NCBI GenBank assembly: GCA_964230645.1
Contig: CAXRHT010000001.1
Location: 64,001-128,000, forward strand
Length of the DNA: 64,000 nucleotides
Origin: Bdellovibrionales bacterium
GTDB lineage: Bacteria > Bdellovibrionota > Bdellovibrionia > Bdellovibrionales > JAGQZY01
Reading direction: 5' to 3'
Shown: piece by piece, positions 1 to 64,000 of the stretch
Layout of the letters: each line of letters opens with the position of its first letter
How positions within the stretch are numbered: the stretch's first letter is position 1
Translations under genes and position numbers: made by a program
The notes under the pieces: model-generated
Seen by the model: only the letters and a program-made list of their open reading frames with translations
Databases searched by the model: none
Told to the model about the DNA's origin: nothing

Positions 1-288
1 AGGAAAATACTGCTCTCTTTTCTTAAGAAACTCTTCTGGGTTTTTACCAAGAGTCAGTGATTTTTCCGGCTGAGACAGCACCACCTCTATTTTATGATGC
101 ATAAGAGGCTCAAGATTGTCCGTCGATTTTTCGGTCAGCGCCAATATAAATCTTGTGGCCTCAGAGGAAAGGTCTTTCTCGGAAGCTCTTTTTATGGAGC
201 CAGCCGAGGGCGTTGTTCCAGAGTCAAAACAGGCAGAGAGAAAAAGACTCAAAATAAAAATTAGGGCTTGGGATCGACTTCGGCTCAT
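1..288 (-). CDS. Putative lipoprotein, partial (runs off the window start)
   Basis: Not in the ORF track. Manual translation from ATG at 288 (MSRSRSQALIFILSLFLSACFDSG...) is open to base 1, with a signal peptide and LSAC lipobox. Confidence 0.75.
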   Translation of the reverse strand, partial: MSRSRSQALIFILSLFLSACFDSGTTPSAGSIKRASEKDLSSEATRFILALTEKSTDNLEPLMHHKIEVVLSQPEKSLTLGKNPEEFLKKREQYFP

Positions 289-381
289 GGCTTTATCCTT
301 TGTTACTTTTTAAAATCTAGAAGATCCTTGCGGATAAATCAATACTGCCACTCTCACCTTGGGGTGGGATATCATTGGCTC

Positions 382-1374
382 TCACGATCTCAGAGACCAG
401 GCGATTTTCTCTAGGGCCTCAACCTCTTCGGCCCAATAGAGATAATTTTTAAACTCTGGAAAGATCTTTGGAAAAGAGGGATCCGTCCACCGCCGAGCTA
501 TCCATGCGGCATAGTAAATAATGCGAAGACCTCTTAATGGACCCATTAGATCCAAATGACTCTCATCAAAAAGCCTGAGTTCTTCATAGCCCTTTAAAAA
601 TTCATTGAGCTCATCCCGGTTTCCTGACTCGTCACTGGAAAAAAGCATCCAGAAATCCTGCACGGGAAGACCGTTGATGAAATCATCAAAATCCACGAAG
701 AAATATTCGCTCATGCCTTCTTTGGGGTCCGTTTGCAAAATGTTTCCTTTGTGGCAATCACCGTGAATACGAATAAAACTCTGTCCCTCAACTCGCTCTT
801 CTAAATACTCCAAGATCTGACAGGCGGCCTCCTCATAGCGGTCCCACACTTCAGGCACCACCCAATCCTCCAATAGATCAAGGCTATCCCAACCAAAGCT
901 TTCCACATCCAGGCTTGGTCTATGGAGAGCGGGCTTTAAAGCCCCCACATTGTGAAGTTTAGCCAATTGGCGCCCGATCTGGCGCAAATCCTGCGCCTGA
1001 AACTCTTGGGGCATACGGCCTAAAGCTTTTGGAAAAAAACTAAAGATCATGCCCTTTTTCTTTAGAAAACTCTCCCCATCCCGTTTGATGGGAGCCACAG
1101 CGGGAATGCCCTGTTCTTTTAGATCAAAGAGAAACTCGTGTTCTTCTCTAATGGAGTCTTCACTCCAGCGGTGAGGCCGATAGACCTTGGCAATCACATG
1201 GTCTTTTTTGCTCTCTCCTTCTAAAAAGAGGTCGTAGACTCGATTCTCATAGGAGTTGAGCTGAAAGTAGCGCCCCGAGGGGACAAAGCCCCACTCCTCT
1301 GCGGCCTGAAAGACTTGCTCGGTTTTGAGTTCATAAAAATTCTGAGAGTTTTCTCCCTGGGGCTTTACCGACAT
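382..1374 (-). CDS. srkA: Stress response Ser/Thr kinase SrkA/RdoA (YihE, APH fold)
   Basis: LNSYENRVY, KVYRPHRWS, IHGDCHKGNIL, DFDD, QDFWML and AWIARRWTDPSFP motifs. Confidence 0.92.
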   Translation of the reverse strand: MSVKPQGENSQNFYELKTEQVFQAAEEWGFVPSGRYFQLNSYENRVYDLFLEGESKKDHVIAKVYRPHRWSEDSIREEHEFLFDLKEQGIPAVAPIKRDGESFLKKKGMIFSFFPKALGRMPQEFQAQDLRQIGRQLAKLHNVGALKPALHRPSLDVESFGWDSLDLLEDWVVPEVWDRYEEAACQILEYLEERVEGQSFIRIHGDCHKGNILQTDPKEGMSEYFFVDFDDFINGLPVQDFWMLFSSDESGNRDELNEFLKGYEELRLFDESHLDLMGPLRGLRIIYYAAWIARRWTDPSFPKIFPEFKNYLYWAEEVEALEKIAWSLRS

Positions 1375-1637
1375 CGATAGCCCATCCCTCGAATCGCCGA
1401 ACCATAGGCGGTTTCCGCCATCACTCGGACATAGTTAGCTCCTAAAAAAGAGGCTTTGGCACGAAGGTCCGAAAGGGCCTGATCCCGTGCGCCCTCACGT
1501 GTGTCTGCATTCCCGATGACCTGGCCCACTTCATCACATTGGCCAATGGGATAGTTGCGGCTGACCTGAACATTTCCTCCCGGCCGGCTTTGGCACTGAG
1601 AAAGCACTAAAAAGAAAAGTATAAAAAGTCCTCTCAT
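1365..1637 (-). CDS. Small lipoprotein, DUF4156-like
   Basis: Start moved to ATG 1637 (GGAG upstream). Signal ends LSQC; C-x-x-(L/V)G, LRAKASFLGANYV and terminal YRC pattern. Confidence 0.65.
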   Translation of the reverse strand: MRGLFILFFLVLSQCQSRPGGNVQVSRNYPIGQCDEVGQVIGNADTREGARDQALSDLRAKASFLGANYVRVMAETAYGSAIRGMGYRCR

Positions 1638-1684
1638 GGTCCACTCCCTTGACAACCCGTTGAGGTTACAGCACAAAATGGCCT

Positions 1685-2413
1685 ATGGATAGCCTGTTTT
1701 CTGTTGAAGCGCTCTCAGCTCTGGCCACCCTCTCGTTGATGGAAATAGTGCTTGGGATTGATAACATCATTTTTATTGCCATTCTCACCGGACGCCTCCC
1801 TAAAGAGCGTCAGCCCTTTGCTCAAAAAATGGGAATCAGTCTGGCTCTTATCACCCGCATTCTTCTTTTGTTTTGTCTTTCCTGGTTAATGGGTCTTACA
1901 AAACCCCTCTTTGAAATATTAGATCATGGTTTTTCTTTACGAGACTTGATCCTTATTGTAGGAGGACTCTTTCTGGTCGCTAAAGCCACTTTTGAGATCC
2001 ACCATAAAATCGAAGGCGAGGACGCTGGACCGGAAAACAGTCCAACAAAAAAAGCCGCACTTGGAATAATCCTTTTACAAATTATGATGCTTGATATCGT
2101 CTTTTCCCTCGACTCGGTGATCACAGCCATCGGTATGGTGAAAGAAATTTCGATAATGGTGATCGCTATGATTATTGCCATGGCGGTGATGCTGTTTTCA
2201 GCCAAATTTATCAGCGATTTTGTGGCCAAACATCCCACCGTAAAAATTCTCGCCCTCTCGTTTTTAATCCTTATTGGCGTGGTACTTATTGTTGAAGGCA
2301 TGGGTGGCCATGTCGGCAAAGGCTATATTTACTTTGCTATGTTCTTTTCATTAAGTGTCGAGTTAGTGAATATGCGCTACCGTACAAAACAACTAAAGAT
2401 CACCCCAGAATGA
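1685..2413 (+). CDS. TerC family integral membrane protein
   Basis: MEIVLGIDNIIFI, DIVFSLDSVITA and KGYIYFAMFFS motifs. Confidence 0.93.
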   Translation: MDSLFSVEALSALATLSLMEIVLGIDNIIFIAILTGRLPKERQPFAQKMGISLALITRILLLFCLSWLMGLTKPLFEILDHGFSLRDLILIVGGLFLVAKATFEIHHKIEGEDAGPENSPTKKAALGIILLQIMMLDIVFSLDSVITAIGMVKEISIMVIAMIIAMAVMLFSAKFISDFVAKHPTVKILALSFLILIGVVLIVEGMGGHVGKGYIYFAMFFSLSVELVNMRYRTKQLKITPE

Positions 2414-3408
2414 GTATGATTGATATTAAAGAAGCCATTGGAAAACTCAACAATGAAGAGGTTGTGGCCCTTCCCACAGAAACGGTGTATGGTTTGGCCG
2501 CTAGATCGGATTCCGAAAAAGCTTTAGGGAAGATTTTTTCTACCAAAAAAAGACCCTTTTTTGATCCCCTGATTCTCCACGTAAAAAATCTTGATCAAGC
2601 AGAACAATACGGCCATTTTGATTCTATTAGCCGAAGCCTTGCTAAGCAGTTTTGGCCCGGCGCTTTGACCTTAGTGCTCAAAAAAACCGAAAGAGTCTCT
2701 TCCTTGGTCAATAATGGCGGAAAAACAGTGGCACTGCGCTCACCTCAACACCCCTTGTTTCTTGAAGTATTGAGAGCCACGGAGGTGCCGTTGGCCGCTC
2801 CCAGTGCCAACCTTTTTGGAAAGACTTCTCCGACAAGGGCCGAGCATGTCGTAAAGGAATTTAACTCTCTTGTGCCCGTCCTTGATGGTGGTCCTTGTGA
2901 ACGAGGTATCGAATCAACGGTGATTGAAGTAAGATCAGAGCAAAAAGAGATTCATATTTTACGCGCAGGCCTAATCACTGAAGTGGAAATGGGGAAATTC
3001 TTAAAGGAAAATAATATTGAAGTGAATTTTTCTTACCCCACTAAAGACAATGCGCCTGGTTTTTTAAAAAACCACTATCAGCCCTCAGCTCCTTTTTTAC
3101 TGGTGTTAAAAGAAAGCAAGGCGTCCTCACTAAAGAATCTCCAACAGATGTTACCCTCTCCTTTTTCCCTAGATAGTACAGAAATGTCTTTACCCGATGA
3201 TCCCCTTCTTGCAGCCCGAAAACTCTACTCAGAACTTCGCTCTTTTTCCGAGGCGGGAAAAGCCTTTCACCTGATTGCCGACCCCTTATGGAATACCGAG
3301 GCTCATTGGCGAGGTCTTTTGGATCGCTTGAAAAAGGCCTCCCACCTTCTTGCTAGCGAGAAAAACGGAGTATGGACTCTGGAAGAAAAAGGCTCAGAAG
3401 AAAAATAG
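2410..3408 (+). CDS. sua5: L-threonylcarbamoyladenylate synthase (Sua5/TsaC)
   Basis: PTETVYGL, KxRP..DPLILH, FWPGALT, AAPSANLFG, GIESTV and APG..KNHY motifs. Confidence 0.93.
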   Translation: MSMIDIKEAIGKLNNEEVVALPTETVYGLAARSDSEKALGKIFSTKKRPFFDPLILHVKNLDQAEQYGHFDSISRSLAKQFWPGALTLVLKKTERVSSLVNNGGKTVALRSPQHPLFLEVLRATEVPLAAPSANLFGKTSPTRAEHVVKEFNSLVPVLDGGPCERGIESTVIEVRSEQKEIHILRAGLITEVEMGKFLKENNIEVNFSYPTKDNAPGFLKNHYQPSAPFLLVLKESKASSLKNLQQMLPSPFSLDSTEMSLPDDPLLAARKLYSELRSFSEAGKAFHLIADPLWNTEAHWRGLLDRLKKASHLLASEKNGVWTLEEKGSEEK

Positions 3409-3465
3409 AGGAAAATTCCGCGCTTAGCGCTGCGCGCAATCAGTTTCCGTAGACAAGGCACACAA

Positions 3466-4302
3466 GTGCTTTTTAAAACTGTGGTAATGGACGTTCAAGC
3501 TCTCGAAAAATTTAAGCCGAAATTTCTCTTTTCTATCGAAACAGAAAATTTCATTATTAAAACCGCCCAAAGTGTAGAGGACCTTAAACTGGCCCTTAAA
3601 TTAAGGCACCAAGTGTTTTTCGAGGAGACTTTAAATCGAAGCCATGAAAGTGGCCTTGAATTTGATAGCTATGACCAAAAAGCCGATCACCTTCTCATTA
3701 TCGAAAAGTCTCAGGGGTTTGCTCTTGGAACCTATCGTCTGATTCACTCGGATTACTCTGATATTTTTTATTCCCAAGGGGAATTTAATATGGACGAGTT
3801 TATTAATCTTGAGGGAGCAAAACTTGAACTAGGAAGAGCTTGCACTCATAAAGATTATCGCACGGGTCGAACCATGGACCTTTTGTGGCAAGGACTTTCG
3901 CGCTACATTCGCGACACGAAAACAATGTATCTTTTCGGCTGTTCGAGCTTAAAAACCATGGACCCTATGGAAGTCTTTAGTGTGATCAAGTCTCTGCAAT
4001 CCAAAGAGGCTCATAGTTTTGAACTTAATATTGAACCAACTCCAGATTATCAATTTAAAGATCCCGACCGCTTTCTTGAAAAAGCGCAAGCCGATCCCAA
4101 AATTCTACGGACACTACCCCCGCTCTTACGCTCGTATCTGCATGCCGGTTCCCAAGTCTACGGCTATCCCGCACTGGATGAAGATTTCGCCTGCAGTGAT
4201 CTTTTCACGATTCTTGATTTACTAAAATTAAACAAGAAGTTTGCCGAGCGCTATAAGCCGGTTCACCCGAGTCTCTTAGCCGCCAAAGAATCAAAAGAAT
4301 AA
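3466..4302 (+). CDS. GNAT family N-acyltransferase, OlsB (ornithine lipid synthase)-like
   Basis: LRHQVF, GTYRL, LELGRAC, LLWQGL, YLFGCSS, LPPLLRSYL and PALDEDF motifs. Start may be ATG 3487. Confidence 0.8.
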   Translation: MLFKTVVMDVQALEKFKPKFLFSIETENFIIKTAQSVEDLKLALKLRHQVFFEETLNRSHESGLEFDSYDQKADHLLIIEKSQGFALGTYRLIHSDYSDIFYSQGEFNMDEFINLEGAKLELGRACTHKDYRTGRTMDLLWQGLSRYIRDTKTMYLFGCSSLKTMDPMEVFSVIKSLQSKEAHSFELNIEPTPDYQFKDPDRFLEKAQADPKILRTLPPLLRSYLHAGSQVYGYPALDEDFACSDLFTILDLLKLNKKFAERYKPVHPSLLAAKESKE

Positions 4303-4307
4303 TTTTT

Positions 4308-5858
4308 TTACTGTGCGATCTCTTCGTTAAGTTCTGGTGAGGCCAAACCTCGGGGGCCTCGACAAATGCCCTCTTCATCGATTGTAGCTCCCGCCCCCAT
4401 CGAGCCACAGCAGATGGCCGCCTTATTAATCACAGGATTCAAAGCTCTTAATAGACCCATTTGATTGGCGATATGGCGATGCCCTGTGCACACGTTCGTG
4501 TCTCGAATCTGCCCTCGCAGGGTCTCATAATCAAGGTCCGCAGCACAGGCCACGTTTCGGATACGTTGAATGCATTGGTTTTCTAAATTTTCACGACTGT
4601 CATTACTTCCGAATCGATGGGGAATCACCTGTTCCTGCAAGGACCAAAGCTCGGTACATTCCTGAGCACTTCTTGAAACACAACTTTGATCACTGGAGGG
4701 ATTCACCCACAGCAGAGTTTGATTGGACGTTGGAGTGAAGCGATCGCCCCCACACACTCTTCCAGCACTCCCCTGGCCCAACAAGTGAACGCGGTCGATA
4801 CGAGGTTCCCGGCCCCACATTCGACCTGTCACTGTGATGTGGTTGCCAAGCAACTCCTCAAAACGTGAGCCTTCAAGACTTAACCTCATTTTTCGCCCTC
4901 GTTGGCACGAGGCTATCTGTACAGGGCGTGGACGAGTCATACGCGCATGGACATCGAGAATGTTCTGGCACAATAAAGGGTCTTCTCCACCGAGAATATC
5001 GACTTGTCTACCAGGAGAGACGTCATTTACAAAGCGTCTGAGTCCGGAATGATAATGCAAAGCTGGAAAACACTCACCAATCGGTCTTCGGTCGGCCGTA
5101 AAAAACTGCTCTCTTTGTACGTAACCAACATTAGAGGTGTTCTCTCTATCCGTGGTGGAGCGCATATGATTGTCACAGTTGCCAATATAAACAGCCTCAC
5201 TGGGTGTTCTCAAGGCCTCCACCGCGATTAGGCCAGCCACAAGACCGAACCCACCAGCCAAACTTCCGACTCCTGTGGTGAGACTCGAAAAACGCCCCAC
5301 AAAGTCTCCCAGTTTTTTGGCTCTGATTTTTGCGCGCATGGCCTCTGTTCTTTGTTGCAGAACCGCTGCCACATTGGTCCGGGCCAACTGAAAAGCCCCT
5401 GCGGCCACAAGAGCTCTAGCGCCTGCCTCGGCTGTTTGAGCGGCTCCGCCGAAGGTGGCTCGGGTGGCAGTATCGGAGACGATCTCGCGCGTTTTTCTTA
5501 AGCCACTGGCAATCGCTGATTCTTGCTGATCCTCTGTGAGTTCAGGGATGGCGGCCTCTTCGTCCGCCAAAATAGCATCAGGATTGGCAAGTCCCTCTTC
5601 CGCTAGGGCGACTTGGATTTCTTCGGGTGTTGGTAAGTAGGACATGAAATCTTGTCCCACCTGACAGTTGCGAATACTTTGAGAACAGGCCACCTCTAAG
5701 AATATCTCTGATAATTTATCAAAAATTTCTGGCTTGATCTGAAGAGCCCCACCCACCCTCTCCATACAAGCATTGGGCTCAGGAACTGTTTCTGTCACTT
5801 GGCCTAGAGAAATTGATGGGAAGAAAAATAGGAGAAATAAAAGCCTAATCATGTTCAT
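4308..5858 (-). CDS. Hypothetical secreted Cys-rich protein with a central glycine-rich hydrophobic helix
   Basis: Long ORF. Start at 5858 overlaps the upstream stop (TGATG); signal peptide MNMIRLLFLLFFFPSISLG. Confidence 0.75.
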   Translation of the reverse strand: MNMIRLLFLLFFFPSISLGQVTETVPEPNACMERVGGALQIKPEIFDKLSEIFLEVACSQSIRNCQVGQDFMSYLPTPEEIQVALAEEGLANPDAILADEEAAIPELTEDQQESAIASGLRKTREIVSDTATRATFGGAAQTAEAGARALVAAGAFQLARTNVAAVLQQRTEAMRAKIRAKKLGDFVGRFSSLTTGVGSLAGGFGLVAGLIAVEALRTPSEAVYIGNCDNHMRSTTDRENTSNVGYVQREQFFTADRRPIGECFPALHYHSGLRRFVNDVSPGRQVDILGGEDPLLCQNILDVHARMTRPRPVQIASCQRGRKMRLSLEGSRFEELLGNHITVTGRMWGREPRIDRVHLLGQGSAGRVCGGDRFTPTSNQTLLWVNPSSDQSCVSRSAQECTELWSLQEQVIPHRFGSNDSRENLENQCIQRIRNVACAADLDYETLRGQIRDTNVCTGHRHIANQMGLLRALNPVINKAAICCGSMGAGATIDEEGICRGPRGLASPELNEEIAQ

Positions 5859-6148
5859 CACTGTCGGCGGCGATTGAGCCGCGCTCTTGTACAATCGGTT
5901 AATCTCTTTGCCAGAGGAGTTCTTTCAGAATTGTTTCTTTTTACTCGCTGCCAACACTGTTCAAGGATGGGTGCTATTTCCCGGCGACATTGGCTTTGAT
6001 TGTCGAAAAAGTGGAGCATGCCATCGTTGGGAGCTTGGCACCATAGGATGGCTATAGCTTGCCTTTGACGCTCCTCATGGGAAGTCGTCTCGGCCCTAGA
6101 TTCTTGGGAAAGGCCCACTGTGAAAATGAAAAGAAATAGTAAAGACAC
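5858..6148 (-). CDS. Hypothetical small secreted protein
   Basis: Signal peptide (ending ESRA) and 4 Cys; translationally coupled to the downstream gene. Confidence 0.6.
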   Translation of the reverse strand: MSLLFLFIFTVGLSQESRAETTSHEERQRQAIAILWCQAPNDGMLHFFDNQSQCRREIAPILEQCWQRVKRNNSERTPLAKRLTDCTRARLNRRRQ

Positions 6149-6326
6149 CTAAGCCCACCCCGTGTATCCCCCCTATTTTAGCAGTGAAAAAAAATCGCAC
6201 AATGGAATTCAATTTTATAAGGCCATAACGTCTTAAAATTAGACAGGGATTTTCTTTTTTTCAGGCACTCTAGATAATTAGGCCTGCTTCCCTCATGATG
6301 GTGTGTCGAGATCAAGAGAGGATATT

Positions 6327-7109
6327 GTGACAAAAAAACTGGTATTACTTTTAGCCGTTTTCTCATGCAGCGCTATGAGTTTAGCCAATTCCAACCTGAC
6401 AAAAGAGGGGCTTCTTGCAGGCCGTGAGGAGCGCTTGCTCGAAGTTATAGATCTATTGCTGACCCTTGATGAGCGTCACTTTAGAAGCCGCTGGCCCATC
6501 AGCGATGACCAGGAACCCAATCCCAACTACAGCGGTGGCTTTGAAACCACCCGAGAGAGATTCATCGATAATAAAGACCGCTTTGATTTGGAGCACTCCT
6601 ATTTGAGCGAAGCCTTAAACGATAGTTTCTATTTTAGTGCTGCCTTCATTGATTACTTAGAGGAACTCGAAAGTCTCGATCTTAGAGGCTTACGTCAAGA
6701 AAGACGCAAAGAGCGTTGGTCTCGATTCCGACACTGCAACCAAGGCCGCTTGCGTCTGAGCGCGCAATCCACCATAGATGCCATCCCTCTTCTATCGGGT
6801 CTGCAGGCTGAACTCTTAGATAAGTTAAAAGACCGTAACTCTCACTCTCCGGCTTCTGGTTTTTCGGGAATTCTTGGCGGTATAATTGGTTCGGCCCTGG
6901 AGTCAGCCCGCCATTGGCAAAAAATTGATGGCAGCTACGCTGATCGACTTCTTGAGTACACGCAACAAGGTGTGGAAGATGAGTATGACGGTGGTCTCTG
7001 GGCTGTTACTCGTATCGTTTGGAGTGAATCTTTTGGGGTGAACTCCCCTTGTTTTATCGCACGCCGAAAACTAGAAGCCCTTGAGGTTGAGTTTTCTAAG
7101 CGAGAGTAG
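6327..7109 (+). CDS. Hypothetical secreted protein
   Basis: GTG start at 6327 after GAGAGG; signal peptide KKLVLLLAVFSCSAMSLA. Confidence 0.7.
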   Translation: MTKKLVLLLAVFSCSAMSLANSNLTKEGLLAGREERLLEVIDLLLTLDERHFRSRWPISDDQEPNPNYSGGFETTRERFIDNKDRFDLEHSYLSEALNDSFYFSAAFIDYLEELESLDLRGLRQERRKERWSRFRHCNQGRLRLSAQSTIDAIPLLSGLQAELLDKLKDRNSHSPASGFSGILGGIIGSALESARHWQKIDGSYADRLLEYTQQGVEDEYDGGLWAVTRIVWSESFGVNSPCFIARRKLEALEVEFSKRE

Positions 7110-7640
7110 TCAGTGCTTGCTGACCTTAAAGTTTTTAAGGGAGGCAAAACCAGGATGTCCCGTTTTCTCTACAGGCTTTTTAACGTAGGGTGCTTTGTAC
7201 TGACGAGACTCACAAAGACCTGTGTCTTCACACTGGGGGTAGGGTTTTATTCCAGCCGCCATCATTTCATGAAGAAACTCTCTCAGGTTTAAGGTGTGAT
7301 CATTGATATAGGTTACAGCCGGCCCTGAATCTTTAAACTCCTGCTGGCTTTGAGAGACCTGCGTGTTACGAGGTCTTTGTTTTTCAACCACCACAATTTC
7401 ATTGATTCTATTTTTAAGGGGAACATCGATATCGTGTCCACACTGCGAGCATAGCTCCGGATAGTGAGACTCGACGGTCCCGTGGATTTGATAGGTATTT
7501 CCGAGCGGCTTAATCTCTATATCGGCTTTAAAATCATTACTGCCAATAAGATCCCCAAAAGCCCCTTCCATTTCCTCACTGGATTGAGTGAATTGGAACT
7601 GCTCGCCTTCTTCTTCAATGGATTTTAAATCAACTAACAT
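7110..7640 (-). CDS. yceD: YceD/DUF177 family protein (large ribosomal subunit accumulation)
   Basis: CxxC (CSQC), LNLREFLHE, PQC...C and C-terminal HPGFASLK motifs. Confidence 0.8.
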   Translation of the reverse strand: MLVDLKSIEEEGEQFQFTQSSEEMEGAFGDLIGSNDFKADIEIKPLGNTYQIHGTVESHYPELCSQCGHDIDVPLKNRINEIVVVEKQRPRNTQVSQSQQEFKDSGPAVTYINDHTLNLREFLHEMMAAGIKPYPQCEDTGLCESRQYKAPYVKKPVEKTGHPGFASLKNFKVSKH

Positions 7641-7695
7641 AAGGATCAGGTTTAAAAGATTTGGCTTGATGTGTCAATTATTCTGGAAAAATAAG

Positions 7696-7724
7696 AGGCG
7701 GCAAAGGTTTTAACCCTGCCGCCT
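7696..7724 (-). terminator. Rho-independent terminator after the small peptide ORF
   Basis: Minus-strand AGGCGGCAGGGTTAAAACCTTTGCCGCCT stem followed by CTTATTTTT. Confidence 0.75.
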
Positions 7725-7744
7725 TGAAAAATTAACTTTGAAAG

Positions 7745-7798
7745 TTAATTGGCTCCTCCGTAATAGAGGGCGCCTAAGTTAAGTTTCTCACATGACAT
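7745..7798 (-). CDS. Unannotated 17-aa peptide MSCEKLNLGALYYGGAN
   Basis: AGAAAGGAGGTG Shine-Dalgarno (7805-7816) 6 nt before the ATG; its own terminator follows. Confidence 0.55.
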   Translation of the reverse strand: MSCEKLNLGALYYGGAN

Positions 7799-8094
7799 TG
7801 GCACCACCTCCTTTCTGACTTTAGAAAGTCATCCACAGGATAAGGGAAAGGGGCCTTCGAGGTAAGACATTTTTTTTTATGCCGCCTATCATGTCTCGTT
7901 ATAAGATCAAAAGCATCTTCAAACACAAGTCATAAACCCCTAAAAGGACGAAGCTTTTACACCTATGGTTCAATGGTTAAATAAGAGTTCTTCACCTTAT
8001 TGAGAGAGTCGAAGAGTAAAAGAGGGCAAAAGTCGGTTGAAATTTCAGCGGGGAAAGATTGATCCTTAACTTGCAGCTCAGTCAATACCTTTGA

Positions 8095-8121
8095 GGCAAC
8101 GGTTCAAAATCAACCGTTGCC
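8095..8121 (-). terminator. Hairpin terminator after 8134..8622
   Basis: GGCAACGGTT-caaaatc-AACCGTTGCC perfect 10-bp stem. Confidence 0.6.
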
Positions 8122-8133
8122 GGGTTGAGAATT

Positions 8134-8622
8134 TTAACGACTTAAGCAGACTCCCTGATCTAACGAAGGATAATGCGTCACGGGACAATCTCCATTCCAA
8201 GTTCTGCAACCGTTCGACTCGAATTCTTCAATACCGCGCTCCATTTCATTCACCAATTCAGGGTTTTTCTGAATTGTTTTTTCAATACTACGCTCATAAA
8301 TATTAGCATCGTTTGTGATTACATAGTTTCGCAAAGTCAGGCGTCTACGAACTCTTTCGAAAAGATTCGGATTATTATCTTCTCCATCGGATTCGTTTCC
8401 TACATATTCAGTTCGACGTATTGAATTGAAGAGGCTATTAAACTCCTCATCAACAGCGGCATAAAATTGCCTCTGCTGAACATTGACCTGGCTAGCAAGG
8501 TCTTCACAATAAACTTGATAATCCATGGATTCTCGTTGCTCATTCGATAATGAGTTATCAGTGGTTTCTGCTCCCACATTTTGGAAGAAAAATAGGGTAA
8601 AAATGATAAAGATAGCTTTCAT
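8134..8622 (-). CDS. Hypothetical secreted protein
   Basis: Signal peptide MKAIFIIFTLFFFQNVGA; AAGGA RBS. Confidence 0.75.
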   Translation of the reverse strand: MKAIFIIFTLFFFQNVGAETTDNSLSNEQRESMDYQVYCEDLASQVNVQQRQFYAAVDEEFNSLFNSIRRTEYVGNESDGEDNNPNLFERVRRRLTLRNYVITNDANIYERSIEKTIQKNPELVNEMERGIEEFESNGCRTWNGDCPVTHYPSLDQGVCLSR

Positions 8623-8664
8623 GGCTTTGTCCTTTGCGTGTTAAAGTGTTGTGACTGTAAGCCT

Positions 8665-8680
8665 TGCAAACGAGAGGCCA
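8665..8680 (-). promoter_or_regulatory. Candidate sigma54 promoter
   Basis: TGGCCTCTCGTTTGCA: GG-N10-GC about 45 nt upstream of the start at 8622. Confidence 0.55.
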
Positions 8681-8856
8681 TCATTCTTTTCTTCAAAGAT
8701 ATGAAATATCATTCATTATTTCAAACACTTGGGGGCTCTCAAAAGTTAACAAAAATTATTGAAAAAAAAGAAGTGCCTAAACTTTAAACAGTTGTATGTT
8801 AGGAATTAAGTCACGATAACCTACGAGGATTATCGTACACATTGAGTTTTTAAGAC

Positions 8857-9546
8857 TTACTTCAGCCAATCCATCGTTTTTATTTTGTAATCACTATCCA
8901 ATTCACACACCAGGGGCACACCGGTGGCAAATTCAAACTGGGTGATTTTGTCCTCATCCATATTTGTTAGCAGCTTCACTAGAGCTCTGAGACTATTACC
9001 GTGAGCAGAGATCAAAAAGTCTCCTCCTTTTTTTAAATCAGGAAGAATGTTGTTTTGCCAATAAGGCTCCACTCTTTCAAGACAGTGCTTAAGGGCTTCG
9101 CCTTTTGGAAAGTCATTTTTGGGAATTTCTTTATAGCGTCGATCTTTTAGTTGCTCTTCTTGGTAAGGTCCCTCACCTTCCGGAGGAGGTGTCGCGTAGC
9201 TTCTGCGCCACTGGAACACTTGGTCGTCTCCATACTTATCACGAGTCTCTTGTTTATTAAGCCCTTGCAAGCCACCGTAGTGTCTTTCGTTCAAACGCCA
9301 GTGTTTATCCACAGGAATCCAAGTTTGTTCACTCTCCTCTAGGATGACCCACAAGGTTCGAATCGCTCGTTGTAAGTAAGAGGTGTAGGCTTTTTCAAAT
9401 TCAAAACCGGAGTCTTTGATAAGCTCTCCCGCTTTTTTAGCTTCTTCTAAACCTTTTTGTGTTAAGGGAGCATCCACCCATCCTGTGAATTTGTTTTCAA
9501 GATTCCACTGACTTTGACCATGACGAACAAGTACAAGTTTTTGCAT
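8857..9546 (-). CDS. gpmA: 2,3-bisphosphoglycerate-dependent phosphoglycerate mutase
   Basis: LVRHGQSQWN, LNERHYGGLQG, WRRSY and AHGNSLRAL motifs. Confidence 0.97.
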   Translation of the reverse strand: MQKLVLVRHGQSQWNLENKFTGWVDAPLTQKGLEEAKKAGELIKDSGFEFEKAYTSYLQRAIRTLWVILEESEQTWIPVDKHWRLNERHYGGLQGLNKQETRDKYGDDQVFQWRRSYATPPPEGEGPYQEEQLKDRRYKEIPKNDFPKGEALKHCLERVEPYWQNNILPDLKKGGDFLISAHGNSLRALVKLLTNMDEDKITQFEFATGVPLVCELDSDYKIKTMDWLK

Positions 9547-9724
9547 TTCAACTTTCCTTTTCTAACAACTGTATTAAAAATTCCTTTAACTCACAGACTG
9601 AGAAGAAAAACATTTCCAAAAAAGAACTGTGATGTTTTTTATTTTTAAAAGATTAATTACCTGGAAAAAGAAAAGAACTCAAAAGAAGAATTTTTATGGA
9701 GAAAATTTAAAGGAGGGCAAAAAA

Positions 9725-9790
9725 ATAAAAAAGGCGATGATGCAGCTTCCTGCTACAGAACCTCATCCTAAAGCCCATCGCCCGTCCCAT
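9725..9790 (-). ncRNA. Candidate small RNA or gpmA leader with GGA motifs and intrinsic terminator
   Basis: GC-rich island in an AT-rich intergenic region. GGCGATG/CATCGCC closing stem, inner TGTAGC-AGGAA-GCTGCA hairpin and U-tract; TTGTGT-17-TACTCT upstream. Confidence 0.4.
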
Positions 9791-10107
9791 TTATAAGAGT
9801 AGGGGCAAAGGCTGAGGGACACAAATTTTTATGCTTTGTTTCACCATTTTTAGCCTCTGTTTAGGTCCTTGGTCTAGGTTGCTCACCAATCATCACCCCT
9901 TTCCTTTGATTTGGGATTTCCATGATTTTTTGGTTTTTTTAAAGAGACTTAAAAAACCCCCTCCTTTTTTTAATTTTTTTTGAAAACTCAAATATTATGT
10001 AACACCGCCTGCGCCTTTTTTTTTCTCATTGTCTAAAAAAGAGACAATGACTTCCTATACACCTGTATAGGATATAACGACCAATTGAATTCTAAGCCCA
10101 CAAGACA

Positions 10108-10123
10108 TGGTTTCATTTTTGCT
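10108..10123 (+). promoter_or_regulatory. Candidate sigma54 promoter of the S8 protease
   Basis: TGGTTTCATTTTTGCT (GG-N10-GC); palindrome TGTCTAAAAAAGAGACA at 10030-10046. Confidence 0.55.
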
Positions 10124-10154
10124 CTTAAGAAAAGCGGGATTATGAGGGGGCTCT

Positions 10155-13100
10155 ATGAATAAAACCATCCAATTATTTATTTCTCTAATTGGTACGATGA
10201 CCATACTGGGATGCGGAAACGCCTTTGAAGCCGGAGACTTCGCTAGCCGTTCCTCCCAACTCCCCACTGTTCTCCGTAGCCAAACGGACCTCATTGATGT
10301 TTCCGAAAAATTGAGCGTTCAAAAAAGTGCCGTTGTTGACTCTCAAAGTATTTCAGCCTCCTCGACATTTTCCTCAGCAAACTCCAAATACAGTGAGTTT
10401 CAAAAGTTAGGAGTTAAAGCCGGGTCACGCTGGACAGCTCTTCTTGATAACGAATGCCTCAAGCTTTCTGCTTCCGAAGATTTTGCCACCAAGCTTTCCA
10501 AACAAGAGTTTGATCTCAATTCCCTCAAACAGAAAAAAGTCGCCTACTCTTTTGAACTCGATTCCGATCTCACTCTCCAAGAGCTTGCATTAAAACTCGA
10601 TGAAAGTGGTTGTGCTATTTATATGGAAAATGAACAAGACGAGGTGGAAGTTGTTTCTTACAATGATCCTCACTTCTCCGCACAAAAGCATTTAAATGAA
10701 ATTCAATCCGATTTTGCAGAGAAGATTCAACAAACCTACCAGGGCACTCAAGATGTGGTTGTGGCTATCATCGATACAGGCCTTGATCTCAACCATGAAG
10801 ACTTTGATAAAAACAAATTGTGGAGAGATGCGAGAGGCTTTAACGGCATTGACTTTCATAACAATGATTACAATCCTCAGGATGGTCACTCTCATGGGAC
10901 CTATGTGGCTTCTCTTCTTGCCGCACACACCAACAATAACAAAGGTGTTTCAGGGGTTGCCCCTTCCGGAATCCGCCTTATGCCTATTAAGGTTCTCGAC
11001 GACCGAGGTCGTGGCTATAGCACAAATGTGGTCAACGGCATTTATTACGCTATAGAAAACGGAGCTCACATCATAAACTTAAGTGTCGGTTTTCAAAAAG
11101 AAAGTAAAGTCATGCAAAAAGCCCTACAAGCGGCTGTCGATAGCGGTGTGATCGTTGTTTCTGCTGCTGGGAACTCCGGCCAACAACTTTCTAATAATTA
11201 CTTTATCACTCCTGCAGGTTACGCTTACTCTCAAAGAGGTCACATCTCGGTAGGCTCTACAAATGAAAGCGGAGCCTTGAGTGCTTTTAGTAACTTTGGT
11301 GCCGGTTGGGTTGAAATCGCCGCACCTGGTACAAATATTATGGGAGCTGTTCTCAATAATAAATATGAGACGAAGAGTGGGACCTCTGCCAGTGCCCCTC
11401 TTATAGCTGGAGCGGCGGCTCTTTTAGTGCACCAAAAAATAAACACCGGTCAAGGCTACACGGCCGGAGACATTGAGGACTTTCTTTTAGAAAACTCTAT
11501 TAAGGACGCAAAACTGACCTCTCAAATTTTAAAGGGTCATCGCCTTAATCTAAAAAATCTCCACGACGCATTGGTCGCGCAGGGCCCAATCACAGAGCCT
11601 GAATTAAACGAAGAGAATAACAATCCTCAAGACACCAATCCACCGCCACAGAATCCTCAAGGCAATCCGGAGGAAACTAAAATTTATCTCGGTGAAATCA
11701 ATAGTGTGAATTACGATGCCAATTTAAAAGCGGTTGTTATCAAAGGCTGGGGCTGCCGCTGGGGTACGTCTCAATCCCCAATTATTACACTTTTCTATGA
11801 CTTCAAATTAGATGAAGATTATATGGACTTCCCCACAAGAAGTCGACTCCCCAGCAGTGCAGCCGTTGAAGATCAATGTGGAGTGCAAGGAAACTTCAAT
11901 TTCGAGCATCACCTTCCTGTGGCCAAGGTGACTAAGTTAGCCATGGAAGGAATGGAAATTTCAGGCTCTGTCGGTTTTACCGAAATTGACGAAATCGGTA
12001 TCGGTAACTTTCAATTGACTCGCTCGCAAAAATTTGTGGTCCCAAAACTCCCCGACACAGTGGATGTCGAGGTGCCTGTGAGTGACGGGATGCCAGTGAT
12101 CAAGGGAAAAATTGAAAGTATCCGTTACCGCACTGATTTAACAAAAGTGGAAGTGTCAGGTTGGGCCTGTGAGGTGGGCGATCCGGGCAGTGCTAAAGTT
12201 TACCTGGCCGCCCTCAGACCTGTGGGTGGATACATCACAACCGATGTGGTCCAAGCCGATCAAACAAGCTCTGCTGAATCAAGACAGGTCTGCCAAACAA
12301 ATTCCAACCATGGCTTTAAGGCCTATATTGGTTTAAGCTCTGTGGATACTTTTGAGCTTGAGGGAGCCCAAGTGAGACTGCACGCCTACGGTCCTTTTCG
12401 AAGTGCGGGCTCTGAGCTTATCCCAAACCCCATGAACTTAAAAGTACCTGAGATCACTGACGCCCAAAGAGACACACCTCCGCCCACTCCGCAAACAGAA
12501 ATTAAAGGAGCCATTACTTCAATTGTTTATAATCCCAACACCAAAGCCGTCGATGTCATGGGCTGGGCTTGTGAAGTGGGTGTGGATGGACCAACAAAAG
12601 TGGAGCTTCTATTTCAACTTGATAGCGGCAGATACAGCAATAAGTACGCTGACACCACTTTAGAATCGAGCAACCAAGTTCTTGATGCCTGTGATTCCGG
12701 GGGCACTCATAACTTCAAGATCAGTCAAAATGCTTTTGTCAGTGATGCTCATACACTGCTCACCGATGGTAAACTGATCCTACAATTAGTGAACGGACCC
12801 AATGGCGAATTTAAAAACCCCATAAACCCAGACGCCTATAAAATTCCTGAAATTCCACAATTAAACAATCAAAACGAACTTATGGGTGCTGTCACAAGTG
12901 TCAACTATAACAACACTCGAAAAGAGCTGATCATTCAAGGCTGGCTGTGTGAAAAGGGTCTTGTCGGTTCTATTAAGTACCGTCTTGATGTTTTTCGACC
13001 AGAGCTTGGAAGCCGAGTGTCTTTGTCTCCTAAAACAGCACAGTCTCCGAGTTCCAACACGGTGAAAAATCAATGTGAAGCCAATGGACGTTTTAACTTC

Positions 13101-13244
13101 CAACACGTTCTCACCAGAGCCGATCTTGACAAATACCAGATTAAGCCAGGCTCTCATATCCGCATGTACTCTTACGCCAATAAAGAGGGTATGCCTAATA
13201 AGATGATCGGCAAAGACCAAAATTACCTGGTCCCTAACTACTAA
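10155..13244 (+). CDS. S8 (subtilisin-like) serine protease lipoprotein with four C-terminal GW(A)C repeats
   Basis: Lipobox ILGC; catalytic AIIDTG, HGTYVA and SGTSASAP; oxyanion AAGN; Pro/Asn linker then four ~130-aa repeats. Confidence 0.92.
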   Translation: MNKTIQLFISLIGTMTILGCGNAFEAGDFASRSSQLPTVLRSQTDLIDVSEKLSVQKSAVVDSQSISASSTFSSANSKYSEFQKLGVKAGSRWTALLDNECLKLSASEDFATKLSKQEFDLNSLKQKKVAYSFELDSDLTLQELALKLDESGCAIYMENEQDEVEVVSYNDPHFSAQKHLNEIQSDFAEKIQQTYQGTQDVVVAIIDTGLDLNHEDFDKNKLWRDARGFNGIDFHNNDYNPQDGHSHGTYVASLLAAHTNNNKGVSGVAPSGIRLMPIKVLDDRGRGYSTNVVNGIYYAIENGAHIINLSVGFQKESKVMQKALQAAVDSGVIVVSAAGNSGQQLSNNYFITPAGYAYSQRGHISVGSTNESGALSAFSNFGAGWVEIAAPGTNIMGAVLNNKYETKSGTSASAPLIAGAAALLVHQKINTGQGYTAGDIEDFLLENSIKDAKLTSQILKGHRLNLKNLHDALVAQGPITEPELNEENNNPQDTNPPPQNPQGNPEETKIYLGEINSVNYDANLKAVVIKGWGCRWGTSQSPIITLFYDFKLDEDYMDFPTRSRLPSSAAVEDQCGVQGNFNFEHHLPVAKVTKLAMEGMEISGSVGFTEIDEIGIGNFQLTRSQKFVVPKLPDTVDVEVPVSDGMPVIKGKIESIRYRTDLTKVEVSGWACEVGDPGSAKVYLAALRPVGGYITTDVVQADQTSSAESRQVCQTNSNHGFKAYIGLSSVDTFELEGAQVRLHAYGPFRSAGSELIPNPMNLKVPEITDAQRDTPPPTPQTEIKGAITSIVYNPNTKAVDVMGWACEVGVDGPTKVELLFQLDSGRYSNKYADTTLESSNQVLDACDSGGTHNFKISQNAFVSDAHTLLTDGKLILQLVNGPNGEFKNPINPDAYKIPEIPQLNNQNELMGAVTSVNYNNTRKELIIQGWLCEKGLVGSIKYRLDVFRPELGSRVSLSPKTAQSPSSNTVKNQCEANGRFNFQHVLTRADLDKYQIKPGSHIRMYSYANKEGMPNKMIGKDQNYLVPNY

Positions 13245-13253
13245 AATTTTATT

Positions 13254-13281
13254 GAGGAGTGCACTTCGTGCTCCTCTTTTT
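13254..13281 (+). terminator. Rho-independent terminator
   Basis: GAGGAGTGCACTTCGTGCTCCTC followed by TTTTT. Confidence 0.8.
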
Positions 13282-13375
13282 CATGCCTCAAATATAGATT
13301 TACTGCACAGGTGTTCCGATAATTACAGTGATTCTCAACTTGATACAGTTTAATTGCAGCTTGAGCCCAAAATCT

Positions 13376-13391
13376 CGGTATGAATATTGCT
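13376..13391 (+). promoter_or_regulatory. Candidate sigma54 promoter of the four-gene operon
   Basis: CGGTATGAATATTGCT (GG-N10-GC) 30 nt before the GTG start. Confidence 0.55.
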
Positions 13392-13421
13392 CCTTAATAA
13401 TACATCTACGGGAGGGATACT

Positions 13422-14036
13422 GTGGGAAAAAGATTTCTAATGTTATTATCTATATTAATGATGAGCTCAACGGGATTTATCTATCAAAATTGTGCACCTT
13501 TTGAGAGCCTTCAGAAAACAGAAAGTTTAGCTTCTAATGCAGTCAATGATTTTACCAGCTCTGAACTTTCATGTCGTTTCATTGGCGGGAATGCCCTGTC
13601 TACTGTTTTGACAAACACGCTCGGCCTGCCCGAGGGTGATGTGGCTATGCTTAATGAACAAGGGGAACCTTTAAAGAGCAATAACTGTAAAAGCTTTAAT
13701 CACCAAAATGGCGGACGGGACTGTCTTTATCTTTCCGAGTACTCCAGCGAATTGAGCACACAGAGCTGTAACACTTCGACTTTCCGTCTTGTTGCTCAAA
13801 TTTATACGAATGCTTGTGCTGAGAGTCTCAGTCAGGAAGAAAATGTTAACCGCTTGTTTCCGCAAGGCAGTGATAATTATACAACCATCCATCAGGCATT
13901 CACGGGGAGAACGCCACGAGGGGATGAAATTCAAATTCTTAAGGACCTATCCAAAGAGTTTGAAGTGGAGCAGGAAAAAATGACAGCCGTTTGTGCTGCC
14001 ATCGGTTCAAGCCTTGCATCAATTAATAGTTTCTAA
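13422..14036 (+). CDS. Lipoprotein with a C-terminal DUF1595/DUF1553-like helical motif
   Basis: Lipobox-like YQNC; several Cys; IHQAFTGRTPRGDE...AVCAAIGSS motif. Confidence 0.7.
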   Translation: MGKRFLMLLSILMMSSTGFIYQNCAPFESLQKTESLASNAVNDFTSSELSCRFIGGNALSTVLTNTLGLPEGDVAMLNEQGEPLKSNNCKSFNHQNGGRDCLYLSEYSSELSTQSCNTSTFRLVAQIYTNACAESLSQEENVNRLFPQGSDNYTTIHQAFTGRTPRGDEIQILKDLSKEFEVEQEKMTAVCAAIGSSLASINSF

Positions 14037-14056
14037 ATTTATCGGGAGAATGGGGA

Positions 14057-15454
14057 ATGAAGAACAAAAAGAAAACAACATTTGATCAACTCGACCTAGC
14101 TTTTGCACAATCTCGCAGAAACTTTGTCACTAAGTTAAGTTTTACTCTGGCCGCCGCTGGAGTCGCTAGTCAAACAAGACTGAGTCTTGTGGAAGAACTC
14201 GCACGCCAAATTATTCCACAAGCTCATGCCGACGATCTCGTGGCACCACAAAGATTAATCTTTATTGGAGTTCGCTCCGGAATTCCCATAATGCCTTTTG
14301 GAGCTCCGGATCTTTTCGCGCAGAGGGCAGAAGCCTTAACGCCGAATGTTCCATTTCAAGGCAGTCAATTCACTAAGGGAAAGAACGGACTTAATTTCAG
14401 TCCAGACTCTTTGCCTTTGAAAGCTCACGAAGACAATCTACTAATTACACAGGCCGTTCAAACCGAAGGTGGACACACTCGCATGTTTAACTTCTGGGAA
14501 GGGGGCCGAGGTCAGAACCAAGTCTCCCCTATCATCACACTTGCCAATCGAAATCCATCGGCCTCGGTGATTCCAGGGGTTCATTTTGCTCAAAACTCCA
14601 ATGGCAACCGTGTGGTTGATCACAGAACAGGAAGTCTTCCCGATTTACTGACCACACACAACTCCACTTTTAAAGACAACTTTAAAAAAGCCACCCTAGC
14701 TTTTGACGATGATGCGACCAAAAAGATTTTAGAGGCCTCTGTTAAATTGACTCGACGCCAGGCTTTGAGAATGCAAGCCTCTATTAAAAATCCGTTAAAT
14801 TATTCAGGAGATCAAAGTAAAGCCGCTGAGCTTCTTGGTTTCGATTATGTTCAAGCTCTCAACCCCACAGATATCAATAGTGCACTCAATGGCGGGGCCA
14901 ATGGTACCTATCGTAACTTTGGTGAGGCTTTAGGACATACCCTAAAAGCCATGACATATAATTTGATAAACTCATCAACCATTGAACTCTCTATTGGTGA
15001 CTGGCATGGCCGACGTGATATGACCTCAACAAGAGCTCACTACGCCGATGTCTCAGAAAAACTAGCGGCGGCCGTCGCCTATCTAAAAGCGACCCCCGAC
15101 TTGCAAGGTCCTAATGGCACCACCCTGTGGGACACCACCACAATTGTCATTGGAAGTGAATTTAACCGTAACGATAGTACCTTTGGTAGAGACAATGGTG
15201 ACGGTGGATCGCAAGGAACTTTGATCTTGTCGAAAAAGGTTCGTGGCGGATACTACGGAAAAGTCGATTACAACGGCAACGCCAATGCGGGAGGAAACCC
15301 AAGGATTCTCACTCACACAGGTGTGGATCGTACCTCGGGACAACTTCTCCCCAATGGTCAACGCAACTCAACCCGCCAGCTCTATCACACCATTAACAAT
15401 ATTATAGGTAACTCAAGCACAGCTTCTGAGGTCATCACAACTTATCTGGGGTAA
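14057..15454 (+). CDS. Tat-exported DUF1501-like protein
   Basis: SRRNFV twin-arginine motif and QAHA cleavage site; GDWH and DTTTIVIGSEFNR..GG..G motifs typical of the DUF1501/DUF1552 group. Confidence 0.75.
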   Translation: MKNKKKTTFDQLDLAFAQSRRNFVTKLSFTLAAAGVASQTRLSLVEELARQIIPQAHADDLVAPQRLIFIGVRSGIPIMPFGAPDLFAQRAEALTPNVPFQGSQFTKGKNGLNFSPDSLPLKAHEDNLLITQAVQTEGGHTRMFNFWEGGRGQNQVSPIITLANRNPSASVIPGVHFAQNSNGNRVVDHRTGSLPDLLTTHNSTFKDNFKKATLAFDDDATKKILEASVKLTRRQALRMQASIKNPLNYSGDQSKAAELLGFDYVQALNPTDINSALNGGANGTYRNFGEALGHTLKAMTYNLINSSTIELSIGDWHGRRDMTSTRAHYADVSEKLAAAVAYLKATPDLQGPNGTTLWDTTTIVIGSEFNRNDSTFGRDNGDGGSQGTLILSKKVRGGYYGKVDYNGNANAGGNPRILTHTGVDRTSGQLLPNGQRNSTRQLYHTINNIIGNSSTASEVITTYLG

Positions 15455-15455
15455 T

Positions 15456-16553
15456 ATGAAACATCGGGGAATTTCGGGGATCATTCTAACACTTCTTACT
15501 CTATTGGTGCTCCTTTACCAGGGGTGCCAAGGAGGAAACGTGAACTCTTCAAGCACACTCACCTCTTTTAATGAGCCAGGGCCAGAGGAACTTGAACCAA
15601 TCACTGAAGAACAGCGTCAGCAATCTTTTCGAAGAGTAAGCCTCATTTTTCTAAATCAAGCTCCGACTGCTGAACAATTGCAACAGGCTTCCAGTGAAAG
15701 TGGCTATAAACAGGCCATTGAGACCCTTGTCGACTCGCCCCAATTTGTCGCAAAGATGCGGAGTTATCACCAGGAATTTTTTGATATGAGTGGGCAAGAT
15801 GGCGACATCAACATGAATGAGCCTGCAAACCTTGCCTCTTTTCTTGTGAAAGAAAATATGGACTTCCGCCAAATTCTTAGGGCGGATTATTGCGTGAACA
15901 ATAACCTTGAAAAGGGCAACTGCTCAAGTTTTAATAACGATGCTGATCTGGCTAAGCAATTTGGAGCCGGGGTAGTGACCACACAAGCTTTCCTAAAAAA
16001 ATGGGAAGGACCTTTTAACTTTCGGCGAACAAGTCATATGCTTCAAGCCTTTGCTTGCCATGACTATCCCGATGAAAGTGACCCGGGTCTTTTTCCAGAG
16101 GAAGTTTCTGAAAACGTGCAGACTTTTGCGTGCACGGACTGTAATCCCAAATGCTACTCCTGCCACCGAACAATGAACTCTAGAGCTTCTCTTTTTTACG
16201 ACTTTGACACTTCGGGAGCATTTAACACAAACCCTGCTAATAATGTAGCTACCAAAAGAGATGACGGCAGTGTTTCCACTGTGGCTGATTTGCTCAACGA
16301 AGGTGTTAAACCACGCTTTCGGCAGCAAGAAGTGGCTAACTTAAAAGAGTACGCTTTTGAGCTCACTCGTGCTCCGAAGTTTCGCAAGTGTCTTGCCAAA
16401 CGTCTGACTTTGTTAGCACTCGGCGCTCAAAGTCACGAAGGTGAGCTCCCCACATTGCTTAAAGATATTGATCAAGGATTAATCAGACACCAGTTTCAAC
16501 TCAAAAGTTTCTACAAAGAACTACTAGGAAGTGATGAATATGTTATTCAATAA
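15456..16553 (+). CDS. DUF1549/DUF1588/DUF1585-like lipoprotein with CxxCH
   Basis: YQGC lipobox; FRRVSL...APT...LVDSPQF, GVVTTQAFL, CYSCH and FRKCLAKRL...LKSFYKELLGS motifs. Confidence 0.75.
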   Translation: MKHRGISGIILTLLTLLVLLYQGCQGGNVNSSSTLTSFNEPGPEELEPITEEQRQQSFRRVSLIFLNQAPTAEQLQQASSESGYKQAIETLVDSPQFVAKMRSYHQEFFDMSGQDGDINMNEPANLASFLVKENMDFRQILRADYCVNNNLEKGNCSSFNNDADLAKQFGAGVVTTQAFLKKWEGPFNFRRTSHMLQAFACHDYPDESDPGLFPEEVSENVQTFACTDCNPKCYSCHRTMNSRASLFYDFDTSGAFNTNPANNVATKRDDGSVSTVADLLNEGVKPRFRQQEVANLKEYAFELTRAPKFRKCLAKRLTLLALGAQSHEGELPTLLKDIDQGLIRHQFQLKSFYKELLGSDEYVIQ

Positions 16554-17196
16554 AAATTTCTTAACTTTGCTTTCAGTGATCACAATTTTGGCTTTTATGA
16601 ATTGCGCGCCTCTTGTAAGTACTCGCTACGATAGCGAACTGCTCCTTAGCTCTGCCGCTCAAGAGGTGGGACCTGATGGAGTTTTATTTTCAGCTCTTCC
16701 TCTGGGTCAACTTTCTATCGATCGGGAACTTCCTTTTTTCGCCGATGAGGTTTTCTTCACCGAGCCTGTTAAACAGGTGATCTGGGATCACAATCTCAAT
16801 GGTACGGCTTTCTGTGAGCAAAGTAGTGGTGAGACACCTTGGAGTGTTAAAATTCAATGCAGTGAACCAGGCACACTAAATTTATTTTTTATTGTCGAGT
16901 ACGAATCGGGAGTGGATGAGAGTTTCTTGGCCTCTGTAGACGTGCTTGCTGAACCCACTGACGAGCCCATTGACGAACCGGTAGAGCCCGTTGAGCCTAC
17001 ACCCCTTAATGGCGAGATGCTCTATTCGACAAGTTGTGCGGGTTGCCACGGTAGTGGTGCCAATTCCACCAAAAAAGGACGCTCCGCCGGTCAGATTCAA
17101 AATGCTATTACCAACAACGTGGGCGGAATGGGAATTCTTTCCACATTGTCGGCTGAAGAGGTTGAAGCGATCGCAGATTACCTGGATGCGCTTTAA
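16531..17196 (+). CDS. Lipoprotein with a C-terminal class I cytochrome c domain
   Basis: FMNC lipobox; EP-rich linker; G..LY...CAGCH, candidate distal Met (GGMG) and LSAEEVEAIADYL. Confidence 0.82.
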   Translation: MMNMLFNKNFLTLLSVITILAFMNCAPLVSTRYDSELLLSSAAQEVGPDGVLFSALPLGQLSIDRELPFFADEVFFTEPVKQVIWDHNLNGTAFCEQSSGETPWSVKIQCSEPGTLNLFFIVEYESGVDESFLASVDVLAEPTDEPIDEPVEPVEPTPLNGEMLYSTSCAGCHGSGANSTKKGRSAGQIQNAITNNVGGMGILSTLSAEEVEAIADYLDAL

Positions 17197-17209
17197 AGAA
17201 ATGAGATTT

Positions 17210-17431
17210 TTATCTACCTAGACGGTTTCGGCAAGAGACCTCGGGTCTTTCGCGCAAACAAGCTTGATAGAGTGAATTTGAATCGGTTGAACGATGGTTC
17301 ATGGCGCGTGGCTCTTCGTAAGGTCTTCCTGCACGGTTGTAACTGGCCGGCCTTCTGTCGTTGCTGCTGGCACATCCCATGAGACTCATAAGACCGATCA
17401 AGCAGATTGAATTAAGAATTCCTTTTCTCAT
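17210..17431 (-). CDS. Small lipoprotein
   Basis: LMGC lipobox, AGGAG RBS, RRPAS motif and paired Cys. Confidence 0.7.
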   Translation of the reverse strand: MRKGILNSICLIGLMSLMGCASSNDRRPASYNRAGRPYEEPRAMNHRSTDSNSLYQACLRERPEVSCRNRLGR

Positions 17432-17455
17432 TGTATTCTCCTGGTTAGTTCCTTC

Positions 17456-17482
17456 TTATCGGCGCTTTTAGCAAAGCATTTA
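17456..17482 (-). promoter_or_regulatory. Sigma28 (FliA) promoter, perfect consensus
   Basis: TAAA-N15-GCCGATAA on the minus strand directly upstream of 17431. Confidence 0.75.
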
Positions 17483-17556
17483 ACTGGATCTTAATCTGAA
17501 ACAGAGCCTAAGAGATTACAAAATATTACCTTTGATTAATCCGATATGACTTAGGG

Positions 17557-19329
17557 CTAGTCTCCTTTTCGTTCTAAAATTGCAAAATCCTGGTTGCTCC
17601 AAACAATACGGTAGCCATTTTTTTGCGCCCAATTATCTACAAATAAAACAGACTCCTGAGAGATTTGTGAGTGAGGAGGGATAATTTGTCCATTCCCCCA
17701 ATAATAGGACTGAGTATTGGTAATAGCTCGGAATAGAAAGCGTGGGAGTTTTTCCCCTTTTTTCTGACGAAAATAAAAAGCCATGGCTTTGACCCCTTGA
17801 ATGGTCGGCCATGGGTTTTCCAGATAACTTTTAGTGCCCGTGAGGTAGTAAAATAGAGGAACACTATTATAGGCCAAGGTGACGTCGCCGGGTTGAACGT
17901 ATTTTTGCGACTCTTTTAAGAATTCCCCAAAGCTTTTCACTCTTTGCTGGGAACTTTTTACTCCCTCTAGACTCTCCACATTGAATTCAGTATTGAGCTT
18001 TTCCCAATGAGGAATATCGCGGTAGGGACTTGAGGGAACCACCCAAAAACTCAACAAAACAAGAGGCATTAGAGATATAAAAAAACAAACGATGAGGCCA
18101 TTTCTACTTGGTGATTCTTTTTCATAATCTTGAAATATTTGTTTGAGCAAAACCACTTGAGCAGGAAGAGTAAACCACTGCCCCAGATGAATATTTAAAA
18201 AACCCACTCCCGATCCTGCAATACTAAAAAGACTCACTGTTATAAAAATCCACTGAATGTAGAAAATTTCAAGATAGGGAATCTCTTCGCCTCTTATTCT
18301 TTTAAGCACAACCGCTATTGTGGTGAAAATAGCTGTGAAGATAGAAAAGCTTCCAATGGCAGCACGGAGGTTATTTAAATTTCCATCAAAGATAAAAAAG
18401 CCCATCAAGGTTAAGACGACAAGAACGGCCATAGCATAAAAGGTCTTTTGTTTTCTTTGCTCAAAAAATCGAAAGCCCCAAAAACTGAGGCAAAGAAATG
18501 CCAGATAACCCAGCGCCCATGACCAGCGCCAAAACAGATGTTTGACATAAAGGTTTAATAAAAACTTTAACCCATGCTCTTGTTGAACGGGCACATCTTC
18601 TACCAATCCAAACATGACTTTCAAGCTATGAACATAATTGTCCCACAGCCCACTTAAGGCGGTAAGAATTAGAAAAAAAGCCATCCCTACTAGAGTCGCC
18701 CCCCAAAGAGAGACGAGTCTTTTAAAGCCCCGTGACTTTTTTAAAAGTAAGAGATCAAAAATAACTGGAACTAACGGGAAAATAAAAAAAGCAAATAGAG
18801 ATGGGAAGCGACTACCGAAAGTCATTCCAGCCAAAAGAGCATAACAAAAAAGCCACTGCCATTGGGGCTTATCTCGGTAAGTCAAAAAACAAAGTCCACC
18901 AAGACTTAGAAAAAAAGCACCAAGATTGGTGTAATAAAGAATTTCTAGGCGTCCACCCACAAGAATGAGCCCAACAAGTAAGGTCGCAATAGTGGCTTGA
19001 TTTGTAGTGAGCCATTTTTTTAAAAAGAGCTTAACAAAATAGGAAAAACCAACAACAAGAAAACACCAACCAAGCCCTGCCCCTAAAAGCCCCAAGGGGG
19101 AAACGAGACTAAGCCATAGTCCCCCTAAAAAGTCAGAGAACCAAAGGGCGGTGGATTGAGACTCTCCAAGAAGAGTCAATTGCTGTTGATAGAGATTAAA
19201 ACCCGAATCGGTAACATCGAGACCCCGTCTTGCTAGTAAGAAACTATAGAGGAAAAGAATTAGGTAGCACAGGCCTGAAAGAAGTCCTGAGGGAAGTGAC
19301 CTTAATTTAGTTAGAGTTTTTTCTGACAT
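17557..19329 (-). CDS. Polytopic membrane protein, GT-C (ArnT/PMT-like) glycosyltransferase candidate
   Basis: About 13 hydrophobic segments, GLDVTDSGF loop after TM1 and a soluble C-terminal domain (PLFYYLT). Start set at ATG 19329. Confidence 0.65.
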   Translation of the reverse strand: MSEKTLTKLRSLPSGLLSGLCYLILFLYSFLLARRGLDVTDSGFNLYQQQLTLLGESQSTALWFSDFLGGLWLSLVSPLGLLGAGLGWCFLVVGFSYFVKLFLKKWLTTNQATIATLLVGLILVGGRLEILYYTNLGAFFLSLGGLCFLTYRDKPQWQWLFCYALLAGMTFGSRFPSLFAFFIFPLVPVIFDLLLLKKSRGFKRLVSLWGATLVGMAFFLILTALSGLWDNYVHSLKVMFGLVEDVPVQQEHGLKFLLNLYVKHLFWRWSWALGYLAFLCLSFWGFRFFEQRKQKTFYAMAVLVVLTLMGFFIFDGNLNNLRAAIGSFSIFTAIFTTIAVVLKRIRGEEIPYLEIFYIQWIFITVSLFSIAGSGVGFLNIHLGQWFTLPAQVVLLKQIFQDYEKESPSRNGLIVCFFISLMPLVLLSFWVVPSSPYRDIPHWEKLNTEFNVESLEGVKSSQQRVKSFGEFLKESQKYVQPGDVTLAYNSVPLFYYLTGTKSYLENPWPTIQGVKAMAFYFRQKKGEKLPRFLFRAITNTQSYYWGNGQIIPPHSQISQESVLFVDNWAQKNGYRIVWSNQDFAILERKGD

Positions 19330-19586
19330 TCCTTGTAGGCGATTTTTTTCTCTTTGTAGCAATTCTTTCGATCACCATCACACTGATATCGCCATCCCCG
19401 CTTTATCTTACACTGCTCAAGAGAAGATTGGGATGGAACATTGGCAATTTTACGACCAGTCTCTTTGGGAAACTCGATCTTAGCTTCCACTTTCTTAGTC
19501 CTTGGTCCTGCAAACAGAGCGGGTACACTCAAACAGGCAAAAGCCAAACAAAATTGCAAAAAACTCATTCCAAAAGATTTGTTCAT
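19311..19586 (-). CDS. Hypothetical small basic secreted protein
   Basis: Signal peptide, RKIA motif and 4 Cys in the mature part. Confidence 0.6.
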   Translation of the reverse strand: MNKSFGMSFLQFCLAFACLSVPALFAGPRTKKVEAKIEFPKETGRKIANVPSQSSLEQCKIKRGWRYQCDGDRKNCYKEKKIAYKECQKKL

Positions 19587-19589
19587 GCT

Positions 19590-20474
19590 TTAGGCATCGG
19601 AAGGTTCTGGCTTTTTCTTTACAGCCATCTTCTTCATCAGCTTTTGACCCATTCTCACTTTTTTACGTTTTTGATGAATAAGACCCCAGCTTTCTTCAAA
19701 CAACAAGACCACGGTGCTGCCCAAATGAAAGGTGCCGAACTCTTCCCCCACTTGCAAAGGACGCCCCTCATTGTAGGACCGATGAACCACCTCTCTTTTT
19801 TTCAAAAGATTGGTTTTGATATTGGGATCAAAGCGAAAGGACATAGAGCCCACATTGGTGGCCCCCACCATGACCATAATCACCTTGCCTCTCTCGCATT
19901 CAATGCCTGTCACCACTCGTTCGTTAAGGGAGTAAAGGTTTTTGATATTTTTGACACTCCAATGATTCACTGGCCAGAGTTCTCCGGGCACGACAGTGGA
20001 CCATTTGATTTGGCCTGTCACCGGTGAATGCACGCGGTGGTAATTATGGGGAGCCAAATAAAAGGTAAAAAAAGAACCCGTCTTAAAATCATCATCCCAA
20101 GGATTGTCCGGCACAAATTCATCAACACTGTAGGACTTTCCTTTGGCTTGAATAAGGAGTTCCGAGTGAATTTTCCCGGACTCAATCAAGAGCCCATCAC
20201 AGGGATTCACTAAGTCAGCCTCAATGGGCCTAGCCTCTGGTTTGAGTTTACGAGAGAAAAACTCACCCAAACTTTCGTAATCCTCAATAGGCTTTTCGAT
20301 TTCAGAGAGATCGATCTCATAATAGCGAGCAAACTTTTTTATCAGTTTTCTATTGAGACTCTTAGGGATTTTTAAGTGGGCCATTCTCCCTAAATAATGG
20401 CTCATCCATTTTTTAGGGAGCTGGGGCATAATTTGATCGTAAAGCCAATCGTTCACAGCTGGAGACATGATCAC
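19590..20474 (-). CDS. psd: Phosphatidylserine decarboxylase proenzyme
   Basis: FFSRKLK, PCDG, YLAPHNYHRVHSP, NERV, VGATNVGS and the LGST self-cleavage motif. Confidence 0.95.
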   Translation of the reverse strand: MIMSPAVNDWLYDQIMPQLPKKWMSHYLGRMAHLKIPKSLNRKLIKKFARYYEIDLSEIEKPIEDYESLGEFFSRKLKPEARPIEADLVNPCDGLLIESGKIHSELLIQAKGKSYSVDEFVPDNPWDDDFKTGSFFTFYLAPHNYHRVHSPVTGQIKWSTVVPGELWPVNHWSVKNIKNLYSLNERVVTGIECERGKVIMVMVGATNVGSMSFRFDPNIKTNLLKKREVVHRSYNEGRPLQVGEEFGTFHLGSTVVLLFEESWGLIHQKRKKVRMGQKLMKKMAVKKKPEPSDA

Positions 20475-20548
20475 ACCATTCCTTGAAAAAAACTCTTAGG
20501 CAAGCGTTAGCCTATATTTTTTCTAGGAAATGAGCTAGTGTAAATCCT

Positions 20549-22102
20549 ATGGCAAAGCACATCAATAACCTGAAAGTGGCTCTCAATGAAGATTTAGAGG
20601 AAAAGCTCCGTCTCTTAGAGCCCGACTTTGGCCATTACAGAATCCTAAAAAAATCCGTCGACGCCCGCACCAAACAAAAACTCCACTGGGTTTATAGCGT
20701 TGAAGTTTTTGATAAGGGGGAGGACCCAGAGCCTCTTTTTGAAATGCCTGAACCAATTTCCACCTCAGAAAGACCTCTTATTGTGGGCACGGGCCCTGCG
20801 GGCCTTTTTGCCGCCATTCGCTTGGCTGAAAGAGGGATCGCCTGTGACCTTTTCGAGAGAGGTTCGGTGTGTGAAAAAAGAATTCTCGCCATTAATAAGT
20901 ACTGGCGCTACGGAAAACTCGACGAAGAAGACAATGTTTGCTTTGGCGAAGGAGGAGCGGGTCTTTATTCTGATGGTAAATTAATCACTCGAATCAAGTC
21001 CCCCTTCATTCCCTACGTGATGAAACGAATGGTGGATTTTGGGGCCCCTCCCGAGGTGGAGTACCTGGCTAACCCCCATATTGGGTCCAATAAAATTCGT
21101 CGTCTCATCCCAAAGATGAGAGAGTATCTCTTACAAAGAGGCTGCAAAATTCACTTTAATACCAAAGTGACTGACTTTCTTTTTGAAAACAAACAAATTA
21201 CAGGGATCAAAACAGATAAGGGCGAAAGCTTTCACTCTCCGTTCGTGGTTCTCGCCACAGGGCACTCAGCCGAAGACATCTTTTATAAACTGCAAGAACA
21301 CAAAGTGGAGATGGAAGGAAAATCTTTTGCCATTGGCCTTCGGGTCGAGCATCCACAGGACTGGGTGAATCGCACACAGTATCGGGAGTACTCGGATCAT
21401 CCGGAGCTTGGAGCCGCAAACTATAAGCTCACCTACCACAACAAACGAGAAAACATTGGAGTCTACTCTTTTTGCATGTGTCCAGGGGGCTATGTGCTTT
21501 CAAGTGGTACAGAAAAAGATGGAGTGGTCTCCAATGGAATGAGTAACTTTAATCGCAACTCCCCTTACGCCAATGCCGCCATTGTGGTTTCTATTGATCA
21601 CGACAAACATTTTAAAGGAGATCTTTTCGGAGGCCTTAAATTTCGCCGCGACTTGGAAAGAAAATCTTTTGAAGAGGTACAAAAAAAAGAAGGAGGACAT
21701 AAACTTCCTGCCCAAAATATGATTGATTTTTTAACCAACCAGAACCATCGAAAAGAGCTTAAAGGTTCTTCGCCTTCCGGCCTGCAACCTGTAAGACTCG
21801 ATCAACTTTTTCCTGACAATATCTACCTCCATTTGGTGGAAGCTTTTGAGAGGTTTCAAAAAAAGATGGATGGATTTATTGATTCCAAAGCCAACCTCTA
21901 CGGAGTTGAAACCCGAACCTCCTGTCCTGTTCGTGTGTGTCGAGATCGGGACAGTTTAGAGTCTACCAGTCACAAAGGGCTTTACCCTTGTGGCGAGGGG
22001 GCGGGGTTTGCTGGTGGAATTACTTCAGCGGCTTGCGATGGAGTGCGGGTGGCCGACTCGATTGCTGAGTCTTTAAGCTCCTCAAAAGCTCAGGTCCAAT
22101 GA
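20549..22102 (+). CDS. FAD-dependent oxidoreductase (COG2509-type)
   Basis: GTGPAGLFAA, FGEGGAGLYSDGKL, YSFCMCPGG, ETRTSCPV and GEGAGFAGGITSAA motifs. Confidence 0.9.
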   Translation: MAKHINNLKVALNEDLEEKLRLLEPDFGHYRILKKSVDARTKQKLHWVYSVEVFDKGEDPEPLFEMPEPISTSERPLIVGTGPAGLFAAIRLAERGIACDLFERGSVCEKRILAINKYWRYGKLDEEDNVCFGEGGAGLYSDGKLITRIKSPFIPYVMKRMVDFGAPPEVEYLANPHIGSNKIRRLIPKMREYLLQRGCKIHFNTKVTDFLFENKQITGIKTDKGESFHSPFVVLATGHSAEDIFYKLQEHKVEMEGKSFAIGLRVEHPQDWVNRTQYREYSDHPELGAANYKLTYHNKRENIGVYSFCMCPGGYVLSSGTEKDGVVSNGMSNFNRNSPYANAAIVVSIDHDKHFKGDLFGGLKFRRDLERKSFEEVQKKEGGHKLPAQNMIDFLTNQNHRKELKGSSPSGLQPVRLDQLFPDNIYLHLVEAFERFQKKMDGFIDSKANLYGVETRTSCPVRVCRDRDSLESTSHKGLYPCGEGAGFAGGITSAACDGVRVADSIAESLSSSKAQVQ

Positions 22103-22200
22103 TTTCTTTTATGTGTTAAAACGGCCTCAACATAAGCATTGACCCCTTCGGCGCTGGTGACTAGACTTTTGGATGTAATATCAATTTCTAAGGGGGATTC

Positions 22201-23121
22201 ATGTTAAAAAAGATAAGCTTGGTTTTATGCTTGCTCCTTCCCGCCGCTCAGGTTTTTGGGGAAGACATTTCACTAACCATCGAAGAGTATGATGTGATTC
22301 GCAAGAAAGCATCCATTCTTGTTTTAGATCAAAGCCAGGTGCCTCTTGGAACAGTGATCCGCGTTCATAGTAAAACCGGAACATGTGAAGTGAAAATCAC
22401 AGAAAAAGTCAGTGATCATCTTATTGGCTCCACCAGAGGGTGCACCGAGTCAACCCTCACTCCCGGCATGAAGCTTGCCTACACCCCCACTCAAACTTGG
22501 GAAGCTCCCACAACCTACAGAGAGCCTGCCAGCACGACTTCCATGGACTACAGAGGAGACGACGCCCTGGATGAAATCTTAGATCGCACCACTTTTTATA
22601 TTGGTCACAATTTCGCCAGCGAGCTGGAAGGAAATGTGGGCACAAGCTCCAACGCCGCTATCTCTGATCTTGAAGGAGACACCGCTCTCTCTCTTGGTAT
22701 CAAGGGGCGCATTTATGATTTTACGGATCGTTTCTCTTTTGCCGCAGAACTTGGTTACGAGTCCCCTCGGACAATGGATCAGGCCGTTTACACAACTAAT
22801 GCTGGCACCAACGAGCAAGGCACTGTGGGCTTTTCCCCGCGTCTCGTATTATGGCATGTGGCAGCCCTTGGACAATTTGCCGTGATGGAAAAAATGAACG
22901 CTTTTGGTGGAATCAATATCGCACTTCCTAGTGTTGAAAACGCTCCTTTTAGCCTTTCTGGAAATTTAGGTTTTCAAGGCGGAGCCAACTACCGCATCAT
23001 TCCCAATGTGGCCATCGAAGGCCTTGTTAAGATCATCAATATGGATCTTCGCAACAACCTGGGGCAAGAAAACAATGTTAGCCTCTCAGGGGTTGAGCTC
23101 AGAGGACGTTACTTCTTCTAA
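22201..23121 (+). CDS. Outer-membrane beta-barrel protein with an N-terminal soluble domain
   Basis: Signal peptide, alternating beta-strand pattern and C-terminal RYFF. Confidence 0.75.
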   Translation: MLKKISLVLCLLLPAAQVFGEDISLTIEEYDVIRKKASILVLDQSQVPLGTVIRVHSKTGTCEVKITEKVSDHLIGSTRGCTESTLTPGMKLAYTPTQTWEAPTTYREPASTTSMDYRGDDALDEILDRTTFYIGHNFASELEGNVGTSSNAAISDLEGDTALSLGIKGRIYDFTDRFSFAAELGYESPRTMDQAVYTTNAGTNEQGTVGFSPRLVLWHVAALGQFAVMEKMNAFGGINIALPSVENAPFSLSGNLGFQGGANYRIIPNVAIEGLVKIINMDLRNNLGQENNVSLSGVELRGRYFF

Positions 23122-23151
23122 GACTTTTCAGAAATCAGTTTAAACTTCAAT

Positions 23152-23189
23152 AAGACCAGAGCCGCAAATCTCACTCTGGTCTTTTTTTT
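23152..23189 (+). terminator. Rho-independent terminator
   Basis: AAGACCAGAG...CTCTGGTCTT followed by a T-tract. Confidence 0.75.
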
Positions 23190-23293
23190 ATGAAGCAACA
23201 ATCCCCACAAATCACCACATAATCGTCAGTCCCTCTTAATTCCAAAAACTTTTGGGAGCCTTTAAAGTGAAGCAGAAACTTTAGGAGGTTTTA

Positions 23294-23812
23294 ATGACAT
23301 ATTTAAAAACATCACTCATAGCCGCTTTGGCTTTATTTATTTTTTCAGAACCCACCCTTGCAAACACACCCGATGACAAAGATCGCCTGACGGGTATTAT
23401 GCAATGCCAGCTTAAAGCCGACCGAGACATGGTATTAGAGTATAGCGCCTACCGTGGCTCAGGACGACTGGTGGCCAAAAAAGGGGGCGAAAAAGTGATG
23501 ACAAGAGATATATTTCTTCTTGAGGGTCAACGCTGCTCTGCCTATTCCGGAACTTGTCACACGGTTATCAATGCGCCCTTGCGTGTAGGAAATGAGCTTC
23601 AGTTTTTCGTCAAGCAAACCGGAGAAGTCTACAACTTCCCAGACATCTTTAATCTCACCGTTAATGAAGAAACCATTGAAGTGCAAGACACTGAAGAGTT
23701 TGACTCCTCCCTTCACTTGGCAGTGGGTTATGAAGGCGCACCCGCTCCTCTTAACGAGCGTGGAAAGCTCGATATGATTTGTGAAGGAACTCTCTACCGC
23801 GCTAACAAATAA
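23294..23812 (+). CDS. Hypothetical secreted protein
   Basis: AGGAGG RBS; signal peptide ending PTLA; 4 Cys. Confidence 0.8.
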   Translation: MTYLKTSLIAALALFIFSEPTLANTPDDKDRLTGIMQCQLKADRDMVLEYSAYRGSGRLVAKKGGEKVMTRDIFLLEGQRCSAYSGTCHTVINAPLRVGNELQFFVKQTGEVYNFPDIFNLTVNEETIEVQDTEEFDSSLHLAVGYEGAPAPLNERGKLDMICEGTLYRANK

Positions 23813-23822
23813 GTGAGTTTCT

Positions 23823-23890
23823 AAGTCTAAAGGTTAAACTTCGAGAGATCGTTTTGCTTTTTTCACTCAAGTTTGCCTTTAGACTTTTTT
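23823..23890 (+). terminator. Long hairpin / terminator
   Basis: AAGTCTAAAGG(T)TAAACTT ... AAGTTTGCCTTTAGACTT followed by TTTT. Confidence 0.6.
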
Positions 23891-23899
23891 CCAAAGCGC

Positions 23900-24263
23900 C
23901 TGTCATTCTGAGGGCTCTGTCATTCTGAGCGATCTGTCATTCTGAGCGAAGCGAAGAATCTATCGCCACTGAATTCACGTTATCAATCAAAGCTCTCGGC
24001 AGTAGGTCCTTCGCTACGCTCAGGACGACAATTTGGAGTTATGGCAATTCTCTCCAATTATTATTCTGAGGGTTCTGTCATTCTGAGTGCTTTGTCATTC
24101 TGAGCGGAGCGAAGAATCTATCACCACTGAGTTTGCGTTTTTAACTGTAGTCCTCGGTAAAAGATTCTTCGCTACGCTCAGAATGACAGATCGCTCAGAA
24201 TGACAAAGCACTCAGAATGACAACGGGCTCAGAATAACAATGGGCTCAGAATAACAATGGGCT
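23900..24263. repeat. REP (GTCA/CGTC-type) doublets with 17-nt tandem stutters
   Basis: TGTCATTCTGAGCG(A/G)AGCGAAGAATCT at 23935 and 24093; inverted copies at 24004 and 24162 (both with 42-nt spacers); TGTCATTCTGAG repeated with period 17. Confidence 0.9.
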
Positions 24264-24277
24264 AAAATTTCTAAATT

Positions 24278-25717
24278 TTAAGAGAAAACTTGTTCAATGA
24301 TCTTGGGAAGATCCTTAAGCATTAAGTCTGGAGTGGTGCGCTTTCTTCTTTGACTCCCCAGCAGACGATGCACTCCAACTCCCGCGCAGGCCGCATCCAC
24401 ACTACTCAACCCTTGAGCCATAAAAGAGGCAATGATTCCCGCTAGAATATCCCCGGAGCCTGCCACTGCAAGAGAGGTTTCATTCCAGTCCGTGATCCAA
24501 GTTTTTTGCTGACAAATAAGCGTATCGTAACCTTTTGCTACAACCACAGCGGAAGTTTCATGATTCAGTTTTTTTGCTCTCTCAAGCTTTGTGAGTCCCT
24601 CCTCTTCAATCATTCGACTGAGCTCTCCGGTATGAGGTGTGAGTACAACATTTGAGTTTTTGAACTCTTTTAAAAGTTCTAAGCTTTCCTGATTTAAAGC
24701 CCCCCCATCAAGAAGAATTTTACGATCCGTTTTTAACAATTCATCAAAATCTTCTATAGAGAGATCCCAACCTGGCCCCAAAACAAGGGCATCACTATCC
24801 GAGTCTGAAAGCAAAGAGGTCAGTTTTTTGCCCCCACCATAAGGGCGAAAAACAAGTGATGGATGCTCGATTTGACAGTCCTTAATTAAACTCTCAGGAC
24901 AATAAACTTCAACATAACCGGCTCCGCTGAGCTGAGAGGCCTTAGCAGTCATCAAAGCGGCTCCTGGGTAGGTTTCACAAAGAACCACACCCACCTTACC
25001 GCGTTTGTATTTATGCACCTGAGCACTTCTGGATATTTTATCGAGAAAGTGGGAGGGCTCCGGGAGACAAAAAAATGTTTGTTGAAATTTTGAGACTCTT
25101 TGTGAGATGGGACCGACTCCAATCACGTGACTGATTCCACATTGCTCTTTTCCGGGAAAGAGTAACAGTCCTGGCTTCAAGCACCCAATGGTGAGAGTGT
25201 GTTGAGCCTGAAAACAAGGCTCGTATGTTTTGCCAGTCGTCCCATCCACTCCGCTTGGGATATCAATACTTATTTTTAAGAGGTTATTTGTACTATTGGC
25301 TTCACTCACCCACCGAGAGGCCTCGCCTCTTAAGTCACTATGAATACCGATTCCAAAAAGAGCATCCACACAAACCGAGGTTTTCTCTAAGCTAAAGTCT
25401 TTTTTGATCACTGAAGAAAGTTTTTTTAAATAATGAGCCCTGGCAGAGTTGACATCCTCCGGGTCCGACTGGGCTAAAACAAACACCTCAATGGAATAAT
25501 TGTGATTCAATAATTTAAGAGCTAAAGAAAGACCATCATTGCCATTGTTTCCTGGCCCCACCAGAATTGATATAGTTTGCTCTTTAGAAATATTATTTTC
25601 AAACCACTTGAAGAGACTTTCACCGACAAGGTCTAAGACCTCTTTTAAATCAAGAGAGTCTAAAAGCTCCTTATCAAGCTCTTCTACTTCTTCAGGACTC
25701 AGTAGAGGTTTTGACAA
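24278..25717 (-). CDS. nnr: Bifunctional NAD(P)HX epimerase/dehydratase (YjeF)
   Basis: GPGNNGNDG, DALFGIG, IDIPSG, HKYKRG, LGPG, LTPHTGEL and AGSGDILAG motifs. Confidence 0.92.
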   Translation of the reverse strand: MSKPLLSPEEVEELDKELLDSLDLKEVLDLVGESLFKWFENNISKEQTISILVGPGNNGNDGLSLALKLLNHNYSIEVFVLAQSDPEDVNSARAHYLKKLSSVIKKDFSLEKTSVCVDALFGIGIHSDLRGEASRWVSEANSTNNLLKISIDIPSGVDGTTGKTYEPCFQAQHTLTIGCLKPGLLLFPGKEQCGISHVIGVGPISQRVSKFQQTFFCLPEPSHFLDKISRSAQVHKYKRGKVGVVLCETYPGAALMTAKASQLSGAGYVEVYCPESLIKDCQIEHPSLVFRPYGGGKKLTSLLSDSDSDALVLGPGWDLSIEDFDELLKTDRKILLDGGALNQESLELLKEFKNSNVVLTPHTGELSRMIEEEGLTKLERAKKLNHETSAVVVAKGYDTLICQQKTWITDWNETSLAVAGSGDILAGIIASFMAQGLSSVDAACAGVGVHRLLGSQRRKRTTPDLMLKDLPKIIEQVFS

Positions 25718-25728
25718 TAAAGTCTCCT

Positions 25729-27450
25729 TTAATTGGCGGGGCTAGGCTCATCCTCGCTGTCATCTTCTGTAGAATCACTAAAGGGATCAAAGGTTTCAAA
25801 AGAATCATCACCCTCGGAGTCGGCCTGAGCCTGTACACTCTCTTCCACTTCACCATCAGCTGGCGGCTCGGAGATTTCAATTTGGTTATCAGGATGGAGC
25901 TCTTCGCTACCGGCCTGCATAGTGGCCTCTTCGCTTGACTCACTCTCAGGCTCAGAGAGAGGAAGATTGTTTTCCTCAGCGAGTGAGTCCTCACTTTCTG
26001 ATTGCTCGTCTTTGAGTTCCAATTCTTCGTCTCTTGCCATGGTGTCGGCATCAATCAAATTTTCTGTTGTTAACTTTGAAAGCTCACCTGTTAAACTCTC
26101 ACCACTTGGGATCAGCTCATCGGGCCTATCGGCCTCATTCTCTCCGGCTTCTTGTTCACTCTCAAGCGCAGCGGCTTCTGCTTTGGCTTGTTCAGCGGCT
26201 TCTTTTTCAGCCTGCATTTCTTCTAACTTTTTGTCGTATCTTTCAAGCCACTTCACATCTTTGGTTTCTACTTCTTCACCAACATCTAAAGCTTCACGAA
26301 TATCACGGGCACGATCACGGTCTCGCTTCTCTTTCTGGCGACGTTTTTCTTCTTCAAAAAACTCAGAGGAAGTATCAATACCCTCAAGTGTATCTTCAAT
26401 TTTTGTAAGCTCTTCTTCTCCCTCGGAGTAGTTCCCTTGATAATCCTCAGAAAGACTTTCAGTCACATCACTGAGTTTTTCGTCCTCTTCTTCAATACCG
26501 ATACCATCGGGCAATAACTGATCGATCTCATCAAGCGAAGGAAGCTCTCTTAAATTTCTAAGACCAAAAATTTCAAGAAACTTTCTAGTGGTTCCATACT
26601 GCATGGGCTTTCCGGGAAGCTCACTTTTGCCTTGAAAGTTTACAAGATTTTTTTCCATCAGTGCGCGCACTAAGTGGCCAGACTCCACCCCACGAATTTC
26701 ATCAATTTCACTTTTAATAATGGGTTGCTTGTAGGCAATAATGGACATCACCTCCAGAGCCGGACCAGAGAGTCTAAAAGGTTTGGCTTTACCAAGTTTT
26801 CTTAGAAAATCGAGATTGTCGACTTTTGTTCGAAGCTGCCAACCACCGTTGATTTCCTCAAGGCTCACCCCACGGGCCGGATCGGCATAAACAGATTGTA
26901 GCTCTTCAAGCGCTTTTTTAATGTCTTTGGTTTTAAAAGTGGTTCCTTTAAAAACCGTTTTAAAAGTTCCGATCCCTAGAGGCCTTTCAGACGCAAAAAG
27001 CAGACTTTCAATAATGGAAAGAGCCTGGTTTTGTTCTACGAACTCTTTTGTGTCATCTTCGATCAACTCAAGATTTTCTTCATCCTCATCGTCATCTCTT
27101 GAGGCTTCCATCTCCGTTTGGGTTTCTTCTTCACTCTCAGGACTTTCTTCCTCAGAACTCAAAGCCTCCAGTTTTTCCTCATTATCATCTGAACTGGCTT
27201 CTATAGTGGAGTCTGTATCATCATCAGCTAAAGCTTGGTCCAATTCGTTTTCAGCCTCACTGGCTTCAAGAACTTCTTCGTTTGTATCAGGAGAGTTTTC
27301 ATCATCAGTCTCTTCGATAAAGTCCATAGAGGCTCCCGCCATTTCGATAGAGTCCATGACTTTTTCCAAAACCTCAGAGTCTTTCTTTTCTTCTTTTTGG
27401 TTCTTTTTACTTTTCTTAGATTTCTTATTTACTTTTTCCTGACTCGTCAT
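25729..27450 (-). CDS. scpB: SMC-Scp complex subunit ScpB with long acidic N- and C-terminal extensions
   Basis: IESLLFAS, GGWQLRT, LSGPALEVMSIIAYKQP and PGKPMQYGTTRKFLEIFGL motifs. Confidence 0.93.
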   Translation of the reverse strand: MTSQEKVNKKSKKSKKNQKEEKKDSEVLEKVMDSIEMAGASMDFIEETDDENSPDTNEEVLEASEAENELDQALADDDTDSTIEASSDDNEEKLEALSSEEESPESEEETQTEMEASRDDDEDEENLELIEDDTKEFVEQNQALSIIESLLFASERPLGIGTFKTVFKGTTFKTKDIKKALEELQSVYADPARGVSLEEINGGWQLRTKVDNLDFLRKLGKAKPFRLSGPALEVMSIIAYKQPIIKSEIDEIRGVESGHLVRALMEKNLVNFQGKSELPGKPMQYGTTRKFLEIFGLRNLRELPSLDEIDQLLPDGIGIEEEDEKLSDVTESLSEDYQGNYSEGEEELTKIEDTLEGIDTSSEFFEEEKRRQKEKRDRDRARDIREALDVGEEVETKDVKWLERYDKKLEEMQAEKEAAEQAKAEAAALESEQEAGENEADRPDELIPSGESLTGELSKLTTENLIDADTMARDEELELKDEQSESEDSLAEENNLPLSEPESESSEEATMQAGSEELHPDNQIEISEPPADGEVEESVQAQADSEGDDSFETFDPFSDSTEDDSEDEPSPAN

Positions 27451-28739
27451 GAGATGGTCCCCTTGTCCGCATGATCTTCGTTGTCGTTTAATTCTTGAGC
27501 GCTGGTGTTTTCCTCAGAGGGCTCACTCAAGGCCAACTCTTCAGCACTCACTGACTCTTGCAAGCTCACAGTCTCAGGCTCTGATCCTGGGCCCTCTTCA
27601 TCTTGGCTTGGCGTTAAATCCTCAACCTCTTGTGCCTCTTCCTGGCTAGCCACTTCTAAAGCTTGCTCTTTCACGGAAGCCTCAGTGACGTCTTCTGGGC
27701 CAGATTCGTTTTCCATTTCACTGGAGTTTCTTAAGGCCTGTAAACTTTCATCATGACTCGCCTGAAAAGGGCTCTCTTCTTTGATATCGAGCTCTTCTTC
27801 GGCTTTAAGGATGTCATCATCACTGGCCATATCAAAGCTTTCTCCGTCTTCAGAGTTTTCTTCGCTCAGCTCATCACTATTATCGTCATCTTCTGCAGAG
27901 GCCACCATTTGCTCGGCCTTTTCAAAAGCCTCCTCTTGAGCTTCTTCCATCAGGCGGTCGGCGGTTTGCTCAGAAGCGCCTGAGTCGTACTCTTCCACAC
28001 GCTCCACGGACTCTAGGGTGATTTCTCGTTTGGCCGTTAAATAAATGTCTCCATAAACTTCTGCCTGATAAACGGAAACAAGGCCCATCTTCCCCATCTC
28101 TAGGCAGGAAAGAAAGGTGATTAAAAGCTCCTCTTTGGCTTCTTCAACACTGGTCAGAAGATCGCGCATAAGAACCCTTTGCCCCACGACAAACTTTTCT
28201 TTCATCTCCATGATTCGACCAGCAATGGAGCGAGTTTTCCTGGCCACTTTATGAATGGCTTTTTTCATTTTTCTTACGGAATTTCGATAATGAGCAATTA
28301 GAGAAAAAAGTCCGCCCTCATCAAGAATGATCTCGCCTTCTTCATCGGAATGGAAGTTTCTTCCTTTTCCACGGCGATAGACATCGCGCCCTAAGAGAGG
28401 TCTTTCATAAAGTTTTTTTGAGGCCTCTTGAAACTTTTGATACTCGATCAAGCGTTCGACGAGCTCTTTTCTAGGGTCTTCCACCTCGTCTTCTTCCCCT
28501 TCCTCATTGTAGTTGGGAAGAAGCATTTTTGATTTGATCTGAATGAGGGTAGCCGCCATGGCAATAAAGTCGCCGGCCACTTCAAGATCAAACTGTTTCA
28601 TCTTTTTGATATATTCCAAGTATTGAGAGGTAATCAGTTGGACATCGATATCAAAGATGTCCATCTCTTCCTTGCGAATCAAATAAAGCAGTAGACCCAG
28701 AGGTCCTTCAAATTGTGGGATATGGATAGATAAATTCAC
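27447..28739 (-). CDS. scpA: Segregation and condensation protein A (kleisin) with an acidic C-terminal tail
   Basis: FEGPLGLLLYLI, FIAMAATLIQIKSKMLLP, DPRKELVERLIEY and TFLSCLEM motifs. Confidence 0.93.
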   Translation of the reverse strand: MNLSIHIPQFEGPLGLLLYLIRKEEMDIFDIDVQLITSQYLEYIKKMKQFDLEVAGDFIAMAATLIQIKSKMLLPNYNEEGEEDEVEDPRKELVERLIEYQKFQEASKKLYERPLLGRDVYRRGKGRNFHSDEEGEIILDEGGLFSLIAHYRNSVRKMKKAIHKVARKTRSIAGRIMEMKEKFVVGQRVLMRDLLTSVEEAKEELLITFLSCLEMGKMGLVSVYQAEVYGDIYLTAKREITLESVERVEEYDSGASEQTADRLMEEAQEEAFEKAEQMVASAEDDDNSDELSEENSEDGESFDMASDDDILKAEEELDIKEESPFQASHDESLQALRNSSEMENESGPEDVTEASVKEQALEVASQEEAQEVEDLTPSQDEEGPGSEPETVSLQESVSAEELALSEPSEENTSAQELNDNEDHADKGTIS

Positions 28740-29395
28740 AGGCCTCCCAAAGAGATTACGAATTGCCAGGAAGATTCAACAATTAAAATTAATGGATAAG
28801 CAATGTAACGGAAAAGTCCGGAGATAATCAACACCATCAATCCAATTTGAAGATGATTTTGATAATCTTCGAGCCAACGGTTCCAGTGATAGGGTAAAAA
28901 ACGAGCTAAAATTTTTCCACCATCCAAGGGATGAAGAGGAATCAGGTTAAAAAAGGCAAGAACCACATTAAGCATCAAGAAAATTCTCATCATTGAATAA
29001 AGTGGAGAATTAAAGGGCACCTCGATCACATGCACCATCAGCCCAAAAACGAAAAGACCCACAATAAATAAAAGAATGTTCGACATGGGGCCGGCGAGCG
29101 CCACCCAGAACATATCGTTTTTGGCATCTTTTAAATTTCTTGGATTCACCGGCACTGGCTTAGCCCATCCAAATAAAAAAGGAACGTGGGTAACGATCAT
29201 TAGGACCGGTAAACCAATGGTTCCAATCCAATCGATATGAGGAAGAGGATTCATGGTGAGTCGCCCCATCATCTCGGCTGTGTTGTCGCCTCTCATTTTA
29301 GCGACAAAACCATGGGCGAACTCGTGAAAACACAGCGCGAACAGGAACGGGGGTAAGAACAAAGCAATACTAATCAGAGTTTCCATTGGATCCAT
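28736..29395 (-). CDS. Site-2 protease family (M50) metalloprotease
   Basis: HEFAH, GRLTMNPL, GWAKPVPVN, VALAGP and FNLIPLHPLDG motifs. Confidence 0.95.
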   Translation of the reverse strand: MDPMETLISIALFLPPFLFALCFHEFAHGFVAKMRGDNTAEMMGRLTMNPLPHIDWIGTIGLPVLMIVTHVPFLFGWAKPVPVNPRNLKDAKNDMFWVALAGPMSNILLFIVGLFVFGLMVHVIEVPFNSPLYSMMRIFLMLNVVLAFFNLIPLHPLDGGKILARFLPYHWNRWLEDYQNHLQIGLMVLIISGLFRYIAYPLILIVESSWQFVISLGGL

Positions 29396-29625
29396 AGGAA
29401 AACTCTAGCCCAAAGGCTTAGGGCTGTCCACACCGCAAACCCGGGATTTTCCAGTTTTTTTGCACTGATATTGAGCAGATAAGCCCCCGCTATTTTGAAT
29501 CTGAGGCTCGTTTGAGCAATATGAGCTTTTGGCACTTTTTGGAGTCATTTAAATAGGCACGAATTATGGCTAGAATTTCGGGCTCGGATTTTTAATTTTC
29601 CTCCAATCGACGTTAGAATAAGGAG

Positions 29626-30870
29626 GTGAAATACGTTCTTGCTGTTCTACTTTTGCTCTCTCCCCTCTCCCTTTTCGCCGCCTACGGAAATTTCAATACG
29701 GTCTTAATCGGTGAGCAAGCTTCGGGAATGGGTGGGGCTTACACTGCTATGAGTGGAGACTCCTCCTCCTCAGGATTTTATAATCCCGCTTCCCTGGTAA
29801 AATTGAGTGGAACCGACATCTCAGCTTCGGCCACCCTCTTTAATAAATACGACACCACTTACGGTGAGGGACAAAACTTTCTAGACGCTGGGGAAAGAGT
29901 GAACCGCGGCTTTTTTAGAACTCTCCCCTCTGCAATAGGAAACGTTTACCGCTGGAAAAAGTGGGCCTTTGGATTCAGTATTGTGGTTCCAGACTACGAC
30001 TTTTTCTCTGGGCGCTTGGCTGATGGACCTAACAAACAATCCCATCTCAGCTACACCGACGAGAGCCTATGGAGCGGGATTGTAGGCTCCTATAAAGCGA
30101 GTCCCAATGAAAGTTTTGGAATCTCTCTTTACTATACGGCTCGAAGCCTCATTCGCTCCACCCTGGATCGAACCATTGTTTCGCCCGCCCGAGAAATCAT
30201 CACCACTGAAGAAAAAAGCATTAAGCATAACGGAATCGTCATGGTTCTAGGCTACCTTTGGGACATCAACCCCAAGTGGTCCTTTGGCACCTCTATTCGC
30301 CCTCCGGCTCTGAGTATTTCAGGGCAGGGTTCTTTTTATCAAAACGTCACCGACACGGCCAACCTGCCCAGTGAAAGCATTCAAATTAGAAACGCGAGCG
30401 CTAAAACCTATATTCCCCCGCGCTACTCTTTGGGCTTTGTTTATCGACCCACAGCAGACCTGACCCTTTCACTGGATGGTAAGTACTACCTCGGCCACTC
30501 CTATCAGGATATGGATGTCCCGCAGGCAGCCGATCAAATCAACCACGTCGACACATGGAACGCTTCCCTTGGGATGGAAATGAAGTTCAGAGACCCTAAC
30601 TTCAACTGGCGTCTTGGGGTCTTTACCAATAACTCTTCCATGGCCGAAATTCCTGAAAACCCCACTGAGCGCGTGGGAGAGCGTATGCAGCTTTACGGTT
30701 TTTCAACCAACGTTAATTTTTTAGTGTCCGAGCACTCCAGCTACACCCTAGGGGGCTTTTACTCGGGCGGAAATGGTAAAAGTGCCCAAATAACAGGAAA
30801 CCAACTCACCCGCCTTGATAAAACCCACCATATTTTTTCTCTTCTTATTTCCACCTCCTACCAGTTTTAG
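29626..30870 (+). CDS. FadL/OmpP1-like outer-membrane transporter
   Basis: Signal peptide; GMGGAYTA...YNPASL N-terminal motif; terminal YQF. Confidence 0.75.
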   Translation: MKYVLAVLLLLSPLSLFAAYGNFNTVLIGEQASGMGGAYTAMSGDSSSSGFYNPASLVKLSGTDISASATLFNKYDTTYGEGQNFLDAGERVNRGFFRTLPSAIGNVYRWKKWAFGFSIVVPDYDFFSGRLADGPNKQSHLSYTDESLWSGIVGSYKASPNESFGISLYYTARSLIRSTLDRTIVSPAREIITTEEKSIKHNGIVMVLGYLWDINPKWSFGTSIRPPALSISGQGSFYQNVTDTANLPSESIQIRNASAKTYIPPRYSLGFVYRPTADLTLSLDGKYYLGHSYQDMDVPQAADQINHVDTWNASLGMEMKFRDPNFNWRLGVFTNNSSMAEIPENPTERVGERMQLYGFSTNVNFLVSEHSSYTLGGFYSGGNGKSAQITGNQLTRLDKTHHIFSLLISTSYQF

Positions 30871-30980
30871 GCCCTTTAGAGGCGCCTCTCACTGCACCCC
30901 GAATTGACTTTTCTCCAGTCCTTTTAAATAAATGGGCCATCAATTCCTATCAAATCCGTTGAAGGTTAAGGAGAAAAGAA

Positions 30981-32129
30981 ATGAGCCAACCCGCTATTAC
31001 TACCTGGAGTGAAGACGAAAAAGCCTTTCGCATGGCGATCCGTGAGTTCGCCGAGTCCGTGATCAAACCCAAAGTTCACGAAATGGACAAGAACCAACAG
31101 ATGGACCCTGAAATTGTTCAGCAACTTTTTCAAATGGGACTTATGGGTATCGAGTCTCCTGAGAAATTTGGAGGAGCCGAGTCCTCTTTTACGATGGCTT
31201 GTATCGCCATTGAAGAATTAGGAAGAATTGATGGATCGGTTTCTGTTCTTTGTGACGTACAAAATACTCTTGTAACCAACGCTTTCCTTAATTACGCCAA
31301 TGAGGAAATGAAAGAAAAATATCTTCCAAAACTCGCGAGCGAATGGGTGGGAGCCTACGCACTCTCAGAGAGTGGTTCAGGTTCCGATGCCTTTGCTCTT
31401 GGTTTAAAAGCCGAGGATAAAGGAGACAAATACGTTCTTAATGGTCACAAACTTTGGATCACGAACGGAAAAGAAGCGAGCCTATTCTTGGTTTTCGCCA
31501 ACCTTAATCCCGAGGCTGGCTACAAAGGTATTACCGGCTTTATCGTTGAAAAAGATTTCCCTGGTTTTTCCGTGGGTAAAAAAGAAGACAAGCTTGGAAT
31601 CCGCGCAAGCTCCACTTGCGAACTTCTTTTCGAGAACTGTGAAGTTCCCAAAGGAAACATCATCGGTGAAGTGGGTAAAGGTTATAAAATTGCTATTGAA
31701 ACACTGAACGAGGGCCGCATTGGAATTGGGGCTCAAATGATCGGTATTGCACAAGGCGCTTACGAAGCCGCTTTAAACTACGTGCAAGGTCGTGAACAGT
31801 TTGGAAAACCATTAGCAAAGTTTCAAGGCATTCAATTTCAACTGGCTGAAATGAGAACCGAACTTGAGGCCGCGAAACTGATGGTTTACAACGCCGCAAG
31901 ACTCAAAGACTCCGGTGAAGATTTTATTAAAGAGGCCGCGATGGCCAAGCTCTTCTCTTCGCAAGCTGCAGAGAAAATTACCTCCCTTGCCATTGATCTC
32001 TTCGGCGGAAATGGTTTTACTACCGAGTACCCTGTCGAGAAATACTGGAGAGACGCCAAAATTGGCCAGATCTATGAAGGAACGACCAATATGCAAAAGC
32101 AAACCATCGCCAAGTTGGAGATGAGTTAA
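30981..32129 (+). CDS. Short/branched-chain acyl-CoA dehydrogenase
   Basis: YALSESGSGSDA, LNGHKLWITN, KLGIRASST, REQFGK and IGQIYEGT motifs. Confidence 0.95.
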   Translation: MSQPAITTWSEDEKAFRMAIREFAESVIKPKVHEMDKNQQMDPEIVQQLFQMGLMGIESPEKFGGAESSFTMACIAIEELGRIDGSVSVLCDVQNTLVTNAFLNYANEEMKEKYLPKLASEWVGAYALSESGSGSDAFALGLKAEDKGDKYVLNGHKLWITNGKEASLFLVFANLNPEAGYKGITGFIVEKDFPGFSVGKKEDKLGIRASSTCELLFENCEVPKGNIIGEVGKGYKIAIETLNEGRIGIGAQMIGIAQGAYEAALNYVQGREQFGKPLAKFQGIQFQLAEMRTELEAAKLMVYNAARLKDSGEDFIKEAAMAKLFSSQAAEKITSLAIDLFGGNGFTTEYPVEKYWRDAKIGQIYEGTTNMQKQTIAKLEMS

Positions 32130-32203
32130 CCATAAAGAAAACCCAGTGCTACCTTTCATTGAGGTGGCACTTAATCAAGGTTCAAGAAGATCTCACTGGC
32201 TAT

Positions 32204-32365
32204 AGGTCCTTCGGCTCCGCCTCAGGACGACAATCGAGAATTCTGTCATTCTGAACATTCTGTCTTTTTGTCATTCTGAACATTCTGGCTTTCTGTCATT
32301 CTGAATATTCTGTCTTTTTGTCATTCTGAGCGTAGCGAAGAATCTGTCGCCACTAAGTTTCCGTC
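32204..32365. repeat. REP cluster with 25-nt tandem stutter
   Basis: Inverted REP at 32204-32232; three 25-nt units TT(C/T)TGTCATTCTGAA(C/T)ATTCTG(T/G)CT leading into a full REP ending at 32345. Confidence 0.88.
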
Positions 32366-32627
32366 CCTACTCTTAGTCCTTTACGGGAAGTCTTCTAGCC
32401 TTTCCACTCCTATCCTATCCCATCGCACCCTCTGGAAAAACCACTCTGTCGTTCCCACACAACCCATAAATGCCCCATCTGACGGCCTTTCGCGGAAAGT
32501 GTCTAAATTTTTCAAAAAGCCAGGCCTTAGTCCTAAGTAATCTAAAAAATTTAGCTTTCAGCTAAAAGTTTGTAAAAAACTTATCAAAGTCTTTAAGACT
32601 TTGTATCAGTCCACCGTACTTAAGGGC

Positions 32628-34421
32628 ATGAAAGCAAGACTAAAGTTATCCACCCTTGTCCGCATCAGTTTAACATTAGGGCTTCTCATCTTGGCCCTTC
32701 CCTCACAAGCCTTCGAGCAGTACTGGCAATGTTCCAGTCGGCAAGGCGGCGATTGGAGTTTTGGAAGAGCCCCTTCTATTTGTCTGGTCGACCATATGCA
32801 GACCCAAGATTTTGTGAAGTCTCAATATGATCCAATTCTTTTCAAAGACTCTCTTTCACGAACTAATGAAAGAAAAAGATATATCACTGAACTCAATGCG
32901 CTCGCAAAAGAAGTGGCGCGCTACTATTTACAAAAAAGAAAACCCGGAGTGAGCGAGGCAGAAATCGCCGCCTTCACGAAAGGTCTTCTCACTTTGATGC
33001 ATCAAGAAACCGTTTGGTCCCATTACCGTAGAAGCACTGACGGTCGAGTGCGCTATATGAGAGGTGATTTTGGTCACGGTCATGGACTTATGCAGGTCGA
33101 TGATCGCTCCCACCAAACCGCACTCCTGCAGGGAAAGGGTGCTGACCTAATTCATAATATGATGTACGGCCTCGATGTCTTTTATGGTGAGTGGCAAAGA
33201 GCTCCAAGCCAATACTGTGTGAATGGGCCCACGGATTATAAGAATCGTATTCGCTCGGCTTGGGCCGCTTACAACGGTGGACCCGGACGCATTTGTCGTT
33301 GGACAAGCACGACCGGAACCTACGCGCACCACGACAAGGACTTTTTAAGTAAGCTCAACAATCAGGTTTTTAAAAACTATGTTACCACTGAAAATAAAGA
33401 AACCGCTCTTAACGTGCAGTGTTTGAGCGAAGGCTCCCGTCCCTGTGCCAATACAGGCACCAGCACAAAACCCGTTCAACCAAAAGAGGGTCAGCTTTAT
33501 CAAGTGGGCTCTGGTTTTTACTGTCTCGTTAAAGGCGATGAACTTCAGTGTGTGGATCGTTTAAACGACGTTAATTGCCTTAACTTACGAGATAGCACCA
33601 ACTATGCCTCGCAAGGTAGCCTTTCTGAGGAACAGTTAAAAAACTTCTCCATTCGCCATTACGATCGCAACTCGATTTGTCAGGCTTCCGTGGATGGTCT
33701 AATTTCTATTAGCTCCGAAATTGAACTTCAAAAAAGTATTAACTTAAGAAGGACACCCGCTGGAGAGTTAGCCACGACGGTTCCTCAAGGCAGCAAACTT
33801 AAAATTCTTGATTTTGAAGTGACCAGCACGGCCGAGCAATTTCGGTACTACAAGCTTAATTACGAGGGAGTTGAAGGCTATGTTTACGCCGGTGATCTTT
33901 CCTCTCACCCTGAGTGGGCTGTGGAGGTAGAAGATATGACCTCTGGAAGCCTCTTAGCTAATATCGGTGAAAGTCTAGAAGTCAAAGCCCCTTACGGAAT
34001 CAATCAACGAGCCACTCCTAATGGACGCTATCTGCAGCGAATTCCTGTGGGCACTCAGGTGCAAGTTCTTGATCGTATCGTTAGAGGAAACGCGAACTAT
34101 CTTTATTATAAAGTCTCTTATAACAACTTAACCGGTTATATTTACTCGGGTTACTTAACCAATTTAGAGAGTGTTTCTTACTGGACCTCAAAACTTGATA
34201 ACAAGAAATCTCTGCTTTCGCTTTCTCAAAACCAAGCTTATCAGTACTTAAAAGAGTGCCCTGAGAGCTCTTGCTCCTACTCTGAGGCTTACCTTGAATC
34301 CGATAAAGAAAACGATCAAGTTGAAGTGGTGGAAGAAAAGTCCGGTTGGTCTCTTGTGGTTAACCGCACTAAAAATAAAAAGGGATGGATTCGCAACTCA
34401 CAACTTGAGCAAAATCACTAA
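32628..34421 (+). CDS. Secreted goose-type (GH23) lysozyme with C-terminal SH3-like domains
   Basis: HQET catalytic Glu, GDFGHGHGLMQVDDRSH and AAYNGGPG; INLRRTP/INQRATP..YYK..Y....GY.Y repeats and a terminal GWI SH3b. ATG at 32628. Confidence 0.82.
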   Translation: MKARLKLSTLVRISLTLGLLILALPSQAFEQYWQCSSRQGGDWSFGRAPSICLVDHMQTQDFVKSQYDPILFKDSLSRTNERKRYITELNALAKEVARYYLQKRKPGVSEAEIAAFTKGLLTLMHQETVWSHYRRSTDGRVRYMRGDFGHGHGLMQVDDRSHQTALLQGKGADLIHNMMYGLDVFYGEWQRAPSQYCVNGPTDYKNRIRSAWAAYNGGPGRICRWTSTTGTYAHHDKDFLSKLNNQVFKNYVTTENKETALNVQCLSEGSRPCANTGTSTKPVQPKEGQLYQVGSGFYCLVKGDELQCVDRLNDVNCLNLRDSTNYASQGSLSEEQLKNFSIRHYDRNSICQASVDGLISISSEIELQKSINLRRTPAGELATTVPQGSKLKILDFEVTSTAEQFRYYKLNYEGVEGYVYAGDLSSHPEWAVEVEDMTSGSLLANIGESLEVKAPYGINQRATPNGRYLQRIPVGTQVQVLDRIVRGNANYLYYKVSYNNLTGYIYSGYLTNLESVSYWTSKLDNKKSLLSLSQNQAYQYLKECPESSCSYSEAYLESDKENDQVEVVEEKSGWSLVVNRTKNKKGWIRNSQLEQNH

Positions 34422-34433
34422 GGAGTTTCGGTC

Positions 34434-35279
34434 ATGTTAAAAAAGGATCACTTTATTTACCTTGCCCCTGCCGTTCTATTTATGGCAGGTGCCGTCCTAA
34501 TGTTTTCCAATCAGGACCCAGCCTCTACAGCTGAAAATTATCAGCAAAGCCCTCAACCCAGAGTTGAAAGATCCGTCGCTTCCAAGAAAAAGGAAGCCGC
34601 TCAGAGCTCATCAAATGTCGTTAAAAAGAAGTCTGTTAATCAAAAGAAAACCTCAAAAGTTAGGCTCCCCGTTTTTGATCCTAATAAAAATCTCTCTGAT
34701 CAATTCTCCGATCTTAAGAAAATCGAGGAGTGTTACCAAAATGAGGGAAGCTGTGGTTTTCCCATGACCGATCCCAAGTCTGAGTTTTTCGCCATTGGTC
34801 AGCGTTTAAAAACAGACCTTTTAAAATTACAAAATGAAGTGATGGACCAACAAAGAAAAGATGAGCAGATCTCAGAGATGGCTCGTCATTTTCTAAAGAT
34901 TGCCGATGGCCATGTAAAAGAGGCGGCTCTTCATCTCATGGCCACCCAAGAACCCAGTGAAGACAACTTAGAAAGTCTTCTTAATGACATTATCGCCTAC
35001 CACGATGCTAAACTTATACAACAAGGAATGCTGGAGCTAAGGCGTTATCTTGGCAACAAACAAAACGAATCCAAAATTCACCAGGCTCTCGCGAATGCTA
35101 TGCGCACGGGTTCCCCTTTTGTAGCCGAACAAATCTCAAAAAATCTCAATGCTTTTATTAATGAAGACTCTTTACCTCTCTATATGAAGACGATGAGTCA
35201 ACTCTCTAAAGGAAGCCACACTCATAAAAACTTAAAAAACGCCATCAACGATTACCAAAGACTCCTACAGTCCGCGTAA
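34434..35279 (+). CDS. Membrane-anchored helical (HEAT-like) hypothetical protein, partner of the lysozyme gene
   Basis: AAGGAG RBS, start 12 nt after the lysozyme stop; N-terminal TM, basic linker and Cys pair. Confidence 0.7.
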   Translation: MLKKDHFIYLAPAVLFMAGAVLMFSNQDPASTAENYQQSPQPRVERSVASKKKEAAQSSSNVVKKKSVNQKKTSKVRLPVFDPNKNLSDQFSDLKKIEECYQNEGSCGFPMTDPKSEFFAIGQRLKTDLLKLQNEVMDQQRKDEQISEMARHFLKIADGHVKEAALHLMATQEPSEDNLESLLNDIIAYHDAKLIQQGMLELRRYLGNKQNESKIHQALANAMRTGSPFVAEQISKNLNAFINEDSLPLYMKTMSQLSKGSHTHKNLKNAINDYQRLLQSA

Positions 35280-35359
35280 CCAAAAGGGATCGGATCCCAT
35301 TGGTAGCGATAGTGCGTCGAAAATGCTGCACATGCGCTACCAAAGGGAAGCAGGTACCT

Positions 35360-36610
35360 TTAGGGGATCATGTTTTGAGCGGCGATCCAGGCGGTGGTCC
35401 AAGCGTTTTGAAAGTTGAAGCCTCCTGTGATGCCGTCGACATCCAGAATTTCTCCGGCGAAATAAATACCGGGTGCTTTTTTACTTTCCATGGTTTTAAA
35501 ATTGATTTCTTTTAAAGCCACTCCCCCACATTCCACAAACTCCTCTTTGAATCGACTCTGGCCGTTGATTTCAAAATTTGTGTTTTTAAGGGTCTCGGTC
35601 ACTTTGCTCATTTCTTTTTTTGTAATATTAGCCCACTGCTTTTCTTGATCGATCTTAAGAAAATTCAACAAACGAAACCAAAACCTTTTAGGGAGAACTT
35701 CCGGATAAACATTTTTAATCAAACTTTTGGCATTGTCTTTTTTTAAAGTTTCAAGCTTCTCTACTAAATCTAGCCTCTCCATTGATCCCAACCAATCCAC
35801 GCTGAGAGTGGCATTGTATTGCGCTGTTTTCATCTCTCGAGCGGCCCAAGCCGAGAGTTTAAGGACAGCCGGACCACTGAGTCCCCAATGAGTGATCAAG
35901 GTGGGTCCGGCTTGTTTAAAGTTCTTCTTAGGAGGAACTTTTAATTTCAATTGGGTATTGGGAAAACTCAAACCTTGTAATTCCTCAAGGAGAGGGTGGG
36001 AAATTTTGAAAGTAAATAAGGACGGCGCTCTTTCCGTAATTTTATGCCCAAGAGAGGTCGCTAACTTATAGCCCCCTTCTGCACTTCCTGTCGCGATAAG
36101 AACCTTATCACAGTCAAAGACCTCGTCTTTTTGATTGATCAAACTCCACCGCCCCTCCTGGGCTCGTTGCAATTTTTTGATAGCCGAGCGTTGCCGGATC
36201 TCTATCCCCAAAGCTTCACACTGTTCAAGGTAGGTTTCGATAATCGTTTCGGAGCTATTGCTGTCTGGGAACATACGCCCATCACTTTCTGGGACAATTT
36301 TCACGCCATAATCAGCAAACCAATCAATGGTGTCTTTGGCCTGAAACTGGTTCATAGGTGAGAGAAGCTCTCTTTGACCCCGCGGGTAGTTTTCACAAAA
36401 CTTGTTCACCTCAAAAAGGTTATGAGTCACGTTACAGCGTCCCCCACCGGAAATCCTAACCTTTTTTAAAAGTTGAGAGCTGGACTCAAAGATCACGATA
36501 TGAGCCGTCTGCTGAGCTTTTCTAGCCTTTTTCGCGGCATTGATCGCACAAAAAAAACCGGCGGCTCCTCCGCCAATAATTGCAATAGAAATCGGTCCAC
36601 TATCTACCAT
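35360..36610 (-). CDS. HI0933/YhiN/BaiN family flavoprotein
   Basis: IIGGGAAG, KVRISGGGRCNVT, GRMFP, THWGLSGPAVL and GEILDVDGITGGFNFQNAW motifs. ATG at 36610. Confidence 0.92.
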   Translation of the reverse strand: MVDSGPISIAIIGGGAAGFFCAINAAKKARKAQQTAHIVIFESSSQLLKKVRISGGGRCNVTHNLFEVNKFCENYPRGQRELLSPMNQFQAKDTIDWFADYGVKIVPESDGRMFPDSNSSETIIETYLEQCEALGIEIRQRSAIKKLQRAQEGRWSLINQKDEVFDCDKVLIATGSAEGGYKLATSLGHKITERAPSLFTFKISHPLLEELQGLSFPNTQLKLKVPPKKNFKQAGPTLITHWGLSGPAVLKLSAWAAREMKTAQYNATLSVDWLGSMERLDLVEKLETLKKDNAKSLIKNVYPEVLPKRFWFRLLNFLKIDQEKQWANITKKEMSKVTETLKNTNFEINGQSRFKEEFVECGGVALKEINFKTMESKKAPGIYFAGEILDVDGITGGFNFQNAWTTAWIAAQNMIP

Positions 36611-37044
36611 GAGAGCCAACAGTATGTCTGAAAAGAGGCAAACTGTCGACTAGGAAAAAATTATTGGAATTAAATAGAACGTTTTTCACATAGTCATCCT
36701 GACCAAGGGGAAGGATCTTTTTCCACAGAATAGCAGAACTTAAATACTCCTGGTACTTTTCTAGGTAATGGGACTACTTTCCAAGAGAGTCTAGACGTGA
36801 TTCTTTCGCTTAAAAAGTCGTAAACCATAGTAAATTTTCAAGATTTTAGCCTTTAAAAGAGTAGAGGGGAAACACTTTAGATGCTGGATGAACCAACTCA
36901 AGACGGAAGTTTATATCGAATACTCTATTTACATATGTCTACAATTTTTGTTATTGATACTCATATCATTTTTAACCTTGCATCCCTTTCAATATAGTTG
37001 GTACGTAATTTGTATCTAAAGCTAGATAAACAAGGAGTATTAAA

Positions 37045-37740
37045 ATGAACTTTCTGAAAATTGCCTTTCTGTTTAAGGTGGTTTGTATCTTCAGTAGTAT
37101 TGCTATTGCGAATGAAAACTGTGATCTTGCGTATCAAGAACTAGAAGCTGCTCAAACTTTTTCTGAAACTGCTCCTCAAGAACTAAATCGTACTCGAAAT
37201 CGTCTTCGTGGGTATCAAGATCAACTTGCTGGACTCAACTGTGGAGGCATATACGACAATGCATTAGCTGGAAAATGTGCTAGAACTCGCAATATAATTG
37301 AAGTCCAAGCCGAATGGCTGCAAGACATGAGAGAAGAGGTAGAGAATTATTTTAATCCCAAAATGGGAGAGAGAGCCTATCAAAACCTTTTTAATAATCA
37401 TTCAGAGACAGATGTTTTCGACTCGCTATATGGTGCATTACATCCACATCGAACGAGCTATAATAGAAGATTATCCATGAAAGAGAATCATGAAAGAGCG
37501 TGGGCAAATGGTGGATGTAATAATTTATCTCAAGAAATTCTTAGGAATTATTTGGAAGCTAATCGAAATGCAAGTGACTGCAATATTTTGCCCACTTTTG
37601 TTGAAGAACTCAGATCTTCTTTATCCGAATTATCTGCCGTAAGCGTGCAAGAATTCGTGAACACTAAACAATCAGAATATATTCAGTGTGTAGAGAGTTT
37701 GATTCCTGAAAACCAAAAAAACTCTACAGTGACCGAATAA
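37045..37740 (+). CDS. Hypothetical secreted coiled-coil protein with 6 Cys in the mature part
   Basis: AAGGAG RBS, signal peptide (ending AIA) and sigma54-like TGGTACGTAATTTGTA at 36999-37014. Confidence 0.8.
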   Translation: MNFLKIAFLFKVVCIFSSIAIANENCDLAYQELEAAQTFSETAPQELNRTRNRLRGYQDQLAGLNCGGIYDNALAGKCARTRNIIEVQAEWLQDMREEVENYFNPKMGERAYQNLFNNHSETDVFDSLYGALHPHRTSYNRRLSMKENHERAWANGGCNNLSQEILRNYLEANRNASDCNILPTFVEELRSSLSELSAVSVQEFVNTKQSEYIQCVESLIPENQKNSTVTE

Positions 37741-37945
37741 AAACTAGTCGTCCAAAATCGACAACAGTAAAAGGGGGATCAAGTTTCGATTTCCCACCGA
37801 AGTCTAGTAGGTCAGAGAGCTGGCTCTTAACCAGGTTTTGAAGTGAAAGAAACATCGGAAAAATTGACTTCGTCTCTTGCAAATATTGGCCATTTTTTCA
37901 AATATTCCCTTGAGGGTCCTTCCCTGGAAAGATTCTTCGCTTCAC

Positions 37946-37987
37946 TCAGAATGACACTTGAACGGAAATCGGTTTATCGTTCAACAT
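37946..37987 (-). pseudogene. 5' remnant of the HI0933-family gene, truncated by a REP
   Basis: MLNDKPISV aligns without gaps to MVDSGPISI of 35360..36610; the stop codon falls inside the REP. Confidence 0.45.
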
Positions 37988-38046
37988 CAGAGCCTCCAGT
38001 ATGTCTTAAAAGTGAGAAACTGTCGACTAGGAAAAAAGAGTCAGAA

Positions 38047-38772
38047 TTAGACAGGGCATTGCCCGGCTGTGAAATTGCTATTTCTATGCCCTTTAAAATG
38101 AATCCGGTGCTTTTTGCCAAAGGATTGCGGTTTTAATAGAAAAACAAAAAAACACTCACTACCGAGATGGCGTTGGCATTTTAGTTCTTCCCGTTGACTG
38201 GCGGGGAGAAAAGCTTGTGATTTCACTTCACCAGGGGTATCCACGGTCAGCTGATTTCGTAGGTAAAAGGAGGGATTTGAGGGAAGCTCATGTTTCTTAA
38301 GTTCTACAGCAAAAAGGCCTGCAAAGTTTTTGTATAGAGATTTCTTCTCTAGAAAACGAAGGTGGAAAGAAACCTGTGAACGGCAACGACTCACTGGTGT
38401 TTCGCCCACAAGCCACAGAGATTGGGGGTCGACATCCTTAAATTGCTGAGGCCTTAGACTCACCTCTGAAACCTTGTCTGATACTTCAAGGATGAGGGGC
38501 GCTTTATTAGGATCTTTTAATAAAACCACTAACTCTAATTTTTGATGGGGGTATTTTACTCTTGAGAGCTCAACGGAAGTATTACCTTCGGTTTTTTTGG
38601 AAGCTCGCCCTCTAAAGCCCAGCTTTAAAGGACGCAATTCTTTACCCCACTTAACTTTCAAATTGGGAATTTTTTGGATCTGTTCGGCTGGGGCTGAACC
38701 CAAGAGTTTCAACGAATAAATAATCACGAAACTGCATAGAAAAAAAGATCGAATCATTGTAGCTTTCCCCAT
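38047..38772 (-). CDS. Hypothetical secreted basic protein
   Basis: 241-aa ORF with an N-terminal hydrophobic segment; no recognised motif. Confidence 0.65.
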   Translation of the reverse strand: MGKATMIRSFFLCSFVIIYSLKLLGSAPAEQIQKIPNLKVKWGKELRPLKLGFRGRASKKTEGNTSVELSRVKYPHQKLELVVLLKDPNKAPLILEVSDKVSEVSLRPQQFKDVDPQSLWLVGETPVSRCRSQVSFHLRFLEKKSLYKNFAGLFAVELKKHELPSNPSFYLRNQLTVDTPGEVKSQAFLPASQREELKCQRHLGSECFFVFLLKPQSFGKKHRIHFKGHRNSNFTAGQCPV

Positions 38773-38817
38773 AAAACTGAGGGAAAGCTTTTAAGGCTCT
38801 CCCCGGATTTTTTTACT

Positions 38818-40932
38818 CTACTGGGCGGCGGCCATTTTTTTGTCGCCCCCTTGGGACTCTTTGATTTCCTCTACGAGTGTGTCGGCCTTATAAACTTTTT
38901 CAAGAGCCTCAAGAATCAAATCTCCATGAACAGATACGGCCCGATTTTGTTTTTCATCAAATCCGTAAGCGCCCCCTAGAGAATAGATGTTACCATCAAA
39001 AACTAAACCTATGATCTCAGCCTTGCGATTAATGACGGGTGAGCCTGAGTTACCGCCAATAATGTCATTGGTGGAAACGAAGTTAAAGGGCGTATTTTTA
39101 TCAAGACTTTTCTCGTTTTTAATCCAGGACTTGGGAAGATCAAAAGGCTCTCTCCCGGTGGCCCGCTTAAAAACCCCTGCAATTTCTGTCGTAGGCTCCA
39201 CATACTTGCCATTGTCAGGGAAACCTTTTACTTGTCCGTAAGACAGACGCAAAGAAAAGGTCGCGTCAGGATAGTTGTCTTTGCCGTAGATATCAAAAAT
39301 AGCTTTAGCGATTTTTTCCTGATTCTTACTAAATATAGGAGAAATTTCCTCTTCTTCAATTTTACGATACTTTCTGGCCTCATCATCCAACTTGATCGCA
39401 AACTCGATCATGGGGTCCTTTGAAGATAGGATCGCTTTTTTGCCGCCTTCAAAAAGTTTTTTACGATAAGCCACATCATCAAGCTTGGTTTTCTTCACCA
39501 ATTCCTGAGAGAGTTCTTCCGGTGACTGCTTACCAAGAGCCAACTTTACAAACGAGTGATCCGGCGACAAATGCTCACGCATTTTGGTGAGACTATGCTC
39601 CATGAGGGTGCGTTCAAAGTCCTTATAAATAGGGGCCTTACTGAAAAGGTACTGCTTTGTACGCGGCAGTTTTGCATCGGTGAACTCGCGAAAACGCTTT
39701 TTATTAGGCTTTTCAATTTCCTCAGCATACTGAACGAGAGTTCTGGCATAAGAGAAAAGTTTGGTGCCATAGTTTGAAAAAGCAATATGGGAGAACTCAT
39801 CTTCTAAATTTTTCTTACGCTCAATAGCCTTTTCAATATTCTTCCAAGCATCGCCGTATTTGTTTTTGTACCAACGATTTCGTCGCACTCGGTATTTTAG
39901 GTCGCGCTCTTTTTTCAGTAATTGAGTAAAAAACTCATCATCATTGAGAGCTTTCAGACGACCCGTTAGAGCTTTAAATCCATTCTCCACTCCCTTTAAG
40001 TGGCCTCTTGAAATTCTAGCGGCCTCTTTACTTTTCTTGGCGTATTGATCAAGTAGACCTCTCATCTCTGCTAACCGAATCAAACTTTCTACTAAACGAT
40101 GATCTCGGTAATATTTAAGCATAGAGGTGGGCAGTAAGCGATCCGTACTTCCCGGATGCCCCGTAATAAAAGTCATATCGCCTTTTTTGGCTCCTTCTTC
40201 AGCCCAAGGGAACCAGTATTTATTTTCAAGGGGTTTTCCTTTTTCGTAAACACGAAGAAAGGTCATATCCATAGAATAGCGGGGAAAATTAAAATTATCA
40301 GGATCGCCCCCAAAGGCTGCGATACTATCTTCAGGAGCAAAAACCAAACGCACATCTTGGTAACGTCGATATTTATAAAGCTTGTACTCTCCCCCATGAT
40401 AAAGTGAAACCGTATCGCAACGATAGTCTTCGCTATTTTTGGCACAAGCTTTTTCAAGCTCTGCCATTTTTGCTTTTTTGGCATCACTATAAGCTTTGCC
40501 CTCTTTGTCTTTTGTGGCTTCAAGAATATTTTCAGTCACATCACTCACATCCACCAGGCGATTGACTTCAAAGGCGGGGCATTTTTTCTCGTCACCGCGA
40601 GCTTTCGCGTGAAACCCAGAGGATATGAAATCGTTTTTCTTTGAAGAAAGATTTTGAATACAACCTCTTGCACAATGATGATTGGTCATCAGCAAACCCT
40701 CTTTAGAGATAAAACTTCCAGAACAACCATTGGCTAATCTCACAGAACTCAGTTGAACCTTTTTGACCCATGTCGGATTGGCTTTGAAATCGTATTTTTC
40801 TTTAAGGCGCTCTTCTGGCAAATTATCGAGAGTCCACATTCCCTCATCGGCATGCAGGGGATGAACCAGAAAGATTGTTAAAACACTGAGCAAAAACTTC
40901 TGTAAGAACACTATGAAACTCCTTGAACACAT
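38818..40932 (-). CDS. S46 family dipeptidyl peptidase (DPP7/DAP BII-like)
   Basis: ADEGMW, CSGSFIS..GL.MTNHHC, DNFNFPR, DIIGGNSGSPV and FDGN (Gly at the position where DPP11 has Arg). Confidence 0.93.
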   Translation of the reverse strand: MCSRSFIVFLQKFLLSVLTIFLVHPLHADEGMWTLDNLPEERLKEKYDFKANPTWVKKVQLSSVRLANGCSGSFISKEGLLMTNHHCARGCIQNLSSKKNDFISSGFHAKARGDEKKCPAFEVNRLVDVSDVTENILEATKDKEGKAYSDAKKAKMAELEKACAKNSEDYRCDTVSLYHGGEYKLYKYRRYQDVRLVFAPEDSIAAFGGDPDNFNFPRYSMDMTFLRVYEKGKPLENKYWFPWAEEGAKKGDMTFITGHPGSTDRLLPTSMLKYYRDHRLVESLIRLAEMRGLLDQYAKKSKEAARISRGHLKGVENGFKALTGRLKALNDDEFFTQLLKKERDLKYRVRRNRWYKNKYGDAWKNIEKAIERKKNLEDEFSHIAFSNYGTKLFSYARTLVQYAEEIEKPNKKRFREFTDAKLPRTKQYLFSKAPIYKDFERTLMEHSLTKMREHLSPDHSFVKLALGKQSPEELSQELVKKTKLDDVAYRKKLFEGGKKAILSSKDPMIEFAIKLDDEARKYRKIEEEEISPIFSKNQEKIAKAIFDIYGKDNYPDATFSLRLSYGQVKGFPDNGKYVEPTTEIAGVFKRATGREPFDLPKSWIKNEKSLDKNTPFNFVSTNDIIGGNSGSPVINRKAEIIGLVFDGNIYSLGGAYGFDEKQNRAVSVHGDLILEALEKVYKADTLVEEIKESQGGDKKMAAAQ

Positions 40933-41058
40933 TAGAAAAGCCCCCTTAAAAAAGACTTTGGAAAAGGTTTACCTATTCCCCCCTTCTGTGGTCAATAAAA
41001 GCTTGTTTTCATAGTGGTTTTACAGAATCTTAAATCTAGGAAATTAATGAAATCGATT

Positions 41059-43233
41059 CTATGGATTCTCAATCAAATCGGGAATTAAGTTTCCATTGAG
41101 ATCTCTCAAATAACCTAGATTAGAGTAAGCCCCTTGGTTGAATATATCACCGCCGTAAGTGACATCACCCCAAGAGATGAGCTGACCATTTTCTTTGACG
41201 GCGATAAAGCCTGGATACTCCATGGGAATAATATCGGTGACACCTGAGGATAAAATATCGGGAATGCGATCTCCGTTGGAATCCGCTAGACAGCGCACAC
41301 CGAAAGGAGAAGTGTGGCAGGTCGGATCTCCACCACGATCGGCTTGACCCCAAGCCACCACGGCCCCATCCTCGGTTAAGGCTGCCAGGGCGTGCTCACT
41401 TGCAAAAACTTTGACCACTCCACTTTCTAAAATATCCGCTCGTCCGTTGCTATCATTATCGATAAGACTTCCCACATTGGGTTGCGAACTTTGATTGATG
41501 GGGTCTCCTCCCCGACTGATTCCTCCCCACACTACGGCTTGGCCTCCCGTTTTAATGGCGGCAAAAGCATCGCGGTTAGAAAAGACCTTCTCAACCCCTG
41601 ATTCAAGAATATCGGCAATGAAATTACTATTTAAATCCGCTAAAGTTTTTACTCCCGCGCCCACGCCAGTAAGATCGGTGGGATCGCCACCGCGTCCTGC
41701 GTTCCCCCACACCACCAGAGAGCCATCTTGTTTTAAAGCTCCAAAAGCGCCTCGGGTACGGAATACTTCAGTGACCTGTGACTCTAAGAGGTCAGCGATA
41801 CCATTGCTATCAAGATCGGGAAGATAGCCGTAATTTCCACCATTAATTCTCGTCGGATCTCCTCCTTCGGACTGATGTCCCCAAGCGACAACCGACTGAT
41901 CTGATTTAATAGCGGCAAAGGCTCGATAATTGGGAACAATCTTCTCAACACCGGATTCTAAAAGGTCGGCAATTCCGTTAGAGTTTAAATCCGCCAAGGG
42001 GGTTGTGTTACCCCCTCCCGAAGCGCCTGTTTGATCCCCGCCGAAGTCTCTATGCCCCCAGCTCACAACAGAGCCATTTTCTTTTATAACCGCAAAGGAC
42101 CAACGCCCCGGCACAATCTCGCTCACTCCACTCTCTAGTAAATCGGCCACACCGTTCATATTAACATCGGGCAAGGAATGATTCGTGGCAGTTGTAACAC
42201 CGGTGGCATCTCCTCCGTTTTCACCATCGCCCCAAGTCACCACTGAGTTATCGGATCTCAATGCCGCAAAGCCATAGACATTTCCTTCCACTTTTTTAAC
42301 ACCCCCTTCAAGGAGGTCGGCTTGGCCGTTAGAATTACTATCGGCGAGAGTTTTGATATTCGTTCCAGGACTTGTCTCCCCCAGGATATCTCCCCCTCGG
42401 GTTTGATCTCCCCATGTGACAAGACTCCCATCACTCTTTTGAGCGCAAAAGGCGAAGATAGAATAATAAAGATCAACAACGTCTGAGCTTAACTCATCAG
42501 CCACATAGTCGTTATTGGAATCACTCAAAGTTTTAATGGAAGCACTTGGAGAAGCTTTTCCAGTGGGATCTCCACCCTGTTCTTTATAGCCCCAAGCCAC
42601 GACCGAACCATCATCTTTTAATGCCGCTATGGAATTCGTACTTCCATACTCAGGATCACCATGAAAACCGACCAACTTTTTGATTCCCCCCTCAAGAAGG
42701 TCTGAAATTCCATCACCGTCTTCATCGGGTAAAATCCCAGCCGTATTTTCCACGCCTGTGGAATTGGTTGAATCTCCTCCATTGATGTTGCCACCAAAAG
42801 TAACAAGTCCTCCTTTTTTGGTAAAAAAGAATCCCGCGGCTCCATTATGAACAATTTGCTCTTTTAAAATATATTGCTCGGGACTTTCAAACTGCGCCTC
42901 AGCGTATTTCACCACACAACGCAAGCGTCCATTGTAAGGAGGCAAGAAAACACCAAATTTAAAATTTCCTTTACCGCGCTGGGTGACTTCCTCAATTTTC
43001 TCGCCATTAAATTCGATAAAAACAGAAAGGTCGGTATTTTCATCGACCAATAGAGGATTCACTTGGCAATTCACCACCGCGCCTTCATAGTTGTAGTCAA
43101 TTTGCGCGACAGAAATAATCGTTTCTTCCCCAGGCAAGGGAACCAAGGGGGGCGCTTGTGAACCACTGGGAAGCTGTGTGGCTATTCCACATCCAGATAA
43201 AATAAATAACAATAAAATCGGAATGAACTTCAT
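41059..43233 (-). CDS. Lipoprotein with ten RCC1/BLIP-II-like repeats, each carrying a DxNxNG-type loop
   Basis: LSGC lipobox; repeats of FAAxKxDGSVVxWG...GGD...LxDxNxNGxADLLESGV. Confidence 0.8.
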   Translation of the reverse strand: MKFIPILLLFILSGCGIATQLPSGSQAPPLVPLPGEETIISVAQIDYNYEGAVVNCQVNPLLVDENTDLSVFIEFNGEKIEEVTQRGKGNFKFGVFLPPYNGRLRCVVKYAEAQFESPEQYILKEQIVHNGAAGFFFTKKGGLVTFGGNINGGDSTNSTGVENTAGILPDEDGDGISDLLEGGIKKLVGFHGDPEYGSTNSIAALKDDGSVVAWGYKEQGGDPTGKASPSASIKTLSDSNNDYVADELSSDVVDLYYSIFAFCAQKSDGSLVTWGDQTRGGDILGETSPGTNIKTLADSNSNGQADLLEGGVKKVEGNVYGFAALRSDNSVVTWGDGENGGDATGVTTATNHSLPDVNMNGVADLLESGVSEIVPGRWSFAVIKENGSVVSWGHRDFGGDQTGASGGGNTTPLADLNSNGIADLLESGVEKIVPNYRAFAAIKSDQSVVAWGHQSEGGDPTRINGGNYGYLPDLDSNGIADLLESQVTEVFRTRGAFGALKQDGSLVVWGNAGRGGDPTDLTGVGAGVKTLADLNSNFIADILESGVEKVFSNRDAFAAIKTGGQAVVWGGISRGGDPINQSSQPNVGSLIDNDSNGRADILESGVVKVFASEHALAALTEDGAVVAWGQADRGGDPTCHTSPFGVRCLADSNGDRIPDILSSGVTDIIPMEYPGFIAVKENGQLISWGDVTYGGDIFNQGAYSNLGYLRDLNGNLIPDLIENP

Positions 43234-43348
43234 AAATCTCCATAGTTGGCTATGACATCAACAGGTATTGTAATTGGAGAGGGAGCGTGGAAGGCTAAGC
43301 GCTAAAAGCGTGAGTAGGAGCTAGAATATGTCATCCAGACTTAGTTTC

Positions 43349-43376
43349 TTTTCGGCATTTTTTGTCGATATATTGA
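43349..43376 (-). promoter_or_regulatory. Candidate sigma28 promoter
   Basis: TCAA-N16-GCCGAAAA on the minus strand upstream of 43233. Confidence 0.4.
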
Positions 43377-43576
43377 GGGAATTCTCAGTGTGAAACGGGA
43401 GAATGTTAAAAAGAACATTTGTTTAATAAAAAGGACGTCTAATCTAAAGATTTTCCACGATACTAAGAACCTGAGCTTTTAACAAAGCGGATTCAACTCG
43501 TTCTATTTTTAGAGGATTTCTAATCCTAAGCTCCCAAAAAAGGAAAGCAAGCTTTCCCCTTCATCCTAGAATTATA

Positions 43577-46500
43577 TTATAGATTTCGTCGGTACTGCCC
43601 ACCCACTTCAAATAGAGCCTGAGTCATTTGGTAAAGGGAACAATGTCTGGCTGCACTCATAAGGGCTTCGAAGATATTGCTACCACTCAAAGCGGCCTCT
43701 TTAAGCTTTGTGATCTCTTTTTCAGCCTCACTTTGATGAGACTTCTGGAAATTGAGTAAATTGTTAAGCTGTTGATTTTTCTCTTCCATGGAGGCTCTTG
43801 CCAACTCTATACTCTCGGGCACATAACCCTCTTCCAAAGTTTTAGGATTGATAAATTGGTTCACTCCCACAATCGGCAAATCCCCGGAGTGTTTGAGATG
43901 TTCATAGTACATGGACTCTTCTTGAATCTTACCACGCTGGTATTGAGTTTCCATGGAACCAAGAACGCCGCCTCTCTCAGAAATGCGTACAAATTCTGAA
44001 AGAATCGCCTCTTCCACAAGCTCGGTGAGTTCTGTGAGGAAATAAGAGCCTTGATTGGGGTTTTCATTTTTAGCCACACCAAACTCTTTGTTGATAATCA
44101 TTTGAATGGCCATAGCTCGACGAACCGACTCTTCTGTGGGTGTGGTGATGGCCTCATCGTAAGCATTGGTATGTAACGAGTTACAATTATCGTAAATGGC
44201 AATGAGTGCTTGAAGCGTTGTTCTGATATCATTGAAGTCAATCTCTTGCGCGTGAAGGGACCTTCCCGACGTTTGAATATGATATTTTAATTTTTGAGAA
44301 CGAGAGCTTCCCTTATAAAGATCTCTCATCGCGACCGACCAAATTCTTCTGGCCACTCGTCCAATCACAGAGTATTCAGGGTCCATTCCGTTACTAAAGA
44401 AAAAGGATAAATTGGGAGCAAAGTCATCAATATCCATTCCTCGGGCCAAGTAATACTCCACAAAAGTAAAAGCATTACTTAGAGTAAATGCCACCTGGCT
44501 TATAGGGTTCGCACCCGCTTCGGCGATATGATACCCCGAAATACTGACAGAATAAAAGTTCTTCACTTTCTGATCGATGAAGTACTGCTGAATGTCTCCC
44601 ATCATTTTCAAGGCAAAATCGATAGAGAAAATGCAAGTGTTCTGCCCTTGATCCTCTTTAAGAATATCGGCTTGGACTGTACCTCGCACTCTTTGGATGG
44701 CTTCGGATTTCGCCTCTTCCCACTCGGAGGTGTTGAGTTTACGTCCAAGCTCTTTTTCTTTGCTTTCTACCAATTGATCAATGGCCGTATTAAAAAAGAA
44801 AGCCAGAATCATAGGAGCCGGACCGTTGATGGTCATACTCACTGAGGTTGAAGGCTTTAACAGATCAAAACCTGCGTAGAGCTTTTTCATATCCTCAAGA
44901 GTGCAAATACTCACACCACTCTCCCCCACTTTCCCGAAAATATCGGGGCGTTTATGGGGATCAAATCCGTAAAGGGTCACACTATCAAAAGCGGTCGAAA
45001 GTCTTTTCGCATCCGAGTCTTCTGATAAATAATGAAAACGACGGTTCGTTCTCTCCGGGGTTCCTTCACCGGCAAACATCCGGGTGGGATCTTCGCCTTT
45101 GCGTTTTAAAGGAAAGACTCCGGCGGTGTATGGAAACTGCCCCGGAACATTTTCAAGTTTTAAAAACTCTAAACGGTCTCCCCAGTCACGAAGCTTAGGA
45201 ACAGACACTCGAGGGATTTTTGTGCCACTGAGACTCTCCGAAAAAAGAGGCTGACGAATTTCCTTATCTCTGACTTTATAAACAAACTCGTCCTGACCAT
45301 ATTGGGCCATCATATCGTCCCAAGCCTTGAGAAGTTTCAAATCTTTGTCAGGGAAGTCTCGCTCGATTTTTTCTATACTGGTTTCAGCCTCTTTAAGCTC
45401 ATCTTTAAGCTGATAAAGACCCCCAAGTTTTGAGGCTTGATCGGCCAGTTTGCGGCTTTCTTTTTTATAATTTCTAACCGTACTAACGATCTCGGCCAGA
45501 TAGCCCTGCCTGTCCGGTGGAATAATACTTTGTTTTTCAGCACCCTTTATCTTTTCTCTATCTTCTTTTGAAAGTTCCCAAGAAAAATTCTTATCTTTTT
45601 CGCTCAGCTGACGAGTGAGTTCAAAAAATAGATTATTCACACCCAGATCATTGAATTGGGCCGCTTGGGTTAAATATACCGGAATTTCATCATCTTTAGC
45701 CTGAAATATTTTGCGAGATCTTTTGTACTGCTTACGAACATCGCGAAGAGCATCCTGAGACCCACGATGATCCGCCTTATTAATAGAAATTAGGTCTGCA
45801 AAGTCGATCATGTCGATCTTTTCAAGTTGAGACTGAGCACCAAACTCTGAAGTCATAACATAAAGGCTCAAATCAGAGACTTCGGTGATCGCCACATTGG
45901 CCTGACCAATTCCAGAAGTTTCAGCGATAATTAAGTCAAAATTGTACTGCTTTAAGAGATCAAGCATTTTTGGCAAAGAGCCTGCGATCTCACTTCCCGA
46001 ACCTTTCGAGGCTACAGACCTCATAAAAGCACCGGGGCGCGAGAGAGAGTTCATACGAATACGGTCCCCCAAAAGAGACCCACCGGTTTTTCTTTTGGAT
46101 GGATCGACACAAACAACAGCCACTTGCAGGTCAGGATAAGAATTAAGAAGTCTTTGCACGAGTTCATCAACAAGGCTTGATTTCCCAGCCCCTCCCGTTC
46201 CGGTGACCCCTAAAACTTTAGGCGTTTTGCTTCCCTTGAAATCGTTAAGAGAATCTAAAATATTCTCATCCACATCCTTATTATTATCTAGGGCATCGAG
46301 TGCAATTCCTAAAAGACGATGCGGCATTTCCTCGCGCCCTTCGAGTACACCTTTTTTCTCTTTGTAGGCCACATCTCCAATGGAGAAGTCACACTTCTCC
46401 ATTATCAATTCAATCATCCCCTCAAGACCCATTTTTCGTCCATCATCAGGGTGAAAGATAAAATCGATACCGTACTCTTCCAGTTCTTTTTTCTCTTCGT

Positions 46501-46807
46501 GAATGATCACCCCACCACCGCCGCCGAAAATTTTGACGTAATCAGCACCAGCCTCTTTGAGAAGGTCTTTCATATATTTGAAATACTCCATATGTCCCCC
46601 TTGATATGAGGACAAACAAATTCCCTGAGCTCCTTCTTGCAGAGCCGCGGTTACAACATCGAGGACACTGCGGTTGTGACCAAGATGGATCACCTCCGCA
46701 CCAGCGTCTTGCAGAAGTCTGCGAATCATATTGATGCTAGCATCGTGTCCGTCGAAAAGGCTTGCAGCAGTAACAATTCTCACAGGGTTTTTGAGTGGAG
46801 AGGACAT
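43577..46807 (-). CDS. icmF: Fused isobutyryl-CoA mutase / MeaB-like GTPase
   Basis: N-terminal B12-binding [26 protein letters not shown] and mutase domain RMFAGEG...[11 protein letters not shown]; 1076 aa. Confidence 0.96.
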
Positions 46808-46810
46808 AGT

Positions 46811-47587
46811 TTAGTTTCCAGTGAATTGAGGTTTACGTTTTTCGATAAAAGCCTGAGTGCCCTCTTTGCAGTCTTTACTTTCAAAGAGTTCAGAGAATTC
46901 TTTCTGTTCCATAGCCATGGCTTCTTTGATTTCCATACCATAAGTTTTATGGATGGTGCGCTTAATAGCATCCAGTGCTATAGGCGCTCTATGAGTAACG
47001 GTTTTAGCCACACGCCCGGCCGCCTCTAATAGCTCCGCGGGTGGATGAACTTCATTAACAAGTCCCACTTCTTTCGCTCTTTTGGCATCGATCATGTCAC
47101 CCGTGAAGGTCATTTGTTTTGCCATCCCAGGGCCGATAGCACGAGAGAGTCTCACACTGCCACCAAAACCAGGCATCAGTCCTAGAGTGCATTCTGGTAA
47201 ACCAAACTTTGCTTTTTCAGAAGCCAGAATAAAATCACAAGCAAGGGCCAGTTCAAGACCGCCACCAAGGGCAAAACCATTTACAGCTGCGATCACAGGA
47301 ATAGGAAGGTTTTCAATTTCCAAGAAAACTTGCTGGCCAAAGCCTGCAAAATCGTGAGCCTTGGCACTGTTTAGAGAATCGATTTCTTTAATGTCAGCTC
47401 CTGCGACGAAAGCGCGATCGCCTTCACCGGTTATGATGGCACAACGAAGCTCTTTATCCTCTTTGATATCAGAAAGTGCTGAAGCCAAAGCTTTAAGAAC
47501 TTCTGTGCTCAGCGCATTCATGGCCTCAGGTTTATTAATTGTTATTGTTGCAATGGAGTTTTGTTTTTTCAGTTCTACCAAAGCCAT
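46811..47587 (-). CDS. crt: Enoyl-CoA hydratase (crotonase)
   Basis: AFVAGADI, NGFALGGGLELAL..D, FGLPE and PGFGG motifs. Confidence 0.9.
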   Translation of the reverse strand: MALVELKKQNSIATITINKPEAMNALSTEVLKALASALSDIKEDKELRCAIITGEGDRAFVAGADIKEIDSLNSAKAHDFAGFGQQVFLEIENLPIPVIAAVNGFALGGGLELALACDFILASEKAKFGLPECTLGLMPGFGGSVRLSRAIGPGMAKQMTFTGDMIDAKRAKEVGLVNEVHPPAELLEAAGRVAKTVTHRAPIALDAIKRTIHKTYGMEIKEAMAMEQKEFSELFESKDCKEGTQAFIEKRKPQFTGN

Positions 47588-47589
47588 GA

Positions 47590-48447
47590 TTAAGACTCCT
47601 CATAGTTATAAAATCCACGACCTGATTTACGCCCAAGCCAGCCGGCCTCCACATATTTGACCAAGAGAGGACAAGGACGATATTTCGTATCCCCTAAACC
47701 GTCGTGAAGAACGTTCATAATAGCAAGGCAGGTATCAAGACCAATAAAATCGGCAAGTGTCAGTGGCCCCATGGGCTGATTGGTTCCAAGCTTCATGGCC
47801 GAGTCAATAGCTTCTACCTCAGCAATTCCCTCATAAAGGGCGTAAACGGCTTCGTTAATCATAGGCATTAAAATTCGGTTGACGATAAAGCCCGGCATAT
47901 CTCGCCCTTCAACAAAAACCTTACCAAGTCCCTCGGTCGCCTCTTTAACAGTAGTAAAGGTTTTATCGGAAGTTTGTAATCCCCGAATACCTTCCACAAG
48001 CTTCATAAGAGGCACTGGATTCATAAAATGCATACCCGCAACCTGATCAGGCCTTTTTGTCACACCCGCTATTTTTGTGATGGAAATACTGGAAGTGTTC
48101 GTGCAAAGAATGGCGTCTTTGGGAGCAATTTCGTCGAGTTGCTCAAAGATCTTAAGCTTTAGATCGATGTTTTCGGTAGCCGCCTCAACGATGAAGTCAC
48201 ACTCCGAGAAGGCTTGCATATCCGTACTCGTTTGCACTCTTTCAAGAAGTTGGTTTTTTTGATCCTCAGTCATCTTTTCTTTTTTGACCAAGCGATCACA
48301 GCTTTTAGAAATTGTGGCTAGACCTTTTTCTAGTGCGGCCTCACTGATATCCACCATCATCACGGAAGTCCCTTGGGCTGCAAAAACCTGAGCGATTCCA
48401 TTTCCCATTTGTCCGGCGCCCACAACGCCTAATTTCGATATTGCCAT
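47590..48447 (-). CDS. hbd: 3-hydroxybutyryl-CoA dehydrogenase
   Basis: Start moved to ATG 48447 (GGGAG RBS). VVGAGQMGNGIA, NTSSISI, GMHFMNP and PMGPL motifs. Confidence 0.93.
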   Translation of the reverse strand: MAISKLGVVGAGQMGNGIAQVFAAQGTSVMMVDISEAALEKGLATISKSCDRLVKKEKMTEDQKNQLLERVQTSTDMQAFSECDFIVEAATENIDLKLKIFEQLDEIAPKDAILCTNTSSISITKIAGVTKRPDQVAGMHFMNPVPLMKLVEGIRGLQTSDKTFTTVKEATEGLGKVFVEGRDMPGFIVNRILMPMINEAVYALYEGIAEVEAIDSAMKLGTNQPMGPLTLADFIGLDTCLAIMNVLHDGLGDTKYRPCPLLVKYVEAGWLGRKSGRGFYNYEES

Positions 48448-48621
48448 GCTGTCTCCCATCTGATTGGCTCTTATTGATCGTCCCTTTGGCTCCAAAGGGG
48501 ACTCCATTTGTACTTTATTTGCTTCAGGGGTTATACCCAGGGGGGGATGTTTTGTAAACACCTGAGAATAAAGACAAAACTGGCCTTGAGGGAGCCCCTT
48601 TGACACTCCACAATACTATGT

Positions 48622-49971
48622 ATGAAGTGGTTTTTCTCCAGTCTAATATTCCTTAGCTATTTCAACCTTTTTGCCCAGTCCACGCCGATTTATCTTAGGG
48701 CCAATCACGCAGCAGCGACAGGGCATGTGGATTTAAAGAAGCTTAAAAAACAAGCGATCGCCTATGATCAGTACGAGTGGCTCTGGGTGAGAACACCACA
48801 AGGACGCAATGGTTGGATTTTAAAATCTTCAGCTCTTCTGCCTCTCGACTTCTCCAGACAAGCCATTCTTGCCAAAGGCGAACCCATTCATCCGGAACCT
48901 AAGGTCTACCAACTGCCGCAAAGGACCCTACACCAATCTCAAATTGTCACCTTGGTAGAACGGAAAAGAGACTGGTATAAAATTATCTACAAGGTTAGCG
49001 AGAAAAAGTACTTCGGTTGGGTGCGCTCGCGCTATCTCTCCCCTTACTCCAAAGATGCGGGATTTTTGTTTTCAACCATCGAGACCAAACTGCGCGCGAA
49101 ACCTCAAATGAAATCAAAGATTTTAAAGGATATTGAGCCGGGTGAGCCCATCATTCCCTTAAATACGAAAGCCTCCTGGGCCCTTGTGCATTACAAAGGA
49201 GCCAAGGGTTATATGCCCCTTCGCAATATCAAATCCCGTCTTGATGTTGCCATCAAGGTCAAAACACCGGAAGGCTATTTTAAACCTCACCCCAGTCTTT
49301 ATCAGAAAAAGGTGAACGAAATTTTTGCTGATCCCTTATGGGTGGGAACGGGGGCCTTTACTCTGGAGTTGAAACAAAAACCGGATATGAGCTCCCCCAC
49401 CCTTCAAAAAATTGAGCCTTGGCAGGATCTCGTTTTACAAGGTTACTCTATAAAGAAATGGGGAAAGAGTTTTGTTCCCCGCATTGGCGAAGTTTGGTGG
49501 CCTGATACGACGGTAGAGTCTAATGTCGAAATCATTGAGAAACTCTCTCCTCGCTTGGCAAAACTAAAAGCCTCAGAAATCTACCAAGTGGAAAAAAGCC
49601 CGGTTGTTCCCGGCTTGCGCTTTGCCTCCACTCCTAAAGGAGTTTTCCGTAGTTTTGACGGTAAAAATTGGCACCCACTGAAAGATTTTAAATTCGGCTT
49701 CCCTATAAAGATGGCAAAAAATGGAGTGCTTTTCGTGGCCGACAAAGTCAGCTTTGATCATGGCGAGTCCTTTCGCCATTTTGTGCGCTGGGATCTTGTT
49801 TTTAATTCGATTCCACAGGGGCGCAGTCGGTGGGACGGCCCCATTCAAATTGTGAATGTGGAGCCAAACGCGAAAAATCACAAACAAGTGACTCTATCTC
49901 TCAAAGTGGGACAAAACAAATTTTTACAAGTCTACACTCCGGACCTGGGTAAAACTTGGCGCCTTTACTAG
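48622..49971 (+). CDS. Secreted multi-SH3 domain protein with C-terminal Asp-box (BNR) motifs
   Basis: Repeated W..V....G..GW SH3b patterns; RSFDGKNW, SFDHGESF and TPDLGKTW. Confidence 0.75.
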   Translation: MKWFFSSLIFLSYFNLFAQSTPIYLRANHAAATGHVDLKKLKKQAIAYDQYEWLWVRTPQGRNGWILKSSALLPLDFSRQAILAKGEPIHPEPKVYQLPQRTLHQSQIVTLVERKRDWYKIIYKVSEKKYFGWVRSRYLSPYSKDAGFLFSTIETKLRAKPQMKSKILKDIEPGEPIIPLNTKASWALVHYKGAKGYMPLRNIKSRLDVAIKVKTPEGYFKPHPSLYQKKVNEIFADPLWVGTGAFTLELKQKPDMSSPTLQKIEPWQDLVLQGYSIKKWGKSFVPRIGEVWWPDTTVESNVEIIEKLSPRLAKLKASEIYQVEKSPVVPGLRFASTPKGVFRSFDGKNWHPLKDFKFGFPIKMAKNGVLFVADKVSFDHGESFRHFVRWDLVFNSIPQGRSRWDGPIQIVNVEPNAKNHKQVTLSLKVGQNKFLQVYTPDLGKTWRLY

Positions 49972-50054
49972 GCAAGCCCTAGTGCCAATATTTCTCTCTA
50001 GTCTGACTAGATTGCTTTTCAAATCGTTTCTTAAAAATCCAATACCAAAGCCTA

Positions 50055-50081
50055 TAAAAATTGCTGGCTAAATCCCGACAA
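50055..50081 (+). promoter_or_regulatory. Candidate sigma28 promoter
   Basis: TAAA-N15-CCCGACAA upstream of 50116. Confidence 0.45.
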
Positions 50082-50115
50082 GAAATAAATCTGTTTTTTT
50101 TAAAGGAGAGCTCGA

Positions 50116-50475
50116 TTGGATATTTTAATCTTCATTGCAGCAGGCATTTTGATTATCTTATTGTTTCTTCTCTATTTAGCTTCAGGCCATAACCACACCA
50201 TGAACTCTCTTAAAATCATCAAGGAAAAACTGGGCTCTCAAAGAGAAAGAGTCGCAGAAATTGAGAACAAATTAAAAACTATGGAGTCGCGTCTTAAGAT
50301 TTTAGAATTTCGTACAGAAATCTTGGATGACCACGCCCCTCCTATGAAGCCAAACTTCAGCGATGAGGTCACCACACCCACCACAGAAAATCGCAGTGTT
50401 TTGCAGCAGTGGGAAATTGAACGTCTTGAAGGTGAAATAACCAGCATCAAAGAACTACTCAATAAGATGTTATGA
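50116..50475 (+). CDS. Hypothetical membrane-anchored coiled-coil protein
   Basis: AAGGAG RBS, TTG start, N-terminal TM and heptad pattern. Confidence 0.65.
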   Translation: MDILIFIAAGILIILLFLLYLASGHNHTMNSLKIIKEKLGSQRERVAEIENKLKTMESRLKILEFRTEILDDHAPPMKPNFSDEVTTPTTENRSVLQQWEIERLEGEITSIKELLNKML

Positions 50476-51567
50476 AGGCTCGCCCCCAAAAAGTCTGACC
50501 TTAGCCGCCTTCTCCTGCCTCTTCTTGTACTCGGTATGGGAAAGTGGTCCTCTCATATTATTAAGATAGGTTTCATAGCCAAGAATCTGCACTTCAAAGG
50601 GATAGAAAAATTGCACTTTCTCTACCTTACCTTTGCGCTCGATATCGATCCGAATGAGCTTCCTTGATATAAATTTAATAAACTTATAGTCAGGATCAGT
50701 AAAAATGTTTTCTTTATTTCTGAACTCGGCGCGATCGGCCTGTTCATCGAGCTTCTTTGCTAGGATATCACTAATCTCGTTACTTGAAGCCTTCGAGCTT
50801 TTTGCGCGTAATGTGTCCATAACCTCTAGAAATAAATTGGTGGGATAAACTGTATTTATGGATTCGTTAACAATACAATGCGGGTAACTGACCAGTCCGT
50901 TATTCCCCAAAAAACGCAGGACCTTAAAGATATCAAAAGTGTTTTTGGTGACAAAGCGAACACCAATGCGATCTAAGATATTTAAGGCGACTAAATTCCT
51001 TTTGGACAATAATTTAACTATGGCACTGGATTGATCTTTGACGGGCTTAAACTCAAACTTATTCAATCTTATTTTTTCATGTTCATTTTGTAAGAAGGTG
51101 GCACCTTGTATTGTGTCCACGTTTACAAAGTTCTGGATTGGGGTCAAAATTTGGTCGCGAATTTCCTCATCAAAAATACTATACAGATCATTATTGAGGT
51201 GAGCCATAATATGCATCACTTTAAGAGCTGCGCAGGACCACTTTTGTAAATTTTGGCTTTCAGCATCGCGCTGAGAAGCAGCAATCAATAAGTCGCGGAC
51301 ATCGTTAATGTCGTTTCGGTTGTAAAATTCGGAAAGAGGCTCTTCGCCCTCTTCGACAAACTTGTCTTGTAAAAAAGCTATGCCTTGGCGGAAGTAGGAG
51401 TAAATGGTGTTCTGATCCGCCTCACTCTCCCAATCGTAGCCATAGTTTTTTATAAATTGTGTGGCTTGTTCTTTGTCTCGGACAGAAAGTTTAGGAGCGT
51501 CAAGAACCGACACTCCTCCTATCATAGAGAGCAAAGCTTGCCTTCGAAAATAAAGACTCTCAGACAC
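50470..51567 (-). CDS. TIGR04552-type protein (RelA/SpoT-like nucleotidyltransferase fold)
   Basis: GGVSVLD, WSCAALKVMH, KLL.K, DRIGVRFVT, FYPFEVQI and SHTEYKKRQ motifs. Confidence 0.78.
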   Translation of the reverse strand: MSESLYFRRQALLSMIGGVSVLDAPKLSVRDKEQATQFIKNYGYDWESEADQNTIYSYFRQGIAFLQDKFVEEGEEPLSEFYNRNDINDVRDLLIAASQRDAESQNLQKWSCAALKVMHIMAHLNNDLYSIFDEEIRDQILTPIQNFVNVDTIQGATFLQNEHEKIRLNKFEFKPVKDQSSAIVKLLSKRNLVALNILDRIGVRFVTKNTFDIFKVLRFLGNNGLVSYPHCIVNESINTVYPTNLFLEVMDTLRAKSSKASSNEISDILAKKLDEQADRAEFRNKENIFTDPDYKFIKFISRKLIRIDIERKGKVEKVQFFYPFEVQILGYETYLNNMRGPLSHTEYKKRQEKAAKVRLFGGEPS

Positions 51568-51658
51568 TTAACGCTCTCCTGTTAATTGCTCGATGAATGA
51601 CCACAACTTTCCTCCTTGATCTTTCCAAAGCCTCACCTTTCATTGGGAAGGCTTTTTG

Positions 51659-53803
51659 TTAATGGAAAGTTCTCTGTGTTTTGGCCATATTTCTCAAAGG
51701 GGTGGTTGGCTTAAAGCGAGTTCCATATTTTGAAGCATAGATCTCTAGGTCATCCACAATTTTTTCGGTCCCCTCTTTGTCGGCCCACCTCAAAAGTCCG
51801 CCGCGAAAAGGAGGGAAGCCTGTTCCCATGATCATAGCAAGATCAAGATCCTCAGCACTTCCAACGACTTGTTCTTGGATAAGTACGAGGGCTGCCTCAT
51901 TGATCATATTGTACATGGCACGTCCGATAATTTCCTCTTCTCCTAAAGGATCCGAGGGAGAACCTAAGCCTAAATCGGAATACACCGATTGATCGACCTC
52001 TGTTTTGCGGCCCTTTTCATATTTGTAAAAGCCTTTGCCATTTTTCTGACCTAAACGATCGGATTTTTCAAGCTTCATCATAAGCTCGGGAAGCTCCACA
52101 CGATCCCCTAGGGATTCTTTAAAAATCTTGGAAACCTTCACACAAACATCGAGTCCTACAGAATCCATCAGTTCAAAAGGTCCCATTGGCATACCGAATT
52201 TTTTAACAAATATCTTATCCACCTTCTCAATGCTAGCCCCTTCTTCAAGATAAAAAGCGGCCTCCATCATGTAAGGGACAAGAAGTCGGTTAACTAAAAA
52301 ACCAGGGGCGTCTTTGACCACCACGGGAGTTTTACCCATTTTTTTAGCGAGGTTATAAACCGTTGCTGTGGCCTCATCACTGGTTTCAGGTCCACGAATC
52401 ACCTCGACAAGAGGCATTTTATGAACGGGACTAAAAAAGTGCATCCCCAAAAAGTTCTCAGGTTTTGGGTGAGCTTTCGCCATCTCTGTCACACTGAGTG
52501 AGGAGGTATTTGTAGCAAAAATGGCGTCCTCTTTAAGAAACTCACAGGTTTCTTTGATCACTTTTTTCTTGATATCCATATTTTCAACGATCGCTTCGAC
52601 CACAACATCGAGTTGTTTAAACCCCGCAAAGTCAGTGCCCCCTGAAATATGACTCATTTTTTCTTGCAGGTCGTACTTAGACATTCTTTTGCGTTGAATT
52701 TTCTTGTCCCAAATTTTTCGAGCCGCTTCGTAGCCCTTGGCAATCGCATCTGTGCTGATGTCTTTCATTCGGACAAAGACACCTTTGTCGGCCGCCACAT
52801 AGGCAATTCCACCGCCCATGGTTCCAGCGCCAAGAACACCCATGTGTTCAACACCGCGCCCTTTAGCATCCCCTTCCACACCATTGCGTCTTTTGACATC
52901 TTCCATCATGAAAAAGAGGTTAATAAGATTACGACTGATCTCTCCGCCAGCCACTTCGCAAAAACCCTCTTTTTCAATGTTCATAGCTTTTTGACGATTG
53001 GAATAACCCACCGTTTTTTTGATCACGTCAAGTGCTACCATAAGGGCCGGGTAATGACCGTGAGATTTTTTTAACGTCATTTTCTTAGCTTGAGAAAACA
53101 CAATAGGTCGTCCTAGAGAGGACTCTAAAAATTTATTCGTCACTCCTTTAGGCTCGTGCACTTTTTTGCGTTTTTTACCACCTTTAGAAATAATATCGCG
53201 AGCCATTTCTAAAGCTTGCTCTTCTAATATAGCCGGATGGACCATTTTATCGACAAGCCCCATCTTTAAGGCCTTCTTCGCTGGAACCATTTTGCCAGCC
53301 AAAATAATATCAAGTGCCCCTTGCACACCCACCACACGTGGCAAGCGCACACAACCACCAAACCCAGGAATAATACCAAGTTTTGTTTCAGGGAGTCCGA
53401 TTTTGGTTTCATCCGCTTCACTGGCAATACGATAATCACAAGCTAACGAAAGCTCACAGCCTCCCCCGGCACAAGCTCCATGGATGGCGGCAATTACCGG
53501 AACACGGAGATCTTCCACAAAGTTCATGATCTCCTGACCACCCTCTACGGCTTGTGCAAAATCCTCTTTGGTCCTAAGTGACTTGATCTCATTGATGTCG
53601 GCACCAGCAATAAAAATTTTCTTTTTTCGTGAAATAATAACGGCGGCTTTGTACTCCGAACTTTTATTGATCTCCTCTAGGAGTTCTTTTAAGCGAGTCA
53701 TGATAGGAGTGCTCATTTTATTCGCGCTCTCACCAATATGATCCCATTCAATTAGGGCCACTTCCCCTTTGGGTGTGATTTTTAAACTTTCCTGTATACT
53801 CAT
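51659..53803 (-). CDS. fadJ: Fatty acid oxidation complex alpha subunit (hydratase/3-hydroxyacyl-CoA dehydrogenase)
   Basis: FIAGADI, GLPETKLGIIPG, VLGAGTMGGGIA, HFFSPVHKMPLVE and GFPPFRGG motifs. Confidence 0.9.
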   Translation of the reverse strand: MSIQESLKITPKGEVALIEWDHIGESANKMSTPIMTRLKELLEEINKSSEYKAAVIISRKKKIFIAGADINEIKSLRTKEDFAQAVEGGQEIMNFVEDLRVPVIAAIHGACAGGGCELSLACDYRIASEADETKIGLPETKLGIIPGFGGCVRLPRVVGVQGALDIILAGKMVPAKKALKMGLVDKMVHPAILEEQALEMARDIISKGGKKRKKVHEPKGVTNKFLESSLGRPIVFSQAKKMTLKKSHGHYPALMVALDVIKKTVGYSNRQKAMNIEKEGFCEVAGGEISRNLINLFFMMEDVKRRNGVEGDAKGRGVEHMGVLGAGTMGGGIAYVAADKGVFVRMKDISTDAIAKGYEAARKIWDKKIQRKRMSKYDLQEKMSHISGGTDFAGFKQLDVVVEAIVENMDIKKKVIKETCEFLKEDAIFATNTSSLSVTEMAKAHPKPENFLGMHFFSPVHKMPLVEVIRGPETSDEATATVYNLAKKMGKTPVVVKDAPGFLVNRLLVPYMMEAAFYLEEGASIEKVDKIFVKKFGMPMGPFELMDSVGLDVCVKVSKIFKESLGDRVELPELMMKLEKSDRLGQKNGKGFYKYEKGRKTEVDQSVYSDLGLGSPSDPLGEEEIIGRAMYNMINEAALVLIQEQVVGSAEDLDLAMIMGTGFPPFRGGLLRWADKEGTEKIVDDLEIYASKYGTRFKPTTPLRNMAKTQRTFH

Positions 53804-53822
53804 TTTACAACCTCAAGACGAC

Positions 53823-55124
53823 TTAGTTTTCGTTTTCCAGTACCATAGCACCCCCTTGACCTCCACCAATACAAAGCGTGGCTAATCCAAACTGGGAGTT
53901 TCTTCTATTCATTTCTTTCATCAATGTTAAAACCAAACGTGTTCCTGTGGCTCCCACAGGATGCCCAAGAGCGATGGCTCCTCCATTGACATTAACTTTA
54001 TCAAAATCCAATTCACCCACAGCCTCAGAAAGGCCGAGTTTTTCCTGGGCAAACTTCTTTGATTCAAAAGCTTTTCCACAGGCAATCACTTGAGCCGCGA
54101 AAGCTTCATTAAGCTCTATAAGATCCATATCTTTAAGACTTAATCCCGCTCTTTTTAACGCAATGGGAGTTGAGTAAACGGGTCCAAGTCCCATTCTCTC
54201 AGGCTCAAGACCGGCAAAAGCATAACTGCGAATGCGAGCCAAAGGTTTTAAACCTTTCTCCTCGGCTTTCTTACGACTCATAAGTAAAACCATGGCCGCA
54301 CCATCAGTGAGTGGGCAGGCATTACCAACAGTGATCGTCCCTGTCCTGCGATCAAAATAAGGACGCAATTTTTGAAGTGCTTCCATACTTTGTCCGTCGC
54401 GAGGCCCGATATCTTCTTCGATCACTTTTTTATAATTGGGACCGATATAAACAGGTGTCATTTCTTCTTTAAGACGACCGGCTTTGGTTGCATCCACGGC
54501 CTTATGATGGGATTTCATAGCGAATTCGTCTTGTTCCTCACGACTGATATGAAATTCTTTCGCAAGAATCTCCGCTGTTTGCCCCATATTGATTCCAACA
54601 AAGGGATCTTTCAGAGCCTCGACAATAGAAACACGAGGGGTCAGATAATTAAGTTTTAATTTTTTAAGAGCTGAGATTTTTTTACCCGTGGTTTTGGCCA
54701 TCATAAATTCCCCGAAAATATCGGCAAACTTTTGATTAAATAACAACGGAGCCTGAGACATATTCTCTGTTCCACCAGCAAGGACGGTGTCCGCAACACC
54801 CGCTTTGATTTTATCAAAGCCACTACTGATGCTCTCAAGGGCTGAGGCACAATTCCTGTGAACCGTGTGAGCCGAAGTCCTTTGAGGAATCCCCGCACGC
54901 AATGCAACAACACGGCCGATGTTAACAGCATCAGAAGGATTACCCACACAACCCACAATCACCTCATCGACTTCTTCGCCATCAAGGTTGGTCTGCGCCA
55001 TAAGCTCCTGCAGAGCAAATTGCCCAAGTTCAGCCGCATGCACTTTTTTAAATTGTGTCCCGGCTTTAGCAAAGGGTGTCCTCACACCTTCCACAATCAC
55101 CACATCATTGGGGCTTTTCTCCAT
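53823..55124 (-). CDS. fadI: 3-ketoacyl-CoA thiolase, beta subunit
   Basis: RTPFAK, RNCAS, NEAFAAQ, GHPVGATG and LCIGGGQG motifs; directly upstream of fadJ. Confidence 0.88.
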   Translation of the reverse strand: MEKSPNDVVIVEGVRTPFAKAGTQFKKVHAAELGQFALQELMAQTNLDGEEVDEVIVGCVGNPSDAVNIGRVVALRAGIPQRTSAHTVHRNCASALESISSGFDKIKAGVADTVLAGGTENMSQAPLLFNQKFADIFGEFMMAKTTGKKISALKKLKLNYLTPRVSIVEALKDPFVGINMGQTAEILAKEFHISREEQDEFAMKSHHKAVDATKAGRLKEEMTPVYIGPNYKKVIEEDIGPRDGQSMEALQKLRPYFDRRTGTITVGNACPLTDGAAMVLLMSRKKAEEKGLKPLARIRSYAFAGLEPERMGLGPVYSTPIALKRAGLSLKDMDLIELNEAFAAQVIACGKAFESKKFAQEKLGLSEAVGELDFDKVNVNGGAIALGHPVGATGTRLVLTLMKEMNRRNSQFGLATLCIGGGQGGAMVLENEN

Positions 55125-55253
55125 GTTTTAAATCCTCCTACAAACGACTTGCGATCATGCCATTTTTTCCCACCCCTGTCGCCCCATAACAAGCCGAGCA
55201 TTGATGCAATGCTTATTAACAAAAACGCCCAAACAACAAGCACCTTAAAACAA

Positions 55254-55437
55254 TTTTTCACACAGTCCCGTTCTTTGAATTTCGATTCTTGGCATTTGAT
55301 GAAAGCTCGAGCCGCGAGCGCTGCGTATCTCGTAGAGCGGCACGAAGTGACGCCCTACGGGAGACGAAGTGCACCCGCCGGCATGCTTTCAGCAAATGCC
55401 AAGAATCGAAATTCAAAGAACGGGACTGTGTGAAAAA
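55254..55437. mobile_element. 184-bp palindromic element (MITE-like) with 53-bp terminal inverted repeats
   Basis: Arms 55254-55306 and 55385-55437 differ at one position; GC-rich core containing a sub-hairpin. Confidence 0.7.
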
Positions 55438-55511
55438 CCCCACACCGATTTAGGCCATCGACACGCCTGTGGCCCTGTAGTAAAACGAAGCTTCTAACTG
55501 ACGAGGCAAAT

Positions 55512-57806
55512 ATGGATATCGACAAACCAGCACTGGATTATCATTCTTCTGAACCGGCAGGAAAAGTGAGTGTCTCCTCACCCAAACCCTGTGGCACCGA
55601 ATACGAACTCTCTTTGGCTTATTCCCCCGGAGTGGCCGCCCCCTGTAAGGAAATCGCTAAAGATTCCAAAAAAATCTACGATTACACTTCCAAGGGAAAT
55701 CTTGTGGCCGTAATTAGTAACGGTACAGCTGTTTTGGGACTTGGGAATATTGGCCCTGAGGCTTCAAAGCCGGTGATGGAAGGAAAGGGAAACCTTTTTA
55801 AAATGTTCGCTGGGATCGACGTTTTTGATATCGAACTCAACGCGACGGATGTCGATAGTTTTTGTAACACCGTTAAAGCTTTGGAGCCCACTTTTGGGGG
55901 TATTAATCTTGAGGATATCAAGGCTCCTGAATGTTTTGAAATTGAAAGACGTTTAAAAAAGGAAATGAATATTCCGGTCTTTCATGATGACCAACATGGA
56001 ACGGCGATAATCTCTGCGGCCGCTCTTATTAACGCCGCCGATATCACCAAAAGAAAACTAAGTAAAATCAAAATGGTTATTAACGGTGCCGGTGCTGCTG
56101 CTGTGGCTTGTGGAAGATTATTTGTTTCTCTAGGAGTTAAACAACAGAACATCATTATGTGTGATTCAAGAGGTGTCATCTACAAAGGTCGTAAAGATGG
56201 AATGAATCCTTTTAAAGAGGAATTCGCTATTGATACTAAAAAAAGAACACTGGCTGATGCCGTAAAAGGTTCTGATTGTTTTGTGGGCCTGAGTGTGGCC
56301 GGTGCCATGAGTGTGGATATGCTCATGTCCATGAATAAAAAGCCCATTGTCTTTGCCATGGCCAATCCCGATCCAGAGATTGATCCAAAGGTAGCCAAGA
56401 AAAATAGACCGGATGTAATCATGGCCACTGGCCGCAGTGATTATCCCAATCAAGTCAATAATGTTCTAGGATTTCCTTCGATTTTTAGAGGTGCTCTGGA
56501 CGCTAGAGCCAGCAGCATTAATGAGGAAATGAAGTTAGCGGCTGTCAAAGCCTTAGCCGACCTGGCCCGTGAAGGTGTCCCTGAAAAAGTTTCGGAAGCT
56601 TATGGTGGACAAAGCTTTACTTATGGACCCGAGTACATCATCCCTAAACCTTTCGATCCTCGAGTCATTATGAAAGTCGCACCGGCGGTGGCCAAAGCCG
56701 CAAAAGACTCCGGGGTCGCTCTAAAGCCGATTAAAAATAAGAAAGCTTATGTTGAGAAACTAGAAGCCCTGCAAGGAAACAAGGTCAGTTTTATTAGAAC
56801 TTGTATCAATCGGGTTAAGGGCGGAATTAGAAAATCTAAACATAAACCCCGTATCATTTTCCCTGAGGGTAACACCAATAAGATTTTAAAGGCTGTCAGT
56901 CTCGCCGTTGATGAACAAATCATTGAGCCTATTTTACTGGGAAGAAAAGAGCATATCGTTCGCACGATCGAAGAGCTAGGTCTGGATAATTTAAAGAAAG
57001 TGGATATCATCGAACCCCGTCTTTCTCCTCACTATGAACGCTACAGTGAAGAGCTCTACCAGATGAAACAAAGGCGGGGGATTATGAAAAAAGAAGCCCA
57101 TCGCCTGATGTACGATCCGAACTACTACGCTGCAATGGCCGTCCATTTGGACGATGCTGACGGAATGATAAGTGGTGCAACCATTAAGTACAAAGAAGCG
57201 GTGGTTCCCATTTTGAAAATCATTGGCTCTGGAAATCGTCGAACTGCATCCGGTATGAACATCGTTTTATGTCAGGATAAAATGTACTTCTTTACTGATA
57301 CATCGGTGAACGTTAATCCTGATGCTCAGCAGGTGGCCAATATAGCTATTCACACCTCCAAGGTGGCCGAGTATTTTGATATGAAACCTAAAATAGCCAT
57401 GCTCAGTTACACCAACTTTACCTCTAGGGATGAAAACCCCAAGAAAATGAGGCAGGCCGCTGACATCGTTAAACAATACAATCCAGAATTTGTCGTGGAC
57501 GGAGAGATGCAAGCGGACTCCGCTGTTAACCCTGAAATTATCAACCGAATCTTTCCTTTCTGCGAAATCAAGGATGGGGCGAACATTTTAGTTTTTCCTA
57601 ATTTGGATTCCGGTAACATCGCCTACAAACTCGTCCAGCAGCTCGGCGAAGGCGAAGTGATCGGCCCATTCCTCATGGGTGTTAAAAAACCAGCCCACGT
57701 CGTTCAAAGAACCTCTGTGGTGGATGATATTTTTAACAGTGTGGTTCTCACCTGCCTTCACTTTCAAGCCCTTCCTGAACTCAACGAAGCGGCAACGGAG
57801 AACTAG
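55512..57806 (+). CDS. maeB: NADP-dependent malic enzyme with phosphotransacetylase-like domain
   Basis: [39 protein letters not shown] and PTA-like DGEMQAD / GNIAYKL motifs. Confidence 0.96.
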
Positions 57807-57808
57807 CC

Positions 57809-59083
57809 ATTAAAAACCAACAAGAACAACGCCCCAAAGCCATCGTCCTTGGGGTGGGCTTAAAAAACGAAGGCATTGTTGAGGTCAAATCAAGCCTTAA
57901 CGAGATGGAGGAGCTAGCAACCACGGCCGGTTGGGAAGTGGTGGGTAGCATCACTCAACTTCTCAACAAGTGGACCCCTTCAACCCTTATTGGCTCGGGT
58001 AAAGTCGAAGAGATTGGGCATATCGCCCAGGAATGTGGAGCCGAGTTTATAATTATCGATCATCACCTCACAGGTGTTCAGTCAAGAAACCTGGAGAGCC
58101 ACTGGGAACCCGCCCGAGTTCTTGATCGCTCCCAAATTATTATTGAGATCTTTGCGCAAAGAGCCCGGTCTTATGAAGGAAAACTACAGGTCGAATTGGC
58201 TCAACTCCTTGATCAACTCCCCCGACAGGTCGGAGCTTGGCTTGGCTCTTTATCAAGACAAGGGGCTGGAATTGGTACTCGTGGAGCTGGAGAGAAGGCC
58301 ATTGAGGTCGACCGTCGACAAATTCGCAAGCGCGTGGATATTATTAAAAAGAAGCTTAAAGATGTGCAAAAAAATCGAAAGCAGCACAGAAGTTCTCGGC
58401 AGAAAAACCAGGTTCCAAGTTTTGCTCTGATTGGCTACACCAACGCTGGAAAAAGCTCTCTCATGAATGCCCTCACTCAGTCTGAGGTCTACGCTCAAGA
58501 CCAACTTTTTGCCACTCTTGATCCTACCACTAGAAAAGTATTTTTGGATGAAGGGACTCATGCGGTTATGACGGACACTGTGGGCTTTATAAATAAACTG
58601 CCCCACAATTTGATCGAGGCTTTTAAAGCGACCCTTGAAGAATCGGCCACCTCAGACATACTTCTTCACGTTATTGATTTATCCAATCCCCAAATGGAGA
58701 AACAAATAGACGTCGTCGATAATCTTATCCAAGAATTCGGCTGGGACAACAAACCTCTCATCCATGTTTTCAACAAAACCGATGTGGCCCCCATTCAAAA
58801 CCGCTTTCGAGTCAAACAATCCCCTCGCGTGATGGTGAGTGCAGAAACCGGTGAAGGGCTTGAGGATTTAAAAACCATGATGCTTGAGACACTCAATAAG
58901 CTCACCGTGTCGGTGGAGTTCTTTTTTCCTCTTGAAAAAAAGCACCTTATCTACGAACTACAAAGAGACGCCACCTCTCTTTATAAAGAAGAAAGTAAAG
59001 TGGGATACATCTGTAAAGCGCATATGATTCCTGGCCTCGTCAATAAATGGCAAGATTATCTAGTTAAAAACCAGGGAAAATAA
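57809..59083 (+). CDS. hflX: Ribosome-splitting GTPase HflX (probable ATT start)
   Basis: GYTNAGKSS, LFATLDPT, DTVGFI and NKTD motifs. Conserved RPKAIVLGV lies upstream of the ORF-track GTG at 57854. Confidence 0.9.
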   Translation: MKNQQEQRPKAIVLGVGLKNEGIVEVKSSLNEMEELATTAGWEVVGSITQLLNKWTPSTLIGSGKVEEIGHIAQECGAEFIIIDHHLTGVQSRNLESHWEPARVLDRSQIIIEIFAQRARSYEGKLQVELAQLLDQLPRQVGAWLGSLSRQGAGIGTRGAGEKAIEVDRRQIRKRVDIIKKKLKDVQKNRKQHRSSRQKNQVPSFALIGYTNAGKSSLMNALTQSEVYAQDQLFATLDPTTRKVFLDEGTHAVMTDTVGFINKLPHNLIEAFKATLEESATSDILLHVIDLSNPQMEKQIDVVDNLIQEFGWDNKPLIHVFNKTDVAPIQNRFRVKQSPRVMVSAETGEGLEDLKTMMLETLNKLTVSVEFFFPLEKKHLIYELQRDATSLYKEESKVGYICKAHMIPGLVNKWQDYLVKNQGK

Positions 59084-59238
59084 AAGCAGAGATGTCCTTT
59101 TTCATCTTCAATTCTGTTAAAATTAAGGCCCACCCTGCTTTTTAGGTAATAATTGTTTAATTTCTTACAAGATTCTCTCAGCTCTCCTTATCTGTGGTAT
59201 GACGTCGATGCGAGTAAATCCTATGGGAGGGAATCACT

Positions 59239-59529
59239 ATGAAAAATATAGTCTTAATGACTCTAGCTTGTTTGCTTCCAATTTTTGCTCTTGCCCTTCT
59301 ACCCAATGAAAAACAAAGCCTAAAACTTGAAGAAATGCTCACTAAAACCGTAGAAAAGCAGTCCGGCACACTCGACCGCCTTGAATGTGGCTCTTACTAC
59401 GATGGGATCTCCTGCCTGGCTCAAATCACTTACCAACACAGCGGCGAGAGTCTGATTTGCGAAAACAACTATGTCTACCGTGGGGGCGAGAAATTTTGGC
59501 TCATCGACTCTCAGTGCCAGCCTGAATAG
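59239..59529 (+). CDS. Hypothetical small secreted protein
   Basis: GGAGG RBS, signal peptide and 4 Cys in the mature part. Confidence 0.75.
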   Translation: MKNIVLMTLACLLPIFALALLPNEKQSLKLEEMLTKTVEKQSGTLDRLECGSYYDGISCLAQITYQHSGESLICENNYVYRGGEKFWLIDSQCQPE

Positions 59530-59548
59530 GCAATTTAGGCTTTTTTTA

Positions 59549-59607
59549 GCCGTTCAGACCCGTTTAAAGGCCTTCAGGCCCCTTGCCAGGGCAATCCGAC
59601 CATTCAG
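59549..59607 (+). promoter_or_regulatory. Candidate LytTR-binding direct repeats
   Basis: GCCGTTCAG (59549), CCCGTTTAA (59559), GGCCTTCAG (59569) and ACCATTCAG (59599), phased at multiples of 10 bp upstream of the lytS/lytR-like pair. Confidence 0.45.
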
Positions 59608-59770
59608 TTGAAAGGCCATAGATTCCATCTCAGAGCTGTGGAACTATGAATGTGTGAAGTTGTTAAAGAGAAAACGACTTCGACTAGAACAAACCCCAAT
59701 GCCTTTATCCCTTCGAGGGTCACCCCTAGGTGACCCTCACCCTTTTAAAGGTGACGACTAAGGAGAATAC

Positions 59771-61327
59771 GTGAGCCTACCCCACTCAATTGAAAATCAA
59801 AATTTCAACAAAGTGGATAGCCTCTTTCGAAAAGTCATCGCTGCTTTTGAAGGTGGTGATGCCCCCTTCTTTTCCCTTTCGCTCTCTACATTTCTTGTGA
59901 GTTTTACATTTTTACTAACTCTTCACACCTCTTTAAGCTCTTTTGCTATCAGCACTCTGACGGTTTTGACCTGGACAAGCTCTGTGGCTCTGATCTATTT
60001 ATCAACGAAATTGGGCTTACATTTCCTCCTTGGCTCCAGAGTGTTCTACGAGCAGTCAAAACGCTTCCTCTTCATATTTCTTAGTATTTTCGTGGCATTC
60101 CTGCTAACGCAACTTATGGTTCAAAATTACGTCTACGAGCCGATATTAAAATACACAAGTCCACTTTCAAGAGGAGACTACTTCCACTTCTTTTCGCCTC
60201 TTCTTATTTACTCCTTGATCCTAGCTGCTATACTCTATCGCATGAAAAATGTGAGCTCCGACCAAGAAGATGTCAAAAAATCCGACGCGACTTTCAGTCG
60301 CTTTTTTGACGATGAGAAAACCGAAAAAGTCACTCTGATTTCAACCGCCTTGATTCTGGGCCCTGGGATGGTTTTTCTCTTACATCAAAACCCCTATTGG
60401 CCGGCGACTCTACAAAGTCAGCTGACTATTGTTGTTTATCTGTCCACACTTTTTCTCTTTTTTAATCTCTATGAGCTTGGGGTGACCCAGGTCGCAACAC
60501 TAGTGATGGGCCGTAAACCGGCTCCCAATTTTTTGCTCGAATACTGCAAATTTTTTCTTACATTTATTTCAACCTCATTTATGATGTACGCTTTGGTGTA
60601 CATTCCTATTTTTCACTACAATCCGAATTTATCAGTGGGCATGTTTATTACCCCGCCTGCGATCTATTCGTTTTTAGCCGCGGCCATCTTTCATCGCTTC
60701 AAACAAATGAAAGATATCGCGTTAAAATCAAAGGTGGCCCAGGCTGAGGCGCAATACTCCTTACTTGAAAGCCAAATGCAGCCTCACTTTTTATTTAATT
60801 CGCTCAATGTTTTATCTGAGCTGATTTATGTGGACCCCGATCTCGCTAACTCAATGGCTCAGAAGATGGCTGATCTTTATCGAGAGATTCTCAATAACTC
60901 CAAGAACAACTTCTCCAACCTTGAGTCCGAAATTTCTATTCTTAAAAAATACGTGGAGATTCAGAAAATACGCTTTGGAGATCGCATCGACTTTTCAGTA
61001 GACGTCTCACCGGCTTTTTACAATTTACAAATTCCAAGCCTGATGCTGCAGACCCTGGTTGAAAATGCGATCAAACACGGCATCTCTCCTAAGCAAGAAG
61101 GTGGCGAGATTAGTCTTTCGGTCACAAAACAAGGCAATATGTTTGAAGTTTGTATTTCTAATACGGGCAACCTTTATAAGGGACACCAGGATTCCAAGCG
61201 CAGCACAGGGTTGCAAAACACCAAAAATCGTTTGGAACTTGCTTACGGTAGTAAAAACTCCTTTCAAATTTATTCTGATAATAAAAGAACCTATGTTAAA
61301 TTTTTCATTACAGGGAGGACCCCATGA
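59771..61327 (+). CDS. LytS/YehU-type sensor histidine kinase
   Basis: About 8 TMs; SQMQPHFLFNSLN, LQTLVENAIKHG and STGLQNTKNRL motifs. Confidence 0.93.
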   Translation: MSLPHSIENQNFNKVDSLFRKVIAAFEGGDAPFFSLSLSTFLVSFTFLLTLHTSLSSFAISTLTVLTWTSSVALIYLSTKLGLHFLLGSRVFYEQSKRFLFIFLSIFVAFLLTQLMVQNYVYEPILKYTSPLSRGDYFHFFSPLLIYSLILAAILYRMKNVSSDQEDVKKSDATFSRFFDDEKTEKVTLISTALILGPGMVFLLHQNPYWPATLQSQLTIVVYLSTLFLFFNLYELGVTQVATLVMGRKPAPNFLLEYCKFFLTFISTSFMMYALVYIPIFHYNPNLSVGMFITPPAIYSFLAAAIFHRFKQMKDIALKSKVAQAEAQYSLLESQMQPHFLFNSLNVLSELIYVDPDLANSMAQKMADLYREILNNSKNNFSNLESEISILKKYVEIQKIRFGDRIDFSVDVSPAFYNLQIPSLMLQTLVENAIKHGISPKQEGGEISLSVTKQGNMFEVCISNTGNLYKGHQDSKRSTGLQNTKNRLELAYGSKNSFQIYSDNKRTYVKFFITGRTP

Positions 61328-62058
61328 CAAAAATTTTAGTGGTCGACGACGAGCTTCTTAGCCGCAAAAAAATAAGACGCTTTATCGAACAACGTCCTGA
61401 AACATTCGATGTTTTAGAGGCTAGCAATGGTATCGAAGCTCTCAACCTGATCGAAACCGAAAATCCAGACATTGTGTTTCTTGATATCGAGATGCCAGAG
61501 ATGAACGGTATGGATCTGGTTCAAACTATTGGCACCCCCCATTTTAAATTAATTTTCCAGACCGCATACTCAGAATTCGCTGTCGAGGCTTTTGAGAAAA
61601 ATGCCCTTGATTATATTTTAAAACCCTTCAACCAAGAGCGCTTCAACCAGGCCCTCGACAAGGGGTTGCAAGGCACAACAGATTCAAAGCAACTCACGGG
61701 CCTGACTGACCAACTCAAACAAGACGAGGTCTACCTCACCAAAGTTGTGGTAAAAAGAGGAATGAAAAACACTCTTATTCCTGTTGAGGAAATTCTTTGG
61801 TTCAAAAGTGAAAATCATTACACCTATGTTTGCACCAAGGATTTTGAATACATTTATAGCGAACCTTTAAAGGATCTTATCGATAAACTGAACCCCAATC
61901 AGTTTATGCAAGTCCACCGCAATGCGATTGTGAATTCACAGTACATCAAGGACATTATCCAAGGGGACAATATGAAACTTGTCCTCGATAATGGTGCTGA
62001 GGTACAGGTATCACGATCGAACAAAAAGGTTATCAAAGAACGTATCCTACAACACTAG
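61324..62058 (+). CDS. LytTR family response regulator
   Basis: VDDE, FLDIEMP, TAYSEFAVEAFE...DYILKP, FMQVHRNAIVN and VSR motifs. Confidence 0.95.
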   Translation: MTKILVVDDELLSRKKIRRFIEQRPETFDVLEASNGIEALNLIETENPDIVFLDIEMPEMNGMDLVQTIGTPHFKLIFQTAYSEFAVEAFEKNALDYILKPFNQERFNQALDKGLQGTTDSKQLTGLTDQLKQDEVYLTKVVVKRGMKNTLIPVEEILWFKSENHYTYVCTKDFEYIYSEPLKDLIDKLNPNQFMQVHRNAIVNSQYIKDIIQGDNMKLVLDNGAEVQVSRSNKKVIKERILQH

Positions 62059-62069
62059 GATCCCTATCA

Positions 62070-63245
62070 TTATATTCGCGGAGGACTCTCTCGGTCCTCT
62101 GCTTCGATAAATTGTTTGCGATACTCACTGGGAGTTTTACCCACCATCTTTTTAAACCTAGCATTAAAAGAGGACTTGGAGTTGAATCCTGAAGACTGGG
62201 CAATCTCTAAAATCGTTTTGTTTTTGTCAGGATCCTGCCGCAATTGCCTTTTGGCCTCCCTGACTCGGTATTCTAAAACAAATTGATTGAAGTTTTTATC
62301 AAGCGAGAAACGAATCACTTGCGAAGCTAGATAGGCGGGAATCTTTAGAGTCTTGGCAAGATCATCAATACGAAGGTTAGGATTCAAATATAATTTTTTC
62401 TCACTCATAATCGATTCTAATTTTTGTCCTAGGATCATAAGCTTTTCTTCTTGTAAATCGGTATTGTTGAAGGACTCCGCTTTTCTTTTCTCCTGGACTT
62501 CTTCTGTGGATTCTTGACTCATTTGCAAAGCTTCTCTTGAAGCCAAGGTACACATCCGCAGGGCCTCAAAAATATTGGCTAGAAATAAAATGGGAATGTA
62601 GCACTCCACTGTGAAGGCTAAAATTAAGTACTCCATTGCCATCGTGATCAAATTAAAACTTAAACCAAAAATTAGAAAAATATCTTTTGAAGACTTTCGA
62701 AGCCGATTGAGAATGTAAAGACTTGTTAATCCATTGATGAGCGCAAAAATACTCAAAAAGGACATCACTAATTTTTGTGGCTTTCCAAGCCTTGCGCCAT
62801 AAGCATCGAGAAAATACCGCCCCGTAATATTTAGATCATCAGGGTCAAAATAGAGATGCTTATCAAAAACCAGGTAGGAAACAGCAGGGATCAACGCAAG
62901 GAGAGCTAAAGAAAGCATACTGCCTAGGTAAAACTTTTTTAATAGGCGGGGGATAACAATAAAAAAGCTTAAAGATTTCAAATAGAAGTAGTGGCAAAGA
63001 AACAAAACAAACTGTAAACCCACCACAAAAAAGCGGGTCAAATCTACTGAAAACTGCTCAGAATAAACGATGGTCACATTGACAGTAAAAATACTACTGA
63101 GAAAACAGAAATAGGCTAAGTTCTTCGACCTCTTAAACCCATGCTGTAAATAAATTTTGAGTTGACCGGCACTCAGTACTACAAGAATGAGAAAGCAAAA
63201 AAAACTCAGCCCCGGATAAATCACTTCAACAAATTTCATGAACAT
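62070..63245 (-). CDS. Membrane-anchored AraC family transcriptional regulator
   Basis: About 7 TMs then YLNPNL, NFNQFV..YRV and GFNSKSSFNARFKK.VGKTPSEYR. Confidence 0.9.
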   Translation of the reverse strand: MFMKFVEVIYPGLSFFCFLILVVLSAGQLKIYLQHGFKRSKNLAYFCFLSSIFTVNVTIVYSEQFSVDLTRFFVVGLQFVLFLCHYFYLKSLSFFIVIPRLLKKFYLGSMLSLALLALIPAVSYLVFDKHLYFDPDDLNITGRYFLDAYGARLGKPQKLVMSFLSIFALINGLTSLYILNRLRKSSKDIFLIFGLSFNLITMAMEYLILAFTVECYIPILFLANIFEALRMCTLASREALQMSQESTEEVQEKRKAESFNNTDLQEEKLMILGQKLESIMSEKKLYLNPNLRIDDLAKTLKIPAYLASQVIRFSLDKNFNQFVLEYRVREAKRQLRQDPDKNKTILEIAQSSGFNSKSSFNARFKKMVGKTPSEYRKQFIEAEDRESPPRI

Positions 63246-64000
63246 TTCTTATCTCGATATTGACTGGGGGTAAGACCCACTATTTTTTTAAAGGCCGTAT
63301 TAAAAGAGGACTTCGTATTAAAACCCGATTCAAAGGCTATATCCATAATTTTAACACCTTTGTATTTCTCGCTCCTCAGTTTCTTTTTAACCTCTTCAAT
63401 ACGATACTCAGAAAGCCATGTGAAGAAGTTCTTATCAAGACCGAATCGAATCGCTTGGGACACCAAATAGCTGGGAACTCGAGCCTTCAAGGCGACATCC
63501 TCTAGTTTTAAATTGGGATCAAGGTAGAGCTTTTTCTTTTCCATCAGTCGTGTGAGTTGCTCTTTTATTTGCGAGAGTCTTTTTTGATCAAGAGTCTGAT
63601 CCTGTTTGGATTGAGTGGTTTCAATATCTTCTTCATTGTGTCTAGCAAGAACAGCTTCCCTGGAAGCTAAAGAGGTCATACGAAAGGCTTCAAATATATT
63701 CGACAAATAAAGCATTGGAACATAGTAAGCCACACTCAGAGGCAAAACCAAAAATTCCATCCCACTGGCCAAAACATTAAAAAGGAGGCCCGCAATGAGA
63801 AAGATGTCTTGGGAGGATTGATACAGTCTTAAGAGGAGCAAAAGACTAAAGGAAATATGAACAAAGCTAAAAAGACTGAGTCCAACCAATGGTATTGTGT
63901 AGGGGTCTCCTAGTCTCGTCAAATAGGCATCGGAAAAAAAACGACCGGTCACCTTGATGGCATCCGGGTTGAAAAATAAAGGTTCATTGAAGAATATAAA
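63236..64000 (-). CDS. Membrane-anchored AraC family regulator, paralogue, partial (starts beyond the window)
   Basis: Frame open from 64000 (FIFFNEPLFFNPDAIKVTGRFFSDAY); GFNTKSSFNTAFKKIVGLTPSQYR. Confidence 0.88.
   Translation of the reverse strand, partial: FIFFNEPLFFNPDAIKVTGRFFSDAYLTRLGDPYTIPLVGLSLFSFVHISFSLLLLLRLYQSSQDIFLIAGLLFNVLASGMEFLVLPLSVAYYVPMLYLSNIFEAFRMTSLASREAVLARHNEEDIETTQSKQDQTLDQKRLSQIKEQLTRLMEKKKLYLDPNLKLEDVALKARVPSYLVSQAIRFGLDKNFFTWLSEYRIEEVKKKLRSEKYKGVKIMDIAFESGFNTKSSFNTAFKKIVGLTPSQYRDKKCS

Follow-up and report, generated by a model that had tools for sequence, protein, structure and literature searches.

Reports going back at least to 2012 describe modules that combine PSCyt/PSD proteins with DUF1501 or DUF1552 proteins as numerous and without explanation (PMC3542564, PMC5615132). 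In the PSCyt3 type, the arrangement (cytochrome c)-PSD3-PSD5-PSD4-PSCyt3-PSD2 (DUF1587/1595/1592/1588/1585) lies beside DUF1552 (He et al. 2017, PMC5615132, 10.1101/150078), and PSCyt3 has been reported with DUF1552 and PSCyt2 with DUF1501 (PMC5615132, 10.1101/150078). Modules of DUF1501 with PSCyt1, PSCyt2 and PSD1 occur in Planctomycetes, Verrucomicrobia and Lentisphaerae, and membrane targeting and electron transport have already been proposed for them (Kamneva et al. 2012, PMC3542564). Cbp2D of Cellvibrio japonicus and TERTU_2913/3803 of Teredinibacter consist of an X183 cytochrome, DUF1587 and X132 (PMC8981238, PMC10916295, PMC12542752). Cellvibrio Cbp2D is needed for growth on cellulose, PSCyt genes often bear carbohydrate-binding modules (PMC8981238, PMC10916295, PMC5615132), and expression of full-length Cbp2D-type proteins has failed (PMC8981238, PMC10916295). 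These are also the only proteins of related architecture for which the literature found gives a phenotype, growth on cellulose. PgcA proper, from Geobacter sulfurreducens, has three haem domains, (PT)n linkers and a bis-His mineral-reducing domain III, and its domains work by tethered diffusion (PMC11520253). In agreement with the original prediction, which knew of no established function for the DUF1501/DUF1552 genes and their partners, the open-access papers searched neither assign the module a function nor describe the operon reported here, and activity was not demonstrated for any module member in the literature found.

The window analysed, a 64,000-nucleotide stretch of a Bdellovibrionales genome, contains a four-gene operon that is real. 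The four tightly packed genes of the original prediction were borne out: all lie on the plus strand, with 20 nt between genes 1 and 2, 1 nt between genes 2 and 3, and a 23-nt overlap between genes 3 and 4 that shrinks to 14-20 nt if gene 4 starts at ATG 16534 or 16540. The gene order is kept in 9 other distinct loci, supporting a conserved order in Bdellovibrionales, while flanking genes vary among the loci of the 6 relatives for which flanks were shown. A frameshift or assembly artefact was ruled out as the origin of the split, since every one of the pieces carries a signal peptide of its own and the 9 other loci show the same split. Two neighbors were rejected as operon members: the upstream S8 peptidase gene, which is separated by a terminator-like hairpin and has no counterpart in the flanks of the 6 relatives, and the downstream membrane protein gene, the like of which was not seen in those flanks either. 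The set had also been described as all-lipoprotein, with unusual (Y/F)x(N/G)C lipoboxes. Neither description stands: gene 2 encodes no Cys in the whole protein and is hence not a lipoprotein, and the lipobox is frequent in this genome, where it occurs at residues 11-50 in 44 of 2448 ORFs of at least 200 aa, whereas the two control windows gave 1 and 0. The open-access literature on Bdellovibrio lipoboxes contained no description of it.

Table 1. Features of the operon and its upstream region (positions within the window)
Feature	Position	Strand	Description
Intrinsic-terminator-like hairpin	13254..13286	+	9 pairs, 5 of them G-C, T-run; closes upstream S8 peptidase gene
Sigma54 (-24/-12)-type promoter site	13376..13391	+	GG-N8-TTGC
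Gene 1	13422..14036	+	ORF, 204 aa; lipoprotein with helical domain
Gene 2	14057..15454	+	ORF, 465 aa; Tat-type protein, remote DUF1501 relative by profile
His140 codon of gene 2	14474..14476	+	His invariant in 113/113
Gene 3	15456..16553	+	ORF, 365 aa; predicted monohaem lipoprotein, PSD4-PSCyt3-PSD2 type
Gene 3 CxxCH haem-binding motif, C233-H237	16152..16166	+	Invariant in 73/73
Gene 4	16531..17196	+	ORF, 221 aa; lipoprotein with predicted cytochrome c
Gene 4 CxxCH haem-binding motif, C169-H173	17035..17049	+	In 11/13 rows

The terminator expected ahead of the operon was found as a hairpin at 13254-13276 with a T-run, a kind of site of which the scan returned 15, compared to 8.0 +/- 3.2 in shuffled sequence. 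The sigma54-type promoter of the original prediction also holds, with -24 GG and -12 TTGC elements at exact spacing. GG-N10-GC by itself is weak, with 0.49 occurrences for every 200 bp of each strand of this genome, whereas the stricter GG-N8-TTGC occurs 0.044 times per 200 bp and precedes the first gene in 9 of 11 loci (8 of 10 in the first set plus one further locus); it is absent at L061, where there is a near match, and at L038. Of the 32 instances of the strict consensus across the genome, 26 lie outside long ORFs, in sequence that makes up 17% of the genome, and rpoN is present. It is likely, judging from these sites, that the operon is sigma54-controlled. The open-access literature on Bdellovibrio RpoN held nothing on module function or on this operon.

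CxxCH motifs were located in two of the proteins, as originally proposed. By profile comparison, gene 3 corresponds to the PSD4-PSCyt3-PSD2 haem core, matching canonical cores at 99.3% probability (E 7.8e-21, 296 columns). This supports the PSCyt/PSD-like haem subunit that had been suggested, although the single Pfam scores for PSCyt3, PSD2 and PSD4 (PF07627, PF07624 and PF07631; 20.3, 19.8 and 13.4 bits) all fell under the gathering cut-offs of 27, 25.8 and 23.3 bits; a sub-threshold PSCyt2 match was also present. Among 73 homologues, 41 match PSCyt3 and 21 match PSD2 (E<=0.01), and two, P0018 and P0022, pass the PSD2 cut-off. Like PSCyt3-type modules, the locus has a core with one CxxCH, a conserved Arg and two conserved Cys next to a Tat partner; it differs in being split into three lipoproteins, in its sub-cut-off Pfam scores, in an extra invariant Cys pair (C146 and C156), and in a Tat partner closer to DUF1501 than to DUF1552. 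The Arg, R191, is retained in 67 of 69 homologues and 21 of 22 canonical cores, and gene 3 has six invariant Cys. C201 and C312 are present in all rows, canonical cores included (22/22), so that covariation gave no signal to separate a disulfide from a haem ligand. The CTDC upstream of the CYSCH motif, to which the original prediction drew attention, is present here, but the two extra Cys occur in only 18 of 73 homologues; given this distribution and its lack of a His, it was rejected as a second haem site. Apart from the CxxCH His, no conserved His or Met was found along gene 3 in the 73 rows, nor in the 22 canonical cores up to 130 residues from the motif. Because the haem has no conserved His or Met of its own as a sixth ligand, it would be catalytic rather than a plain carrier, with a site that may be open, Cys-ligated or ligated by a partner. 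The model of gene 3 is confident (pLDDT 81) and gave no Foldseek match at E<=0.001 and a best VIA Z of 4.6 on small helical pieces, and the sequence gave no PDB match under E 0.1, results that do not show a new fold; PDB searches returned no haem-core structure. Of 301 genomes from the phylum, only 6 gave close relatives of gene 3 (E<1e-90), and this version of the operon is therefore not a core predation gene.

Gene 1 has no Pfam match. Its profile matches a lipoprotein family that adjoins gene-3 homologues (probability 96.7%, E 3.7e-10), and L043, L064 and L072 have this related family in one chain with gene-3 homologues. The sister family matches the PSD5 region weakly (29%, E 5.8e-4), while the profile of gene 1 itself gave no direct match (0.4%). 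Gene 1 is a candidate counterpart of PSD3/PSD5.

The twin-arginine signal claimed for one product was located in gene 2, where all of the 113 homologues share R20-R21, with an A-x-A site after it; the TIGR01409 score of 13 bits stayed below the cut-off of 16.7. As for the DUF1501-like enzyme of the original prediction, the relationship is upheld by profile, but gene 2 itself stays under the Pfam DUF1501 cut-off (PF07394; 13 bits, E 0.057, gathering cut-off 27 bits). Just 3 of 32 tested profile hits pass this cut-off, all in the weak tail, and a paralogue in the same genome, in L043, passes it at 34 bits; 28 of 30 Atlas matches carry DUF1501. The gene-2 profile matched DUF1501 at 99.5%, in a comparison biased towards a match by DUF1501 rows that had been found with that profile, and DUF1552 at 45%, over the C-terminal part only. 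Pfam DUF1552 (PF07586, HXXSHH) gave no match at E<=1, and D-W-H stands in place of HxxSHH. Gene 2 is, on profile evidence, a remote DUF1501 relative, in which Gly383 stands where the D-H motif of DUF1501 has its His. At a mean identity of 19%, a cluster of His, Asp, Glu and Arg residues is invariant; R73, H140, D315-x-H317, E368-x-x-R371 and D382 are conserved.

The fold of gene 2 bears on what these residues may do. Hydrolases of the alkaline phosphatase superfamily have a Ser/Thr/formylglycine nucleophile, a first-strand Asp and S-D-H-G metal ligands. A Foldseek search with the low-confidence gene-2 model (pLDDT 46, built on a 9-row alignment) was dominated by sulfatases and LtaS, none of them significant (best E 0.18), and the profile aligned to 17 sulfatase-family proteins at E 0.003 and a probability of 10%, with the N-terminal site not significant. 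From this modelling, gene 2 may have an alkaline-phosphatase-superfamily fold. In the model, H140 opens a helix (140-147) after strand E128-131, and Gly lies at +9/+10 from H140 in 88 of 113 homologues, much as 14 of 17 sulfatase-family rows have Gly/Ser at +10 from their nucleophile, suggesting a register in which H140 likely occupies the family's usual Ser/Thr/formylglycine position. On that register gene 2 did not match the nucleophile and metal-ligand set of sulfatases, phosphatases or LtaS: Thr or Ser is the nucleophile in 17 of 17 sulfatase-family rows, the first-strand Asp is missing, with E368 aligned to it at a probability of only 10%, and the S-D-H-G His is replaced by F/G in 109 of 113 homologues. 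One alternative is that gene 2 is a phosphate or sulfate ester hydrolase or transferase, perhaps working through phospho-His at H140, and that the haem proteins activate or regulate it as a scaffold or redox switch. The predominance of this superfamily in the weak fold search, a D-x-H, E/D and two Arg that would suit an anion-binding metal site, and sulfatase genes adjoining PSCyt genes in Verrucomicrobia (PMC5615132) speak for it, but the absence of a Ser, Thr or Cys nucleophile at the inferred position in a Cys-free protein, together with the missing Asp and His, and a second, tethered His/Met cytochrome that points to net electron flow make it unlikely.

That cytochrome is encoded by gene 4, which comprises a PKD/Ig-like domain (PKD matches weak, 3 of 11, best E 0.006), a Pro/Glu linker and a PgcA-like monohaem domain matching Cytochrome_CBB3 (E 9e-10). 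The original prediction of a class I cytochrome c was supported by a CxxCH near the domain N-terminus, a distal Met and a short helical domain. The two rows without CxxCH come from one locus that lacks the cytochrome domain (L061), and Met200 is present in all 11 rows that have the domain. The best PDB matches were PgcA domains I and II (8QJ6 and 8QJG; E 2e-12 and 2e-11, the next at 5e-3), and the domain III structure, 8QK0, was absent among the 29 matches. By sequence, the gene-4 cytochrome is thus of the class I His/Met, PgcA I/II type, with haem attachment predicted. It shares with PgcA the His/Met ligands, the lipoprotein anchor and a Pro-rich tether but, unlike PgcA proper, has a single CxxCH rather than three haems, and carries a PKD-like spacer domain. 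These likenesses to PgcA suggest a second alternative, in which the module is no enzyme but an electron-delivery chain. Its route would lead from the membrane via genes 4 and 3 to an acceptor outside or to another enzyme, much as has been put forward for Cbp2D and PgcA, while gene 2 would act as chaperone, maturase or docking subunit. The potentials of the three PgcA domains, between -48 and -106 mV (PMC11520253), and the ability of CjX183 to reduce LPMOs (PMC8981238) are in keeping with such a chain. In contrast, the X183 domains of Teredinibacter turnerae failed to drive their LPMO (PMC10916295), gene 4 has Thr180 in place of the PgcA acidic residue seven places past the haem His and no counterpart of the mineral-binding domain III, and the invariant cluster of gene 2 suits an active site; we consider this chain quite unlikely. 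The layout also resembles Cbp2D and TERTU_2913/3803, in which a small monohaem cytochrome on a flexible linker is joined to a DUF1587-led CxxCH domain; each of those, unlike the operon products, is one secreted chain, in most cases bearing carbohydrate-binding modules. Going by the DUF1587 annotation, X132 would be the PSD/PSCyt3 core.

The locus is not unique, being one of 14 PSCyt/PSD + DUF1501/DUF1552 modules in this genome. In 13 of the 14, the haem core adjoins a same-strand Tat protein, and 8 of these 13 partners pass the DUF1552 cut-off and 3 the DUF1501 cut-off. By sequence comparison the operon is a divergent split form of this known module, with an exported CxxCH PSD/PSCyt protein next to a Tat DUF1501-type protein. 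Like the DUF1501 + PSCyt1/PSCyt2/PSD1 modules, it belongs to a system with many copies per genome; unlike them, it has a PSCyt3/PSD2-like haem partner and a Bdellovibrionales host. In other genes, two of them in this genome, domains of the gene-1 and gene-4 types form one chain with the haem core, and a 633-aa protein here joins a gene-4-type cytochrome (residues 44-107, E 8e-11) to PSD3-PSD5-PSD4-PSCyt3-PSD2. These fusions and the close spacing of the genes weigh against a third alternative, in which the genes are co-regulated and the proteins form no single complex, gene 4 especially being an independent add-on cytochrome. While gene 4 is truncated in L061 and most of the distant loci have no homologue, encoding other cytochromes or none, we regard this as very unlikely. 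The correlation between gene-2 and gene-3 identities (rho 0.90, 46 loci) was discarded as binding evidence, as it reflects linkage and kinship only.

Taken together, the domain fusions, the pairing of core and Tat protein, the conserved order, the absence of His/Met in gene 3 and the missing hydrolase residues in gene 2 best fit a split PSCyt/PSD + DUF1501/DUF1552 module whose products form one membrane-anchored, sigma54-controlled envelope oxidoreductase, a reading to which we give about an even chance. Genes 1 and 3 would re-associate, rebuilding the fused protein, and Tat-exported gene 2 would dock on them. Gene 2 would bind a substrate, probably anionic or glycan-derived, at a His/carboxylate metal site (H140, D315, H317 and E368) flanked by R73 and R371, and the gene-3 haem would help to oxidise it; it is the lack of a conserved His or Met as sixth ligand of this haem that leads us to propose an oxidoreductase with a tethered electron shuttle. 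The gene-4 cytochrome would swing on its Pro/Glu tether and take electrons off, probably to the respiratory chain; the genome encodes a cytochrome c assembly gene, two haem-copper oxidase subunit I-family genes and tatC. That the substrate consists of prey or biofilm glycans or their fragments is doubtful, and the operon proteins showed no carbohydrate-binding module. Counting against the oxidoreductase are this absence, the sub-cut-off Pfam scores of genes 2 and 3, the poor gene-2 model, the lack of a direct PSD5 match for gene 1, the partial dispensability of gene 4 and the narrow distribution of close gene-3 relatives. A bolder version, which we hold to be improbable, posits an undescribed enzyme class, in which an alkaline-phosphatase fold serves as the substrate-binding half of a haem oxidoreductase, the His at the nucleophile position (or H317) crosses the interface to ligate or serve the haem, a tethered cytochrome of PgcA type carries the electrons off, and the genome's 14 paralogues form a sigma54-linked toolkit oxidising different prey-envelope polymers.

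While the operon itself leaves the chemistry of the module unrevealed, it displays a third pairing, of a PSCyt3-type core with a DUF1501-type partner, in a 3.8-Mb genome of a relative of predatory Bdellovibrionales that gives 14 loci to the system. It also supplies the parts of the module as four small separate chains of 204-465 aa and names residues for mutation: H140, H317, E368, R73 and R371 in gene 2, R191, C201 and C312 in gene 3, and M200 in gene 4. If the haem-oxidoreductase class proves true, no member should be easier to express than this small split version, which would give access to the function of the whole PSCyt/DUF1501/DUF1552 system.

Four open reading frames were confirmed on the forward strand where they had been predicted, with spacings of 20, 1, and -23 nt between genes 1/2, 2/3, and 3/4, respectively, and a terminator-like hairpin lies between them and the upstream S8 peptidase gene. 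The order 1-2-3-4 was found again in 9 other distinct loci when 86 locus records (many of them duplicates or fragments) and 4 further ones were scanned. Titled records among these loci are from Bdellovibrionales, Bdellovibrionaceae, or Pseudobdellovibrionaceae, and the flanking neighbours vary between loci. At distant loci, largely from Myxococcota, gene-3 and gene-2 homologues occur with a lipoprotein of ~200 aa in a different order. The gene-3 profile gave some match in 68 of 301 genomes drawn from the phylum, and a match at E<1e-90 in only 6, the source genome included; the module system, a haem core with a Tat partner, is common, and this version of it is patchy in the phylum. At two loci (L060 and L037), another single-CxxCH protein of 216-238 aa, for which no Pfam match was found, replaces gene 4 beside the gene-3 homologue, and at least four PSCyt/Tat modules are clustered within 16 kb in another genome.

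Features of the operon, its surroundings, and related loci (unprefixed positions, window; G000, source genome with contigs C1-C3; L, locus records of homologues; G049, another genome)
Feature	Position or record	Strand	Remark
Subtilase	10155-13244		1029 aa
Terminator-like hairpin	13254-13276
Sigma54-type promoter site	13376-13391		GG-N8-TTGC
Gene 1	13422-14036	+	ORF
Gene 2	14057-15454	+	ORF
Gene 3	15456-16553	+	ORF
Gene 4	16531-17196	+	ORF
Membrane protein	17557-19362	-	601 aa
Core loci	G000 C1:79456, C1:579541, C1:600842, C2:201265, C2:216579, C2:319094, C2:365922, C2:409217, C2:427717, C2:1343147, C2:1455659, C2:1625812, C3:231941, C3:547216
Single core	G000:C2:201265-204787		no same-strand partner
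Fusion lipoprotein	G000:C3:547216-549117 (L172:5217-7118)	-	633 aa; PgcA-type cytochrome, Pro-rich linker, core
Order 1-2-3-4 loci	L053 (=L034), L055, L056, L057 (=L091), L058, L094, L180
Order 1-2-3-4 locus	L054 (=L183)		contig end cuts gene 1
Order 1-2-3-4 locus	L061 (=L092)		gene 4 without its cytochrome
Gene 4 replacements	L060:5312-5962 (=L035); L037:1314-2030
Clustered modules	L040/L062 (G049:C27)

The case for a sigma54-type promoter turned out stronger than the bare GG-N10-GC pattern of the original prediction implied. The genome-wide frequency of that pattern is 0.49 per 200 bp per strand, compared to 0.044 (per 200 bp) for GG-N8-TTGC; of 10 loci examined, 8 have this stricter site upstream of their first gene, as does one locus added later. 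The genome contains rpoN and 32 strict consensus sites, 26 of them outside long ORFs (DNA that makes up 17% of the genome), and the genes downstream are mostly exported or lipoprotein-like, and two look flagellar. These strict sites may mark out an RpoN regulon made up of secreted lipoproteins. A sigma54-like site was also present near the start of ~4 of the 14 core loci in this genome. Independent proteins that share only their regulation are a further reading, to be weighed against the gene fusions described below; we regard it as the least probable of those considered.

The lipoboxes, which had been called unusual, are real but common in this genome, with the pattern present at residues 11-50 in 44 of 2448 ORFs, compared to 1 and 0 in control windows. 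The (Y/F)(Q/N/M)(N/G)C motif is enriched at N-termini genome-wide, and a literature search for Bdellovibrio did not find a description of it. The set is not all-lipoprotein as proposed: gene 2, whose product contains no Cys, encodes a Tat-type non-lipid protein whose twin-arginine RR is present in 113 of 113 homologues. The upstream subtilase (Peptidase_S8, E 1.5e-49) is itself lipoprotein-like, and carries four C-terminal repeats, each with GW-x-C and without a Pfam match. Downstream lies a multi-pass membrane protein, absent from the flanks of the related loci seen, which by eye we presume to be similar to GT-C/ArnT-type glycosyltransferases.

None of genes 1 to 3 reached a single Pfam cut-off. 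For gene 3, the matches to PSCyt2, PSD2, PSCyt3, and PSD4 were all sub-threshold; PSCyt3 was matched by 41 of 73 homologues, and the gene-3 profile aligned with canonical PSD4-PSCyt3-PSD2 cores over 296 columns (99.3%). The predicted structure is confident (pLDDT 81), and no match to it was found in the PDB. The CTDC motif noted originally is not conserved, as two extra Cys occur in just 18 of 73 homologues. The His of CxxCH is the sole conserved His/Met, and 22 canonical cores likewise have no other near the motif, so the haem is likely open, Cys-ligated, or partner-ligated. Gene-3 homologues and canonical cores share one Arg and two Cys that vary little or not at all.

Gene 4 encodes a lipoprotein in which a Pro/Glu linker joins a weakly PKD-like domain to a cytochrome. 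Met200 of this cytochrome is conserved in 11 of 11 rows, and its top PDB matches (E 2e-12 and 2e-11; next 5e-3) are domains I and II of PgcA, a tethered-haem protein of Geobacter sulfurreducens, as identified in excerpts of PMC11520253. A pure electron-delivery chain would accommodate such a cytochrome, and the conserved residues of gene 2 (below) are a feature to set against it; we consider it quite unlikely. In the source genome, a 633-aa lipoprotein is headed by a gene-4-type cytochrome continuing as PSD3-PSD5-PSD4-PSCyt3-PSD2, and a DUF1552 gene comes after it. Gene 1 had no Pfam match, and its profile matched the lipoproteins adjoining distant gene-3 homologues (96.7%, E 3.7e-10); this sister lipoprotein family is fused in frame with the gene-3 homologue in L043 (source genome), L064, and L072. 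Together, these fusions indicate that genes 4, 1, and 3 correspond at the sequence level to one canonical protein split three ways. The sister family matched the PSD5 region weakly (29%) and gene 1's own profile did not match it (three control pairs, 0.1-0.3%), so that, while fusion of a gene-1-type domain is established, gene 1 is just a likely PSD3/PSD5 counterpart.

Gene 2 scored 13 bits against DUF1501 (cut-off 27), and a paralogue in L043 passes. Its 99 profile matches include true DUF1501 proteins towards the weak end, DUF1501 is present in 28 of its 30 Atlas neighbours, and gene 2 is nearer DUF1501 than DUF1552 (profile 99.5% vs 45%, the DUF1501 rows being biased). Despite a mean identity of 19%, 109-113 of 113 rows conserve R73, H140, D315-x-H317, E/D368, and R371. 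In the S-D-H-G motif of the alkaline phosphatase superfamily, the Asp corresponds to E368 (profile alignment, probability 10%), and the His that follows is replaced by F or G in the gene 2 family. H140 starts a helix following a strand in the predicted model, and a Gly 9-10 residues later (88 of 113 rows) has the same spacing as from the Thr/Ser nucleophile in sulfatase-family rows, from which we infer that H140 falls at the nucleophile register. The first-strand Glu, kept in 78 of 113 rows, is Phe here, and the metal set therefore varies within the family. The conserved His/Asp/Glu/Arg set and the missing His look like an anion-binding metal site and not a standard hydrolase. A redox-controlled hydrolase or transferase would draw on this anion-binding type of site and has the missing His against it; we consider it unlikely, though less so than the other alternatives.

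The gene-3 profile recovered 14 cores in the source genome at E<=3e-13, a fifteenth match (E 0.007) being left out. Thirteen adjoin a Tat protein on the same strand, of which 8 pass DUF1552, 3 pass DUF1501, and 2 (gene 2 and C2:218870) pass neither. The single core without such a partner stands back to back with a 521-aa opposite-strand gene to which the gene-2 profile gives a weak match (E 0.015). The system, which is usually associated with Planctomycetes and Verrucomicrobia, is expanded here to fourteen cores in 3.8 Mb. The genome also encodes cytochrome c assembly, two COX1-family genes, and tatC. By profile match and gene pairing, the operon belongs to, and would act like, the broad PSCyt/PSD and Tat-partner module. 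In excerpts of Kamneva et al. (PMC3542564), DUF1501-PSCyt modules are described as targeted to the membrane and probably involved in redox processes, their function being unknown, and those of He et al. (PMC5615132) pair PSCyt2 with DUF1501 and PSCyt3 with DUF1552; in contrast, this operon crosses the pairing, with a DUF1501-type protein beside a core of PSCyt3 type.

Given a gene-3 haem that is likely open, Cys-ligated, or partner-ligated and a tethered His/Met cytochrome, the simplest reading, to which we give about an even chance, is an envelope oxidoreductase in which the gene 2 protein would bind substrate, oxidation would occur at or close to the gene-3 haem, and gene 4 would take the electrons away. 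A glycan substrate is a guess resting solely on relatives: carbohydrate-binding modules occur on PSCyt genes (excerpts of PMC5615132), and Cbp2D of Cellvibrio japonicus, which ends in X183-DUF1587-X132, has a cellulose phenotype (excerpts of PMC8981238, PMC10916295). Lineage and promoter type, and no more, tie the operon to predation. DUF1501-PSCyt modules are a kind already known; this one is set apart by its division into three pieces, its crossed pairing, a shuttle of PgcA type, a sigma54 site shared with related loci, and a precise, testable haem-ligand hypothesis.

Follow-up and report, generated by a model that had tools for sequence, protein, structure and literature searches.

A g-type-clade lysozyme and its predicted membrane-tethered partner in Bdellovibrionales: a candidate muramidase with a proposed escort for type II secretion

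Why would a gene for a predicted secreted, lysozyme-like enzyme in a Bdellovibrionales bacterium be followed so closely by one for a protein with a predicted membrane anchor, and what might the second protein do for the first? The locus lies in the 64,000-nucleotide stretch of DNA that we analysed (the window, whose coordinates are used throughout) and consists of two open reading frames on the + strand, at 32628-34421 (P0001, the enzyme, 597 aa with an ATG start) and at 34434-35279 (P0002, the partner, 281 aa). A sequence-only reading had proposed a goose-type lysozyme with SH3 domains whose neighbour, 12 nt downstream and membrane-anchored, formed with it an effector/immunity pair, and the spacing and the predicted anchor of the second frame both agree with that description. 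An AAGGAG Shine-Dalgarno-like site (34420-34425, + strand) overlaps the enzyme stop codon, which suggests that translation of the partner is coupled to that of the enzyme. Promoter and terminator scans stayed at chance level (4 vs 4.5 and 4 vs 3.9, respectively), and the pair is flanked by an acyl-CoA dehydrogenase gene upstream and a convergent gene for an HI0933-like flavoprotein downstream (Pfam). The nearest named relatives are Bdellovibrionales records, and no RNA data set is listed among 5 sequencing runs.

Residues 1-28 of the enzyme (32628-32711) end in SQA and, judging by the sequence and a hydrophobic 19-mer from residue 7, probably form a Sec signal peptide. It is followed by the catalytic domain (residues ~29-275; 32712-33452), which we delimited from an AF2 model, conservation and fold searches, and which includes an N-terminal extension of ~80-100 aa and conserved cysteines that probably pair as 35/52, 197/223 and 265/273. 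The model, covering residues 29-365, has a mean pLDDT of 94.7. Searching with residues 25-290 gave 252 homologues among 731 candidates, and in the query plus 119 of these E127, D147, D158, D159, H162, N216, D236, C52, C197 and C223 are invariant (120/120 rows). E127 (33006-33008), the predicted general acid, sits in the upstream HQET (residues 125-128); the family motif is HQE[ST], and hhalign aligns HQE to the RES/RET of g-type lysozymes, so that E127 falls on their RE[ST] glutamate. The g-type hairpin motif GDFGHGHGLMQVDDRSH (residues 146-162; 33063-33113) carries D147 (goose D86) and D158 (goose D97), and AAYNGGPG follows at residues 213-220, all three motifs being present as originally quoted. 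What had been read as a Cys-rich linker, however, is modelled as a small folded domain of no assigned family (residues ~286-355; 33483-33692; C299, C308, C317 and C351) with pLDDT block means mostly >90, for which VIA-align returned only a weak fold match (3l9a, Z 5.2, rmsd 3.0, 61 aligned). The C-terminus consists of three SH3b domains (residues ~373-424, 464-510 and 560-594; 33744-34409), recognized by Pfam PF08239 (SH3_3) in three stretches with E 1.6e-17 and by related SH3 models, in agreement with the roughly three SH3-like modules first noted, and these likely bind the cell wall.

We found the association of the two genes to be strict. In a set of 41 relatives the enzyme was matched 19 times, 17 of them strongly, and all 17 strong matches had the partner directly downstream, just as all 17 partner matches were located directly after an enzyme; the 2 weak enzyme matches are unrelated long SLT-type proteins. 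The 401 genomes sampled from the phylum gave 35 strong enzyme matches, spread over 32 genomes, and 35/35 adjoin a partner (33 in one search, 2 more when searched for locally), so the co-occurrence expected of a coupled partner was borne out. Within the best 80 of 85 confirmed loci from GTDB, the partner is complete in 74 and partial in 1, and the other 5 run into the end of their contig; these three samples overlap, and kin within them are non-independent. Moreover, of the 33 well-supported splits in the enzyme tree, the partner tree reproduces 28 (mean 0.15 after shuffling), an agreement between sequence trees that shows joint inheritance and not binding, and that plain gene linkage would also explain. 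Where pairs are paralogous or lie back to back, each enzyme keeps its own partner, and a distant subfamily B (hhalign E 4.9e-19 for the enzyme and 6.4e-10 for the partner) has its own partner type, and in some cases a B pair lies back to back with one of type A. Short, lipoprotein-like enzyme forms without SH3b domains, among which L014, L015 and L035 have lipobox-like ends, still keep the partner, and for this reason the catalytic domain is likely the partner's client. A reverse scan of metagenome contigs starting from the partner adds little, because the 2 of 106 pattern matches that were confirmed, both downstream of an enzyme, are near-copies of a locus already seen. Neither a second copy of the enzyme family nor a partner paralogue was found in the source genome.

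The partner itself (34434-35279, + strand) is predicted to consist of a TM helix (residues ~7-25), a linker modelled at low confidence (~26-86) and a confidently modelled all-helical domain (87-280) with the form of a HEAT/ARM-like solenoid. The 19 residues starting at residue 7 have a hydropathy of 2.08, the model has a helix at 10-25, and the N-terminus is hydrophobic in 83/92 partners, from which a single N-terminal TM helix is predicted; by a crude regular expression, an A-x-A-like site follows the hydrophobic stretch in 31/115 partners vs 71/90 enzymes. C100 and C107 are kept in 91/92 rows, and this conservation suggests a disulfide and hence an extracytoplasmic location. The partner has no Pfam, NCBIfam or PHROG family match, and fold searches returned generic ARM/HEAT solenoids only, the best with a Z of 13.1 (rmsd 4.8, 178 aligned), which is within the range common for repeat proteins. 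The Atlas gave unnamed clusters first (0.91 and 0.90) and then HEAT clusters below 0.9, which we treat as a lead only. Lif, CpaB, PliG, Ivy, Tsi3 and Bd3460 are absent among the partner matches listed (the best 50 of VIA-align, and Foldseek) and could be present lower down; among these matches, the modelled partner resembles no solved chaperone. The family is nonetheless large, for among 1.84 billion representatives its profile matches 579 clusters (50% identity) at E<=0.001, and at 1e-30 it still matches 366. Inter-protein mutual information from 84 paired rows (Neff ~58), run without a control, gave scattered top pairs with a maximal z of 6.1 and was uninformative.

Considering this anatomy, we favour, with a probability of roughly 0.48, a reading in which a secreted g-type-clade muramidase is accompanied by an inner-membrane-tethered escort that would hand it to type II secretion. 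The membrane-bound chaperones of that system, as surveyed in PMC4713064, are encoded by an adjacent gene and have a single N-terminal TM segment, often at residues 7-26, together with a periplasmic domain and a cognate secreted enzyme; the partner here has a 12 nt gap and a predicted TM segment at ~7-25, and the remaining features are predicted for the pair as well. In its anatomy the partner fits this chaperone class no less well than it fits immunity, and the immunity label that the locus first received becomes one of two live readings. We envisage that the enzyme enters the periplasm by Sec export, where the partner's solenoid, reaching out on its linker, would bind the cognate catalytic domain, as the retention of the partner by the short forms leads us to infer. 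Bound in this way the enzyme would fold, or be held competent, while being kept off the producer's own wall; type II export would then free it, or display GlyGly-CTERM and lipoprotein forms on the surface, and the enzyme would hydrolyse the peptidoglycan of foreign or dead cells, either to feed on it or in antagonism. GlyGly-CTERM reached its curated cut-off in 4/9 gammaproteobacterial enzyme tails tested, and in V. cholerae, according to PMC6219818, such a tail, rhombosortase and type II secretion put VesB on the surface. GspD was above cut-off in 6/6 carriers tested (the source genome and 5/5 Pseudomonadota), which weighs little because GspD is common. T6SS VipB was not found in the source genome, which is 99.6% complete, and on this ground a role for the enzyme as T6SS cargo was rejected there.

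The strongest competitor holds that the enzyme folds and is exported alone, and that the partner is a pure active-site inhibitor guarding the producer, also against the enzymes of kin and competitors. Peptidoglycan, the enzyme's substrate, sits in the producer's own periplasm, and the strictly downstream cognate gene is what such a guard would look like, as is its faster divergence (mean identity 26% for the partner vs 46% for the enzyme domain). To our knowledge, however, the lysozyme inhibitors PliG, Ivy, MliC and Tsi3 are soluble or lipoproteins and none is TM-tethered. Within the phylum there is a precedent, since B. bacteriovorus inhibits its endopeptidases with the ankyrin repeat protein Bd3460, as reported in PMC4686830. 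Orphan partners also speak for this reading: at a pyrD-sfsA site (names read from the sequences) in one genus, g88, 3 genomes have two full pairs and 6 have only an intact partner. No enzyme was found in 5/5 of the orphan genomes searched with profile A5, which had no positive control, or in 4/4 searched with profile A6, for which a control genome matched. The orphans are under purifying selection, with dN/dS of ~0.01-0.2 (a dN of 0.015 against a dS of 0.35 in one instance and 0.20 against 1.8 in another, with dS near saturation for distant pairs), and a strictly dedicated chaperone would not predict conserved orphans. They are, however, only 25-27% identical to the paired partners of the genus and have lost a conserved DGHV motif, so they may have a new ligand; they also fit a chaperone, because LipB serves an unlinked lipase (Table 1 of PMC4713064). 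The orphans are thus compatible with immunity in the absence of an enzyme, with a chaperone whose client is unlinked, and with a function that is new. Their conservation counts in favour of inhibition as the partner's only role, which we nevertheless think less likely than the escort. In G203, G216 and G264, too, there are partner matches that are weaker or stand alone. The converse is seen in family f15, where a related lipoprotein of ~203 aa had no partner match in 5/5 genomes searched (80-93% complete), though secretins are present; this also weighs against the escort reading.

The escort and immunity readings are not mutually exclusive, because an escort that covers the active-site cleft does both. 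A bolder combination, which we think somewhat more doubtful still, would make the partner the founder of a new inhibitor-escort class, a tethered HEAT-like solenoid that plugs the g-type active site en route to type II secretion and whose orphans defend against rivals; the pair would then be a widespread, mobile, antibacterial effector-immunity module that needs no contact-dependent injection.

A second alternative keeps the partner as escort and makes the enzyme a lytic transglycosylase, a chitinase or another lysozyme-fold glycanase, and how far it can be taken depends on the family placement of the catalytic domain. By phmmer against the PDB lysozyme g ranked first, weakly (E 0.007, and 0.007-0.2 over the g-type matches), with goose D86/D97 on D147/D158, and with the family profile the best 5 of 16 PDB matches were g-type lysozymes (E 4e-4 to 3e-3), so the g-type motif is more than chance. 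The comparison with goose lysozyme that had been proposed as a check came out divided: Foldseek placed g-type lysozyme chains at ranks 1-7 (E 3e-3 to 8e-3, none reaching 0.001), whereas VIA-align tied several lysozyme-superfamily activities between Z 7 and 9.4, including a GH124 cellulase (Z 9.4, rmsd 4.6, 163 aligned), gp144 (8.8), lytic transglycosylases (8.0-8.7), g-type (8.1, rmsd 3.9, 140 aligned) and the Ralstonia chitinase 3w6b (7.0), and the modelled structure alone does not single out g-type. Besides these ties, a weak Pfam SLT match below its cut-off, a sub-threshold match to the chitin-binding CBM_14 in a Reinekea homologue (E 0.031), and CRW...D236 in place of the C-terminal TTxxDY of g-type and phage relatives could all speak for another activity, as could the many carriers of the pair that are presumably polymer degraders. 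However, SH3b domains are typical of wall enzymes, and in profile searches the closest relatives of the enzyme come from phages and carry SLT, PG_binding_1 and endolysin matches.

Viral contigs gave the clearest link to the g-type lysozymes. In these, 17 of 372 pattern matches (L152-L168) encode relatives of the enzyme that are compact, mostly 150-275 aa, and have a near-identical hairpin motif (RE[ST]...GDxGHGHG); a partner match at E<=1e-3 is absent in 17/17 of these loci, one giving a weak match at 0.0036. A profile of 13 of the 17 matches our family with an hhalign E of 5.8e-17 and the Glu in register; against animal g-type lysozymes it reaches E 2.5e-31 to 5e-29, and against MltC 1.2e-4, which by profile comparison links the enzyme domain to the animal g-type enzymes. 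With those of GH23 (goose type; 153L, 3MGW and 3GXK) it shares the lysozyme fold, the Glu at a helix end, the GDxGxGxGLMQVDxRSH hairpin with its Asp pair 11 apart and the AYN-G motif. It differs from them in its long N-terminal extension, its own Cys pattern, the lack of TTxxDY, the added Cys and SH3b domains and the obligate neighbour gene, and direct similarity is weak. In the mussel and cod g-type catalytic triads given in PMC3448621 the Asp-Asp spacing is likewise 11, whereas Glu-to-Asp is 20 in our enzyme vs 15 and 17 in these. According to PMC7511926, what sets g-type enzymes apart is a second catalytic acid, which lytic transglycosylases lack. Since the Asp-Asp spacing agrees with the published triads and this second acid is a g-type trait, the enzyme, in which E127, D147 and D158 are all retained, is probably a hydrolytic muramidase; the goose-type assignment with both Asp kept thereby stands as a g-type-clade one, and a different activity looks improbable. 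The catalytic domain had no match in 72,556 plasmid or 50,697 GenBank phage records.

That the enzyme stays in the producer's periplasm with the partner as its membrane anchor or activator for growth and division is least likely of all, for although some short forms are lipoproteins judging by their lipobox-like ends and TM-anchored regulators of wall hydrolases are known, GlyGly-CTERM tails point outward and the pair is patchy even in the source genus (strong enzyme matches in 4/12 relatives), with variable neighbourhoods and a spread over two phyla.

This distribution also bears on biological role. The 74 named paired loci (among the best 80 of 85 from GTDB) comprise 39 from Bdellovibrionota and 35 from Pseudomonadota, interleaved on the enzyme tree; as that tree is a quick version with a few rows cut at the wrong offset, we claim no donor or direction of transfer. 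The pair is common in Roseateles/Pelomonas, Paucimonas, Thalassotalea, Paraglaciecola, Bowmanella, Pleionea and Reinekea, and cultured carriers include Paucimonas lemoignei DSM 7445, Roseateles, Thalassotalea and Bdellovibrio sp. HCB337, while B. bacteriovorus is absent among the best 80 of the 85 confirmed GTDB loci. The sequence-only reading had tied the enzyme to attack on prey, and in the source organism it may well serve predation; a role specific to Bdellovibrio predation, however, is not supported, given carriage in only 32/401 genomes of the phylum and the frequency of the pair in Pseudomonadota. Its distribution marks the pair as a mobile bacteriolytic tool of general use rather than as something central to the Bdellovibrio cycle.

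Each ingredient of the system has a precedent, namely g-type lysozymes, SH3b domains, type II chaperones and self-protection by a repeat protein (Bd3460, PMC4686830). The partner is nevertheless unlike Lif (LipB) and CpaB, which serve lipase and CpaA, in being a HEAT/ARM-like solenoid with a conserved Cys pair, and its client would be a glycoside hydrolase, of which there is none among the 13 rows of Table 1 in PMC4713064. Bd3459/Bd3460, as described in PMC4686830, similarly combine a wall-degrading enzyme with a helical repeat protein in Bdellovibrionota, but enzyme class and repeat type differ, the partner here has a predicted TM anchor, and the pair occurs also outside predators. DslA (Bd0314) is another Bdellovibrionota enzyme of the lysozyme superfamily (6ta9; Z 7.2, rmsd 4.3, 130 aligned), and was absent among the enzyme's sequence matches at E<=10; it uses Glu/Glu catalysis and is transcribed alone according to PMC7511926, and the Asp147/Asp158 hairpin with no conserved Glu excludes our enzyme from its family. 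Neither the combination nor the partner family is in the family libraries scanned, or described in the literature surveyed, whose scope stopped short of subscription journals, supplements and the gene-cluster tables of PMC11656739, which could list the pair.

A Gram-negative bacterium that exports a lysozyme has to move it across the very compartment in which its own wall lies, and the pair offers a concrete and cheaply testable solution to this problem. The g-type-like enzymes seen here in bacteria and phages are also relevant to where animal g-type lysozymes came from, a matter of debate (PMC12855814 and PMC11576321, whose main texts make no mention of Bdellovibrio). For the unannotated partner family of several hundred clusters, the reading proposed here is the first role on offer, and if true it would either bring glycoside hydrolases among the clients of type II chaperones or give lysozyme inhibitors a further, new fold.

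In the Bacteriovoracaceae, between genes that we read from their sequences as pyrD and sfsA, both forms of the enzyme-partner system, the main type A and the distant type B with its own kind of partner, lie back to back as complete pairs in divergent orientation (L142:2644-7652, and loci L143, L144, L076 and L092). In the type B enzyme the Glu is retained and the hairpin is different (G-x-D-G-[TS]-D-x-G). At this same site, six genomes (loci L042-L044 and L139-L141) carry an orphan partner gene that is under purifying selection, with both enzymes absent there.

Relatives of the lysozyme-like enzyme also occur in other arrangements. In the small-genome family f15 we found lipoprotein relatives of about 203 aa without a partner (L048:2794-3405, L056:759-1376 and L057). 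By our reading of the L057 sequence, the enzyme-type domain there shares one open frame with a radical-SAM-like sequence upstream, which may reflect read-through or an assembly artefact. A very distant homologue of 789 aa has two partner-like genes downstream of it, with both types represented (L046:2570-6440). A stand-alone protein of 215 aa (L055:2458-3105) matches the enzyme profile solely in its C-terminal, SH3-containing part, and three genomes of genus g32 have similar matches. The C-terminal modules of the enzyme themselves differ among homologues (L078:3896-6955; L093, L097, L104 and L106), being Cys-rich repeats in those of Pleionea, Aliikangiella, Roseateles and Paucibacter, and the Reinekea homologue has an extra Peptidase_C39_2 domain (E 5e-12). 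Beside four of the loci (L045:827-2782, L093:6710-9003, L096 and L097) stand further unannotated proteins in tandem, with hydrophobic N-termini, some of which repeat the layout of a secreted protein plus an anchored one; those that were searched had no match in NCBIfam.

Upstream of the enzyme gene in the window lie a FadL/TodX-like outer-membrane protein (Pfam E 2.4e-7, just under the cut-off region) and an acyl-CoA dehydrogenase (29626-32129), a neighbourhood not found at the related loci inspected. The window also holds five copies of a 25-bp REP-like repeat (23936-23960, 24094-24118, 24163-24187, 32320-32344 and 37931-37955) vs none in 100 shuffles, and 104 are counted genome-wide when up to 2 mismatches are allowed. 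Ahead of the one at 32320 stand several partial copies, degenerate and arranged in tandem (about 32245-32320), and together these sit close 5' of the enzyme gene.

Finally, compact phage-encoded proteins on viral contigs (L152-L168) match animal g-type lysozymes at E 2.5e-31, as against 1.2e-4 for lytic transglycosylases, and may bear on the origin of the animal g-type lysozymes.
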